A DNA stretch of 64,000 bases from Octopus vulgaris (lineage: Eukaryota), in NCBI GenBank assembly GCA_951406725.2, contig OX597823.1:87606001-87670000 (forward strand). Reading direction: 5' to 3'. The notes beneath the pieces are model-generated. The model was not told where the DNA came from. It ran no database searches and was given only the letters and a program-made list of their open reading frames with translations. Shown piece by piece: positions 1-64,000 of this stretch. The translations under genes and the position numbers were made by a program. The number at the start of each line of letters is the position of its first letter. Position 1 is the stretch's first letter.

Positions 1-312
1 TAAACCCAGTACTTATTCTATCGGTCTCTTTTGCCGAATCGCTAAGTGACGGGGACATAAACACACCAGCATCGGTTGTCAAGCGATGTTGGGAGGACAA
101 ACATACAAACATACACGCACACACATACTTATATATATATACATATATACGACGGGCTTCTTTCAGTTTCCGTCTACCAAATCCACTCACAAGGCTTTGG
201 TCGGCCCGAAGCTATAGTAGAAGACACTTTCCCAAGGTGTCAGGCAGTGGGACTGAACCCGGAACCATGTGATTGGTAAACAAGCTACTTACCACACAGC
301 CACTCCTGCGCC
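1..312 (-). mobile_element. tRNA-derived SINE, family A (3' part cut by window edge)
   Basis: Reverse complement of the 9004-9400 copy; pol III box A (TGGCTGTGTGG) and box B (GGTTCAGTCC) head at ~240-312; internal (CA)/(TA) microsatellite. Confidence 0.9.
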
Positions 313-357
313 TATATTAATTGTTATATATTAAGTCCTATATATTAATTGTTAACA

Positions 358-605
358 GTGTGGAGGCGCTGAGGTCCAGTGGTTAGGGCAGCGGACTCGC
401 GATCGTAAGATCACGATTTCGATTCACAGACCGGGCGTTGTGAGTGTTTATTGAGCAAAAATATCTAAAGCTCCACGATGTTCCGGCAGGCGCTAGTGGG
501 GCGAAACCAGCTGTACTCTTTTACCACAACTTTCTCTCACTCTTTCTCCCTTGTCATACTCTGTGTCATGCTGAATCTCCTCGAGAACTTCAGTAAGGTT
601 ACAGC
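358..605 (+). mobile_element. tRNA-derived SINE, family B (diverged, 3' truncated)
   Basis: Head GGAGGCGC..CCAGTGGTTAGGGCAGCGGACTCGCG shared with the 58698-59082 and 62433 copies. Confidence 0.8.
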
Positions 606-732
606 TGTCAAATTTATTTGTAGTTGCTGTTAGTAGTAATGCCTCTTAGCTTTGCTCATCAATTCGTCTTAGATTTATCATGATGCTTGATATTGGTGGC
701 TGATGTTATTACTTTCACTATTAGATGGTGTA

Positions 733-968
733 TATAGCAATCCCTCGACTATCATGGGTGTTACGTTCAAAAACCCCGCTATAAGTGAAAGTCCGTGAAG
801 TTGAAACAGTACTATATATATATATTTTTATTATTTTTATAAATTGTATATATTTATTTTATCATAAGTGCAAAACAACACCGTGAAGGTATCGGCGTAA
901 GGTTAAATAATAGACCGCGATATGTGAACTGCGATAGGTGAACCCCGATATGGCGAGGGATTGCTATA
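733..968. mobile_element. Tc1/mariner-superfamily (Tigger/pogo-like) MITE
   Basis: Terminal inverted repeats TATAGCAATCCCTCG (733) and CGAGGGATTGCTATA (ends 968), including the TA target; AT-rich non-coding interior. Confidence 0.7.
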
Positions 969-1202
969 CATATTTGAAGGTGTCGGCTTGTTTGCGAGTC
1001 TCTATATGTATGTGCGTGTGTTGGGCCTGAATTATGTGGGTGCTGAGTGGATGCATGAAAGTCTGGTAAAAATATGTTTGCATCAGAATAATCAGGCACG
1101 TCGACAGATAACACTGTTGGCGTTGTGAATTTGTGAGCACCGGAGGTTAACCTCGTCTCCTGCGCCACTCAAGCATTCGTTCATCTTTTACTTTTTATTG
1201 TC

Positions 1203-1589
1203 TACTTGCTTCAATCATTATAATACGGCCATGCTGGAGCACCGCCTTTTTAGTCGAAGGAATGAATCAACCCTAGTCCTTCAATTTTAAGTCTGGTACC
1301 TATTCTCCCGGTCTGTTTTCGCCGAGCCGCTAAGTTACGGAGATGCACACACAGACAGAATGACATACACGCACATACATACACACACACACACGCACAC
1401 ACTCATATATGTATATTTATATATAGGATGGGCTTCTTTCAGTTTCCGTCTACCCAATCCACTCACAAGGCTTTGGTCGGCCCGCAAATATAGTTGGAGA
1501 CACTTGCCCAAGCTGCCACGCAGTGGGACTGGACCAGGGACTATGTGGCTAGGAAGCAAGCTACTTACCACACATTCACGCCTGCGCCT
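1203..1589 (-). mobile_element. SINE family A, near full length
   Basis: Colinear with 9004-9400 in reverse complement. Confidence 0.9.
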
Positions 1590-2552
1590 GAGAAAAATAA
1601 TTAAGTTGATACAAACCACTTGGGAAGCCTTAAGGTTGATTGTGCTTTAAACGAAGGTTCTACATTAGCCATACACTGGATCACGATGACTCTGGCTAAG
1701 GTTTGTATGAAGAGAGCATGTGCATTGAGTGGAGTTATCTCTTTCCATTATAATTGAGTTTGTAGGAAGTCCAGCTAATTGAACGCCAGAATATTCATCA
1801 GCGAAACCATAAAAAGATCTGCTTGTTTGATTTAAGGACGTTGTGTACTATTGTATTTTGTATCAACGGATTAATTAAAATCGCACAAAGAGATATTTCG
1901 TCTTCTTGTCATAAAGAACATCTCTCTGTCATACACACACACTCTCACTCCCTCTCTCCGTCCTTTCTCTCTCTCTTCCTCTATCTCTCTTTCTTTCCCT
2001 CTCTCTCCCTCTTAAGTCGTAACAGATTTTTTTGTTCTGTTGCCAAAGTGGATTAAATATTTTCCATTTCTAATTCAACCGTAAACTTCTTGTCAAAAAA
2101 TTTACAAGCTGTATAAAACATTGATCTGTTTGTAAGATGACATACACAATTATTATCTCTCAAAAAATACACTTGGGAAAGTACAGTGAGTGTTATCTGA
2201 TCTGAAGAAAATATTGTAAGTCATTTTCGAGTATGTTAGATGCAATGTCGTGTGGTTCGTTGCTATCCATTTGCGAAACACCATTTTCACCGCTAAAAGA
2301 TTTTATGCTCATGCAGAGTTCGATAAATGCAAAGATTTAAAAACACAAAGAAAAAGTATTAGATACTTAATTTCAAACAGCATTAGATAGCATATTAAAG
2401 ATGAAACGTTAATAATTTTTAAATCAAAACATTCACACATCTAGAATTTGATTCTCTGCAAGGATCAAGAAATACAATTATGATTCACTACCCTTCATAT
2501 AGTAGATAGGCTATTCAATCAGGAGCATACATACACTCAATACAAAGTTTCG

Positions 2553-2599
2553 AATGTCATACACACGAACACACACACACACGCACACACGTATGTATG

Positions 2600-2633
<34 letters not shown>

Positions 2634-2750
2634 TGTATGTGTGTATGTATGTATGTATGTATATATGTTTGGATGCATGCATGTATATGCGTATGTGTAT
2701 ATATATGTGTGTGTGTGCGTATGTATGTGTGTATGCATATATCTATGTAT
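2553..2750. repeat. Compound (CA)n/(TATG)n microsatellite
   Basis: Directly visible tandem repeats. Confidence 0.95.
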
Positions 2751-3199
2751 ATCTGCGTTTCTGTTACTACATTCATAAGAAATCATGAAATATCGAAGCA
2801 CGTTCAATCAAGCAATATTCGTTATTAACTTTAAATTGTGATCAAATAGAAATAGAATACTTGCGAATACTCTTCAGATATATTATTTTATATTAATAGA
2901 TTTCTACCACAACAAAGAAGAGAAACTATCGAAATATAGAACTGTACAAGAGAGAAAAGCTGATAAATGTTTTCTTAGGTGTAATTGGGTGGTCAAGGCA
3001 AACCATGGCTGCTAGCTATGTGATGTAAATATTAAAGGACATTAATGATCTTTGATGTGTTGAAGGTCTATGATGTACCAAGAAACCATATTTAAAAGTT
3101 GATAATTTCGTATGGTTAGCATATTTACCTATAAGTCATACGCTAAAACGAAGTTAGATTATCGAAATCCACTTTCAGCTATACAGCATGGTTCTCATT

Positions 3200-4450
3200 G
3201 TGTCTTCACTTGAATTTAATAAGTTACCTGTACTAATGCACCTGAATACAACCCATAATGGTGAGGCAATTAGTATGTAACTTACGCATCGCCAGCTGAT
3301 AAATATGCCTCCAAAATACTTGATTTGCGATTTAGTTCTTTTAAAACCTCAATACAATTATTGTATTCCAGACTAAATAAGAATAAAAGCTTCTTGCTCC
3401 GAGAGCAATATGAATTTTTAACTTTCATTCTTATGGACATAAACTGCATCAGTTTAGTATGCAAGTTCAAGCGTTGATTGACATGCTGTTAATGGTTCGT
3501 AAAATCCAATGTGATGTCAGTATGACATTATATTGAATAACAAATTACAACCTTTCATTGAGAGAGTTCAAAAGCCTGTTTAATGTGCGTTTTGTTTAGG
3601 TATGGAAAAGTCTTTTTAGGTGCGATTTTGTGAATCTGCTCTGCTAAAAGAAAAGGACGAAATAATGAATATACTATGCAATAAAACCCTCAAATACCTT
3701 GGAAAGAAAGATATGGACGTTTCTAAGATAGTTTCATATAGTTTGACAAACACAGCGGTTATAATGAATGTACTTGTTTTGATGTTTGAAACAATTGTCA
3801 GAAGGGAAAATGAGATAAGAAGGCAATGGCTGGAGAGAAAATATTTCGATAGTGGAATTCAGAATGTTAAAATTTCAATCCAATAAAACAAGACAATATT
3901 TTGTTCACCTCACTTCATATGAAAATGGTTTTGTAGAACCGTTTGCTCAATCCGGCGTAGATAAACTTGATATCTTTCAAATATAAACGTGGAAAATTTA
4001 ATGTTTTTTTATCAACAGAAATTAATGAAGGGCGTGTTTGATGAGTTGAATGATAAAATCTTCCGTTCAAACTAATTCATTCATAAACGTAAAATTTCGG
4101 AAGGAAAAGGCTGGATGTCAGCGCAGTATTTGTGAAAAGCTCTTTGGAATGCAACGGGTTCAGGATTATGGTAAGTGATGAATAAGTTGATTTTCCCTTC
4201 AAGAAGTTATATGACAAGATTTATTTCTATCAATGTGGATTTCCTAAAATAAAAACATTTGAACTAGGCATTTAGAGAGAGAAAAAATGCCAAGGCAATC
4301 TTTCTATCTTTGCACAAAAGCTTCGGAAACCCGATAACTGGATTGGTTGAATACAAAGACAATAATAGTAGATCTCTTTAACGAATGCGGTAGCAAATCA
4401 TTATTATTTTCCTGTTGTTTCAAATCTTCCGGCGTTAAACTATCGTAAAA
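3200..4450 (+). mobile_element. Highly decayed hAT (Charlie/Buster-like) transposase relic
   Basis: Ordered motif remnants VRFV...RFCESAL...LKYLGKKDMDVSKIVS..TNTAVIM...IVRRENEI...KWF resemble hAT core motifs (VRF, LFC, S..TDGA.AM, HC.IHRE.L, RWLS); many stops; boundaries approximate. Confidence 0.4.
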
Positions 4451-6149
4451 CTTGATATTTGCTGGGTGATCGATGCATTTTGCCCAAAATATATTGTCTT
4501 GTATTAATTACTTGTGATATTTCATTGGTAGTTTATTGTTGGTTTTTCTTTGGTTCCTTACTGAAAAGTGCATGAAATCTACCTTTGTGCTAATTGTAAA
4601 AAGATAATCGTAAAATATACTCAATTTCCATAAATATATATTACCTATATGTAGGTGAAAACAGTTTGCTTATTCAGTGAGATAGATAAAGTAAAACGTC
4701 TATACCAGCTAATATATCAGATGAGGACTAAACTATAAAATGACTATATAAGTCATTATACTATGCAAATTTCGTTTAAATACTATATGAATTTCATTTG
4801 CATACACTTGTGAAAATTTGAATGTTCGTGTCTATAAAACATAATATGGTAAGTAAATTTGAAACACCGATTTGAAATCAGTGCATGATTAAATGAGACA
4901 GATACCTTATCTGCATTATTATATCTAAAGGTCAGCTCATAAAGTTTTCTTTTTAATGTGTAGATGCATTTATATTATTATATTATACTCGCCGTCAGTT
5001 CTCATTACGTTGATTCCTACCATAGATGTAGCTCTCTGAATGAAGTTTCAATTTTACTTTTTCTTATTGTACCCAATACATAATAATATTACATTACAAA
5101 CAGTGCTACTCTACTTTTGTCTCAAACACTGCGTCTTCTTATAGCCGTTTGAGCTCAGATTAACACTAATTGAAGTGATATATGTTTAAAGTAATCCCTA
5201 ACGGTATTGTGCATAGATTCCACATGCTCCGAGGTATTCGTCATGCTTTATGTTCAAGAATGTTTGATTTTCATTTCGAACAACTGGAGCAATCTCTAAG
5301 GTATGCCGACGTTGGCTCAGAAAAGCGATCTGGTTATTATGCATCATACGTTATATCAGACTGAACTAATACAATGCAATATAGATATTCTTTTATGTCG
5401 CATTTCTAAAATTAGTCTGTAGTGAAGTTCATTCGCGCCTAAATCGTTTTCACAAAGATTTGATCAAGCATTCATGATTCCTAAACGTGTCTCACTACGA
5501 ACAGTTATCGATAATACAGTAAAGTCAGGCAAAAACTTCTCAGTTCTCAAAATACAGAAACATGCTTCATTAAATGTCGACATTTTTAGTTCTAAATTAA
5601 ATGCATTACGTGAGGGAAAATTCTTAATTGAATTTCTTTTAGAAGCTAATTATTTTCTAAATATACTAATTGGATTGTATTAATTCGTGCGTGATAATAT
5701 TCCATATAAACGCGTAAGTCATCAGGTATATTTTCTGTAATCCGATGGTCATGTTGGCGGGAGTGAATTGTAACCCATTCGGGCTTTGACCACAGAAATT
5801 ATCCTATAATATATTAGATTAAGGTGGTAATAAACAATGTTTTTATATGGAGAAAGTAGCACCCATCTGTCTCCACCTTCATCCATATAGAATGCCGTTA
5901 AACATTTAGGAAAATTTACAATATATAAACAAAATAATTTGCCCTAATAATCTATTTTTTCGAAATTAATTATGCTAATACTGACTATCAATAGCTTATT
6001 AAATTTTTCATTGCGTATTTACCTTGTGATATTGCCCTTTACTTTCTGTATCAATATCACTGAGTCTATATATTTGGAATACCTTTATGCAGATCAGAAT
6101 GCAGAGAATTAAAGGTTTTATTTGAAGTACATCCAAGACGATATGGAGC

Positions 6150-6376
6150 GGCGAGCTGGCAGAAACGTTAGCACACCGGGCGAAATGCTTAGCGGTATTG
6201 CGTCTGTCGTTGCGTTCTGAGTTCAAATTCCGCCGAGATCGACTTTGCCTTTCATCCTTTCGGGGTCGATAAATTAAGTACCAGTTACGCACTGGGGTCG
6301 ATATAATCGACTTAATCCGTTTGTCTGTCCCTGTTTGTCCCCTCTATGTTTAGCCCCTTGTGGGCAATAAAGAAAC
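6150..6376 (+). mobile_element. tRNA-derived SINE, family C (Meta-domain-like core)
   Basis: GGCGAGCTGGCAGAA head, GAGTTCAAATT box B, core GCCTTTCATCCTTTCGGGGTCGATAAATTAAGTACCAG; flanking direct repeat CGATATGGAGC at 6139-6149 and 6377-6387. Confidence 0.9.
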
Positions 6377-8249
6377 CGATATGGAGCATTTACTGACCAA
6401 CAAGCTATTCCTCTCCTTATAAAGACTTCAAATCACCCCGACATTACATTGATACAAGTTAGATGGCCGTCAGTCAATGAGGAAACTCCTATCTTGTGGT
6501 ACTCTCTACAAAACGATGATATAAATAACCTCAGGTTTTGAAAATATAATAAATAAAATTTGATAAACCGAAAAGCGTAAGTATAATTATTTAGAATTAA
6601 ATTTTCAATCTAAAACATATGCTTAGGGAAAGGACAGCCTGATCTTACTTTGCCTGCATACAATCTTTCGGACATGTTTGAGGATAGCAAGTCTACTCAG
6701 TGCAGTATACTTGAAACAAGTTTGCATATAAAGGGATAGTTTTTGAAATACTGCACCTGAATTAGTTTGTAGCAGAAGGATTTGTATAACTAAAAATTAA
6801 ATGACCTTAATGCAAATAACTGAAATAGACCAATGTTATTCAGGTAATGCATTCCGTACGAAGTCATTTTCACTTCGTTGCAAATATTTTTTCACGTTTC
6901 CCAACAAGATGAGAAATAATGTTTTAAGAATTAAGAAATTTCCTAAATATATTTGCATGATTAGGGAAAAGAAAGTTTGAAACTTATTCGAAAAAGTCAA
7001 CGTTTGTATCGATCAGTTGAGCATACTTAGTATAGAACAATCTAGAAAAAAATCGAGTCGTTGGTTTATAGGCTTACTATGTTAATGAGGTTTAATGGAC
7101 CGACACAGGACTTTTATTGGTGTCTTACTTGCAAATAAAGATTACCTTCTCCCTTCTGTAAGCATATAAATAAATTTCAGAGGTATTTTCAGAAGTATTT
7201 TGTAATTCACTTTAATTACCTTAGAGTGTTGCTCAAAAGTGCTACTTAATTTTCTGATTTTATTATCAACTAAAATGAAAATTTTAATCAAATATTATTC
7301 GCCTACATCATTCATTACATTAACATTTAAGTTAATTATCTCCAATCATGTCATATATCCATTTCACTTCCCTCCATTTGCCGTAAAAGGAAAAATATAG
7401 CGGAGAGTGTAAGCTTACTTTGAACAAAAAATGTGGTGTTGATTATTTTTGTTAAAAATTAGCGTCATACATTTATTTGGTTAAATCTAACTTAGAAATA
7501 TAAGACTAGCACAATATTTACAATACGTTATCATATTTTTGTTGACAGTATTCCTTTCAGTAAACGAGGAGAAATTCTTGCTTCGATATGTGTGGGGGAA
7601 AAAATCATCTGTCACTTCAGAGAAATTATATTTCAATGTGTTAAGGATTCAACAAAGCCGACTGCAATCTTGCATTATGTTTTTATTAATTAATTAACTA
7701 CTATCGAATTTTCAAAAACGGTATTAAAAAAATAAATTATTTTTTAATACATCTTTATTATTTGCAATTATATTTTTTTTAAAGATAACTAATTTGGAAA
7801 TGTAAATTTGTCAGCTTGCGTTGGTTGATATGGACTTGATGCAAAGATCAACATGTCATATCTTAGCAATTGTAACCATAGAGTTAATTTTAAAAATTCC
7901 TCTCAAATGAAATGTCTCAGTTAACAGCTTTTATTCTCTTCTCGGTTTTCAAATCCAAGCATTGATGGTTAGAATTTTGTGTCTGAAATATTTTGTTGCT
8001 TTATTCCAAGTTGACCCCGATTCGCTAGGAGCTACGACTAAAATAATAAACAATCTATTGATTGCTAGCCATGAACAAGCTGTAGATTGCCACGGGATAC
8101 AATATCTGGAAGTGCATCTTCACATTTGTGATTTCGGGGCTATTTCAAGACGACCAAACTATCAGATATTCATGACCCTCGTTAGAAATGACCAAATATA
8201 TTCCTTCCACAAGTGTTTTCATTATATATCTTTTAATGAAATATATATC

Positions 8250-8503
8250 TTTTCTACTCTAGCCACAAGGCCCGAAATTTTGGGGAAGGGGGCCAGTCGA
8301 TTACATCGACCCCAGTACAAACAAGGGCATACAAACGGATAAAGTATATTACACCGACTCCAGTGCGTAACTGGTACTTAATTTATTGACCCTGAAAGGA
8401 TGAAAGGCAAAGTCGACCACGGCAGAATTTGAACTCAGAACGTAACGGCAGACGAAATACCGCTAAGCATTTTGCCCGGCGTGCTAACGTTTCTGCCAAC
8501 TCG
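8250..8503 (-). mobile_element. SINE family C
   Basis: Reverse complement of the family C head and core. Confidence 0.85.
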
Positions 8504-8539
8504 CATATATAGGTGTGCTTATATATGTGTATATATACA

Positions 8540-8590
<51 letters not shown>

Positions 8591-9003
8591 ATACATACAT
8601 ATATATAAGCATATCTATATAAATATTTTTATATAAATTCACAAACACATACATAAATGAATATACATATACACATATATATTTGTATGTGTATGTGTGT
8701 GTGTATGTGAGTTTATCGAGATAGTTAAAATTCGATAAGTTAAAGCAAACTAGTGCCTAATATTTCTTTTCTCAAAGCAAGTGTGTTGATCTTCCTTATC
8801 CTCCTTCATAATCCCTAAAATAAAAACGAGACTACTTGGGATGGTAACCATTTATAAAACTCATAACAGATGCAATCCAATATCTGAAACCGGCACAGGA
8901 CTTAAACAGTTTATAACTGTTTATTAAAGCTTATAACTGCTAGAACGGTTATGATTTATTGCAAATTCATGTTATCATTATATACTTTTTCTAAACATAG
9001 TTT

Positions 9004-9400
9004 AGGCGCAGGAGTGGCTGTGTGGTAAGTAGCTTGTTTACCAACCACATGGTTCCGGGTTCAGTCCCACTGCATGGCACCTTGAGCAAGTGTATTCTAC
9101 TATAGCCTCGGACCGACCAAAGCCTTGTGAGTGGATTTGGTAGACGGAAACTGAAAGAAGCCCGTCGTATATATGTATATATATGCGTGTGTGTGTTTGT
9201 GTGTCTGTGTTTGTCCCCCTAGCATTGCTTGACAACCGATGCTGGTGTGTTTACGTCCCCGTTACTTAGCGGTTCGGCAAAAAAAACCGATAGAATAAGT
9301 ACTGGGCTTACAAAAGAATAAGTCCCGGGGTCGAGTTGCTCGATTAAAGGTGGTGGTCCAGCATGGCCGCAGTCAAATGACTGAAACAAGTAAAAGAGAA
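9004..9400 (+). mobile_element. SINE family A, full length
   Basis: tRNA-like head with box A/B, CCTTGAGCAAG body, internal (GT)n, tail CCAGCATGGCCGCAGTCAAATGACTGAAACAAGTAAAAGAG. Confidence 0.92.
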
Positions 9401-11980
9401 AAAGAGTAATAGTTAAAGAAGCAATCATGTAAATTATCTGCAATGGAGATTAAATGATTTCGCAGTTACGTAGAATGCACACACTTTACACAATCTCACA
9501 AGCTCACAGACACAAATAGCTTGGTCTTATTTCAAAACAAATTAACGTATACAAAGGAAACGGTGGAAATACACCTGGAGACTATCAGAAGATTCATTAG
9601 CATTTATTTAATCCGTTTGTAATTTCTAAGATGTGACAAATTCCGAATAATTTCACGTCCTTCCTTTTTACGCTACCTTCGTGAACAATGAACTTTTGTA
9701 AACTCTTTTGTAGATGTATCATTTTAAAGACTTCGTATGCGCACTGGCACTAGCTCATATTAATATATTGACAATGTCATATATGCATAACTGAAGATTT
9801 CGAAAAGTATGGTGTTTGAGGGAACGAAATCAACCAGTTAATCCGTACATTGCGCGTGGAATTTGTAAATGAAACGGTAAGAAAATGCAGGCTTTGTCTC
9901 AAGTTTGAAATGAAAAGGAGCTTTGTATCTTTGTTAGAAACCTGGTCCTTACTTGCAGCAGTGCTTCAAATAATTAAATCCTGAAGAGAACATATATCCA
10001 TGTGCACATATCTACATCCGTAAGTACATATATGTATGTATGTGTGTATAGACATATACATACATATATAAATATGCATATCTATGGTAATGTAAAAGAA
10101 TTTACGGGGAAGGTGCAAAATTTATTCTATAGAGATGGACTTGGAAATAAAAAATTCTGAGGTAGTGTTTGTAACACTTGAATACATTAGATGTAGAAAT
10201 ATTATACCGTCAAATTTTCTTTGCCCAGATCTATTTCCTTTTGTCCTCCAAGATACTTAAACCAAATTTATTTTTTAAATACAAGAAAAAGATATCGATA
10301 CTTCTCTCTCTTTCCCTCTCTTTCTCCTTCTTTCCATCCATCTGTCTCTCAATCAATCTATCATTTTGTGTATCTGTTTGTGTATCTATCGACCCAGTTA
10401 TTCTTCTAAACCTCCCATTTTGTCACACACACCGACACAGACACGCACGCACACACATACACACACACAAGCATACGCACAAATACATACACATAGTGAG
10501 CGTCAGAGAGAGAGAGCGAGAGAGCGTATACATGTATATTAAAATATATTACATATATTCATATATATACACACTGTAAAGAAATGTGTATAGTTATATA
10601 AGTATTTATATGCATATGTGTACGTATGAATTCAAACATGTATTGAGAGAAAGTGTGTCTGTGGTAGAGAGACTACTTCACATAGAAATTATAGATACAC
10701 AATATCTATTGTTCCCTCACAGAAGTAGCCATTGTAATATTTTCAAATCTATAACGCAGACTCTTAATAATTCTAAATCTTTCCTGCATTAAAATCCTCG
10801 GGGCTTTAAGTACGGTTCTATTATTCGGTATAACAAAACTTCATTTTGTAATTAATGAATGAATCGCTGCTAATTGATGAGAGTTAATGAGATAATAATG
10901 TTCTTCTCTAACGTAGCCGTGTAGTTTGGAATAATTAGTTTCTAGTGCTATTCTTACAATAATGAATCAGTTTGTCTTAGCTTTATTCTCAGGAGCGGCG
11001 AGCAGTAGGCAGAGCGAGCTGATGAAGTAGATAAATTATTTGAGTCCACATTTATGAGGAGAAAAGTTGTTGATAATGGTGTTCTGCTTTTCAGCTCTAT
11101 TTGACACTGCTTTTTTGGAAACTTTGCATTAAATTCGCATCAGCTTTTACCATCGAGACTTTTATTTATGTTTAAATATTTTCTATCTAGGATTTTTTCA
11201 ACTGTTGAAGAGATATTATTCTTAATATTTGAAACTCAGTGTTGCACGCGATATAAAATTATATGGAAAAAGCTCAACATGGCTGATGCAAGGCTCGCGC
11301 CGCTTGGAAACAAAGGAATGTGTGTTCTTTTTCTCAAATATGGAAAATGATATAGAAAACTATTGCTCAATTTCTTTTGTTACTTCTACTGGTGTTTAGC
11401 AAAATTATAATTAATTCAACTCGATTTACACTTATTAGTGTGGCTTATCAAGCTCTTTAAAATTACATTTCTAATAATCGTAAGAGGCAACTAGGTAGTA
11501 ATCGAAATAGGTTTTCGGGCTGAATACAAATGTGAGTGAATTGCCTGCTATATCTAGTAGATAAGTGAACTACTAAAGACCCAGTCAATTTGTCGTAAAC
11601 TTAGTATGATGGAGGAAGTAAGATTGGAAAAGTATTGTTTGCCAGTGTTTGGGGGCAGATAACATTATTTCGTTTCAGTTCTGTTATCTGCCAGGAACAC
11701 GTTTCAGATTTTATTCAACCAGGTGTCACTGTCAACTAGTTTTACAAAGCTTTTAAAATTTGGATTTTCATTCATAAATTCATGTTTGGTCATCAAAAGA
11801 AATCTGCAGTGCGGCATATGCTGAAGTGTGAAGCAAAACTGTAAACTGATATAAAAAGGAAAATGTCGGAAAAAAGCATTATGCTTTTGCCTTGAGGCTG
11901 ACACTTTTAAAACTTTCACAGTGGCGTTTTCCATTTTCGTAAAATGATATTCTAGCTATCGGTACTTGCGTTTTAGTATA

Positions 11981-12212
11981 AGGCGTCGAGCTGGCAGAAA
12001 CCTTTGCACGCTGGGCGAAATACTTAGCGGTGTTTCCTCTGCCGTTACGTTGTGCGTTCAAATTCCGCCGTGGTCGGCTTAGCCTTTCATCCTTTTGGGG
12101 TCGATAAATTAAGTACCAGTTACGCACTGGGGTCGATGTAGTCCACTTAATACCTATGTCTGTCCTTGTTTGTCCCCTCTATGTTTAGCCCCTTGTGGGC
12201 AATAAAGAAGTA
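11981..12212 (+). mobile_element. SINE family C with 16-bp flanking direct repeat
   Basis: GGTACTTGCGTTTTAG at 11961-11976 and 12213-12228; family C head and core. Confidence 0.92.
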
Positions 12213-12971
12213 GGTACTTGCGTTTTAGCTATTCTCCTTCGGCTTTAATATTAAGGACGTTTGTCTCGTGTGTCTTATACAGAAAGAAACTGGGTTTACA
12301 TCTTTGCTAGTGAATTTATTATTACGAATTCACCTGAATAATTTCAACCATAGCCAGAGCACATAAGACAGAATCGAAACATGAAAGGAAATAAGTGTCT
12401 GAGTTTACAAATTTATCTTCTTTGTTTCTTTAATGGATCTAATTGTGACGCACAGATCACATTCCGTAATTTTAAAAATGATAAATCAAAATACGCGTTC
12501 TAGTATACATATTGTCATTCTCTTTTACAAACACAATCGCTGGCTTTGTCCTACCTTTTTTTCTTTTTTTTATCTCTTTGTTTTGCTCGTGTATCGTTAT
12601 CAAAAATTGTAATACGTAACAGTTCGGTTTCTCGAATATTCTTTTTATCGTTAGACAAATAGCCATATAAATGATTCCGATTTGCATTTGTTTCCGTTTC
12701 GTCAGTATTGTTCTCAATTATCCTTACTCTTGTTGCTAATGTTCTGTTCATTGTTGGATAAGTAAAACTCGGAGTATACAAAGTAGGGAACTTCTACTTC
12801 GAGAAAATAAATGGCTTTTGCAAGGTTAAGACTCTGTAGGGATGTTTTACATATTTGTCAAAAATAATCACATAGAACACACATACAGACACACACACGC
12901 ACGCACACAAGTAAATATATACTGTATGTGAGGACATACGAAAATACTTCTTATACATACATAAATGTTTC

Positions 12972-13016
12972 TATATATATATATATATATATACATATAT
13001 ATATACATATATATAT

Positions 13017-13080
<64 letters not shown>

Positions 13081-13142
13081 GTATGTATGTATATATATAC
13101 ATATATATATGTATATGTATGTATGTATATATATATATATAT

Positions 13143-13206
<64 letters not shown>
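12972..13206. repeat. (TA)n-dominated microsatellite
   Basis: Directly visible. Confidence 0.95.
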
Positions 13207-13211
<5 letters not shown>

Positions 13212-13826
13212 TTTTCAACTACTTATATGTGTGTTTCTCCCTCTCTGCGTGCCAGTATGCGTGTATTCACATACGCACACAAAAATGACACGGCAAAGTC
13301 TACACACAATTCTTCATAAACTTTCAGGACATATTTAAGAAGGAAACAAAAGACGAACAGCAGACAACATAAACTTTAAATAAATCAAACTAAAATATAG
13401 TTGTTCCGTCTGATTCGCGATTTCTCTTCTATGTCTGTTTTTTTTTTTTTTTTTAGTTCTCCATCTAGATGATATATAATTACATTATCGCTGCATAAAC
13501 CGTGGCCTATGTTGGAATTATTTTTCTAAATGGGTCACTGCGTCTTTTGGCTGCGAGTTAATGTAACTTGCAAAATGGAGAAAAACAGCTTCGAGGATAT
13601 ATTTGTTTGTTGGCTGTCTTTGAGGAAACCAGACGGAATTGTGTAGATATGTGCAAAACATGTTTGTTTATGTATGTATGCATGTAAGCGTGTATGTATA
13701 TATATGTATGGATAGATGGAGGGACGTATATAAATGTCTGTCTATCTGTTTTCGCATATATCTTTGTCTCCTTCTAAACATCTGTCTATGTGCATACATA
13801 TACACATATATACACATAGAAGCGCG

Positions 13827-13865
<39 letters not shown>

Positions 13866-13969
13866 GTATGCGTGTACGTATGTATGCATCTCTCCTCTAT
13901 CTATATGTGAATTGATGGAGACACTCATAAATATTAATTGTATATGTGTGTATGTATGCAACTATATTT

Positions 13970-14011
<42 letters not shown>

Positions 14012-14669
14012 CACAAACACGCACACACACGCACACACATATATATATATGTATGTATGCATCTCTCCCCATCTCCCTATATATATATATGGATGGAGAC
14101 ACTCATAAATATATTTTATATATGTGTATATGTATGCAAATATACTTACATATACATATATATACATATCACACAAACACGCACACACACATATACATTA
14201 TATACACACACAAATATGCGTAGGCGCTCAGAGACGCACGCTTATACACACACATGGTGAGCTCTGACAAATATACATACACATAAAAATCACGCATATA
14301 CAAACATTCGCATTCATATGAATAATCTCTTTTCTACAGAGCATTCTTACAATAGTTTGGACATTTAACCATTAACGTGTATACAGGTCATATGATTGCA
14401 ATCAAATTGAAAAGGAAAAGAGAATCAAATCAAATCAAATCCTTCCCTCAAGCAAATACAGTAATTAACGAGAAAGCATGTTTAATGTCTTGAAGAAAAC
14501 GTCTGACTGTGTGTTTTTCTTGGGTGAAATTTATATTCAGGTTTTACAAAGCTTAGTAGCCTATAACTTTTTTTTTTTAAACAAAAAAAAATTCTTTATT
14601 TGAATGTATATGCAGAAAAATAACAAACACACACACACATTCACACACACATATATATGATTTTATTAT

Positions 14670-14881
14670 TTTACTTGTTTCAGTAATTTCAGTAATTGGA
14701 GTGCAGCCATGATAAATCGACTCCGGGAACTTATTCTTTGTCACCCTAGTACTAATCCTAGTACTTATTCTATCGTTCATTTCTGCTGAATTGCTAAGCT
14801 ACGGGGACGTAAACACACTAATATCGGTTGTCAAGCGATGGTGGGGACAAACAGAGACACACTAATGCATATATATGTATA

Positions 14882-14935
<54 letters not shown>

Positions 14936-14937
14936 TG

Positions 14938-14981
<44 letters not shown>

Positions 14982-15092
14982 TATATAATGTGCTTCTTTC
15001 ACATATATATACATAATGTGCTTCTTTCAGTTTCCTTCTATCAAATCGACTTACACGGCCTTGCTCGGCCCGAGTCTATAGTAGAAAACACT
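14670..15092 (-). mobile_element. SINE family A lacking its head, abutting the LINE 3' end
   Basis: Tail and body match family A; the internal microsatellite is expanded (TA)n. Confidence 0.8.
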
Positions 15093-15094
15093 CT

Positions 15095-16930
15095 ATTACT
15101 CGTTTCACCCATGCGGCCGTGGTCATGCTAGAGCACCAGCACGGTTTTTCTCCCTTCCTCAGTATGGGTGTTTCAATTCACCACTCCTGTATGTGAATTT
15201 GTTCCAACTGTTGGTACATTTGTTGTATAAGGGAGTTTGAATCCGATGCCTTCGTCTGTACCGTATGTCACGCTTTTGGTTCATCCGGTATTGTGGGGAG
15301 GAGAATGTCTAGTTCTTTTTGAAGACATCTACTTCCACTTTATGCAAATTTCTTAATTTTTGTGACAGGGCGTTGAAGAGCTGTGCGCCTTTGGACTCTA
15401 GACTATTGCAATACCTAGTCCTGAATTTAGATGGAGTGGACGGTACCTTTGGTACATTTCAATGTCAGCCAGGGTTGGCATTTGTATAATACTCAATGCC
15501 AAAGTTAGGTACCAGCCCTTCCAGGATTTTCCATATGTAATTAGTGCGTATCTCCCACGCCTTCGCTCCAGGGAGTAAACATGTAGTTTTCTCAGCCTAT
15601 CCCTGTAGCTCATCCACTGCACTGTTTCAAACATTTTAGTGTAATGGCGTTGGATTGCTTCAAGTTCCGCTGATAGTTTGGCGCTATGTGGTGACCATAA
15701 ATGGGAGTAGTACTGCATGCGGATGAGAACAAAGTTTCTGCTGACCTTCAAGACATAGTTTCTTAGTGTCCTGTCTTGAAGGACAGCAGTATCCATCATG
15801 CCAGTTGTCTGCACTTTACGACCATCTTGGTAATGTCCATATGGAATGATGGGTCATTGCACATACTGATCCCCAAGACTTTCACTGCCTGTGACTCTGA
15901 GATTTGATGCCTTTGGATCCTGTAAATAGCGATTGTACTGTATTCGTGAGTTAGTAGTACAGTGTCTGAAATTTACCAGCATTAAACTGCGAGTTGTCTA
16001 TTTCAGCCCACTTGTATATTGCAGTTAGGTCTTGCTGTAAGCTTGTGTCATCATCCTGGTTTATTATTGCCTGTGATAATTTTGTATCATCGGCATCGCT
16101 AGTGACAGTGGCTGTCGGAGCATTCTAAGAGGGCTATCATGAACAGTAATGACCTCAGAATAGTTCCCTGCGGAACACCACTTAGGATTTGAGTTTCCTC
16201 AGGAAAGGCACCATTGGCTGCAACTACCTGACTTCTGTTTTTAAGGAAGTCATGTAGCCATTCGTTCAGTTTACCAGCAATGTCAAGGTCACGTAGCTTA
16301 TGACTTCCCATGGCATGATCTACCTTATCAAATGACTTCGCGAAGTCAAGGTATATTACACTGAGATGTGAATGATCAAGCAGCTGTTTCAAAACCCAGC
16401 CATAGTGCTATAGGAGCTGTGTGAGGCAGCTTCTTCGTAGACGGAAGCCATACTGAGTATTGTTCAGTTGGTCATTTTCTTCTAAGAACACCATCAACTT
16501 CTTTCTGTTGCTTCGCTCCATGGCTTTACTGATACATGAAGTCAGAGAGATTAGTATGCAGTTGTTGGCCTCTGGTCTGCTTCCACCTTTGTGTGTAGGG
16601 CATATAATGCCTTCTTTCAGCGTTTTAGGATGTAGACCACTTGAAAGGAAAATTTGGAAACGTATCTGACCTGGTTACATGACTTTAGGAGAATAGCTTG
16701 GAAGCCATGAGGACCAGTGGCGGAGCAAGAGCTCATTTCATCTATGGACGCTGTTACATCTGTTTTTTCAATGTTGATGTAATCGATGGCTGGCGCCTTT
16801 TTTTTAGGGCTGCACTATCAAAGAATTCAGCTGGATTGTTTATCTGCATGTGTCCAAGTGGATTACTGAAGACAGCTTGAAATTATTCTCTGAGTATCTC
16901 ACTTATCCTTCCTGGGTCCGCAGTCAGTGA
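15095..16930 (-). mobile_element. 5'-truncated, frameshifted CR1-type LINE (ORF2 reverse transcriptase and 3' UTR)
   Basis: Motifs IYLDFAKSFDKVDH, SGVPQGTILRSLLF, (D)ADDTK at ~16081-16098, LEAIQRHYTK, YSLERRRGRY in ORFs 16099-16392 and 15398-15814. Confidence 0.9.
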
Positions 16931-17033
16931 GTCATATATATATTCCATTAAAAGAAACACAGAATAAACAAGCCAACGAGGACTCAAACAAGCAATATTA
17001 TAATGATACCCTCAGAGAAAGGAGCGAGTAGTT

Positions 17034-17068
17034 GTTTTACGTTTCGAGCTTAGCTTTTCTTCGGAAAC
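17034..17068 (-). ncRNA. Degenerate minimal type I hammerhead ribozyme (Penelope-type)
   Basis: Minus strand GUUU-CCGAAGA-AAAGC-UAA-GCUC-GAAAC-GUA-AAAC: stem I GUUU/AAAC, core with U4->C change, palindromic ACGU stem III. Confidence 0.55.
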
Positions 17069-17219
17069 AGGAACATCAAGAAAGTCTCAAACGAAACAAG
17101 GAAGGACGAAAATCTCGCCAACAGTTCATGTGCAGTTACATTTCTACAGTGACCGGAAGTAGAAAGAATGAAGAGAAACTGCTTTCCGAGATAGGAGAGT
17201 GTAAAATGGTCGGTATTTG

Positions 17220-17750
17220 TGAGTGTGTGTCTCCGTGTCGTGTGTGTACGTGTTTGTGTGTGTTTGTGGGGGTAGCGTACATATGTATGGTAGCAGTGCG
17301 TATGTGTGGCATTAACTGCGCGTGTTTGTGGATGTGGTGATAACTATGTGTGTGCGTTTGCGCGTGTACGTGTGGTAATGAGTGTGATGTGTGTGTGGTA
17401 GCCTCTGTGTGTGTGCGAGTGTGTGGAAGCGCGCGCGTGTGTGTGTGGCATTAACTGCCTGTGCGTGTTTGTGTTTGTGTGAATTGTCTGTGTGCCTGTG
17501 TCTGTGTGTCATAGGATCTGTGCGCGTGTGGTGGGAACTGTGTGTCTGTGTGTGTTTTCCGATTTGAGAGGTCACCCGCTATAATGACAGGTGTGTGAAT
17601 TGGTGGGTGTGGCAGTGTGTGTGTGTTTGTATTTCCATGTATCTGTAGAAGGATGAGTCAATGTGAGTCAGAGGCAATGTGAAGGCTATGTGAATGCGTG
17701 TGTTTGTCTGTGTGAAAGGGTGTGAGTGTGGGTGTGTGTGTGTGTATACA
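17220..17750. repeat. Degenerate (GT)n-rich low-complexity tract
   Basis: Directly visible. Confidence 0.85.
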
Positions 17751-17754
17751 AAGA

Positions 17755-18130
17755 GACGATGCTGGGACGCTAGCCTGCAGAATTTAGTCGAACGTGCAGA
17801 CCCCAACGCCTATTATTTTTCAAGTCTGCGCCTTATTTTATCGGTACTTGTTTCCGAACCACTAAGTTACAGAGACAGAAACACACGAACAGCGTTCGTC
17901 TAGCAGTAGCGGTTAACAAACATGGACAGAAACACATACGCGCGCGCGTACATATACACGTATATGTATACGGTGGGGATTTTTTCAGTTTCCGGCTTCC
18001 ATGTCGATCAACATGTTTTGGGTCTTCCGAAGGCTATAGTGGAAGACATTTGATCAATGTGCGGCGCAGTGGGACTGAACACGGAATTATGTGGTTGGCA
18101 AGCAAAATTGTTACTGCACAGCAATGCAAG
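17755..18130 (-). mobile_element. Old SINE family A copy
   Basis: Diverged but colinear (GCAGTGGGACTGAAC..ATGTGGTTGG..AGCAA head). Confidence 0.7.
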
Positions 18131-18689
18131 TGCCGAAATAAACAGGAATACGAAACCAAAATAATTATGAAATATATGATTTATAAAATAAGATTAATTC
18201 AACTTACTGTGATTTGAGATTCGTTCAGCTTTGGGTAACATATTGTATTGTACTTTGAAGAATATATTAAAGAAGAATTTGAAAATGGAAGCGAATCATA
18301 CGAGTAGATAACATTAAGTCGGTCTGCGATTTGTGGATTAAAGAATCTAATTATTTATCAAAATCCACTTCTGAAATACCGCTATACAACTAGTTTCATG
18401 TTTAGACAACATTCCATGTCAGATTACTACTTTTTTCTTTGTGAGTATACAATCAAGCTTGTCATCAGAGAATCCACCGAAACATCACCGAATATACCAA
18501 AGCTATGTACAAAGCACAGAAAATCGTGTTGCTGTGATGTTATTTACAGGTGTTTTCTGATGCATACAACACCAGATCTCCCAAGGCCCTTTATAGCATG
18601 TTATTGTCCGACCTTAATTATTCTTTGAAGTACCTCATGAACGTATAAGCGCTTCATATTATTAGATATAGATACGTAAAGTCACAATA

Positions 18690-18870
18690 GGGAGGGATGT
18701 ATGACTTATTGGTTAGGGTGTCGGACTCATGATCATAAGATGAAATGGTATCAATTGCTGGACAGTGCGATGCATTTTGTTCTTGAGCAAATCACTTCAT
18801 TTGCGTTGCTCTAGTCCACTCTGGTGCTAAACATAAATAATCCTGCGACGAAATGGTGTTCAATTCAAGG
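18690..18870 (+). mobile_element. Old tRNA-derived SINE (V-SINE-like body)
   Basis: TGGTTAGGGTGTCGGACTCATGATC head, TTGAGCAAATCACTT, CTGCGACGAAATGG. Confidence 0.55.
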
Positions 18871-19499
18871 AAAGTTTAGGAAATCCACGTTGTAGTGGGG
18901 ACTAAACAATGTCATATTAAGTGGTGTATACTTCCTGTTTTTAAGATGTTGGAAGATATTTTGGAAATTGTGTTTCTATTCCTAGTATCTTAAATGTTGC
19001 TAGAAATAGCAAAAGAAAAGCTCGATCATATATGAGTTGTTCTATCCTGTCTTTACACAATTGAGCTGAATGAATATGTTAAACGCTATATAAAGATCTC
19101 CACTTAAACATATTTGATGCACGTTGCACTTTTCATTAGCGACAGAAAATATACTCTGTATGATGTTATTGTTAACATTATCGTTATATACTTTTTACTT
19201 GAGCATAATTTATGTTTATCTAAGAAGGCTTCAAGTTCAGCGCAACTGGTTAACCATTCTGGTGACTGAAGCTTCTGAAAGTAAGAAATTGAGTGTGAAC
19301 ACGAATTTATTTTCATAAACTTTATTCCATACCATAGTGACATTATAGTTTAATGACAACGAACTCGATGACTCAGGTTCGGGCGTGGCTTCATGGTTTT
19401 ATTTAAATACTGATGATTCAGGAAAAGAACGGAGCTGTAATGTTAAGTAAATAAATTCCAATCTAAAGCAAGTGTGATGATCGCACAAGAAATATCGAT

Positions 19500-21130
19500 A
19501 ATACTGAAAACCATGGAAATTAAACAACGAAATTCAGTAGAGTACGATCTACACTTATGTCATCAGTTATCCTTAGATATACTTAGGTATTTTATGAATG
19601 AATGAAAGTCTTCACATCGAAATCTGATTGATTCTATTGACCTTTATCTCCAAGATTACGCGACAACTAGTTTTGTAGATTTAATTAAAATAGGAATTGA
19701 AAGACAGCGAGTAGAAGAGAACATGATTTAATACAATGTAACAACGTGAGTAATATTACAGAAAACCGAATAACTTCAATCAGATTATTCGAATGCATTG
19801 AATTAGCTTAAAAGATTGAAACGTTTTCTAAGTTTTAGATGATTAAAAATGTACGCCTAAATAAAAGAACGACGTCGATGATACAAGTGTCTTGATGAAG
19901 CAAGTATAAAGCTGATTGTGCAACAACAAAATATCCAGCTTTTAGTAAAATCACACCATTGTGAGAATACTAATCATTTTAAGAAGGTGTGTAACTTAAA
20001 AGAAGTATCTGAGGAAATTAAGAATAAAAAATTTTGGAGTCTTTTAAAGTAACTGGCATTATAATTACTATAAGGATCCACGTGAAATTCAATAATGGCA
20101 ACGTTGAGACATAAATTGACCCCGGCAGGTTGTGAGTGATATTAGTCTTCAACGTTAAACAAAACCTGCAATTCCTTGTTATGGTTGTAATGAATGTTGA
20201 TAGTTCAACATTAATTCATGAAACTGAAACCTCCAGGCAATTTGAGATGTTGAGAGGTCATAATTGCTGCCTTGTTTTCAACAGAAATATTAACCCAAGC
20301 TATTTTCAGACAAATCAGTACCAATATGCATTAAAAACATTAATCATAGTGAAATCAAGAAGTTCCTCTCAGAGACGTTTAATGTGTAAAAGGCATACGG
20401 TGATCATAGAAAACGAGCAGACTATAAAACAGATCCAAAGAAATGAATTTGTTCAAAGCCATCGCTTACCCCAAATATTTAATCGATAAATTACTGTCTT
20501 CTGGCAAGAATTGTTTCAATAAACTGGATCCAAAAAGTGCATATTATCAGTCAAAATGGTATTGCAAAACAAGACAGTTTACTACACTGAATACTCTTGC
20601 AGATGTTTTAAGATTGGCTTGCCACCGGTCATAGGCAATTAATATAGCTGGCACTATCTCAGAAAGGAAAGTGAACAATCTTTTATATAATATATGGATT
20701 TTATTTTTATTACAATATTATAAGCGGTTTCACTAAAGTAGTTTTAAGTCTCCATATCGATGTAGAATTAAAAGATGTGGTGACAAATAGAGCGAAATCT
20801 GAGTCAGAGGTTGATGAGCATTTGAAAGGCTGTTACCGCCTTATGAGAGGAACATCATATAGTAAAGAAAATTATGAATACTAAATGGCCTAATACAGAA
20901 GCAATTAGAAATATATCCATGATTAATTTCTATAGAAATTTGATTAGTTATACACATAATATTTTACTTAATGCAAGATATGATGAACATTAAGACATGT
21001 TTATGAGAAGGGCATGAACAAAGATATTTTGAGCATTTAAAACAATTTTAGGACTCTCTGTAGGTGAATTGAGTATTAGTGGTATGATGTAAGTAAACTT
21101 GGAAGCAAGCGATGTACTTTGTCCGGCATC
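19500..21130 (+). mobile_element. Decayed Ty3/Gypsy LTR-retrotransposon internal region (gag-protease-RT-RNaseH relic)
   Basis: Ordered remnants: protease NGNVET*IDPG (~20090-20125); RT KAYGDHRKRADYK, AYPKYLIDKLL..KNCFNKLDPKSAYYQ (ORF 20443-20634), AGTISERKVNNLL, NTEAIRN; RNaseH-like DVSKLG (~21086). Confidence 0.7.
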
Positions 21131-21299
21131 CTGTCTCTATTTAATTCTTAATTGCGCGTTGCTTTTTTTTTTTTTCGAGGTCAAAAAAACAATAGCACGC
21201 ACGTATAAAACATGTAATTTAGGAATCATGTGGTAACATTTGTTCTTTAAAGTGGTAATGATGTAATTCCATTCTAGCGAGTAGTAGATCTCTATTCTC

Positions 21300-22300
21300 T
21301 TAACATGATTGCAGAGAACTATGTAAAATCATACACAGCATATTGTTCAGCTGTGGTGAATATTTCACTGAAAGTTATCTTCTCATTTTTCATGGACTTG
21401 AGCTCTCATAAAATGCTTAAGTTCAGCATTTAAATTCGGGAACACTTCCGAGGGGACATAAATATCCTCTTCAAGGTATTAACCGCTGTTTAACAAAGAT
21501 CTTCATTCAACAAAGTTATAGGTGATTGAAGTCTTTTCTTTGGTTCATTTTAAATAACTAAAGGGATGATATATCTTCCAAGAACTTATAAAGACCTTTA
21601 TTTAGTAACTGCCTTCTAATATAATGCTCTGTAATAGCGCGATCATTCTTCGGCTAAAGAAATCAGTTGAGCTTGGAGAATCCCTCTTTCATGTATATTA
21701 ACAATTAACAAAGCACCTGCAATAAGCTTCTCACAAACCTTCAGCTGCTGATCGTCACATTCACCTGCATTAAAGAGGATTTCTGCGTTTACTTAAGGTT
21801 CTTCGAAATGCATTGAATGCGAAACAGTGATTGGTGGTTTTAAATTTCTCGGATGCTATAAATTCCTTTTCAGAGATGTAAAGTGGCATCTATAAGAACG
21901 GTGTCATTCATGTACAAAATATCTCTCAATTATCCTTACGAAATCCCATTATTGTACTGCTGACAACAGAGAGGAATATCAATATTGCTATTAACAAAAG
22001 CTGCTTTCCTTAGGAAATAAGTTAAATTGTCTTCAAGTGAGTGATTTTCTTTCAAATAAGAGACAAGTGGATTCATCATATATTTTAAGAGACCTAAAAG
22101 CACTCACATGAAATATCATTGCTTCAACAGAATTTGATCAATACATTGAACCTCACGAATGACCAGCAAAACCGTTCGAATTTACAGTGTAACCAATACC
22201 TACTTCACATTCATTGAATGCGTTTGAGGAGCCAATTTTGAAACGGAAGAGGACCGGAAGCGGTTCATTATATGATACAACTGAATGCACAGCATCTAAT
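21300..22300 (-). mobile_element. Possible second decayed Gypsy gag relic, convergent with the first
   Basis: Minus-strand translation NAGECDDQQLKVCEKLIAG resembles Gypsy gag C.F...L...LRDRLIAG; otherwise weak. Confidence 0.3.
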
Positions 22301-23301
22301 TCGGCGTAACAGATTTCGTGTGTCCTTTTTTTGAACGGAAGCAGTTAAAGGCTACTAAATGCAGAAAAAGCTCTCTGAAAGATAAGTTTTGGCTCCCTCT
22401 AATGTATTAGCAATACAAAAATTATTTAGCGCTTTATTTTCAATAATCGGTCACGCAAGGAATTTTAACACGCTATAAAAACTTGATGAGTCGCTCATGG
22501 ATTTCCCTTGGCTTATATCTAACGGGAAAATAAGGTTGCATCATTTTCTAATAATTCTGTTAATCGGGTACCATATATACACTATATACACACACACATA
22601 CACACACATAAACATGCACACACAAATACGCACATAAGCACGCATACACAAACACGCACATAAACACGCACACACGAACACGCACACACATATATATATC
22701 AGTGAGAATAAGTGCCTAAGACTACATTCACAGATAAATATTCTTATTTCTAGGTAAACAATGCTACCAATTGTTTCGTGTGAGGAGAGATATCTTTAAA
22801 ATTTTCAAGAGTAACACATGGGAAATTTGGTGCTCCATATATTCGTATACAATTATATACACCATCCAAAAGCCATTTTCTGGTAAGTTGCTGCCTTACA
22901 ATTTTAAGAACTGAGACATACCTACTATTTGTAAATTACAAGCCATATGTATACCTTCCGTAATATAATTTTGTAACTGATCCCAAATATCGCAAATGGG
23001 AGAATGTCATTTGTTAATAATTATTGAAGGTAGAGACATGAATACACATGGGCATATAATTGTTTCTGATACAGCTGATAAGTGGAATTTCCACAAGAGA
23101 AGAGCATGAAAGAGGCAAATGAATTGGTTTGCTAAGAGATGCATAGATGTTTATTCACCAGAATAACACTTCTACAATTCTCTGTAGAGGACGAGGTCTT
23201 AATACCAAAATACACTTAATCTAACTTTTTAGACGAATATATGTTCATAATACAAACATTACACACATCCACCTGCCATATATATATACATGCATACGTG
23301 T

Positions 23302-23344
<43 letters not shown>

Positions 23345-23662
23345 GTGTGTGCATGTGTGTGCATGTATGTCGTGTGTATGTGTTTTTTTGAGTGTATATA
23401 ATGTTTGTATGTATGTGTGAGTATGTATATGTATATTCTTGTATGTATATGTATGTGTGTGCTTGCATATGTCGTTATATATGTGTATGCGTGTATGTAT
23501 ATGGAAATATTGAAAGAAAACAATCACAATGATATACTGTTTTTACAGTTTATATTTATATCTTTTTATTTTATATTTTTCTCTATATTTTTCTTCCATT
23601 TTCATTTTCTGTTCTATACACTTTGCTAATCACATACAACAACAACAACAACAACCAAAATG

Positions 23663-23741
<79 letters not shown>

Positions 23742-24269
23742 TGTATGTATGTATGTATAGTTTACTTCAAAAATAAGTAATTATTTTATGTTTAGTGAAA
23801 ATGAAATTTTCTTTCTATTTTGTTTTTCTTTTTGTTGGATATCGCCGATTTTAATTATCAATATTGTCAAGTAATCACTATGGCAACGATAGCTTGTACA
23901 AACAAATCAAATATAGAAATATAAAATTTATATAAATATTATTAGGCTGATATCAAAGAAATATATATTTAAAAGAATTTATCATGGGACATATCATTTA
24001 TTATGAATATATCTTGCTATCTCATCAGACAATATTATTATTTTTAATAGAAAACGATTTTAATGAGCGACCCGATGGAGATATCTTTTATGAAGAGTGA
24101 TGTCACATACGCTTCATTTTTAATTGTACATACAGATATATTAGACGCGAGCCTACCTATATATCTATCTATGTATCTATCTATCTATCTGTCTGTCTCT
24201 CTGTCTGTCTATCTATTTATCTATCTATCTTTCATCAAACATACACCAAACCCATAAATATTAAGATAT

Positions 24270-24675
24270 AGGCGTAGGAGTGGCTTTGTGGTAAGTAGCT
24301 TATTTACGAACCACAGGGTTCCAGATTCAGTCCCACTGCGTGGCACCTTGGGCAAATGCCTTCTGCTATAGCTTCGGTCCGACCAAAGCATTGTGAGTGG
24401 ATTTGGTAGACGGAAGCTGAAAGAAGCCTGACCTATATAAGTATATATATATGTGTGTGTATGTGTGTATATGTTTGTGTCTCTGTGTTTGTCCCCCAAC
24501 ATCGCTTGACAACCGATGTTGGTGTGTTTACGTCCCTGTAACATAGCGGTTCGGCAAAAGAGACCGATAGAATAAGTACTAGACTTACAAAGAATAAGTC
24601 CTGGGGTCGATTTGCTCGACTAAAGGCGGTGCTTCAGCATGACCACTGTCAAATGACTGAAACAAGTAAAAGGAG
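24270..24675 (+). mobile_element. SINE family A, full length
   Basis: Near-identical layout to 9004-9400. Confidence 0.92.
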
Positions 24676-25176
24676 TATATACATATATGTTGTATCTTGT
24701 AGAACACTCGACTGTCTCGATTCAAATCATTAATATCGCTTTCTCCTTTCATGTGCTTTACACTTGTTTCGCCGATATCTATGCAGGAAACACATGAGAA
24801 AGGGTATGATTACAATTGTGCATTAGATATTCATTTTTTATTCAATAAGTTCATGCTGTAAGCTCGCAACGTTGGCTTTTCTCTCTCTGGTGTTTGTAAT
24901 GTCCACGATAAAACATTATCTGATGTCTTTTTCTTTCAAGGATTCTAGATTTGCGCCAAGGACAGTTAATCCATATCTTCCGCAGGAACAGAATGATTGA
25001 CACTGATACAGCTGCCATGTATATAAAACCAACTCACATACCTTTGTGAGTTGGTTTAGGCAAACACTATCTGAGAGAGATCTTCTTTAAGTATTAGAAA
25101 TAGCTGAAGAAATTTCTTTAGCTGCTATTTCTAATGAGTTCAGTATGTGGCAAAGTAATTTATTTTACTAAGCTCT

Positions 25177-25284
<108 letters not shown>

Positions 25285-25606
25285 CTCTCTGTCTCTCACA
25301 TTTCCTCATAGAAAATGCAATGGTGTCTTTGTGCATGCTTATTAAGTTGTTCAGTCAACTGTATAACGACGAAACCTTTACCATTAACGTAATTCTCATG
25401 TGTAAACAGCTGGACACTGCGTAACAAAGCTTCTATACCGTTTAAGTGTTCAAAATGTCATCTTGCGAGTTAAACAGCACCGAATCTAAGCTACAACCAC
25501 CCCCACAAAAAAAAAATGATAATTGCAAAACTGCTCCAGGTGCCAGATATGCAGAAAGGAAGACGGTGTGATTATATGCTTGGAAAACAATTACACACAC
25601 TTACAA

Positions 25607-25625
25607 ACATACATACATACATACA

Positions 25626-25659
<34 letters not shown>

Positions 25660-25840
25660 CATAGATACATGCATGCATGCATACACACATACATACATAG
25701 ATGCATGCATGCATGCATGCATACATGCATACATGCATACATACATACATAGATGCATGCATGCATGCATACATACATACATACATACATACATACATAC
25801 ATACATACATACATACATACATACATACATACATACATAC
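25607..25840. repeat. (ACAT)n/(GCAT)n compound microsatellite
   Basis: Directly visible. Confidence 0.95.
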
Positions 25841-26324
25841 AAGCATGTATACTTGCATGAAAAACTGCTTCGAAGCCTCCGGCTTCAACATCGAGACTAT
25901 GAATTCATATTCATACCATTTGCGGCATTAGGTTTTGTTAGTAAATACTTAAAAGAGAATCTGGATAAACTGCGATTTTCAGAAAGAATAACTGACCGGC
26001 TGATTCGTACAATACAAGTGCAATCTGTGAAAGGAGCAGGAAAACTATGCAAGAATTTTCTCAAGTCTCACATATGAATTTGCCTGTGTTAACTACATCG
26101 CAATGATGGAGCCTTGTATCTTTGTTGGAAAGTGGCTCCCTCCTCGGTGGAAAACTAATAATAATTTTTAAAAAATAGAAGAGACATACATGCATACATA
26201 CATACATACATAAATATGTACATATATACTTGCACATATAAATACGTACATACACATACATACTGAGACATGAATATATATATATGTATATACAAATATA
26301 TATATGTATACTTATATATATATA

Positions 26325-26389
<65 letters not shown>

Positions 26390-27441
26390 GCATATATATG
26401 TATGTCTCAGTATAATTATAAAATCAGTAATTATAAAACTGTAATTTTAAACTGAACAGTTGCCTCTATACAAACTTTATTCTTAAACCAGGTTATTGTG
26501 GACAGTGTCTTCGAAGTTTCGGCAAGCTAAGTGCTACTGGTAATGGAATCCAGTACAACCTTTTGCATGGTCTTATTGCCGGCGACTAAACTGGCTCCCC
26601 ACCAGGCTACCCTCGCGAGGATTTTTACTAATAACCCAGCAGGATTTAAAAACAAGACCTGTTGAATAGCACGGGTACGCAGAAATTCCGGGATGGTGTC
26701 CAGCGTGCTGAAAGACCAATGGGAGTGAGAAACGCCTCAGCTTCTGTTGAATCATGTCTCTAGGAAAAGGCCACTCTGATATAAAAGCAGATATGCAGGG
26801 AATGGCATTGGACATTTTGGGGATCTTTGGTTTGTACTAGAGATCATGGCGCTCTCACATTCCTGAGCCTGCGAATTCATATTAGCACCAGGTATCTTGC
26901 TCCGGGTTGTCTCTGGATAACGTCAATGAAGTGGAGAGGGTCTATGAGATTTTGTGCGAGCCTTATTGGACATAAGACTCTGTACAGGCATTGCTGACCT
27001 CATTGCTGACAAAAAAACAAACGTCATGATAGCGTGACATTTTTCTCCAAAAGTACACCTCTTACATTTTTTCCTGATCGCTGTATGTACTTAGCTCTTT
27101 CTATTTATTTATAGTTGAACAAATTTTAACGATACAAGCGAAAGCACTAAAAACAAATCACTGTCGTCTTTGTTTTACGTGTGTAATAGTTTTTCCCCCA
27201 TTAGTCACATGATCAGCAAGAAAAAAATAAGAAAGAGGTTGAAAGACAAAATGATGGAGGGGGAGGGACAAAATGGGAAAACTATTCCTTTGGTTGACTT
27301 TTATTGTAGCCATCGTGTCAGTATTTTACTATTATTCCTCTACTAAAATTGAAACACAATCACATTTGGAGAAAACACAAAGAGGTCATAAAAAGGAGAA
27401 AGAAAAGAACACACATGATCTCAGTAGAATTAAATACAACA

Positions 27442-27472
<31 letters not shown>

Positions 27473-27486
27473 TGTATGTATGTATG

Positions 27487-27532
<46 letters not shown>

Positions 27533-28471
27533 TATATATATATATGTATATGTACATATATATATGTATATATATATATGTGTATATATATACATGCATT
27601 TATATATATATATGAATGTATTTGCATGTATATATATATATATATATACACGCATATATATATAATATATATATGTGTCTGAGTGTGTGCATTATGTTTG
27701 TATATCAATATGTGTGTGTTAGTGCATATATCTACTTCTATACATACATTTGAGTGTGTGTTTGTGTGTGTGTGTGTGTAAATATAGATATGTACATCCA
27801 CATATACATATATATACATACGAGGGAGCATTTGTGCGCGTGCGCGTGCGTGTATGTGTGTGTTTTGTAGCAAAGAGTTTCTAAGAATATAATACCATTA
27901 TTATCATGAAAATAAGAACGTACGCCATCAAATTACAATTGACTCAATTTCTATTCAAGATACAAGATTACCAACGACTAAAACATAAATAAATAAATAA
28001 ATAAAAAAATAAGTAAATATTTTAAATAAATAAATAAAAAGGCCTAATGACCAATGAGCCAAAGTAGAGAGAAAGATTAGAAGAATGGTGGTGATTCTTT
28101 TTATGTTAGGACATCTCATATATATTGTTTTATTTACACTATTATCCAAAATGCCATTTGCAATTTATTCCTTCTGTCTCGGAATAACGAAGAGGGCGCA
28201 GTTATAACCAACGACACAAGTCTTAGAGTCAGTATAATAATATGTGATTATGATGGGCAACAACGCGCAGTATAAGGAGAGCTACACTGTATTTAATGCT
28301 AAAGCTACTAGAAAAATTACTTCAGAATCACCAATTTAAAACTTATTTTGTAATTAAATCGTTTAGCATTCAGTATTGTATTTCAGTATATGTCATGTAT
28401 TTCAGTAATGACACAGCAGTGCAATGATTCCATCGTTGTAAGTTCAAAACTGGACACGTTTAATATTTTGT

Positions 28472-28666
28472 TATTTCTTTATTGCCCACAAGGGGCTAAA
28501 CATAGAGGGGACAAAAAGGACAGACAAAGGAATTAAGTCGATTATATCGACCCCAGTGCGTAACTGGTAGTTATTTAATCGACCACAAAAGGATGAAAGG
28601 CTAAGTCGACCTCGGCGGAATTTGAACTCAGAAGGCGTTCTAACGATTCTGCCAGCTCACCGCCTT
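28472..28666 (-). mobile_element. SINE family C with internal deletion in the head
   Basis: Family C tail and core; flanked by a similar ACAC(GT)TTAATATTTTGT direct repeat. Confidence 0.85.
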
Positions 28667-28874
28667 AGATTAACACACTTAATATTTTGTGCCTGGAAAA
28701 CATCGTCATCATTCGTGGATTATTCGATCGGTGTATTATTAAACTTCTTCACTACAAACATAATGGTCGTGAATTCAAATTTTTACTATTCCTGAATTTC
28801 TTTACTTCAGTTTACATAACAAATCGGGTCCGTATACTGAAGGCTTAGTACAGTTTATGTCTTAATCCGAATAC

Positions 28875-29263
28875 TCTTTTACTTGTTCCAGTCCTTTGAC
28901 TGCGGCCATGATGGAGCACCGCATTTCATCGAGCAAATCGACCACAGGACTTATTCTTTATGAGCCTATTACTTATTCTATCGGTCTCTAAGGCCGAACC
29001 GCTAAGTTATGGTGACGTAAACACACAATCACTGATTGTCAAATGATGTTGGGTTGACAAACTCAGACACACTAACATGTATACATATATATACATATAT
29101 ATGACGGCTTCTTCCAGTTTCCGTCAACCAAATGCACTAACAAGGCTTCGATCGTTCCGAGGCTATAGTAGAAGACATTTGCTCAATGTGCCACGCAGTG
29201 AGACTGAACCCAGAACAATGTGGTTGGTAAGCAAGCTACTTACCACACAGCCACTTCTGCGCA
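28875..29263 (-). mobile_element. SINE family A
   Basis: Colinear reverse complement of family A. Confidence 0.88.
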
Positions 29264-29744
29264 TCAATAGAGAGAGAGAGAAGATGGAGAGATTCATCTC
29301 CAAATCGAATATCTAGCCTGAATAAATGCAACACAGTGTACGACAACTGAGACCTCTAAAGACTTGATAAAGAGGATAAATCAAGCAACGGTTAAGTATG
29401 TCATTCAATTAAGCCACGGTGGAATTTGTCCAAAAATTTAAAAGACACGTAAAAAGATGAAGCAAAGCACTACATCAATTGCTCGAACGATACAACATGT
29501 CTACTACACAAGTTTATTTATATAGATACCTAGTGGTAATTCTTTTCATCAATTCTGGAAGTATAAACGATAAACGTTATTTCGGTTGTTTTCTTTTTAA
29601 AAACTTGGAATACAAAGAACTTGTTCAGTTACCTAAATGTATTTTGTCTAACTCTCCACCTACTTTGGGAAGGTATTTTAGGTATACAAGATGGTCCATA
29701 TATACACTGATTAGAGATTCCAGTCTTCTTCTCTTACTTATTCG

Positions 29745-30090
29745 TTTACTTGTCTCAATCATTAGACTGCGGTCATACTGGGGCACCGCCTCGAAGAAAT
29801 TTAGTCGAACGAATTGACACCTGCACTTATTTTTTTAAACTTCTTACTTATTCTCTCGGTTTCTTTCGCCGAGACGCTAAGTTATGGGGACGTAAGCACA
29901 CTAACAACGGTTGTCACGTCGTAGTGGGGGACACACATATACACAAAAACGAAGAGCAACTGTCAGTTTATCTCTATCAATTCGACCCACAAGGCTTTGG
30001 TGGGCCCGAGACGTTTGGACCAAGGTGCCCATCAGTGGCACTGAATCCGCAACCATGTGGTTGTGAAGCAAACTTCTTGGCACATATCTT
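29745..30090 (-). mobile_element. SINE family A (older)
   Basis: Colinear, diverged. Confidence 0.8.
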
Positions 30091-31146
30091 ACACTTGTTG
30101 AATATTTGTAAATAAGTTTCCCAGTCTGAAGACAACATAAGGATAGAGATATTTCCTCTTCCTCTCACCTGTCTGGGAAACCATGGAGTTTTTCTCCAAC
30201 CCCGTCTAATTCAGAAAAAAAGCTCATTATGGTAGGTGAAAATATATTTACATAAACAAATAAAGCATTAATATGGATTTACTAAATACATTTTGCACAT
30301 CACATAGAGTAAGTAATTGAATGCATTTTACTACATATTACAGCGACTAAGACCTGAAAAGAATCGGTTGCTATATAAATATATTAAATATATTTCATTT
30401 ACCTCTAATTTTTGTATGATTTTGTATGGCTATATATTTCTGCTTATATTACATACCATTCATCATGTATCGGGTTTTATGCTTTGACTAACACGTATAC
30501 TATCCAGCATATATACATTATCACCTACAAAAGAAAATTATGAAAAAAAAAATTTGGTTGATAGAGAAATATATATGAATTATTTATTGCGTTGTTTAGT
30601 GAACGTTAATAAAATATTTTGACTTCCTAACAACTACAGGTCCTCCTGAGAGTCCAGAAAGACAAAATATTAAACAAGCCATTGAGATAAAAGCGAAAAT
30701 GCTTAATGTTTTGTAAGCTGGATGTACTGAAAGGATGGTGGTTTATTTTTGATAGTGGTGAAGTTTAACTTGCTCAGTTCAAGTGTGATGATTGGAATTA
30801 GATTAAACGATATTCAAGTGCGTTGCAAATTTTTCTTGTAGATATTTCGGATCGACGTGTGTGAAACCACACAAACACACACACACATACAAACATGTGA
30901 TTATATATATTTATGTGTATATATATACTATTGAAACTTACGTACCATGTACAGGAAACTTTTTTAACACTTCTATCCACCACTTTCCTCGAATATTGGA
31001 GCTGCAACGACAATATCTTTACATATTGTATATTTTTACTTCTACTTTCATTCTCTTATTTCCCTCTATATTCCCTATCTCATCCTTCTCCATAATAATT
31101 CCTTATTTCGACCTCAAATATCTACCTCTGTTTAACCATCTCGCAT

Positions 31147-31196
31147 CATCTCTGATGAAGGGACATCCATAATATCCCAGAAACAGCTGTAAAAAT
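31147..31196 (+). ncRNA. Minimal type I hammerhead ribozyme motif (stem I decayed)
   Basis: CUGAUGA(31152)-A-GGGA..UCCC-A-GAAAC-AGCU-GUA; intact catalytic core, palindromic ACAGCUGU stem III. Confidence 0.65.
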
Positions 31197-31294
31197 ATAT
31201 CTATAACTTTTTCCTTATAAACGTCCTGAAAACTCCTCACAGCCTTGGCTTTGTTATCTCATTTCGTCCAACATACATGTATTTATATGTATGC

Positions 31295-31382
<88 letters not shown>

Positions 31383-31506
31383 GTTGAATGAATTATCTTA
31401 GTATGGATAATTCGGTTAACCGATACCTGGGTAGCAAATTCACGTCAGAAAAACACTAAGGAAAACACTAAAAACAATAAGAATCGTCGTTCAACTCCAT
31501 TCTTTC

Positions 31507-31557
<51 letters not shown>

Positions 31558-31710
31558 ATGGGGGTTTAGTTCAAAGATGATCTAAACGATTAGGTATGGT
31601 AACGGATTACTAGTGCTCCAAGGTTATCACCGAGACAGTGGTTATGAAGCCATTTCAAATTTCCGATGCAGCGGATATATAATTGTTAAAGAGGACAACA
31701 AACATTAAGG

Positions 31711-32365
31711 GAAAGCAAACATCTCAAGTCGTATACAATATTAAGACTGGAAAATATTTAAAGTTTTACAGCTGTTTCCTGGATATCTCCGAGTATGGGA
31801 TATTCCGTCATCAGAGACAAATAGGGAAAATGAGAATGGTATATATTAATAAGATGACGGCATAGAGGTAGGGAGTAAAAGAATAAGGAAATGGAAAGAA
31901 AGAAGAAAAAAGCATTAGAATTTCATACTTCAACTTCCGAAGTTATTGAAGCAAAAGCATAAATCCTTAGCTGCAATCCAGCGTAGATCCATGAGCGTAA
32001 CTCTTTAGATGCAACCCTGCGTGGATCTATGTGGATTAAAATCCTTATATAGTAGGCATTCAAAGAAAAAAGACGCGAAAATATCAACGTCCAATAACAG
32101 AATGGTAGCGGAGGTGGCTATTAGGTGGTAAACGGAAGGAAAAGGAAAGGAATAGAGAGGAAGATAGAGTGAGGTGGGGATTTAAGGATTGGCTATAGGA
32201 TAAGGTAAGGTGTATAGGTAGGTGCATGGTGTCTAAGAATTGTGTACCTTTCCCTATTTGTCTATGATAACGAATATCACATGCTCGGGATATCCCAGAA
32301 ACAGCAGTAAGACTTAATTATTTTTCAATAATAATATTGTATAAGACTTGAGATATTTGCCTTGC
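31711..32365. mobile_element. Penelope-like non-autonomous element with inverted, ribozyme-bearing ~115 bp arms
   Basis: 31711-31830 is the diverged reverse complement of 32249-32365 (TTTCCCTATTTGTCT...AATATTGTATA.GACTTGAGAT.TTTGC); each arm carries a hammerhead motif, and the right one has a mutated core. Confidence 0.7.
31763..31818 (-). ncRNA. Minimal type I hammerhead ribozyme motif in the left arm of an inverted repeat
   Basis: Minus strand GUCU-CUGAUGA-CGGAAUAUC..GAUAUCCAG-GAAAC-AGCU-GUA-AAAC. Confidence 0.7.
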
Positions 32366-32444
32366 ATTAATGCCTGTTGTCCTCTTTAACAATTACAGAC
32401 ACACGCACGCACACGCATACACACACACACACACACACACACAT

Positions 32445-32489
<45 letters not shown>

Positions 32490-32562
32490 CAAGTATACAT
32501 ATATACATATATAAGTAAATGAAAGAATGGAGTCGAACGAAGATTTTAACAAAATTCCTTTA

Positions 32563-32645
32563 CTCTCAACACATGTTTCGAAGACTGCATACTCTTAATT
32601 CCGAAGGAATAAAGGGGGCATTATGCCGTCTTCTCATCAGGAAAG
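32563..32645 (-). ncRNA. Type I hammerhead ribozyme with long stem II
   Basis: Minus strand CUUUC-CUGAUGA-GAAGAC(G)GCAUA...UAUGC(A)GUCUUC-GAAAC-AUGU-GUU-GAGAG; all three stems pair and the core is intact. Confidence 0.8.
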
Positions 32646-33069
32646 ACAAGGAACCTCTATCAGCCTCAAGACGAACAAAATTTTTTTTATGACTGCCTAC
32701 ATGGTGTCCACAATGGTAATGAGCGTTTTTTTTAAAAATCCGTTATAAGCAATGACGTCAAAATTGGTTGGAAGTGGGAAGTTCTGAAAATAAGAAGGGG
32801 ACAGTATGTATGCTGTATGTATGGGGATGCGCGGGTGTTTGCTCTTGTTAATGAGTTTGATTGTTTATGTGTGTGTATGAGTGTGTGTATATAACTGCAT
32901 TTGTGTCTATGTGTGTGTGTGTGTAATTGTGTGTGTGGTGGGGACAATTGTCAAATATATTTAGTAGTGAGGTGACAAATTTGTGTCTGTGTGTTTGATT
33001 GAGCGTATGATAGAGAGAGAGAGAGAGAGGGGGAGAGGTAGAGAGGAAGAGATAAACATACCCCAGTGA

Positions 33070-33480
33070 TATTTAGTAGCATTGTTTCATGCAACGGAGT
33101 AGACATAAAAGAATTTGTCTATGTCAGTGGTGTAGACGTGAAACTAATTATTAAAACCAAAGAGGTTATCTATATTATCTATCATTCATATGAGTGGAAA
33201 GTGTGTTGTTGCCAATGCTTACATTTATATGATTTTTCTATTAATGTGTTAACCAACGGGAACTTGGCGAAAAGGATATAGAAGAGTTCGGAATTAGAAA
33301 TGCCACAATATTTCCTGCCCTTATCAAAATTTTATCCCTAATTAGTGGTTTGGACTTTAGCTGTTCCTTCCAGCGTAAGGAAGTCCTATGACGGACACCT
33401 CTTATGTGTTTAAATGTACACTGTATGGTGAGCATGATTACTACAGGAGTAAGAGTAAGGTCTGCGTCCAAATGACTATG
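33070..33480 (-). mobile_element. Decayed GIY-YIG endonuclease relic of a Penelope-like element
   Basis: ORF 33241-33471 VVIMLTIQCTFKHIRGVRHRTSLRWKEQL resembles the PLE GIY-YIG pattern VVY.I.C..C...YIG.T.R.L..R..EH; lies upstream of the 32563-32645 hammerhead on the same strand. Confidence 0.5.
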
Positions 33481-33526
33481 TTTTCTAGATTCCAGCTGAA
33501 GGCTAAACGTCTAGTATAGAGTAGAC

Positions 33527-33780
33527 AAATGATTCCCAAAGTGTTCCGTGGAAAGATACAACGGGGCGTTGAAGAAAAGTGGGGCAATAATGGTGTGACC
33601 AAAAAGGGGAGATTAACGTAAGAAGACCGAAATAATAGATTAGATCATATTGTATTTGTGAAATACAGTTTATTTGTCTCAGAAACTGGTCTGTGTTTGT
33701 ACTGGTAAGTAGAGGCGGGTGCTAGGAATGTGGCCGGGATGCCAAGAGGGTGGCAACTCGACAAAGCTTGGGAACTCCTG
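33527..33780. mobile_element. hAT (Charlie-like) MITE
   Basis: 8-bp TSD GAGTAGAC at 33519-33526 and 33781-33788; imperfect TIRs AAATGATTCCCAAA / CTTGGGAACTCCTG. Confidence 0.7.
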
Positions 33781-34169
33781 GAGTAGACCAATCAAATTCT
33801 ATCTTAATGCGCCGGAAAAAAGTAACCATGAAAATGTAAATGATGAGTCGACACACGCCTTCATAACTACAGTTGTATAACGAATATAATTAATAGAACG
33901 AAACAAACTGGATATTTTCTCATGTTTTGCTTTATTAAAACCAAAACAAAAGAACATATCCATTATGTAATGGAAATAACCGAAGGGGAAGAAATAAATA
34001 CACATTTTATGTAAATGAATGATTGTTTCAAAACGTAGTTTTCAGACGTCTGTGTTAGTTGAAGTATTAAGCAATGAACTGAGGTCATTAATGCAGCGCC
34101 GCTTTAACGTTTATGGAACATTATTAATTTCAAATGTGCTTCATTAATTTATTCAAATACTGGTCTGAA

Positions 34170-34305
34170 GCATCTTCACCGCCATCATCATCCTCATCGT
34201 CATCTTCACCAAGATGATGATAATTATCATAACCATTTCTATCGTCATCTTCAACACCAAGATAATCGCCGCTGTCATCATTCTATTTACTGTATTAGCA
34301 TCGGT

Positions 34306-34336
<31 letters not shown>

Positions 34337-34905
34337 CCATCATCATCATCATAATCATCATCAACACCATCATCATCATCATCATCATCATCACCACCAT
34401 CATCATCATCAGCCACATCATCATCATCATCATCATCATCATCGTCGTCGTCGTCGTCGTCATCATCATCATCATCATCATCATCAGCATCATCACCACC
34501 ACCACCACCACCACGTCCACCACCACCACTACCACCACCATCATCATCACCATCATCATCGTCATCATCATCATCATCACCACCACCACCATCACCACCA
34601 CCACCACCACCACCACCACCACCACCACCACGTCCACCACCACTACCACCACCGCCACCACCACCACCATCATCATCATCATAGTCATCGTTCTATTTAC
34701 TGTATTAGCATCATGTCTATCGTCATCATCATCATCATCGTCATCATCATTATGACCAATATCATCGCCATAGTCATCCTATTCAATTTCATCGCTAGCA
34801 TTCTTTTCGTCATCATTGTCATTTCTCAATTCGCAGAATCATCATGATCGTCTTCATCATTATCCTCCCATGTCTTCATCGTCATCATCATCATCCTTAT
34901 CATCA
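34170..34905. repeat. (CAT)n/(CAC)n trinucleotide low-complexity tract
   Basis: Directly visible. Confidence 0.95.
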
Positions 34906-35664
34906 CGATAAAATTTTCTACCTACAAACACAGCAGAAAATTCTGCATATGAAAGATAAAATAAAATAAAGAGTAAAAAGAAACAGTAAAACAAAATATC
35001 CGACATCTAGTTTAGCATTAGCAGTGACACTTAACATTAGTGGTGTAGTAATCAAAAATAGTCGATAAATTGTGAACGGTCATCGATGTGATTGGGGGGA
35101 CGGGTCAGAGCAATTATTTTAAAAGAAATTATTGAATGCTAATGTTCAATTTCTTTGCGATACATGATTAGCCAATAAATTAGATTATTTTTTCTCAGAC
35201 ATCATTAAGCTACTATCTAAAAGTGGTTTGGAATTAATATGTTTTGTGCGTATGTGTGTGTGTGTACGTGCGTGTGTCTGTGAAGTCCATGGGTATTATT
35301 TTTCTAAAGCAGGATGGGTAATTTATGCGTATATTTTTTTCCATTCCAAAGAGTCTGGGAAATAATTTCTCTGTTTGGTAATAGTATTGTATGGTTCAAG
35401 ATTAACTTTCACTTAATTTTTGGTATTTTCTACGTTTCGTTGTTTGATTGGATGATCGCGGTGATAGACACCTTGCAATAATGTTGTTTTTTTTTTTTGT
35501 AAATATATATTTTCTTCAATAGATAGAGAGAAATCTATTAAGATTCTCTTTTCCTTTCATAAGTTAAGAAACGTAGTTATATTCTTAGAATTATATAAAT
35601 ATATAATGGAGCAAGAAACATTCCGGTGAGCAACGTTTTACTAGAAACACGAGTATTATTATTA

Positions 35665-36390
35665 GCGGCGAGCTGGTAGAATTGTTAGTACGCCGGGGGA
35701 TATGCTTGGCGGCATTTCGGCCATTTTCACGTTCCGCCGAGGTTGACTTTACCTTTTATTCGTCTGAGTTCGAGAAAACGGTCAAACTAAAGGGTTTGAC
35801 CCAAGCCAAAACAAAAAAGGAAGAAACAAGATAGTGTAATAGGTGTAAAACAACTTGCTCTAAACGAATATGAAAAGCAATGCACGCTCGCGAACGGAGG
35901 TTGGGGGAGAGGACTCAGAAAGTGTTCACATCATGTTCCTAGTCGTCTCACCAGAGCCAAAAACTGTTAGGTTTAAAACAACTTGCTCTAAACGAATATG
36001 AAAAACATGCGCGCTGGGAAACGGGGTGTGGGGTAGATAACTCGGAAAATTCACATTTTAATTCATATTCGTTTTTTACATGTTGTTGTACAGCTATTAG
36101 ACTATTATTTTTTTTTTTTGCTCGGGTCAAACTCTAGAGTTTAAAGGTCATGGTCTGATGATGTGAATTTTCCGAGTCCTCTCCCCAACCCCTGTTCGCG
36201 AGCGCGCATTTTTTTTCATATTCGTTTACAGCAAGTTGTTTTACTTCTATTATTTAAATTTCTTATTTTTTTGCTCGAGTCAAACCCTTCAGTTTGACCG
36301 ATAAAACAAGTACCATTCGAGCACTGGGGTCAGCGTATTCGACTTACCTTTTCCTTTAAATTTTTGGCCTTGTGCCAAAATTGGAAATCA
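35665..36390 (+). mobile_element. SINE family C split by a foldback MITE
   Basis: Head and core at 35665-35779; continuation GATAAAACAAGTACC..CACTGGGGTC at 36300-36390. Confidence 0.75.
35780..36299. mobile_element. Long-TIR foldback MITE (Merlin- or Mutator-like)
   Basis: Termini GGTCAAACTAAAGGGTTTGAC / GTCAAACCCTTCAGTTTGACC; ~150-bp imperfect inverted arms; 8-bp TSD GAGAAAAC/GATAAAAC. Confidence 0.75.
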
Positions 36391-36404
36391 ATATAATCAT
36401 TATA

Positions 36405-36617
36405 AAGGCAACATGCTTGAAGAATCGTTAGCACACGAGGCAAAATACTGAGGGGCATTTCGTCCGCCCTTACTTTCTGAGTTCAAATTCTGCTGAGGTC
36501 GACTTTGCATTTCATTCTTACTGGGTGGATGAAATGAGTACCAGTTAAGTATTGGTATCGATGTAATTGATTTATTGCATCCTACGAAATTGCTGGCATT
36601 GTCCCAAAATTTGAAAC

Positions 36618-36618
<1 letters not shown>
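36405..36618 (+). mobile_element. SINE family C ending in the (ATT)n tract
   Basis: Family C head and core, tail GCATTGTCCCAAAATTTGAAACC. Confidence 0.8.
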
Positions 36619-36698
<80 letters not shown>

Positions 36699-36699
<1 letters not shown>

Positions 36700-37733
36700 T
36701 TTCTTCTTCTTTCAAATTTGCTTCCATTTTCTTGCCGAGTGTCTTCCCGACTCCTAGGGCAAAGAAACTCATAGTATACATTGGTAGGCCATTAAACCAA
36801 ACTCAGTAGTTCGTTCATTTTTTTTTTTTTAAGTTAAATTAAAATACATGAGCAGCAACAGTTCTCACATCGACAATGCTCTTCTCAATACGTGTGATGT
36901 ACCAATTAAGACAATCTTTTGCACTTCTTGCAGGGATGGTAAGCCAGGGATCATTCTCATATAATTTTCGGTTCCCTTCTTGATCATTCCTAGTGCTCCT
37001 ACGATCACTGGTATTGTAACCGCCTTGAGATGCCACATTTTCTCAATTTCAATGAGTAGGTCTTTATATTTTCTGAGCTTGTCAAACTCTTTCGCTGAGA
37101 TATTATGATCACAGGGGATGCTCATGTCGATCAATAAGCAAACTTTATTGTTTTGGTCTTTCACAACAATATCTGGTTTATTGACCTTGAGCAGCCAGGA
37201 TGAAACCTTCGCTCTCTGCTTTTAGCCCTGAGCTCCGTAGCCACTGATGGGTTTGCTTCTGGTCAACATCAGCTTGTTTGCTGCGGGTCACATATTTGCC
37301 GTGCAGAGGTTTCTCCACCCACCTATCAGCCAGTTGCTCGTGCGCTTTTTTCATTGCCATCATTTTCACCTTCTTTGCAACAATAGTTGCCGTACTTCCC
37401 TCGGGTTGTTCAGTTTGGGTATCCTGCACGAGATCAATAGCAAATTTTTTGCTTTCATTTATTATAGAATGAAGCTTCTTTCGTCTCTCGTGATTTTTCA
37501 CGAGCTTTAGCATCCAGTCATTCGATATTTCGAGATATTTGGCCAGTCCAATTGTGGTTGTTTTGTAAGCTAGTTCAAATTGGATCAGGCCTCGACCTCC
37601 TTGGGCTCTGGGAAGGTAAAGGCGATCTACGTCTGCCTTTGGGTGGTGCATCCTATTACAACTCAGCAGCTTGCGTATTTTCCTATCTATATTCTTTACT
37701 TCACTCATATTCCAGTTCAGCACATTGTAGCTA
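36699..37733 (-). mobile_element. R4/Dong-clade non-LTR retrotransposon 3' fragment (subfamily 1, internally deleted)
   Basis: ORFs 37178-37723 (HHPKADVDRLYLPRAQGGRGL, KPLHGKY, LKAESEGFILAAQ) and 36865-37164 (LLIDMSIP..N...KEFDKLRKYKDL; IPVIVGALG), preceded by KPDIVV; flanked by (ATT)n. Confidence 0.9.
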
Positions 37734-37767
<34 letters not shown>

Positions 37768-37770
<3 letters not shown>

Positions 37771-39238
37771 TAGTTTTATTTTTATTTTTATAGCGTGCTT
37801 TCACTTCACTACCGAGCGCAGCTCTGTGTGCCTTGGGTATGTGCTGTGATTTGTTGTGATGGTTATTGTATGGAAAGTGTTCTGCGTAGGATGTGTGCAG
37901 TGCCTAGTAGTGCAATTTTCTGTATGTTATATGTGTTTGTAAGTCCTGGTGTTTTTGTTATGTATTTGTCTGAATATTTTTTTATCATGCCTAATGCACC
38001 TACTATGATAGGAATTGTTTCTGTTTTCAGATTCCACATTCTAGTTACCTCTATTTCCAGGTCTTTGTATTTTGAGAGTTTCTCCATTTCTTTTAGAGAC
38101 ACGTTGTCATCTGCCGGTACTGATACATCAATTAGAAAGCATTTTTTTCTTCATGGTCTCTGACAACTATATCTGGTCTGTTGGCCTTAATTTCTCTATC
38201 TGTGTGTATCGGCATATCCCAGAGTATGGTTGCTTTCTCGTTTTCTGTGACCTTTTCTGGTGTGTGCCTATACCATCTTTTTTCTGTTGTTATTCCATAA
38301 TGTTGGCATAGCTTCCAATGTATGTAAGTTCCAACTCTGTCATGTCTGTGAATATATTCCTTCTTAGCCAGGACTGGGCAGCTAGAGATAATATGATTTA
38401 TTGTTTCTGGTCCATCTCCACATATTCTGCAGTTACTTGTAATATTTCTTTTCATTACATGTTTTTGGTAATTTCTGGTGGGGAGGCTTTGGTCTTGTGC
38501 TGCAATTAAAAATCCCTCTGTTTCTGCTTTGAGTCCTGAGCTTCTCAACCATTGCTGGGATTTTTCTTTGTCTATTTCTTTTGCGTTTAGTTTAGTCCAG
38601 TATTTACCATGAAGGGGCTTTTCTTGCCATCGTTTTATCATGGTTCGTTGCTGTTCTATTTTTAGTTTGGATTTCATTTTTTTTATAGCTTTTGTTGTTT
38701 CTTCATCTTCTTCTTCTTCATGTTTATTAGGTGGTATGATTTCTTGTTTGTATTTGTCAGCTTCCTTAAATACTGAGAACAGTTTTTTGTTTTGCTCGTG
38801 TTTTGCCGCTATCTGGATCAGTTTTCCTTCCTTCTGAAGTAGATATTTTTGCAGTCCTATGGTGGTTATTTTATAGTAGTTTTCCAGCTGTATAAGGCCT
38901 CTACCACCTTCTATACGTTGTATATATAGTCTTTCTATGTCAGATTTTGGGTGATGCATCCTAGATCCTGTCATTATTTTTCTTGTTTTCCTGTCTATTT
39001 TGGTCAGTTCATTTCGTGTCCAGTTAAGGATATTGTAGCTGTAACTTATAACTGGGACAGCTAAAGTGTTGATACCTATTATCTTGTTTTTAGCATTGAG
39101 CTCTGTGTTTAGTATTGATCTAACTCGTCTATAATATTCTTTTTTTATTTTCTCTTTCATTTGTGTGTGTTGTGTCTTATCTAGTTCATGGACTCCTAAG
39201 TATTTGTAAGTTTGGCTTTGGTCTAATTCTTTTATTTC
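37768..39238 (-). mobile_element. R4/Dong-clade non-LTR retrotransposon 3' fragment (subfamily 2): RT C-terminus, CCHC knuckle and RLE endonuclease, one frameshift
   Basis: YKYLG upstream of ORF 38132-39160; CRICGDGPETINHIISSC, RHDRV, RPDIVV; ORF 37863-38102 KEMEKLSKYKDL; (ATT)n on both sides. Confidence 0.93.
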
Positions 39239-39239
39239 A

Positions 39240-39305
<66 letters not shown>

Positions 39306-39410
39306 CATCATCATTATTATTATTATTATTATAATTATTATTATTATTATCATTATCATTATTATCATTATTATCATTATTATCATTATCATTATTACTA
39401 TTATTATAAA

Positions 39411-39485
<75 letters not shown>

Positions 39486-39549
39486 CATATCATTATTATT
39501 ATTATTATCATTATTATTATTATTATCATTATTATTATTATTAATATTA

Positions 39550-39615
<66 letters not shown>
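39239..39615. repeat. (ATT)n/(TAA)n microsatellite between Dong insertions
   Basis: Directly visible. Confidence 0.95.
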
Positions 39616-39616
<1 letters not shown>

Positions 39617-39988
39617 GTTTTATTTTTATAGCGTGCTTTCACTTCACTACCGAGCGCAGCTCTGTGTGCCTTGGGTATGTGCTGTGATTTGTTGTGATGC
39701 TCTGATGGTTATTGTATGGAAAGTGTTCTGCGTAGGATGTGTGCAGTGCCTAGTAGTGCAATTTTCTGTATGTTATATGTGTTTGTAAGTCCTGGTGTTT
39801 TTGTTATGTATTTGTCTGAATATTTTTTTATCATGCCTAATGCACCTACTATGATAGGAATTGTTTCTGTTTTCAGATTCCACATTCTAGTTACCTCTAT
39901 TTCCAGGTCTTTGTATTTTGAGAGTTTCTCCATTTCTTTTAGAGACACGTTGTCATCTGCCGGTATTGATACATCAATTAGAAAGCAT
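39616..39988 (-). mobile_element. Short 3' fragment of Dong subfamily 2
   Basis: Nearly identical to ~37780-38142 (FLIDVSIPADDNVSLKEMEKLSKYKDL..., same 3' UTR); flanked by (ATT)n. Confidence 0.93.
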
Positions 39989-40022
39989 TTTATTATTATT
40001 ATCATTATCATTATTATTATTA

Positions 40023-40056
<34 letters not shown>

Positions 40057-40117
40057 CATTATTATTATTATTATTATTGTTGTTACCATTATTATTATTA
40101 TTATCATTATTATTATA

Positions 40118-40320
40118 TGGCAGAATCGTGACCGCGCCGGGCAAAATGCTTTGCGGCATTTCCTTGGTCCTGACATTTTGATTTCAAATTCCGCCGAGAT
40201 CGACTTTTTCCTCCATCTTTTTGTAGTGGTTCAAATAATCAGTACTTGATTACCACGGTCGATGTAATCGACTAGTTTCCTCGCCTTAAAATTGCTGGGC
40301 TTGCTCCAGGATTTGAAACC
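40118..40320 (+). mobile_element. SINE family C (diverged)
   Basis: TGGCAGAATCG..GGGCAAAATGC..TTCAAATTCCGCCGAGATCGACTTT. Confidence 0.75.
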
Positions 40321-41842
40321 ATGGTTTTAAATGCACACATTACAATGCACAGTACATGTTATATTAGAACACTTCATTTCCCAAGCCCCACTCAACACCA
40401 CCTCCAAAGCATTTTCCCCATTCCATGGTTTACTTAAGTATTCCTTCATCTGTTGTTCTTCTGGGATGCGATTCACAAAGCATAAACTCCTCATGAACTC
40501 CACCTTGGATGACAATCTTTATGACGACGAAAACCAAACTAGAATTATCTGCTTTGTTTGATATCTCATTCACTTTAAATGAAGAAATAAGAACGATTTT
40601 TCCGTATCCTAGGAACGAAAAATTTTTCAGCAATTTCTCGCCAAACAATCAATTCTTCATTTCGTTGTATTGTTTGATAGAGGCATTGCAGTAAATAAAT
40701 TCTAGTCCTTTTTTTCTACACAGAATTCCTACGATTATCCCTACTGGCAGTAATAGAGCCAAACTTCCCATGTTTGTCACAATATTTACGGATCAAAATT
40801 TTTTTAAGCTCATCTTTTTAGCAATGACTTAATCTTTTTATCCCTGATATCTTCGCTTATAGCACGCTGAATATTATTTGAATGGTTGTTAACCATATAT
40901 CGATATTGAATAGAAAATAGGTTTCTTCCTGTTCAATAAATTTGAAAAGACAAAGAAACGAATGAATAAGAAAGCTGATCAAAAAAATTAAAACAATTTT
41001 TGATTTGATTTATAATCTTAAAAATACACAGCAACATCGAAAAAAGAATTAATTAAAGAAGGACATTTAAATGTACGTTCAGTATTAAACAAAAACAATA
41101 CAGAAAATGCATGACTAAACTCGTGGCACATGGTCTGTAATGGCAGAATTAGCTGCTACTTCAAATTATATAAACATATAGAGACCACTGTTATCTTTCC
41201 ACCAACCCCTGCGGCATTTCACGAAGTAAACCAAGTGAACCTGAGTCGCGGCATTGTGTGCTCTTTCTGCACACCGGATAAAACCAAGTTCATATAAACT
41301 ACAATAATTTATTTAAAATACTTTGATATTTATGTAACTCCTATTGAAATATTTCCCATGGGCTGCAATTATTTCCATAGCGTTGGTCCACCACTTTGGA
41401 GAGACAGTCTTAACATCAGTAAGGCCATGTCATAAAGATTTCATATGGGCTCTCAATGTGCTAGAAATAACAGGTAAATATTTTTCCAATTGTACGTTAC
41501 ATTAGTATTGGAATATAAATAACGAGGAGGTTACACTCTCGAGCCAATACAACATTCCACATTTGCAGTGTCAGTACAAGCTAACCAATTCAGACTCTAC
41601 CAATACGGATATTCTAACATCGACTTGGAGCAGTTTGTTAGGTTTTACTTGAGTCAGCTTCTTTGGGTAACGTGATATGTATATATATAAATCTGGGGAG
41701 TCTACTAGAGTAGATGCAAGCGCTAATATATGATTTAAAAAGCATGTGACATATTAATAAATATCTGTAAATATAAAACCATCCAGATTTCTGAGTACCT
41801 AATTTCTTCAAATATATAGTAGCTATACATCACCTCCAAACC

Positions 41843-42070
<228 letters not shown>

Positions 42071-42509
42071 ATTTTTAAATAGTATACAATCTTTATACGA
42101 ATTTGTCAATTGGTTAGCGTGAAAAACCTCATAATTCTTTACTCTTTTCACGGAGTCGGGCTTTCTCTCTCTTCGCTCTTTCTCGCTTGCCTTTTCTTTC
42201 CTTGTGCTGGGCCGCTCAGCAAATCCCTTCTTTGCTCGTTTTCACAGCCATGCACGAGCTCGTGCTTGTGATATGCGTTCAAAGCCGATCCATCTACTTC
42301 GCTCTTTATTCTGGCTTCCTTTTCCTTTGTTTCCTCCCACTCCCTCGAGCCGCTCACCCGCTATACGAATGTCTTCTTCGTTCAATTCGTATCCCTGCTC
42401 CTGCGACTGCTCGAAACTCGGAGCTGATAACAACTGTCTCACCGCATCTTCTACACCTTCTTTTCCTGCTTGCTTTTTCTGATGTCTTCCTCCCGACGCC
42501 GTGACCGCC

Positions 42510-43450
42510 TCGAAAGAGCGAATCGTGTCGTTCGCGAAAAGAGACTCAATAGAAAGAAGCGTTGTAGATACTCTACTAAGCACGTCACTCCGAAAGTTAA
42601 GTCGAGTCGTATGTGAGAGATCCTTTTCGTCTCGATTTCCTCGAACAAGTCTGGCGGGAGGTCGAGGACGACAGCTCGGCCGCCGCTGCTGAAGCCCCAG
42701 GATGGCAATTGTGCCGGTGACGTAACCGCTTGCCGCGCGGGCGCGACCAATGAACAGGGAACGCCGAGCTGAGGCATGCTCCTTTTGATTGATACACTTT
42801 TGGAAAACAACTCAGGTCGGGCAACGGTTCCGGCTTAGTGTTGCTCAGCCGTTATCGCGCACAGGCAGACTGGCACCACCACTCTAACGAGCGAGTGTGA
42901 AAACCGTTGCTCTGACTGGGTTGATAGCCATAGCCGAGTTGACGTTGACCGCGCCTGCCCAAATTCAGCAGAGGCGTCAGCGACAGCGATGGACGATGAG
43001 CGTACGCGAAATGCATGGCTAGGATAACTCTAACCTATCTCACGTCTGTCTAAACCTGGCTCATGGTCTCTGCTTCGCAATGATAATAATTCTGCTTCCC
43101 AATAAGAAGGGCCGGCATCGAAGGAACAAAAAGCGACGTGGCTGCGAACGCTTGACTAACATAAGCCAGTTATCCCTGTGGTAACCTTTCTGACACCTCT
43201 TCACGGATGCATAGCTTGACTGGCGCTGTTCGGGAAGGATAGATGGGCCACGCTTTTGCGGTCCGTATCCGTACTGAAAATCGAGCCCGAGCGAGATTTT
43301 GCCCTTTTGCACCATGTGTGGTTTCCGTCCACGCTGAGCTCACTGCGTTACGGTTTGATAGAAATACCACCCCAGTGAACCGAGCCGACAGACTAAAGGT
43401 CGCGCATCGGCTACGTCCGTGCCCACAGTGGCGTTCGACATGCACTGCTC
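42510..43450 (-). pseudogene. Highly diverged 28S (LSU) rRNA 3'-end fragment (rDNA orphon/pseudogene)
   Basis: Reverse complements of conserved LSU blocks in correct order: CTCAATAGA..GCG..GTAG..ACTCTACT (3' end), GGCTTAG..TCAGCCGTTATC, CTAACCTATCTCACG..TCTAAACC, CATCGAAGG.ACAAAAAGCGACGT..GAACGCTTG..AAGCCAGTTATCCCTGTGGTAAC.TTTCTGACACCTCT, GTACTGAAAATC..TTTTGCCCTTTTG, CTGCGTTAC..TACCACCCCAGT. Confidence 0.85.
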
Positions 43451-43514
43451 GCTTCGCACCAGATAACGAACCACCGCTCGGCGACGGCCCGATCCCTTCA
43501 GCATCTAGTGAGCG

Positions 43515-43866
43515 ATGGTGATGATAATCGCAGTGAAGATGATGTGATGGTAATGATGATCATGATGGTCATGATGGTTGTGGTGGTGGTGCTGATGCTG
43601 GAGGTGGTTGTAGCGGTGATGGTAGTATTGGAGATGATGGAAAACGACAACAGTAATGAACATGATGACGACGAGGAGGAGGAGGAGAAGGATAGTGGTG
43701 ATGATGATGATGATGATGATGTACACGAAGACGGTGCCTTGACAATGATGACTACGCCGCCTCCGATGGTGATAATCATTATGATGATGATATGGAGGCC
43801 AATGACACAACGATAATGACGACGACGACGATGGTAGAGGTGGTGACGATGATGATGATGATGATA
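43515..43866. repeat. (GAT/GGT)n low-complexity tract
   Basis: Directly visible. Confidence 0.9.
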
Positions 43867-44449
43867 TTCTCAAGGTGATATCGACAGTTAATATCATTAG
43901 TAGAATCTAAAATTCCAGCAGAATTCTTGTTGTCGGTAATTAGATTAGACTAGCAGAGCTTCGAGTAAGAATGAAATCCCTTACATTTAAATGACAGCGA
44001 ATCATTGTCGAAGTCATGTCTCATCTGTTAAAATGTTTGCCATCAGTTGGCTGTGTACATTGTTTGTTTACACTCACAACACTCCAGTCTCTGTTTTTAT
44101 ATAATGTTAGAAAGTAAATACGATGCGACATAAAAGCAACGAAACAAAAAAAAAGAAAAGATGGTGGCTGAGTCAAAGAGTCAAAGTAAAGTATTACAAA
44201 GAGAAAGTGAAAGTAGAAAAGGAAAAAGAATTGCTATAATGACATGTAACATCAGCAGACCGATGTTCATTCGTCGGGAGCGTAGGTTTGGGTGGCGGAG
44301 TGTCTGTATATATAACTGTACAGGGGCCGAAAGAGAGGAAGGGAGGGGAAGTGAGAGATAAAGAGAGAAAGGTAGGTAGAGAAGGCGAGATATGAAAGAG
44401 AGAGAGAGAGGGAGAGACGTGTATATATGTATCTTCTATCTTTTGTCCT

Positions 44450-44640
44450 TACTTGTTTCAGTCATCTGACTGTGGCCGTGCTGGGGCACTGCCCTTGAGG
44501 TTTTTAGTCAACCAAATTGACTCACGATCTTATTTTTTCTTAAATGACTTGTACCTTTTCAATCAATGTTGCCGAACGGCTAGGGTATGCAACCGTGGTG
44601 GTCGAGCGGTGGTGGGGGGCAACACACAGAAAAATACTCA
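44450..44640 (-). mobile_element. SINE family A 3' half
   Basis: TACTTGTTTCAGTCATCTGACTGTGGCCGTGCTGGGGCAC tail. Confidence 0.75.
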
Positions 44641-45090
44641 AAAACACACGCGCACACACATACACACACATATATATGTGTGTGCGAAATCGCACATATA
44701 TGTATGTTTGGCTTAGTGGTTAGGGCATTCTGTTGAGCAAGATACTTTATTTCAAATTGCTCCAGTCCACTCAGCTGGCAAAAATGTGTTGTAACTGTAT
44801 TTCAACAAGGGCCAGACTTGACACAAAAACAAAAACATGGAAACGAACTTTTTTTCAAGCAACGAAAAAGCAGAGTACAAGACATAAAACACAAGGAATA
44901 TTCCCCTTCTTCAGTTGTCCCTGTTTCGTCTACTCCGCGTTTGGAAGGTAAGGACAAGACGCGACTTCGTTGAAACAGTCCTTCCCGGAAAGCAAATTAA
45001 ATAAAATTCGAGATTTTTTCCGGAGGGGTAAAAGTGTTAACAAATACATATAGATGTAGGTATGCACATATATGTATGTACATATGCATA

Positions 45091-45137
<47 letters not shown>

Positions 45138-45140
45138 ATA

Positions 45141-45202
<62 letters not shown>

Positions 45203-45205
45203 CGT

Positions 45206-46160
45206 TCATAAATGAGGGTGAAAAATTAGATATTAATTTAATAATACCATCAGTTTAACACCAAGTGGCCTAGCACATAAAAAAACCAAGGAGACAATAC
45301 AAATTTATACGTAAATATAAGAGAGTTACCGTTAAATGGTTAACTCTAGTGCTAGAAGTAGCTCCTTATTCTGGTATAGCCACCGAAGTTGTTTCCACAA
45401 AAGAAATAACATTACCTCCAACGTATGGAAAGCGAAATACAACCAAAAGATAAATTAATGCTGAACAATTGTTTCTTTATCAACATAATATGCAATTATA
45501 CTCACATATTTATCTATAAATCATCACCAGCATTTGTTTTCGATACAATTTATTAGACCCACACGGGCGATAAATACCCATGCGGTCCAATCGATTGCAT
45601 ACATAGTTGTGATTTAGCTTCCCTGCCAAAAAGCATGGTAAGACTTAATGGAAACGAGTACTGCACACAAAATTTAGTGCAGTATAAAAAATTTATAAAT
45701 TCATAAATGAGGGTGAAAAATTAGATATTAATTTAATAGTACCATCAGTTTAACACCAAGTGGCCTAGCACATGAAAAACCAGGGAGACAATACAAATTT
45801 ATACGTAAATATAAGAGAGTTACCGTTAAGTGGTTAAATCTAGTTCTAGAAATAGGTCCTTATTCTGGTATAGCCACCGAAGTTGTTTCCACAAAAGAAA
45901 TAACATTACCTCCAACGTATGGAAAGCGAAATACAACGAAAAGATAAATTAATGCTGAACAATTGTTTCTTTATCAAGATAATATGCAATTATACTCACA
46001 TATTTATCTATAAATCATCACCAGCATTTGTTTTCGATACAATTTATTAGACCCACACGGGCGATAAATACCCAGGAAACAACTTCGGTGGCTATACCAG
46101 AATAAGGAGCTATTTCTAGCACTAGAGTTAACCACTTAACGGTAACTCTCTTATATTTAC

Positions 46161-46163
<3 letters not shown>
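45206..46163. mobile_element. (TA)n-embedded element: tandem direct repeat plus terminal inverted segment (Penelope-like architecture)
   Basis: Unit starting TTCATAAATGAGGGTGAAAAATTAG at ~45206 and ~45700; 46075-46163 is the reverse complement of ~45306-45396; (TA)n on both flanks. Confidence 0.65.
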
Positions 46164-46223
<60 letters not shown>

Positions 46224-46433
46224 TTTAAATTTAAAATTTTATATTTTATATATTTTGTATATTATATTAATTATATTTATTTTTATGTTTTGGTTTATGT
46301 TTTTCATTGTTTGATTTGCCTAATAGTGGTTTTATCTCTAGTTTAATTTATATTTATACTGTGAAATTTTATTTAATCCTAAATCTAATTTTTCCTTGTA
46401 AGTTTGGATTTACTCCCTAATATTATTATTATT

Positions 46434-46491
<58 letters not shown>

Positions 46492-47262
46492 TTGTGTGTG
46501 TGTGTGCGTGTGGAATGTCTCGTTGAAGACGAAGTATGAATGTTTAGCTTTTGTTGAACGACCAGCTCAAATCATTTGTACTGATCAGATGTATGTGCTA
46601 TGTATTAGCTCACTTCCTCCATTAAATCGCCGCCAAGTGCGATCGCACAGCAACGTCGCACAATGGAGGAACTGTAGCCACTATGTGGAGGTCATGAGCG
46701 CAACTCCTTAACCTCTAACTATGTCCTTTCTATCATATATTCACATACATATATACATCTACACAGAGAGACATACAGAAACATATTAACATGCTTGTGT
46801 TGGGAGGCTTACTTTACAATTGCTTAGTTCCTCACGGAGAAAACCATGAAAGAAACCTCTTGCTAGTCTTTGTGTTGTCAGCACCGCATTCCAAGTATCC
46901 TGATTCTGTTAAAATAAATTCCTATTAAAATTACTCGTTTGGATGACTTCTTTGGGTATTTTACTGTCTATTGACTGATAAGCGTAGTCATTGCTCTATC
47001 ATTTAGTAGTGCAAGTAGAGAGGCAAGAATTAATGTTGTGTATAGTATTTTGAGAAGAGATTAAGATATGCGGTTGCTGCGCAATCAGATCGACAGATGT
47101 TACGGTCATCTTGTGTAGCGGACACTTTATCACGTTAAATGAATGTTACGTGAAATATTTAGGTTTGACTGACCTGGGCCACATTTAGTTAACCTTGTAT
47201 ACCCAACTTGCATACACACGCGCATGCAAACCAATATATCTATCTCAGTAGTTGTGTATTTG

Positions 47263-47470
47263 AAGGCGGCGAGCTGCCAGACGGTAGCATGCTGGGCGAA
47301 ATGCTTAGCAGTATTTCGTCTTTACGTTCTGAGTTCAAATTCCGTCGAGGTCGTTTTTGCCTTTTATTCTCTCGGGGTCGATAAATTAAGTACCATTCGC
47401 ATATTGGAGTCGATCTAATCGACACGCTCCTTCTCCAAAAATTTCAGGCCTTTTGCCTAGAGTAGAAAAG
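47263..47470 (+). mobile_element. SINE family C
   Basis: AAGGCGGCGAGCTG head, CGGGGTCGATAAATTAAGTACC core. Confidence 0.85.
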
Positions 47471-47514
47471 AATATTTGTGTATTTGTGTTCTTTCCCTGT
47501 GTCTGGACATACAA

Positions 47515-47515
<1 letters not shown>

Positions 47516-47576
<61 letters not shown>

Positions 47577-47721
47577 ATATGTATGTATGTATGCATGTAT
47601 GTATGCTTATATGTATGCATGTATGCATGTATGTATGTATGTATGTATGTATGTATGTATGTACGTATGTATATCCATCCATCCATCCATCTGTCAGTCT
47701 GTCTGTCCTTCTATCTGTCAG

Positions 47722-47767
<46 letters not shown>

Positions 47768-47785
47768 GATCTAGCTAGCTAGCTA
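47516..47785. repeat. Compound (TA)n-(TATG)n-(TCCA)n-(TCTA)n microsatellite
   Basis: Directly visible. Confidence 0.95.
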
Positions 47786-49937
47786 TACTACCGGAGAAAT
47801 CTTCCCTTACACACGTAATGTGCTAAAAGCACAAAATTATTGAGTAGCAACGGAAAAGCATACAGCAGCAATGGTGGAAATGTTGAATCGTGACTTCTGT
47901 GCTCCTGCACATCATTAGCAACGAGTATCTTCCATCAAGTTTTGCTTTTGCTGATAGAACAATCTCTGGTATCGCAGATACTTGTCAACCTGGATAAAAG
48001 TTCGATATTAAAATCAGAAGCAGTATATATTTTATATTTACGTACTCACATGCATACGTAAATACATACATACGTGTAAATGTATATTTCCTAGTGTATA
48101 TACAATCATGTATATGTATGTATATAAGCATATATGTTTGCGTTTGTGTTGCGTTATTCCAAGATTTTGCTTCAGTTTTGCTTCAGACATTTCGATGCAG
48201 TCCATTATTTTCTGAGTTGAAACAAGTCTGTGCTAGTCGTTCGTCTCCATCAGTTCAAGGATAGATCAACTAAAACCTAGATCAAATTACTAACCAAATT
48301 ACTAACCCTCGACCAAATTACTTTATGTTACGCATGTACCAATTTTGCTTCTTGAGTTTTTGTTAGAAATCAATACATCGTGTTCTGCAGTCCGGTATTA
48401 GTTATTGCGACAGAAAGATATCTCGATACAAACAATCATGCCACACATAAAAACTGATGTTGAATGTCACTGGGCAACTTTCATTCCTTCTGCTTAGGAT
48501 ATATCTGATAGTGTACCAGTCATATACTGAGATATATCTGATGGGATATGTTACACCTCACTTATACTCAATTAGATCTGGGTTCTATCAAATAAGGTAC
48601 CAGTCCATGATGAATGTCTATTTAATGTTCCATATTTAAATATACACATTTTTCATACACAAAATATGTGGCATTTTGGCAATTTCAGATATCAAAACTG
48701 TGTTCTTCGTTCGAAATAAACTTTTGAGCCTTGAATAGAATCGCTTGCGGCGTTTTCTTAAGCCACTTTACGGCTCGAATTTTAGATCATATTGCATTCG
48801 ATTTTTTTCGAACCGTTCAAGCGAGGTCAATGAAATTAAGTTCCAATCAAGAAGGATAACCCACCTTAATCGATTGTACCACGACCCCGCCTTGTATCTT
48901 GGTGATTTTGTATTTACCTTAAATGTCGATAAATAACTAGCAATTTAGTGATAATTTCATGAAATGCCCTCATCTCGCTCTCGCCTCGAGCTTAATTGAC
49001 AATTCAATAATGTTTTTTTCTTCTTTTTAGTAGAACAGTTCATTCTAAAGCTAGCAATGAAGATTGGGTGCAATATTACCGAGAACTAATACTTTCGATA
49101 TACCGCTGTTCTGTTCACATAGTTATTTATATTTCATTTAGTTCTGAGCGTGAACCAGATGTAAGCACTAACATTCTACATTTCCTTTTCAACTTAGTGT
49201 TCATAATTTATGATTTACTATCAGAATGTTATCTAATATAGCAAAAGTTGCAGAAATTATATATCACTTTAAGTTATACACGAAAATCTTCTAACGCCGT
49301 GTCTATGCGGAAAGGTGTTGCCAATAAATTTATATATATGATCATATATAATTCTTTAGATATAATCTCATCACGGTAAGAACGAAACTAACAGGGTTTC
49401 AAAGTTGTAAATATCTCATTACAGCTAAATATTTGGTGAGTTAATAGGTTTTAAGTGGACATAATACTGTTAGAATCTAGTTCTCATGGTGGTCATGATA
49501 ATTTCACTTGTAGTAATACATTGGAAATTGAGCTGTCACACATGTCCAAACGGAATTGGCCTCAATGTTGAATCACACTGATAATTTATAGGCACTAATG
49601 TTATTCTCATCAACTCATTCAGATAAGGATCAATAAAGACTCAAAGGTTGCTTAAACATCGCAATCCAGAGCAATGCAGATGTGTCAATACAGCAGTAAA
49701 TAACTCTCGTTTCGTCAACCATATTTCCCTAGTTACAGTCTTGTCTTTATCATATTGGTGCTGGCCACAAGTATTCAGACGAAGTTCACGTAACCAGAAA
49801 TAAAGCAAACGTTTGTTGGTTTAAGGCTAATTTTTCCCTCGTATATTTACTGAAATTTCGGCAAAATAATTGGTTCTTTTAACTGACCACACATTTGACC
49901 CTTAAGGTATAGACATAGGGTCTTTATAATTTGATGC

Positions 49938-50305
49938 TTACTTGTTGGAGTCATTTGTGTGCGGCTATGCCGGAGCACCACCACGAATAATTTATAGTCG
50001 AATGTATAGTCTCCGAATTAAATTTTTTAAAGCCTGGTACTTATTATATCGGTCTCTTTTGCCGAACCGCTAGGTTAGAAGGTTGTGAACACACCGTCAC
50101 CGGTCATAATACTATGGGGAGGCAGAAACTCAGACAACAAGTTACACATACATACAGGCATCTTTCAATTTTAATCTACCAATCCACTCACAAGGCTTTT
50201 GTTCGACCCGAGTCTCTAGCAGAAGACACTTTCCCAAGGTGCACGTAGTAGGATTGAAACCAGAACTATGTAGCTGGGAAGCAAGCTTCTCACCACACAG
50301 CCACC
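49938..50305 (-). mobile_element. SINE family A (older)
   Basis: Colinear reverse complement. Confidence 0.8.
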
Positions 50306-50509
50306 TCTGAAAATAATATTATTATAGTTATCGTAAAATAAAAGTTTTATCATTTTTAATTATAAAATGAACATTGTTTACAAATGTAGATATGATTAAA
50401 CTAAGAAATACAGCAGATAACAACTATAACAGTGATTACTAGAATAATAATAATAAAAGGGAGCATTTACCAATCATTAATATCATTAGTCTCAGGAAGG
50501 GGGTGAGTT

Positions 50510-50705
50510 TGAAGAATCGTTAGCACGCCGGACAAAATGTTTAAGAGCATTCTGTTTGTCTCAACGGCCAAATTCTTTCGAGGTCGACTTTACCTTGCAT
50601 CCCGTCGGAGTCAATAGATTAAGTATCAGTTGAGCTCTGAGGATGATATAATCGTCCTATCTCCTCACCTACAATTGCTGGCCTTGTGCCAAAATATGAA
50701 ACCGA
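50510..50705 (+). mobile_element. SINE family C (older)
   Basis: GAATCGTTAGCACGCCGG..GAGGTCGACTTT..GGCCTTGTGCCAAAA. Confidence 0.7.
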
Positions 50706-52962
50706 TATCATTAGTCTAAGAATAATTGTGGCTGTAGAAAGTGTTTAGTAATATGATTTCTGTGACTGATGATGAGCAGAATATTTTGCAATGTTTGACT
50801 AGCTTCATAAAAAAACCTGTTCATCTTTCTTGCTGCAGTACTTTTATTCGTTCGTAGGGAAATTCTGAGAAACTGCGCAAAAACCTTTCTGGGCTGTATC
50901 AGATGATGAGATGGCAATAAGAATTATTGGTTTTAATCTATAATAAAGTAAATGTCATTCTACATTGAAGCCACATTTCACATAAGCCATAATTTAATAA
51001 TCCCTTTATTTGTGGCACAATAGCGGTTTTCTGAAAATCAAATTATTGGTTCGTGTTTCATAGATTGGTTTTTAACCCGGTGAGAATATTAGTTGAGTCA
51101 TAAACTCGTATCTTAAAATCATTTATCATTTGTTATATAGGGATATACATGAGTGAGATTTTCATTGTTACATAAATGATTTTCATAAATGGGAACTAAA
51201 GCTCCGTCAAACATTTTGCTTATGAAATTCTTTTTTTGAATTAGATTGAGATGTTTTCCCTGCTGATATATCCCGACCAATAAAGTAAATGTGCTTAGTT
51301 ATTCACAACAACTTGTATATAAAGATTCAATGAAAGTGTCATAAAGCTAGAATCCATTTGATTACCCGCGGACTTCTGTATGTAAAACATGTGTTTCAAA
51401 ATGTTCATTCTTTCGTCCAAATCAATAATGAAATAGTCTAACACACAACCTGCAAAATTTGGTCCTTAAAGGCTACCAGATGAGTATAATGATATATATT
51501 TCGGGTAATAGAGGTTCATCATACATACGAAGAGTATAGTTTGATTTTTTGTAAATGCTTTCAATAGTATACACAAGAAAAAAAACATATTTTTTCATTT
51601 TGGGATTTTTAACATGCAAAACTTACACTTTATTAATGCAATTGTTTTCTAAAACTATACATTAGGAGTTCCATGTGAAACTGAATTTCCAGATCCTCCA
51701 TCGTTGTATCAATTCAGCGTTATAGAAGGAAACCAGGTGTAAAATATCGATATTTTCTCTAATGATTCTAATGATCGAAGTAATAATTTCAGAAACAGAG
51801 GGCAATATTAGTGCCTTTCAAATCAATATCAATGACGCTGAATTCCGATTTTACGAGATATAAATTGTTTTGCATACGTTCAAAGAGACACTGTGTAGAA
51901 ACTTATGTTCTGTAACAATTTTGAAAATACTGAGGTAAAATAATTAAAAGAAAAAAGAACGAATATAATTTACTTGTAAATCGCGACAAATTGTGTAAAA
52001 AAAAAGCTTGTAGTGAAAACACATTTAATTTATAGCATTCTCCATATATCTATCATGTGTATGAAGCTCTGCGGTAAAACCTCGACATACTTTTGTACTG
52101 ACCTGTTGTATTGAGAAACAATTGCTAAGAATCAAATCGATCTACTCAAACGCTAGCTTCAGTATTCCAAAGCACAAGTTTATGCGTGACCACATTTATT
52201 GCAAATGCTTGTTTCCAGCTTTCAACGAAGGTACACTATAAGGCTCCTCGACCGGAACCCATTTATGTGCAAAATAGAAGAACGAAAAGAAAAATTGAAT
52301 TATAGGCTACTATCACTGAGTTGCGAGTTACAAAATAACGAAGTAAAGAACATTTTTTTTTTTTTGAAAATCAAAGCTAGTGGGAATTGCAGTTACAATG
52401 CAGTATGGAATTTCCTTTCTTGTGGAATGAAACCAAACTATTTTTATTGATTTTTCTATCTTCGTATAGAGTGGAGAAAGGTTTTGATGCAGTAACCCAC
52501 ATTTTGATCTGGAATGGAAGCAGAATGGAAATAGTACAGCGTGCTGCTTTATGACTACTTCTATCGAAGTTTAAACCAAACATTGCAGAGGTTGCTGCTA
52601 GTTATCACCAGCAGGGATCGCGTTAATACATGGTGTTTGCTATCTAATTTATTCCTTTAATCAATATAAATAAACGATATCCGCTTTGTTAATTAACTTT
52701 AATGACATTTACAAGTAATATATATATTTAAGAAAGTTTTGAAATATATTGCTGCGCAGGAGCCCAATATGAACTTGAATAGACGAGAGATCACGTAAAT
52801 GTTTCCGATGTTGTTGTAGCTGTTATCTTAATCATAATTAAATCTTATCTAGAATACGAGTTATTGTCAATTTGATCAACTTAACAAGCAAGATATATTA
52901 AGTCAATTTAAGAATATAGTATTGCAACGTCCGAGGTGGAATGAGATGAGGGGCAGATATTA

Positions 52963-54138
52963 TTGGGTTCCCGCGGTTTTTTAAATTTTGGAATTTATTG
53001 CGTTTTTAAATTTTGGAATCTATTTTCTAGAGAATTCTATTTTTGAATCAGTTTAGAATATATTTTGATTTTCATTTCTAGTTAATTTTAGATAACTTTT
53101 GTTTATTTTCAGGTCATTAAAAGGGAATGTCAAGTTAATAAAAACGAGCATTTTCGACACTACCTTGCTTTTGCTTTTAATCAAGGTTCTGAAGCCGCAA
53201 AAGCTGCTCGTGACATTTGTGTTGTGTATGGAGTGGGTGCAGTAGCTTGCACGAAAATTCTCGTCAAACGATAAGATTTAAACGACAAGGAAACTGGAAG
53301 AGAAAATGGAATGCTCCCACACTACTATAGAAAAGCATCTTCACTCGATGGGAAAGATTCAGAAGTATGGGGCACGGGTTCCGCATGCTTTAAGTGACAA
53401 CAAAAATCAACGAGCCACAATCTCCGCTGGAATGCTTGCTCGTCACCGCTCAACTCATGGACACAAGCAACGATTTCTTTACCGAATCGTTACTGATGAC
53501 AAAAAATGGTGCCTGTGTATCAATATGAAGCAGCGTAAGGAATGGCTTAGCGCCGGAAAGCAAGCGACACCACGCATAAAACAAGATTTTCATCCGCGTA
53601 AAACGATGTGCGTATTGTGGGACTGGGAAGGGATTATCCATTATGAATTGCTTCAACGGAATCAAACGGTCAACGCGGAACTCTATGTTCTACAGATGAA
53701 ACTACTCAATATGGCTATTCAAGAGAAAAGATCTAATCGGCAGCATGGAGTTCTGCTGCACGACAACGCCCGCGCTCATATCGCCATTATGACCAAGGAA
53801 GCCATTCAAACGCATGGCTGGGAAGTGCTGCCACACCCGCCGTACTTCCCTCATTTGACACCAACGGATTTCCACTTCTTTCGTTCTCTTTCAAATACTA
53901 TGCGCGGATTTTCGTTCAATACCGATGCAGAACTAAGAGCTTGGTTGGATCGATTTTTCGAGTCAAAATCGGGTGATTTCTACCAAGGAGGTATTAAAAA
54001 TCTTGTTAAACGATAGGGAAGAAGATGAAGACAACAAGGGTGAATATATTATTGATTAATTAGTTGTTATCTTTTTATTAAATCTTTTTAAAGATTTAAA
54101 TTTTAAAAAAAACGGCGGTAACTAAGTTGCCAGCCCAA
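52963..54138 (+). mobile_element. Defective mariner transposon (DD34D, mellifera-like TIR)
   Basis: TIRs TA|TTGGGTT..CCCGCGGTTTTT (left, partly deleted) and AAAACGGCGGTAACTAAGTTGCCAGCCCAA|TA; transposase inside. Confidence 0.9.
53122..54016 (+). pseudogene. Mariner transposase pseudogene
   Basis: N-terminal KNEHFRHYLAFAFNQGSEAAKAARDICVVYG followed by a deletion; ORF 53306-54016 with RVPHAL (WVPHEL), IVTDDKKW, LLHDNARAH, HPPYFPHLTPTDF (YSPDLAP.D). Confidence 0.9.
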
Positions 54139-54492
54139 TATATTTCATTAAGGTAATATATATTTCCCAGATTTCTCTCTGGACTATTTTAAATCTCAGA
54201 TCAATATTTTCGAATCTAAGATCAATAAAATATTTTTACCAAGAGTAAAATTGCTGATGTCGAACGCCTTCAAGAGTGCAAAAAACCTTCGTGTGTATTC
54301 GAGTGTATAGGTCTACGTGGAGCACAATTTTGAGAAATGGTAACTGAAATATTTCCAATTGTTTGAACCGTCATATATATCAACATTTCATTTAAATAGT
54401 AATATATAACAAATTTATCTCCAGTTTTAGACACGGAAAATACTTCTTAATTATTCTTAAATATATTTTGAAATCATACATTATATAAAGTA

Positions 54493-54699
54493 CATTATTT
54501 ACATTATTTACGTTAGTTGCATTATTTACATTCGACGGATATTTGTCCTCATCTTGTTTGTTGTTTACACAACGTTTCGCTTGATATACTTTCCAGTCTT
54601 CTTTAAGGAACAAGATGAGGACAAATATCCGTCGAATGTAAATAATGTAAATAATGTAAATACTGTACATAATTACTCATCTCTTAAATATAGAACTGT
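54493..54699. mobile_element. Short fold-back Penelope-like insertion with 13-bp TSD and degenerate hammerhead
   Basis: TSD ATTATATAAAGTA at 54480-54492 and 54700-54712; perfect 39-bp inverted repeat 54520-54558 / 54609-54647; the loop reads CUUAAAGA-AGACUG..CAAGC-GAAACGUU on the minus strand. Confidence 0.75.
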
Positions 54700-55384
54700 A
54701 TTATATAAAGTATGTGTGAACTCACTATATTAATAATTTTCTACGAGTTTGGGGTTGAATTTACTAAAATATGCTTGTTAAGGTGGGCGATTATTACTGA
54801 GTTGCAAAATTTTGGAGTGAATGACAAATAAGTTGGTATAATGTGTAATTATATTTTATAAAACAGCAATTTTAGAGTATTTCTTTACAAAATTAGTAGC
54901 GTTTGTAAAATATGGTGTTGTTTATATTTCTGTTTACCTTTCTCTTAATTGCAACAGCATGTCTGCTTATAATGATATACACATAGTAACACAGACAAAC
55001 TTTGAGGCAGACGGCTTTATCCATTTTTGTGTCTTCTGTAGATTTCAAATCAATGTGAAATACTATCATTAATGAGACGTGGTGAGCTAATTGAATAATC
55101 GGCAAAATGGCTGAGTCGTTAGAGCATCAACTTTGCATTTCAGTGTGACGATGAGTTTACAACATGTATATCGTGTACTTGACCACACATATATTCAAAT
55201 GCCTTTGCAGGCCCCTAATTCTATTGTTACTACGTGGTACGTTTTCACACATTATTATAAATCGTCCACTGAATAGGGCACGACAGCCAATCGTATTCCT
55301 AGCCACATTTGATGACTGGGCTTATATGGTTTTATCAAAGTATCGAAACTTATCTATTGACATTGAGGTATATGTAATATTGGT

Positions 55385-56587
55385 TTAAAATTTTGGCAGG
55401 GGCCCAGCAATTTCGGGACAGCGTGTAATTCGATTATACCGACCACAGTGTTCAACTGGTACTTATTTTATGAACAAAGTCAGCTTTAGCGGAATTTGAG
55501 TTCAGAACGTAAGACGGATGAGATGAGGTTAAGCATTTTCTCTGACGTGCAAACGATTCTTTCAGCTCGCCAACTTTCAGTATCTATAATACCCTTTCTT
55601 TTATAGGCACAAGGTCAGGAATTTCTTGGGGAAGGAATTAGACAATTACATCAACCCCATTACTTGCCTGGTGCTTAGCTCATCGAATCCGAAAGGCATA
55701 GTCAACCTCAGCGTATTTTGAACTCAGAATGTAGCGACAGACAAACTAATGGCTAAGCATTCCGTCCGATGTGCTAACAATTCTACCAACTCCTCACATC
55801 TAGATATCTATAATGTCAGTATGAATATGTTTCAAGGCATCAGCTGTATTGTGTAGTTGAACAAAAGATTAGCAAAAAGTATTTTGCGTCTGAGGAACAA
55901 CAGTTCATCACAAGATTGCAGTATTTTCTTCAAACGAAGCACCAAAAAATCGTTTCTCCTATAGACTTATGGCCTAAAATTTGGGGGGAGTGGGCCAGTA
56001 GATTAGATCGACCACAGTAAGAAACTAGTACTTAATTTATCGACCCCGAAGGGATGAAAGGCAAAGTCGACCTCGGTGGAATTTGAACTCAGAACGTAAG
56101 GGCAGACGAAATACCGCTAAGCATTTTGTCCGGCGTGCCAACGTTTCTGCCAGCTCGCCGCCTTGGAACACCAGATAATATTTATTTATTTATTGCTCAC
56201 AGGGGGCTAAACATAAAGGGACAAAGAAAGGGAATAAGTCGATTACATCGTCCCCAGTTCGTAAGTGGTGCTTATTTAATCGACACCGAAAGGATGAAAG
56301 GCAAAGTCAACCTCGGCGGAATTTGAACTCAGAACATAAAGAAAGACGAAATACCTATTTTTTTTACTACCCACAAGGGGCTAAACACAGAGAACAAGCA
56401 AGGACAGACAAACGGATTAAGTCGATTATATCGACCCCAGTGCGTAACTGGTACTAATTTAATCGACCCCGAAAGGATGAAAGGCAAAGTTGACCTCGGT
56501 GGAATTTGAACTCAGAACGTAACGGCAGACCAAATACCGCTAAGCATTTCGCCCAGCGTGCTAACGATTCTGCCAGCTCGACGCCTT
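55385..56587 (-). mobile_element. Cluster of five same-orientation family C SINEs
   Basis: Copies at ~55385-55570, 55600-55790, 55960-56163, 56185-56355, 56360-56587, each with CTCGG.GGAATTTGAACTCAGAAC or a variant. Confidence 0.85.
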
Positions 56588-57737
56588 GAAACACCACATA
56601 ATATTGACATGTTCATGAAAGACAACATACGGAACTTTTAGTGACTATCAAACTCACCACCAACTGACGTACTTTAAAATGAGAACTGGAAGTACTTCAG
56701 GCATATTCTCAAGTCTATCGATTCTACGAATTCCAGTAGAATAAGTAATAATGAAAATGCTGATTTTACCCACCCATTTGGAAATAGTAAAATAGTAAAA
56801 TTTATATGTGTCACTCATGCTAACTTTATAAAATTAAAATGACTTTTTAGTAAATTATTTCACTTAAATCGAGGGTGAGGTGCGCTTTTGCTTATTGATT
56901 TAAATGGAAACAGTCATCGAAGCAAGATAAAAGCGTATATGTAAATTGCAATAAGTAAATACGCCCAAGGTTTGATCATTAAAGCCACGTGCAGAAATTT
57001 CGCAGAAATAGTTGAACTTAAATTCATATATAAAATGAAACTGGAATTCACTTCAAAGTGATTGATTTTTCTTAAATTGAATTTATTTCAACACTAGTAA
57101 TGTGTGTTAGTCGTTTCCATTTTCTCGCACTTAGCATAACAGCAAAAACATTTTAATTAATTCTTTTATCTTTTACTCTCAATCATGGACTGCAGCCAAT
57201 CTCATGCATTCCGAACGTCCTCGAAAGTCTTATAAAATCAAGTATAGGCAAAACACAAAGTCACACAATCTCACACACACTTTAGTGATGTATTTATTTC
57301 TGCCATTAGGCTGTAAAACTGCGAACTGATAAAGTGAGTTGAGCTTAATCCAACGAGCATTACTATAAATGCGAAATCACTGGGATCTCGCTATTCCTAG
57401 GGACTGAATGAGCTCGCCTTACGTGTCATTCATCAAGATAAGTGTTTCTTGTGGCTATGAGTTGTTTTAACTCTTATTTCTAGCAATACATGCACTGAAT
57501 TGTGTCCTCAGTTTTCTTATATTTTGGCCTCATTCCTGACAAAATTTTTGCCGGTATCTCGAGTATGGTAACAATATATTATATATAATGGCCGAAATTA
57601 CGTTTGCCCCTCTGACCGATAACTGATGAGAAGTTGGTGACTTTCTGTGTTTTCTCTTCACCTCTGTATTTAGTACATGTTTGTGTGCTTATTCACTACA
57701 CCATTTTGTGATGTATATATATATATGTGTGTGTGTA

Positions 57738-57770
<33 letters not shown>

Positions 57771-57908
57771 GTATTTATATATGTATATATGCATATATAT
57801 AGGTAGCCTATATTTTCTGTTTGTTGACTTCTTTTTATTTAATTCTGAATATATACATACACACAAATACACATATACAAACAAGCACAAACACACATAT
57901 ACACACAC

Positions 57909-58010
<102 letters not shown>

Positions 58011-58697
58011 GGCGTGTAATGACTAAGATCCCCGTATGAATTCCATGTAGTCAGTTTTCTTATATTTACACTGCATAAGTATATATTTTTCAACGAACTT
58101 GATATATCTCTCTGTTAGAAAAGTACTTGTCAGAAAAGTCAGAAAAGTACTTATAGAGGCAGCCATGTGTATTTAAAGTGTTGAATCATGTGGTCCAACC
58201 GACATTATCTGTGTTTAAAGAAACTGAACTTAAAAGAACTTGAGAGTTGTAGTGAAAAGAGAATATATCATTACAGTTTAATATTTAATCCTAAAAGAAA
58301 TGTATTTTCCTATATTTACAACAACCTTCCACTGAATATTTATCTTTGTAGCTGCACATATGCTCTGAGACATCATCATGGTCGTCATTACCGTCGTCAT
58401 CACCATCATCATCATCATCATTGTCGTCATCATTATCATTATCATCATCATCATTTTCTTCGACTCCATCTTTCTCCTCCTCATCATCACCAGTGGTAAT
58501 AGAGGGCCAAGCGGTGGCGGCAGCCGCAATAAACATCAATCGCCATCATTAACACAATCCTCCTTATTATGAGCAGTACCATCACCTTCATCGCCATAGT
58601 ACATCGTCACATCTATTTCTCAAACAACACCACCTCCACGACAACCACCACCACAACCGCCACCATCACCACTACCACCACTACCATCATCACTACT

Positions 58698-59082
58698 GGA
58701 TGGAAGCACTCCGTCGGTTACGACGACGAGGGTTCCGGTTGATCCGAATCAACGGAACAGCCTGCTCGTGAAATTAACGTGTAAGTGGCTGAGCACTCCA
58801 CAGACACTTGTACCCTTAACGTAGTTCTCGGGGATATTCAGCGTGACACAGAAAGTGACAAGGCCGGTCCTTTGAAATACAGGTACAACGGAAACAGGAA
58901 GTAAGAGTGAGAGAAAGTTGTGGTGAAAGAGTACAGCAGGGATCACCACCATCCCCTGCCGGAGCCTCGTGGAGCTTTAGGTGTTTTCACTCAATAAACA
59001 CTCACAACGCCCGGTCTGGGAGTCGAAACCGCGATCCTATGACCGCGAGTCCGCTGCCCTAACCACTGGGCCATTGCGCCTC
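58698..59082 (-). mobile_element. SINE family B, full length with 14-bp TSD
   Basis: TSD CCATCATCACTACT at 58684-58697 and 59083-59096; tRNA-like head GGCGCAATGGCCCAGTGGTTAGGGCAGCGGACTCGCG..GGTTTCGACTCC. Confidence 0.93.
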
Positions 59083-59809
59083 CCATCATCACTACTAACC
59101 CCACTCTTATCAACGTCGTCCGTCGTTGTCATCATCATCATCATCATCATCACTTCCCAAAAGTTCATTACCCGCCAGCACTCCCTACATATTTTTCATT
59201 ACGATTTCACAACGACACGGATAACTCAGCATTTACGAACCAATCGCATCAAAATCCAGAAATAGGACAAATCTGAATATTGTCATGGAACGCAATGTTG
59301 CTATTTCTCTATTCATAACTAATCTGTCAATGTCCTTATAAAACTCGTTATTTATTACAACAGCTGTTTATATCGGAAATTTAATTATCGGCATATTCAT
59401 CATATTTCTATATTTACGATTGAAACATCTTCCATTTTGAGAACGTTTCTACACAACGTTATAGTTATGTACTACTGACAGTATTATAGTGTTGTACCAT
59501 TGATAGTATTATAGTATTATAGTGTGGTAATTTCTTTTTAGAAAATTATATCATGCATTTTATGTACTTTTACAGACAACCTTATGTCACTTCAGCAAAC
59601 AACATTTCCAGAATAATTTCAAACTGGGATATCTTAAGTTGGGTGCTATTTCATACGCGTATTACGTTGACGTCTATACGTTAGCGCTACACAACGTTGC
59701 GTCCGTTATAGTTTCTTAAGCGGAGAAGATAATTTAAAAATGACAGAAGTATTGTCTTACAAAACTCTTTTAGCACTGCAAGGAGACGTTAAACTAGTCT
59801 CTTCTGTCT

Positions 59810-60044
59810 TTTTATTGTTTCAATCATGAGCTGCGGCCATGCTGAGGCACCACCTTCAAAGTTGTTTTTTAGTCGAACAAATCGATCCCTAGACTTATTA
59901 TTTTGTCAAGTATGGTACTTATTCTATCGGTCTCTTTTGCCGAACCGCTAATTTACAGGGATGTAAGCACAGCAACACCGGTTGTCAAGCAGCGATGGTG
60001 GGGAGACAAACACAGACACACACAGACACACACAGACACACACA

Positions 60045-60108
<64 letters not shown>

Positions 60109-60228
60109 CGACGAGCTTCTTTCAGTTTCCCTTTACCAAATCCATTCACAAGATTTTCGTTGGCCCGAGGCTATAGTAGAAGACACTATCCAAATGCGCC
60201 ATGCAGTGGAACTGAATCCGAAACCATG
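59810..60228 (-). mobile_element. SINE family A (head partly lost)
   Basis: Colinear reverse complement with internal (CA)n(TA)n. Confidence 0.85.
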
Positions 60229-60242
60229 CGTACATACGCACG

Positions 60243-60286
<44 letters not shown>

Positions 60287-61383
60287 TATATATGAGGGCG
60301 AGGCAGATATTTAAATAAAGCATCTCGCGTTTCGTACATCGGAATTAGACGAAATATAAGAAAACTAAGAGCATAAAAAATGGAGAAAAAAATATGCTCA
60401 GCAATATTCCTGTGCCCGGGTCTCTTTCGTGTGCTGCGCTTAATAGTCACCAACATAGACATCTAATCAAACAAAAAAATTATGGCATTATGTTCACCAA
60501 AATATATTGTATTATGTAAAAACATGTAAGAAAATTGGGTATCTCATAAGTTCTTAATATATCAAAAGAAATATAATATATTAATATATATATATATATA
60601 TAGGAATATACATCTGCGTAGTTTCGTTCAGACGCGTAGCATTGTTAGTAATGACAACTCAAAGACGTTTAATTGTTTTTCGCAATTAATGAGCCACTGT
60701 AGGAAACAATTATTTTAGGAGTCATTAATGATTCCCATAAGACACAAGTTGACAGCTGTCGCATAAATGGTTGTGCTTTGTGCGCAGGTGCACGCATGCG
60801 TACGTATATGTATGCGTATGCATATATATGGCTATAGAGACTCGTACTTCTGAATGTATATGGATATGTGTTATATAATATATAAATCTCTTTCCCGAAT
60901 GCTTCATTGAATTTCATGCTAAAGCAATTGACCTGTTCCCAGACAATAAACAAACTCCGTCACTGGAGTTTATCGAATAACAACAGCAGTGGAATATTTC
61001 AGATATTGTTTTTACATATTTTCAGTGGTCTGCATATAAATTAGATACTAGCGTATATATGGTCACTATGTTGGCATGAATACACCAGATTTTACAGATT
61101 ATTAATAATATTTAGCAACAAAAACACACGGATCAATGATTGCATCTTCTAATGTAAATTTATATTAAGAGTAGATAAATTGTATGATATAGCAGTTGTT
61201 CGTAGTTGTTATCTTCTCCAGTAATTTTAAATGAAATGTTCACATCTGTTGGGCAGCTGATTCAGACAAATGCTGTGTAGTTTTGTTTTCCCTTTCAAAT
61301 ATTTGTGTCAGATCAGTTAAGCTTGAAGTTTTATGAGTGGTTTGAAAGGAACATCATATTTCTCTGTCTCTGTCTCTCTCTTT

Positions 61384-61585
<202 letters not shown>

Positions 61586-62432
61586 TGTGTCTGTGGGCGT
61601 CTGTATGCTTGTATGAATGTATGTAATTTATCCGCCGACCGGTGAAAATATGTAAACCAATATCAGAAGTATTCTGTTGGTATTCCATAAAGTCCAATGA
61701 GGAAACTTTGTTTATTATCAAGAAACCAATATTCCTTGTTTTGAAAAGCATGAATAAACTAAACATCAGAACCATGTTATATAAAAGTCAGAACAAACAG
61801 ACTCAACCGCGGATGATGTTGTATATATTGTTGTAGCTAAAATGACATTCTATATTGATATGATGCTATTTAGATGATATACTGGGGAGTATTTATGGAT
61901 TACGTACGTAACACCTTCGATAGGCTTTGAGACAATCGACATTCCGATTTATTGCTTCTTTTTATTCAGTTAATATATTTTAACTCTATCCTAATGGCGG
62001 ATCGGAAAGGTTGGACCTTAAAGAATCTGAGGAGTCAGATGTCTAGCCATCATTTCAGTGTTTATATTCGATTGTTCATTGTTCCAAGATTGTAAGAGTC
62101 TATTGTAGTCTATTGTAGAAACAACGTAGCACGTAGTTCAAAACCAGTATCATATCAAATATCCCACCCCGAACAAAAATTCCCGCCTCTTCGTAGCATA
62201 GTCTGAACTGAAAGTATAATTAAATGAGAAAGTTGAATTAACGAATTACAGACGAATGGGACGAATCTTTAAAGCTGAAATATTATAATAGGCAATGATT
62301 CACTAGACATCGCAGCTAGAGGATGCGGCTTCAACATAAGATAACAGAGGAGGTTTGGTGAATGGACGAGCATAGCCCGCGGAAAACACTAGGAATCTAC
62401 TATCAGATATTTGAAGCCACTATTCCAAAGTT

Positions 62433-62725
62433 GGTGGAGGCACATGGCCGAGTGATTAGAGCAGCGGACTCGCGGTCGAGGGATCGCGGGTTAGAATCTC
62501 AGACCTGGCGATGTGTGTGTTTATGAGCGAAACACTTAAACTTCACGCGGCTCCGCCAGAAGGTAATGGCGAACTCTGACTTTTTCGCCACAAATTTATA
62601 TCACTCTTTCCTCCTGCATCCTGCAGCTCACTTGCGATGGACCGGCGTCCCGTCCAGGTGGAGAACCTATACGCCAAGGAAACCGGTAAACCGGTCCTTA
62701 TGAGCCAGACATGGCTCGAGAAGGA
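62433..62725 (+). mobile_element. SINE with family B head and a different, V-SINE-like 3' half
   Basis: Head GGAGGCACATGGCCGAGTGATTAGAGCAGCGGACTCGCG; 3' half GCGATGGACCGGCGTCCCGTCCAGG..GGAAACCGG. Confidence 0.8.
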
Positions 62726-63477
62726 AATAAAATTCCAAAGCGGAAGTAGTTTGAAAATACCTGTCACGCAGAAATGAAGAGTTTGGTGACGTGAAATTGG
62801 GAAAACCAAAATAGGCCTCAGTATCTTTCATGATAACAGGCTATCATCTCTACGGTTTCTCGTTGCTCTAATCACAGAACACGTAGAATTCAGAGATTTT
62901 CCCCTCAAGATTCTCATTTCTCTTTCACTTCCATTCCTACTCCCTTATTTGACTAGTCTCATTCATCCATTACTATCGGTTTCCGTCTACAGATCACGTT
63001 CTTTAACCTTCTCCATCCGATGACAGTAAGATCTTCTAGTATGGAGGATGGAAACTTCTGCAGTCTTTCCTTCAACTTAATTCTGTCATAAATGATTATA
63101 ACATCACATAATATATATATTCAATACGCTGAAAAGAAACGAACTTTAAATATATGTACAAAGATTTACTTATAGAGAATGCGTAGTATATTAAAACCAA
63201 AGTAATGTCATTCATCAGAGTGCGATTAGGTATCATAAAAAAATACCTGTGAGAAAAAATGCCAATGAGAACTCTAACAACATTCTACATAAACTGCCTT
63301 TCCCCCAAAGAATTCAAGATTAATACAGAATACCACTGCTCTCAAACATTGAATAGTTCTATCCTTTTAACAATAAAGTCAAGAGTACATGTATATCAAT
63401 ATGACATTCCATAAATATTCATGTTTCCCAATTCACTTACATTCATACACCTGTGCTCTTACAGATTATATATAGGT

Positions 63478-63489
63478 ATGTATGTGTGC

Positions 63490-63527
<38 letters not shown>

Positions 63528-63758
63528 GTGTGTGTGTGTGCGTGTGTGTGTGTGCGTGTATGTATGTATGTATGTATGTATGTATGTATGTATGTATGTA
63601 TGTATGTATGTATGTATGTATGTATGTATGTATGCAAGTATATATGCATGTATATTCTTAGAAATCAATATTCAGTAACGCACTTGCACCCAATTTTATT
63701 TTTATATGTATGTATATTTTATATTATGTCTGTATGTATCTACCTATTTATCAGTCTA

Positions 63759-63853
<95 letters not shown>

Positions 63854-63898
63854 GTCTATCTATCTATCTGTCTGTCCGTTTATATATCTATATATATA
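63478..63898. repeat. Compound (TA)/(TG)/(TATG)/(TCTA) microsatellites
   Basis: Directly visible. Confidence 0.93.
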
Positions 63899-64000
63899 GT
63901 TGACACTTAAGAAAGTATAATCGTATATTATATGCAAATGTATATCATGAACACAGCAATGCCTTGATCTTTATAGCATGTATGTACCAAAACGTGTCTT

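Follow-up and report, generated by a model that had tools for sequence, protein, structure and literature searches.

The window analysed here, 64 kb from a microsatellite-rich host genome of 2.8 Gb, contains a run of abutting repeat insertions and tracts of alternating dinucleotides (Table 1), in which four hammerhead motifs (H1-H4) are embedded. The initial annotation had placed four such motifs between 31147 and 32645, and the cores and GAAA boxes of all four are indeed there. It ascribed them to at least two families; we now distinguish three, with H2 and H3 in family A, H4 in family B and H1 in family C. H2 and H3 lie one in each arm of a single inverted family A insertion, with no microsatellite between them, and the proposed separation of all blocks by (TA)n or (CA)n tracts holds for the tracts listed in Table 1 and breaks down at this pair.

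The mini family B insertion is two-armed and measures 130 nt overall, and the family C piece is matched across its span by 29 other loci at 84-90%. Family D, the fourth high-copy family, is represented next to the family B element by an end piece; other copies of it carry a hammerhead of their own further upstream. A possible fifth hammerhead at 33340-33400, inside this family D end, was rejected as a plain hairpin. At the joint between the 5' end of B and the short end of D (33324-33329) a few bases are shared, and the joint may represent either a template switch between the two families or a later deletion. The ends of families A to D have no further occurrence within the 64 kb of the window. 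The best identity to other copies is 81-89% for the A and C pieces and 96-99% for the B and D pieces, and from this closer identity we judge that B and D were likely inserted after A and C.

Table 1. Features of the insertion cluster, in window coordinates.
Feature	Position	Strand	Remarks
Family C Penelope-like element (PLE), 5'-truncated 3' end	30926..31270	+	stops at the family short end
H1, family C type I hammerhead	31148..31195	+	core 31152-31158; GAAA at 31180; GUA ending 31191
(TA)n tract	31280..31379		between family C and mini family B insertion
Mini family B insertion, long-end arm	31379..31452	-	tail only, +135 to +208 from cut site
Repetitive filler inside mini family B insertion	31453-31481		no alignment to reference
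Mini family B insertion, inverted short-end arm	31482..31510	+	
(TA)22 tract	31510..31553		
Family A insertion, long-end arm	31554..32247	-	3' UTR, hammerhead, about 120-nt tail
H2, family A hammerhead	31763..31818	-	core 31814-31808; GUA ending 31767
Family A insertion, inverted short-end arm	32249..32395	+	84.7% identical to long arm over 150 nt
H3, family A hammerhead	32260..32313	+	core position 32264-32270
(CA)n then (TA)n tract	32395..32513		
Family B element, 5'-truncated	32514..33329	-	short end at about 32514
H4, family B type I hammerhead	32563..32645	-	intact; core 32640-32634; GUU ending 32568
Family B GIY-YIG endonuclease, last 48 codons	33185..33328	-	CxxC, CxH; E 1e-23 against L130 protein
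Family D end piece, 100 nt	33327..33426	+	back to back with 5' end of B

State and abundance of the hammerheads

Within the window, a type I descriptor accepts H4 only, rejecting H1-H3, and it finds no match in 30 shuffles of the window. H4 has a stem I of CUUUC/GAGAG, a 54-nt stem II region, a G10.1-C11.1 pair and a stem III with the loop ACAUGUGU, and its cut site is predicted after the GUU ending at 32568. The cores of H1 and H2 are intact, with stem I broken in the former (ATCT/AAAA, with A.A at 10.1-11.1) and damaged in the latter (GTCT/AAAC, with one altered base in stem II). The core of H3 is broken, reading AUGAUAA with C3 and G8 changed, and its stem III is ACAGCAGU. The CUGANGA, GAAA and NUH elements stand in type I order in H1, H2, H4 and the three family majorities, and do not in H3. 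We regard the copies in the window as probably inert fossils, of which H4 alone is predicted to be able to cut.

Minimum-energy folds of H1-H3 do not give the hammerhead fold, and folding-energy z values range from -0.2 to -2.0, so that folding energy alone cannot tell these motifs from chance. That they exceed chance is indicated by the families to which they belong, since in alignments of 38 (A), 26 (B) and 28 (C) genomic copies the majority sequence of each family has the full core and stems, since exact 22-mers occur genome-wide 1222 times (A/C) and 4572 times (B) against no match for a reversed control, and since the shuffles are empty. Dispersed repeats lie behind all three, with 1751, 2109 and 2202 first-look candidates. 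Covariation across genomic copies, which had been proposed as a check of the fold, is seen in 14 B-type rows, where 8 of 27 pairs, located in stems I and II, have both of their bases altered; none of 500 shuffles reached as high, a number that is not a probability because the rows were hand-picked for diversity and are related to one another. The stem III pairs of family B are invariant.

The earlier attempt to combine the copies into one canonical fold succeeds for stem I (GUCU/AGAC) and stem III (ACAGCUGU), which A and C have in common, and fails at 10.1-11.1, which is mismatched in the majority of both. These positions read A.A in family C (28/28 A and 27/28 A) and C.A or U.A in family A (22 C and 13 T of 38; 34/38 A), and are paired in family B (26/26 G, 25/26 C). 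The hammerheads of A and C have one unpaired base on each side of stem II, the sequence of which differs between the two families with its pairing kept. The identification of type I hammerheads with palindromic stem III, as in PLEs, was borne out. Rfam, suggested at the outset as a means of detection, misses these very abundant hammerheads: no hammerhead family stood among the matches listed for the whole window (150 of 162), and searches of three sub-regions at E up to 10 likewise matched none.

Could the cluster be a functional unit, in which a host transcript uses the hammerheads (H1 with H3 or H2 with H4, in trans or as a dimer) for regulated cleavage? Each strand does carry two motifs within 1.2 kb, and the perfect palindrome ACAGCUGU is predicted to form a duplex of -11.1 kcal/mol. 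However, H3 is without C3 and G8, H1 and H2 are without stem I, the stem III loops of H2 and H4 differ, and the core of family C decays at the rate of its neighbouring positions (0.050 versus 0.056). We consider such a unit very improbable.

The density of the motifs is itself unexceptional. A relaxed descriptor gave 24 matches in 40 arbitrary 10-kb stretches (400 kb), where 20 shuffles averaged 0.9; seven of the 24 belong to one tandem array, and grouping by eye reduces them to about 15 loci, equivalent by extrapolation to some 100,000 insertions genome-wide. With hammerheads so common, a 1.5-kb cluster is not rare, and a rough Poisson estimate made by hand puts the number of 1.5-kb intervals with three insertions by chance at hundreds, or at least many dozens, with still more expected given the shared target. 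Matches to other families near anchors number 5 in 337 kb versus 1 in 400 kb, a weak excess (about p 0.07 by hand). The local pile-up of retroelements first reported is real, the abutting layout suggests reuse of one TA tract, and separate insertions into one and the same repeat likely built up the cluster. As such it is ordinary for this genome and of modest mechanistic value.

Several other features lie in the window. At 44880-44990 (minus strand) the hammerhead words are reordered, with GAAAC ahead of CUGAAGA and a complementary CUGUUUC upstream. A decayed fragment from the 3' part of 28S rRNA occupies 42520-43416 (minus strand; 216 bits), and 28472-30084 holds several short dispersed repeat copies, probably SINEs, that recur in many loci. 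Two related pieces with open frames lie at 36865-38150 (minus strand); Pfam gave no match to these frames, which we take to resemble the C-terminal part of a restriction-like-endonuclease non-LTR element.

Protein-coding parent elements

When family B copies were walked upstream, they opened into a GIY-YIG endonuclease (EN), the link between family and endonuclease being given by the open EN frame of locus L057. Remnants of EN were found with family A (L014, L018) and family C (L084, L089), and translations of linker and EN were recovered for both. Family A has reverse transcriptase (RT) matches on the element strand at L160 and L162, its RT and EN pieces being broken; in family C, thumb, linker and GIY-YIG are tied to the element in longer copies, and no RT core is tied to it in the loci examined. 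A protein search with 16701 first-look candidates, 150 of which were scored, revealed for family B a single frame with RT followed by GIY-YIG at L130, L131 and L133. L130 is a full family B element with an 883-codon RT-EN frame interrupted by one TAG, and comprises, in order, an inverted short arm, a partial pLTR that begins 39 nt before the cut site, a tail, the frame, the 3' UTR, the hammerhead, a tail and (TA)n. It thereby has the terminal features of a PLE, namely a partial tandem pLTR, an inverted 5'-truncated partner and a tail at one end. Four presumed-RNA contig sets cover the element, mostly at its ends, in the form of contigs from which strand, ends and circles are not readable. Pfam detected no RT and no GIY-YIG in the B proteins, and a PDB sequence search with a profile alignment gave no match, and thus no solved structure. 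The best named homolog is an Argonauta protein, which together with the repeat content would fit an octopus-like genome.

Among shared variants of family B, pN/pS is 0.17 for EN (39 rows) and 0.07 for RT (12 rows); among singletons it is 0.84 and 0.36, respectively. Judged by these ratios, the coding sequence of family B is under purifying selection. The origin of the motifs in retroelements was correctly recognised from the start; the label "non-autonomous" has to be given up, since all three families join endonuclease-coding sequence and B joins a full, selected RT-EN frame.

This bears directly on a retrozyme reading, under which the motifs would be small, non-autonomous and non-coding units that cleave themselves, form circles and depend on copying in trans. 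No long frame exists in the window, one close direct pair occurs among the 100 A/C matches listed, and a genuine, retrozyme-like tandem array is found elsewhere in the genome (L188:2300-4520, two-armed, with seven identical hammerheads at a spacing of about 359 nt). Known animal non-LTR retrozymes also resemble the present families in their type I hammerhead, low GC, high copy number and connection to PLEs (Cervera and de la Peña, 2020, PMC7229834; Li et al., 10.64898/2026.07.22.740005); they are, however, non-coding tandem units of 150-450 bp, whereas we are dealing with non-tandem ends of coding elements. None of the copies in the window is tandem or forms a non-coding tandem unit, the 5' ends of family B are scattered from -4 to -1097 relative to the cut site, all three families continue into endonuclease sequence, and family B bears the mark of purifying selection noted above. 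For family B the retrozyme reading is already largely refuted by L130, and overall we deem it highly unlikely. Because longer copies reach the endonuclease and B has a full RT-EN frame, we read the insertions as 5'-truncated PLEs.

The closest relatives of these PLEs appear to lie in the Hydra clade. Family B carries IRW, DKT, FDVLMGSTDSAQIADLVG, GLYRDD and CxxC and CxH around E and N, no CCHH, and a divergent RT4(B) like that of the Hydra clade; CxxC and CxH also occur in families A and C. By eye, the B protein aligns with the Hydra rows and not the Neptune rows of the supplement to Craig et al. (2021; PMC8557442). The likeness to the clade as characterised there extends to the single RT-EN frame, RW and DKT, divergent RT4(B), CxxC/CxH and lack of CCHH, and also to a canonical hammerhead at the 3' end, insertion into (TA)n, truncation at the 5' end, an inverted 5'-truncated partner and a one-end tail. 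Mismatches at 10.1-11.1 are likewise found in its table of Hydra-clade hammerheads (U.U in many Penelope_HM rows, C.A in PLE-X1_cBra). We therefore favour with strong confidence an explanation in which the motifs are type I hammerheads in the 5'-truncated 3' ends of three PLE families with Hydra-clade motifs, set in neighbouring TA-rich microsatellites; that A-C would be Hydra-type Penelope-like elements is part of this explanation, the clade resting on motifs compared by eye.

The suggestion of a poorly described family is not supported: the clade and its preference for TA have been published, as has a hammerhead-bearing octopus member, Hydra-1_Obim, which targets (TA)n and has a different hammerhead (Craig et al., 2021; PMC8557442). 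Families A, B and C have no match by eye to this published octopus family, and they differ from Hydra-1_Obim in hammerhead sequence and in a visibly divergent protein. Set against the Hydra elements described in that work, tails are about 120-145 nt instead of 30-40, the linker is swollen by Asn/Thr-rich low-complexity sequence, and family B elements are about 3.5 kb in place of under 3 kb, with no CxCX5C linker motif and with the 54-nt stem II region. Triplet microsatellites coding for Asn/Thr runs lie within the ORF in the RT-EN linker of family A (L162, L171, L172) and family C (L145, L153, L156).

The hammerheads also resemble those of metazoan PLEs (Cervera and de la Peña, 2014; PMC4209133) in being type I, with a stem I of 4-5 bp, a long stem II and a palindromic stem III, and in occurring mostly as lone truncated copies or as opposite-strand pairs 100-700 bp apart. 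That work stresses a conserved G10.1-C11.1 and one extra base, whereas in families A and C each side bears an unpaired base; compared with its hammerheads, a stem III is present here, of 2 bp with a 4-nt loop.

A PLE of another clade adjoins a family B copy at L094:4989-7313 (minus strand), with a 775-codon frame matching RVT_1 and GIY-YIG. Duplicated loci, nearly identical and separated by 11 kb to 0.9 Mb (L069/L070, L102/L103, C14:73.4-74.3 Mb), are either recent segmental duplications or assembly duplicates.

Insertion ends and a proposed priming scheme

The association with microsatellites was confirmed, in that insertion ends mostly abut TA or another alternating repeat. Each of families A and B has two fixed 3' ends, a short and a long one, at about +60 and +208 from the cut site in B and about +90 and +213 in A. 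TA or another alternating repeat follows 30/36 long and 23/29 short ends (+60 bin) of B, and 17/20 long and 15/23 short ends (+90 bin) of A. Divergent pairs combine a long with a short end in 21/22 cases for B and 8/8 for A, or 29/30 overall (binomial 3e-8), in a survey of best-match loci, as opposed to a random draw, that omitted 28 loci as overlaps or repeats of others. Pairs within 3 kb, among the 100 matches listed in each case, comprised nine divergent, one direct and no convergent for A/C and 13 divergent and no convergent for B. In all three families the short end falls on a TA-rich stretch within the element.

At the other end, 0/30 family B copies start within 3 nt of the cut site, one starting at -4; these are the first 30 of 423 copies, chosen by pattern downstream of the cut, and include four pairs that are arms of one insertion. 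Since no copy begins at the cut site, the insertion templates would likely have been mostly uncut RNA, and with three of the four motifs in the window damaged as well, "self-cleaving" is no longer an apt description of the copies there. For an Anolis element, an uncut RNA template, two start sites and extension of two strands have been reported in vitro (Frangieh et al., 2024; PMC11167929).

The arms of inverted insertions constrain how they may have formed. In nine tight junctions (from a run with different BLAST settings that recovered 12 pairs) the short arm reaches further 5' in four, the long arm in four, and both equally in one; several further pairs of equal 5' reach occur in the 5'-start sample. 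A model in which inversion arises solely by fold-back from the long arm was rejected, the short arm being the further-reaching in 4/9. With arm reach so mixed, some cases are left uncovered by simple fold-back, and likewise by classical twin priming on a single RNA. That H2 and H3 are instead the terminal inverted repeats of a DNA transposon (MITE) with hammerhead-like words, as inverted arms around a 400-nt centre, flanks resembling a TA target duplication and the many TIR and MITE families listed in an octopus annotation (PMC13282606) might suggest, is scarcely credible, as arm length differs between copies, the outer ends are unlike (long versus short) where fixed symmetrical arms would be the pattern, the 400-nt centre merely continues one arm, and longer copies encode GIY-YIG and not a transposase. 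Truncated two-armed copies can thus pass for MITEs or retrozymes.

Returning to PLE insertion, we propose that the endonuclease of the element would nick both strands of (TA)n, as the DNA footprints suggest. One DNA end would then prime reverse transcription at the distal tail site, and the other, likely through base pairing, at the TA-rich stretch that lies further in on the element RNA; the two truncated cDNAs would be joined back to back, and the TA tract that remains on both sides would offer a target for the next insertion. With the template likely uncut, the ribozyme would act elsewhere in the cycle, in the processing of tandem transcripts, the palindromic stem III probably allowing it to work as a dimer. 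The priming model alone leaves unexplained the frequent overlap of both arms across the hammerhead.

The scheme resembles the in vitro behaviour of the Anolis Poseidon element PAc (Frangieh et al., 2024; PMC11167929), with two RT start sites that define the tail, cutting and extension of both strands, an AT-rich target and an uncut RNA template. In contrast, PAc belongs to another clade, and its start sites lie inside the ORF and share no homology with the target. In the present families the short end coincides with TA-rich sequence of the element, and the long end, in L130, lies upstream of the ORF start.

Family B and the linker zinc finger

Hydra elements have a CxCX5C linker that has been proposed as the basis of TA targeting (Craig et al., 2021; PMC8557442). 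We found this motif in families A and C, and in 110 of the 111 homologs in which EN was called by script (120 were examined, nine being without EN); the lone exception is a 477-residue protein in which the EN call looks false. In family B, the 45 residues ahead of the EN start are free of cysteine in all 26 readable frames (from 40 loci), and an Asn-rich stretch, again without cysteine, stands at the aligned position of the linker motif. Lacking CxCX5C, family B is filed as a Hydra variant.

Family B has no zinc finger, yet its ends still lie in TA repeats. The low pN/pS of shared variants relative to singletons suggests that the linker-less B protein drove its own spread. We therefore put forward, at what we would call even chances, that B is a Hydra-type family in which the zinc finger has been replaced by about 130 Asn-rich residues, which is self-mobilised, which targets (TA)n through GIY-YIG and RNA pairing of the nicked TA strand, and in which each inverted insertion represents two primings on uncut RNA. 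In the portions of the literature on PLEs, hammerheads and octopus covered here, neither a Hydra family without the linker motif nor the long/short end rule is described; Repbase, Dfam and the supplement of PMC13282606 may hold these families.

If this proposal is true, TA targeting would not derive from the zinc finger, contrary to what has been proposed. This genome provides a natural pair with the same target, families A and C with the zinc finger and family B without it, and a near-complete young B frame exists. The use of these elements is hence mechanistic, and lies in how PLEs choose microsatellites and form inverted ends, a question raised by Craig et al. (2021; PMC8557442).
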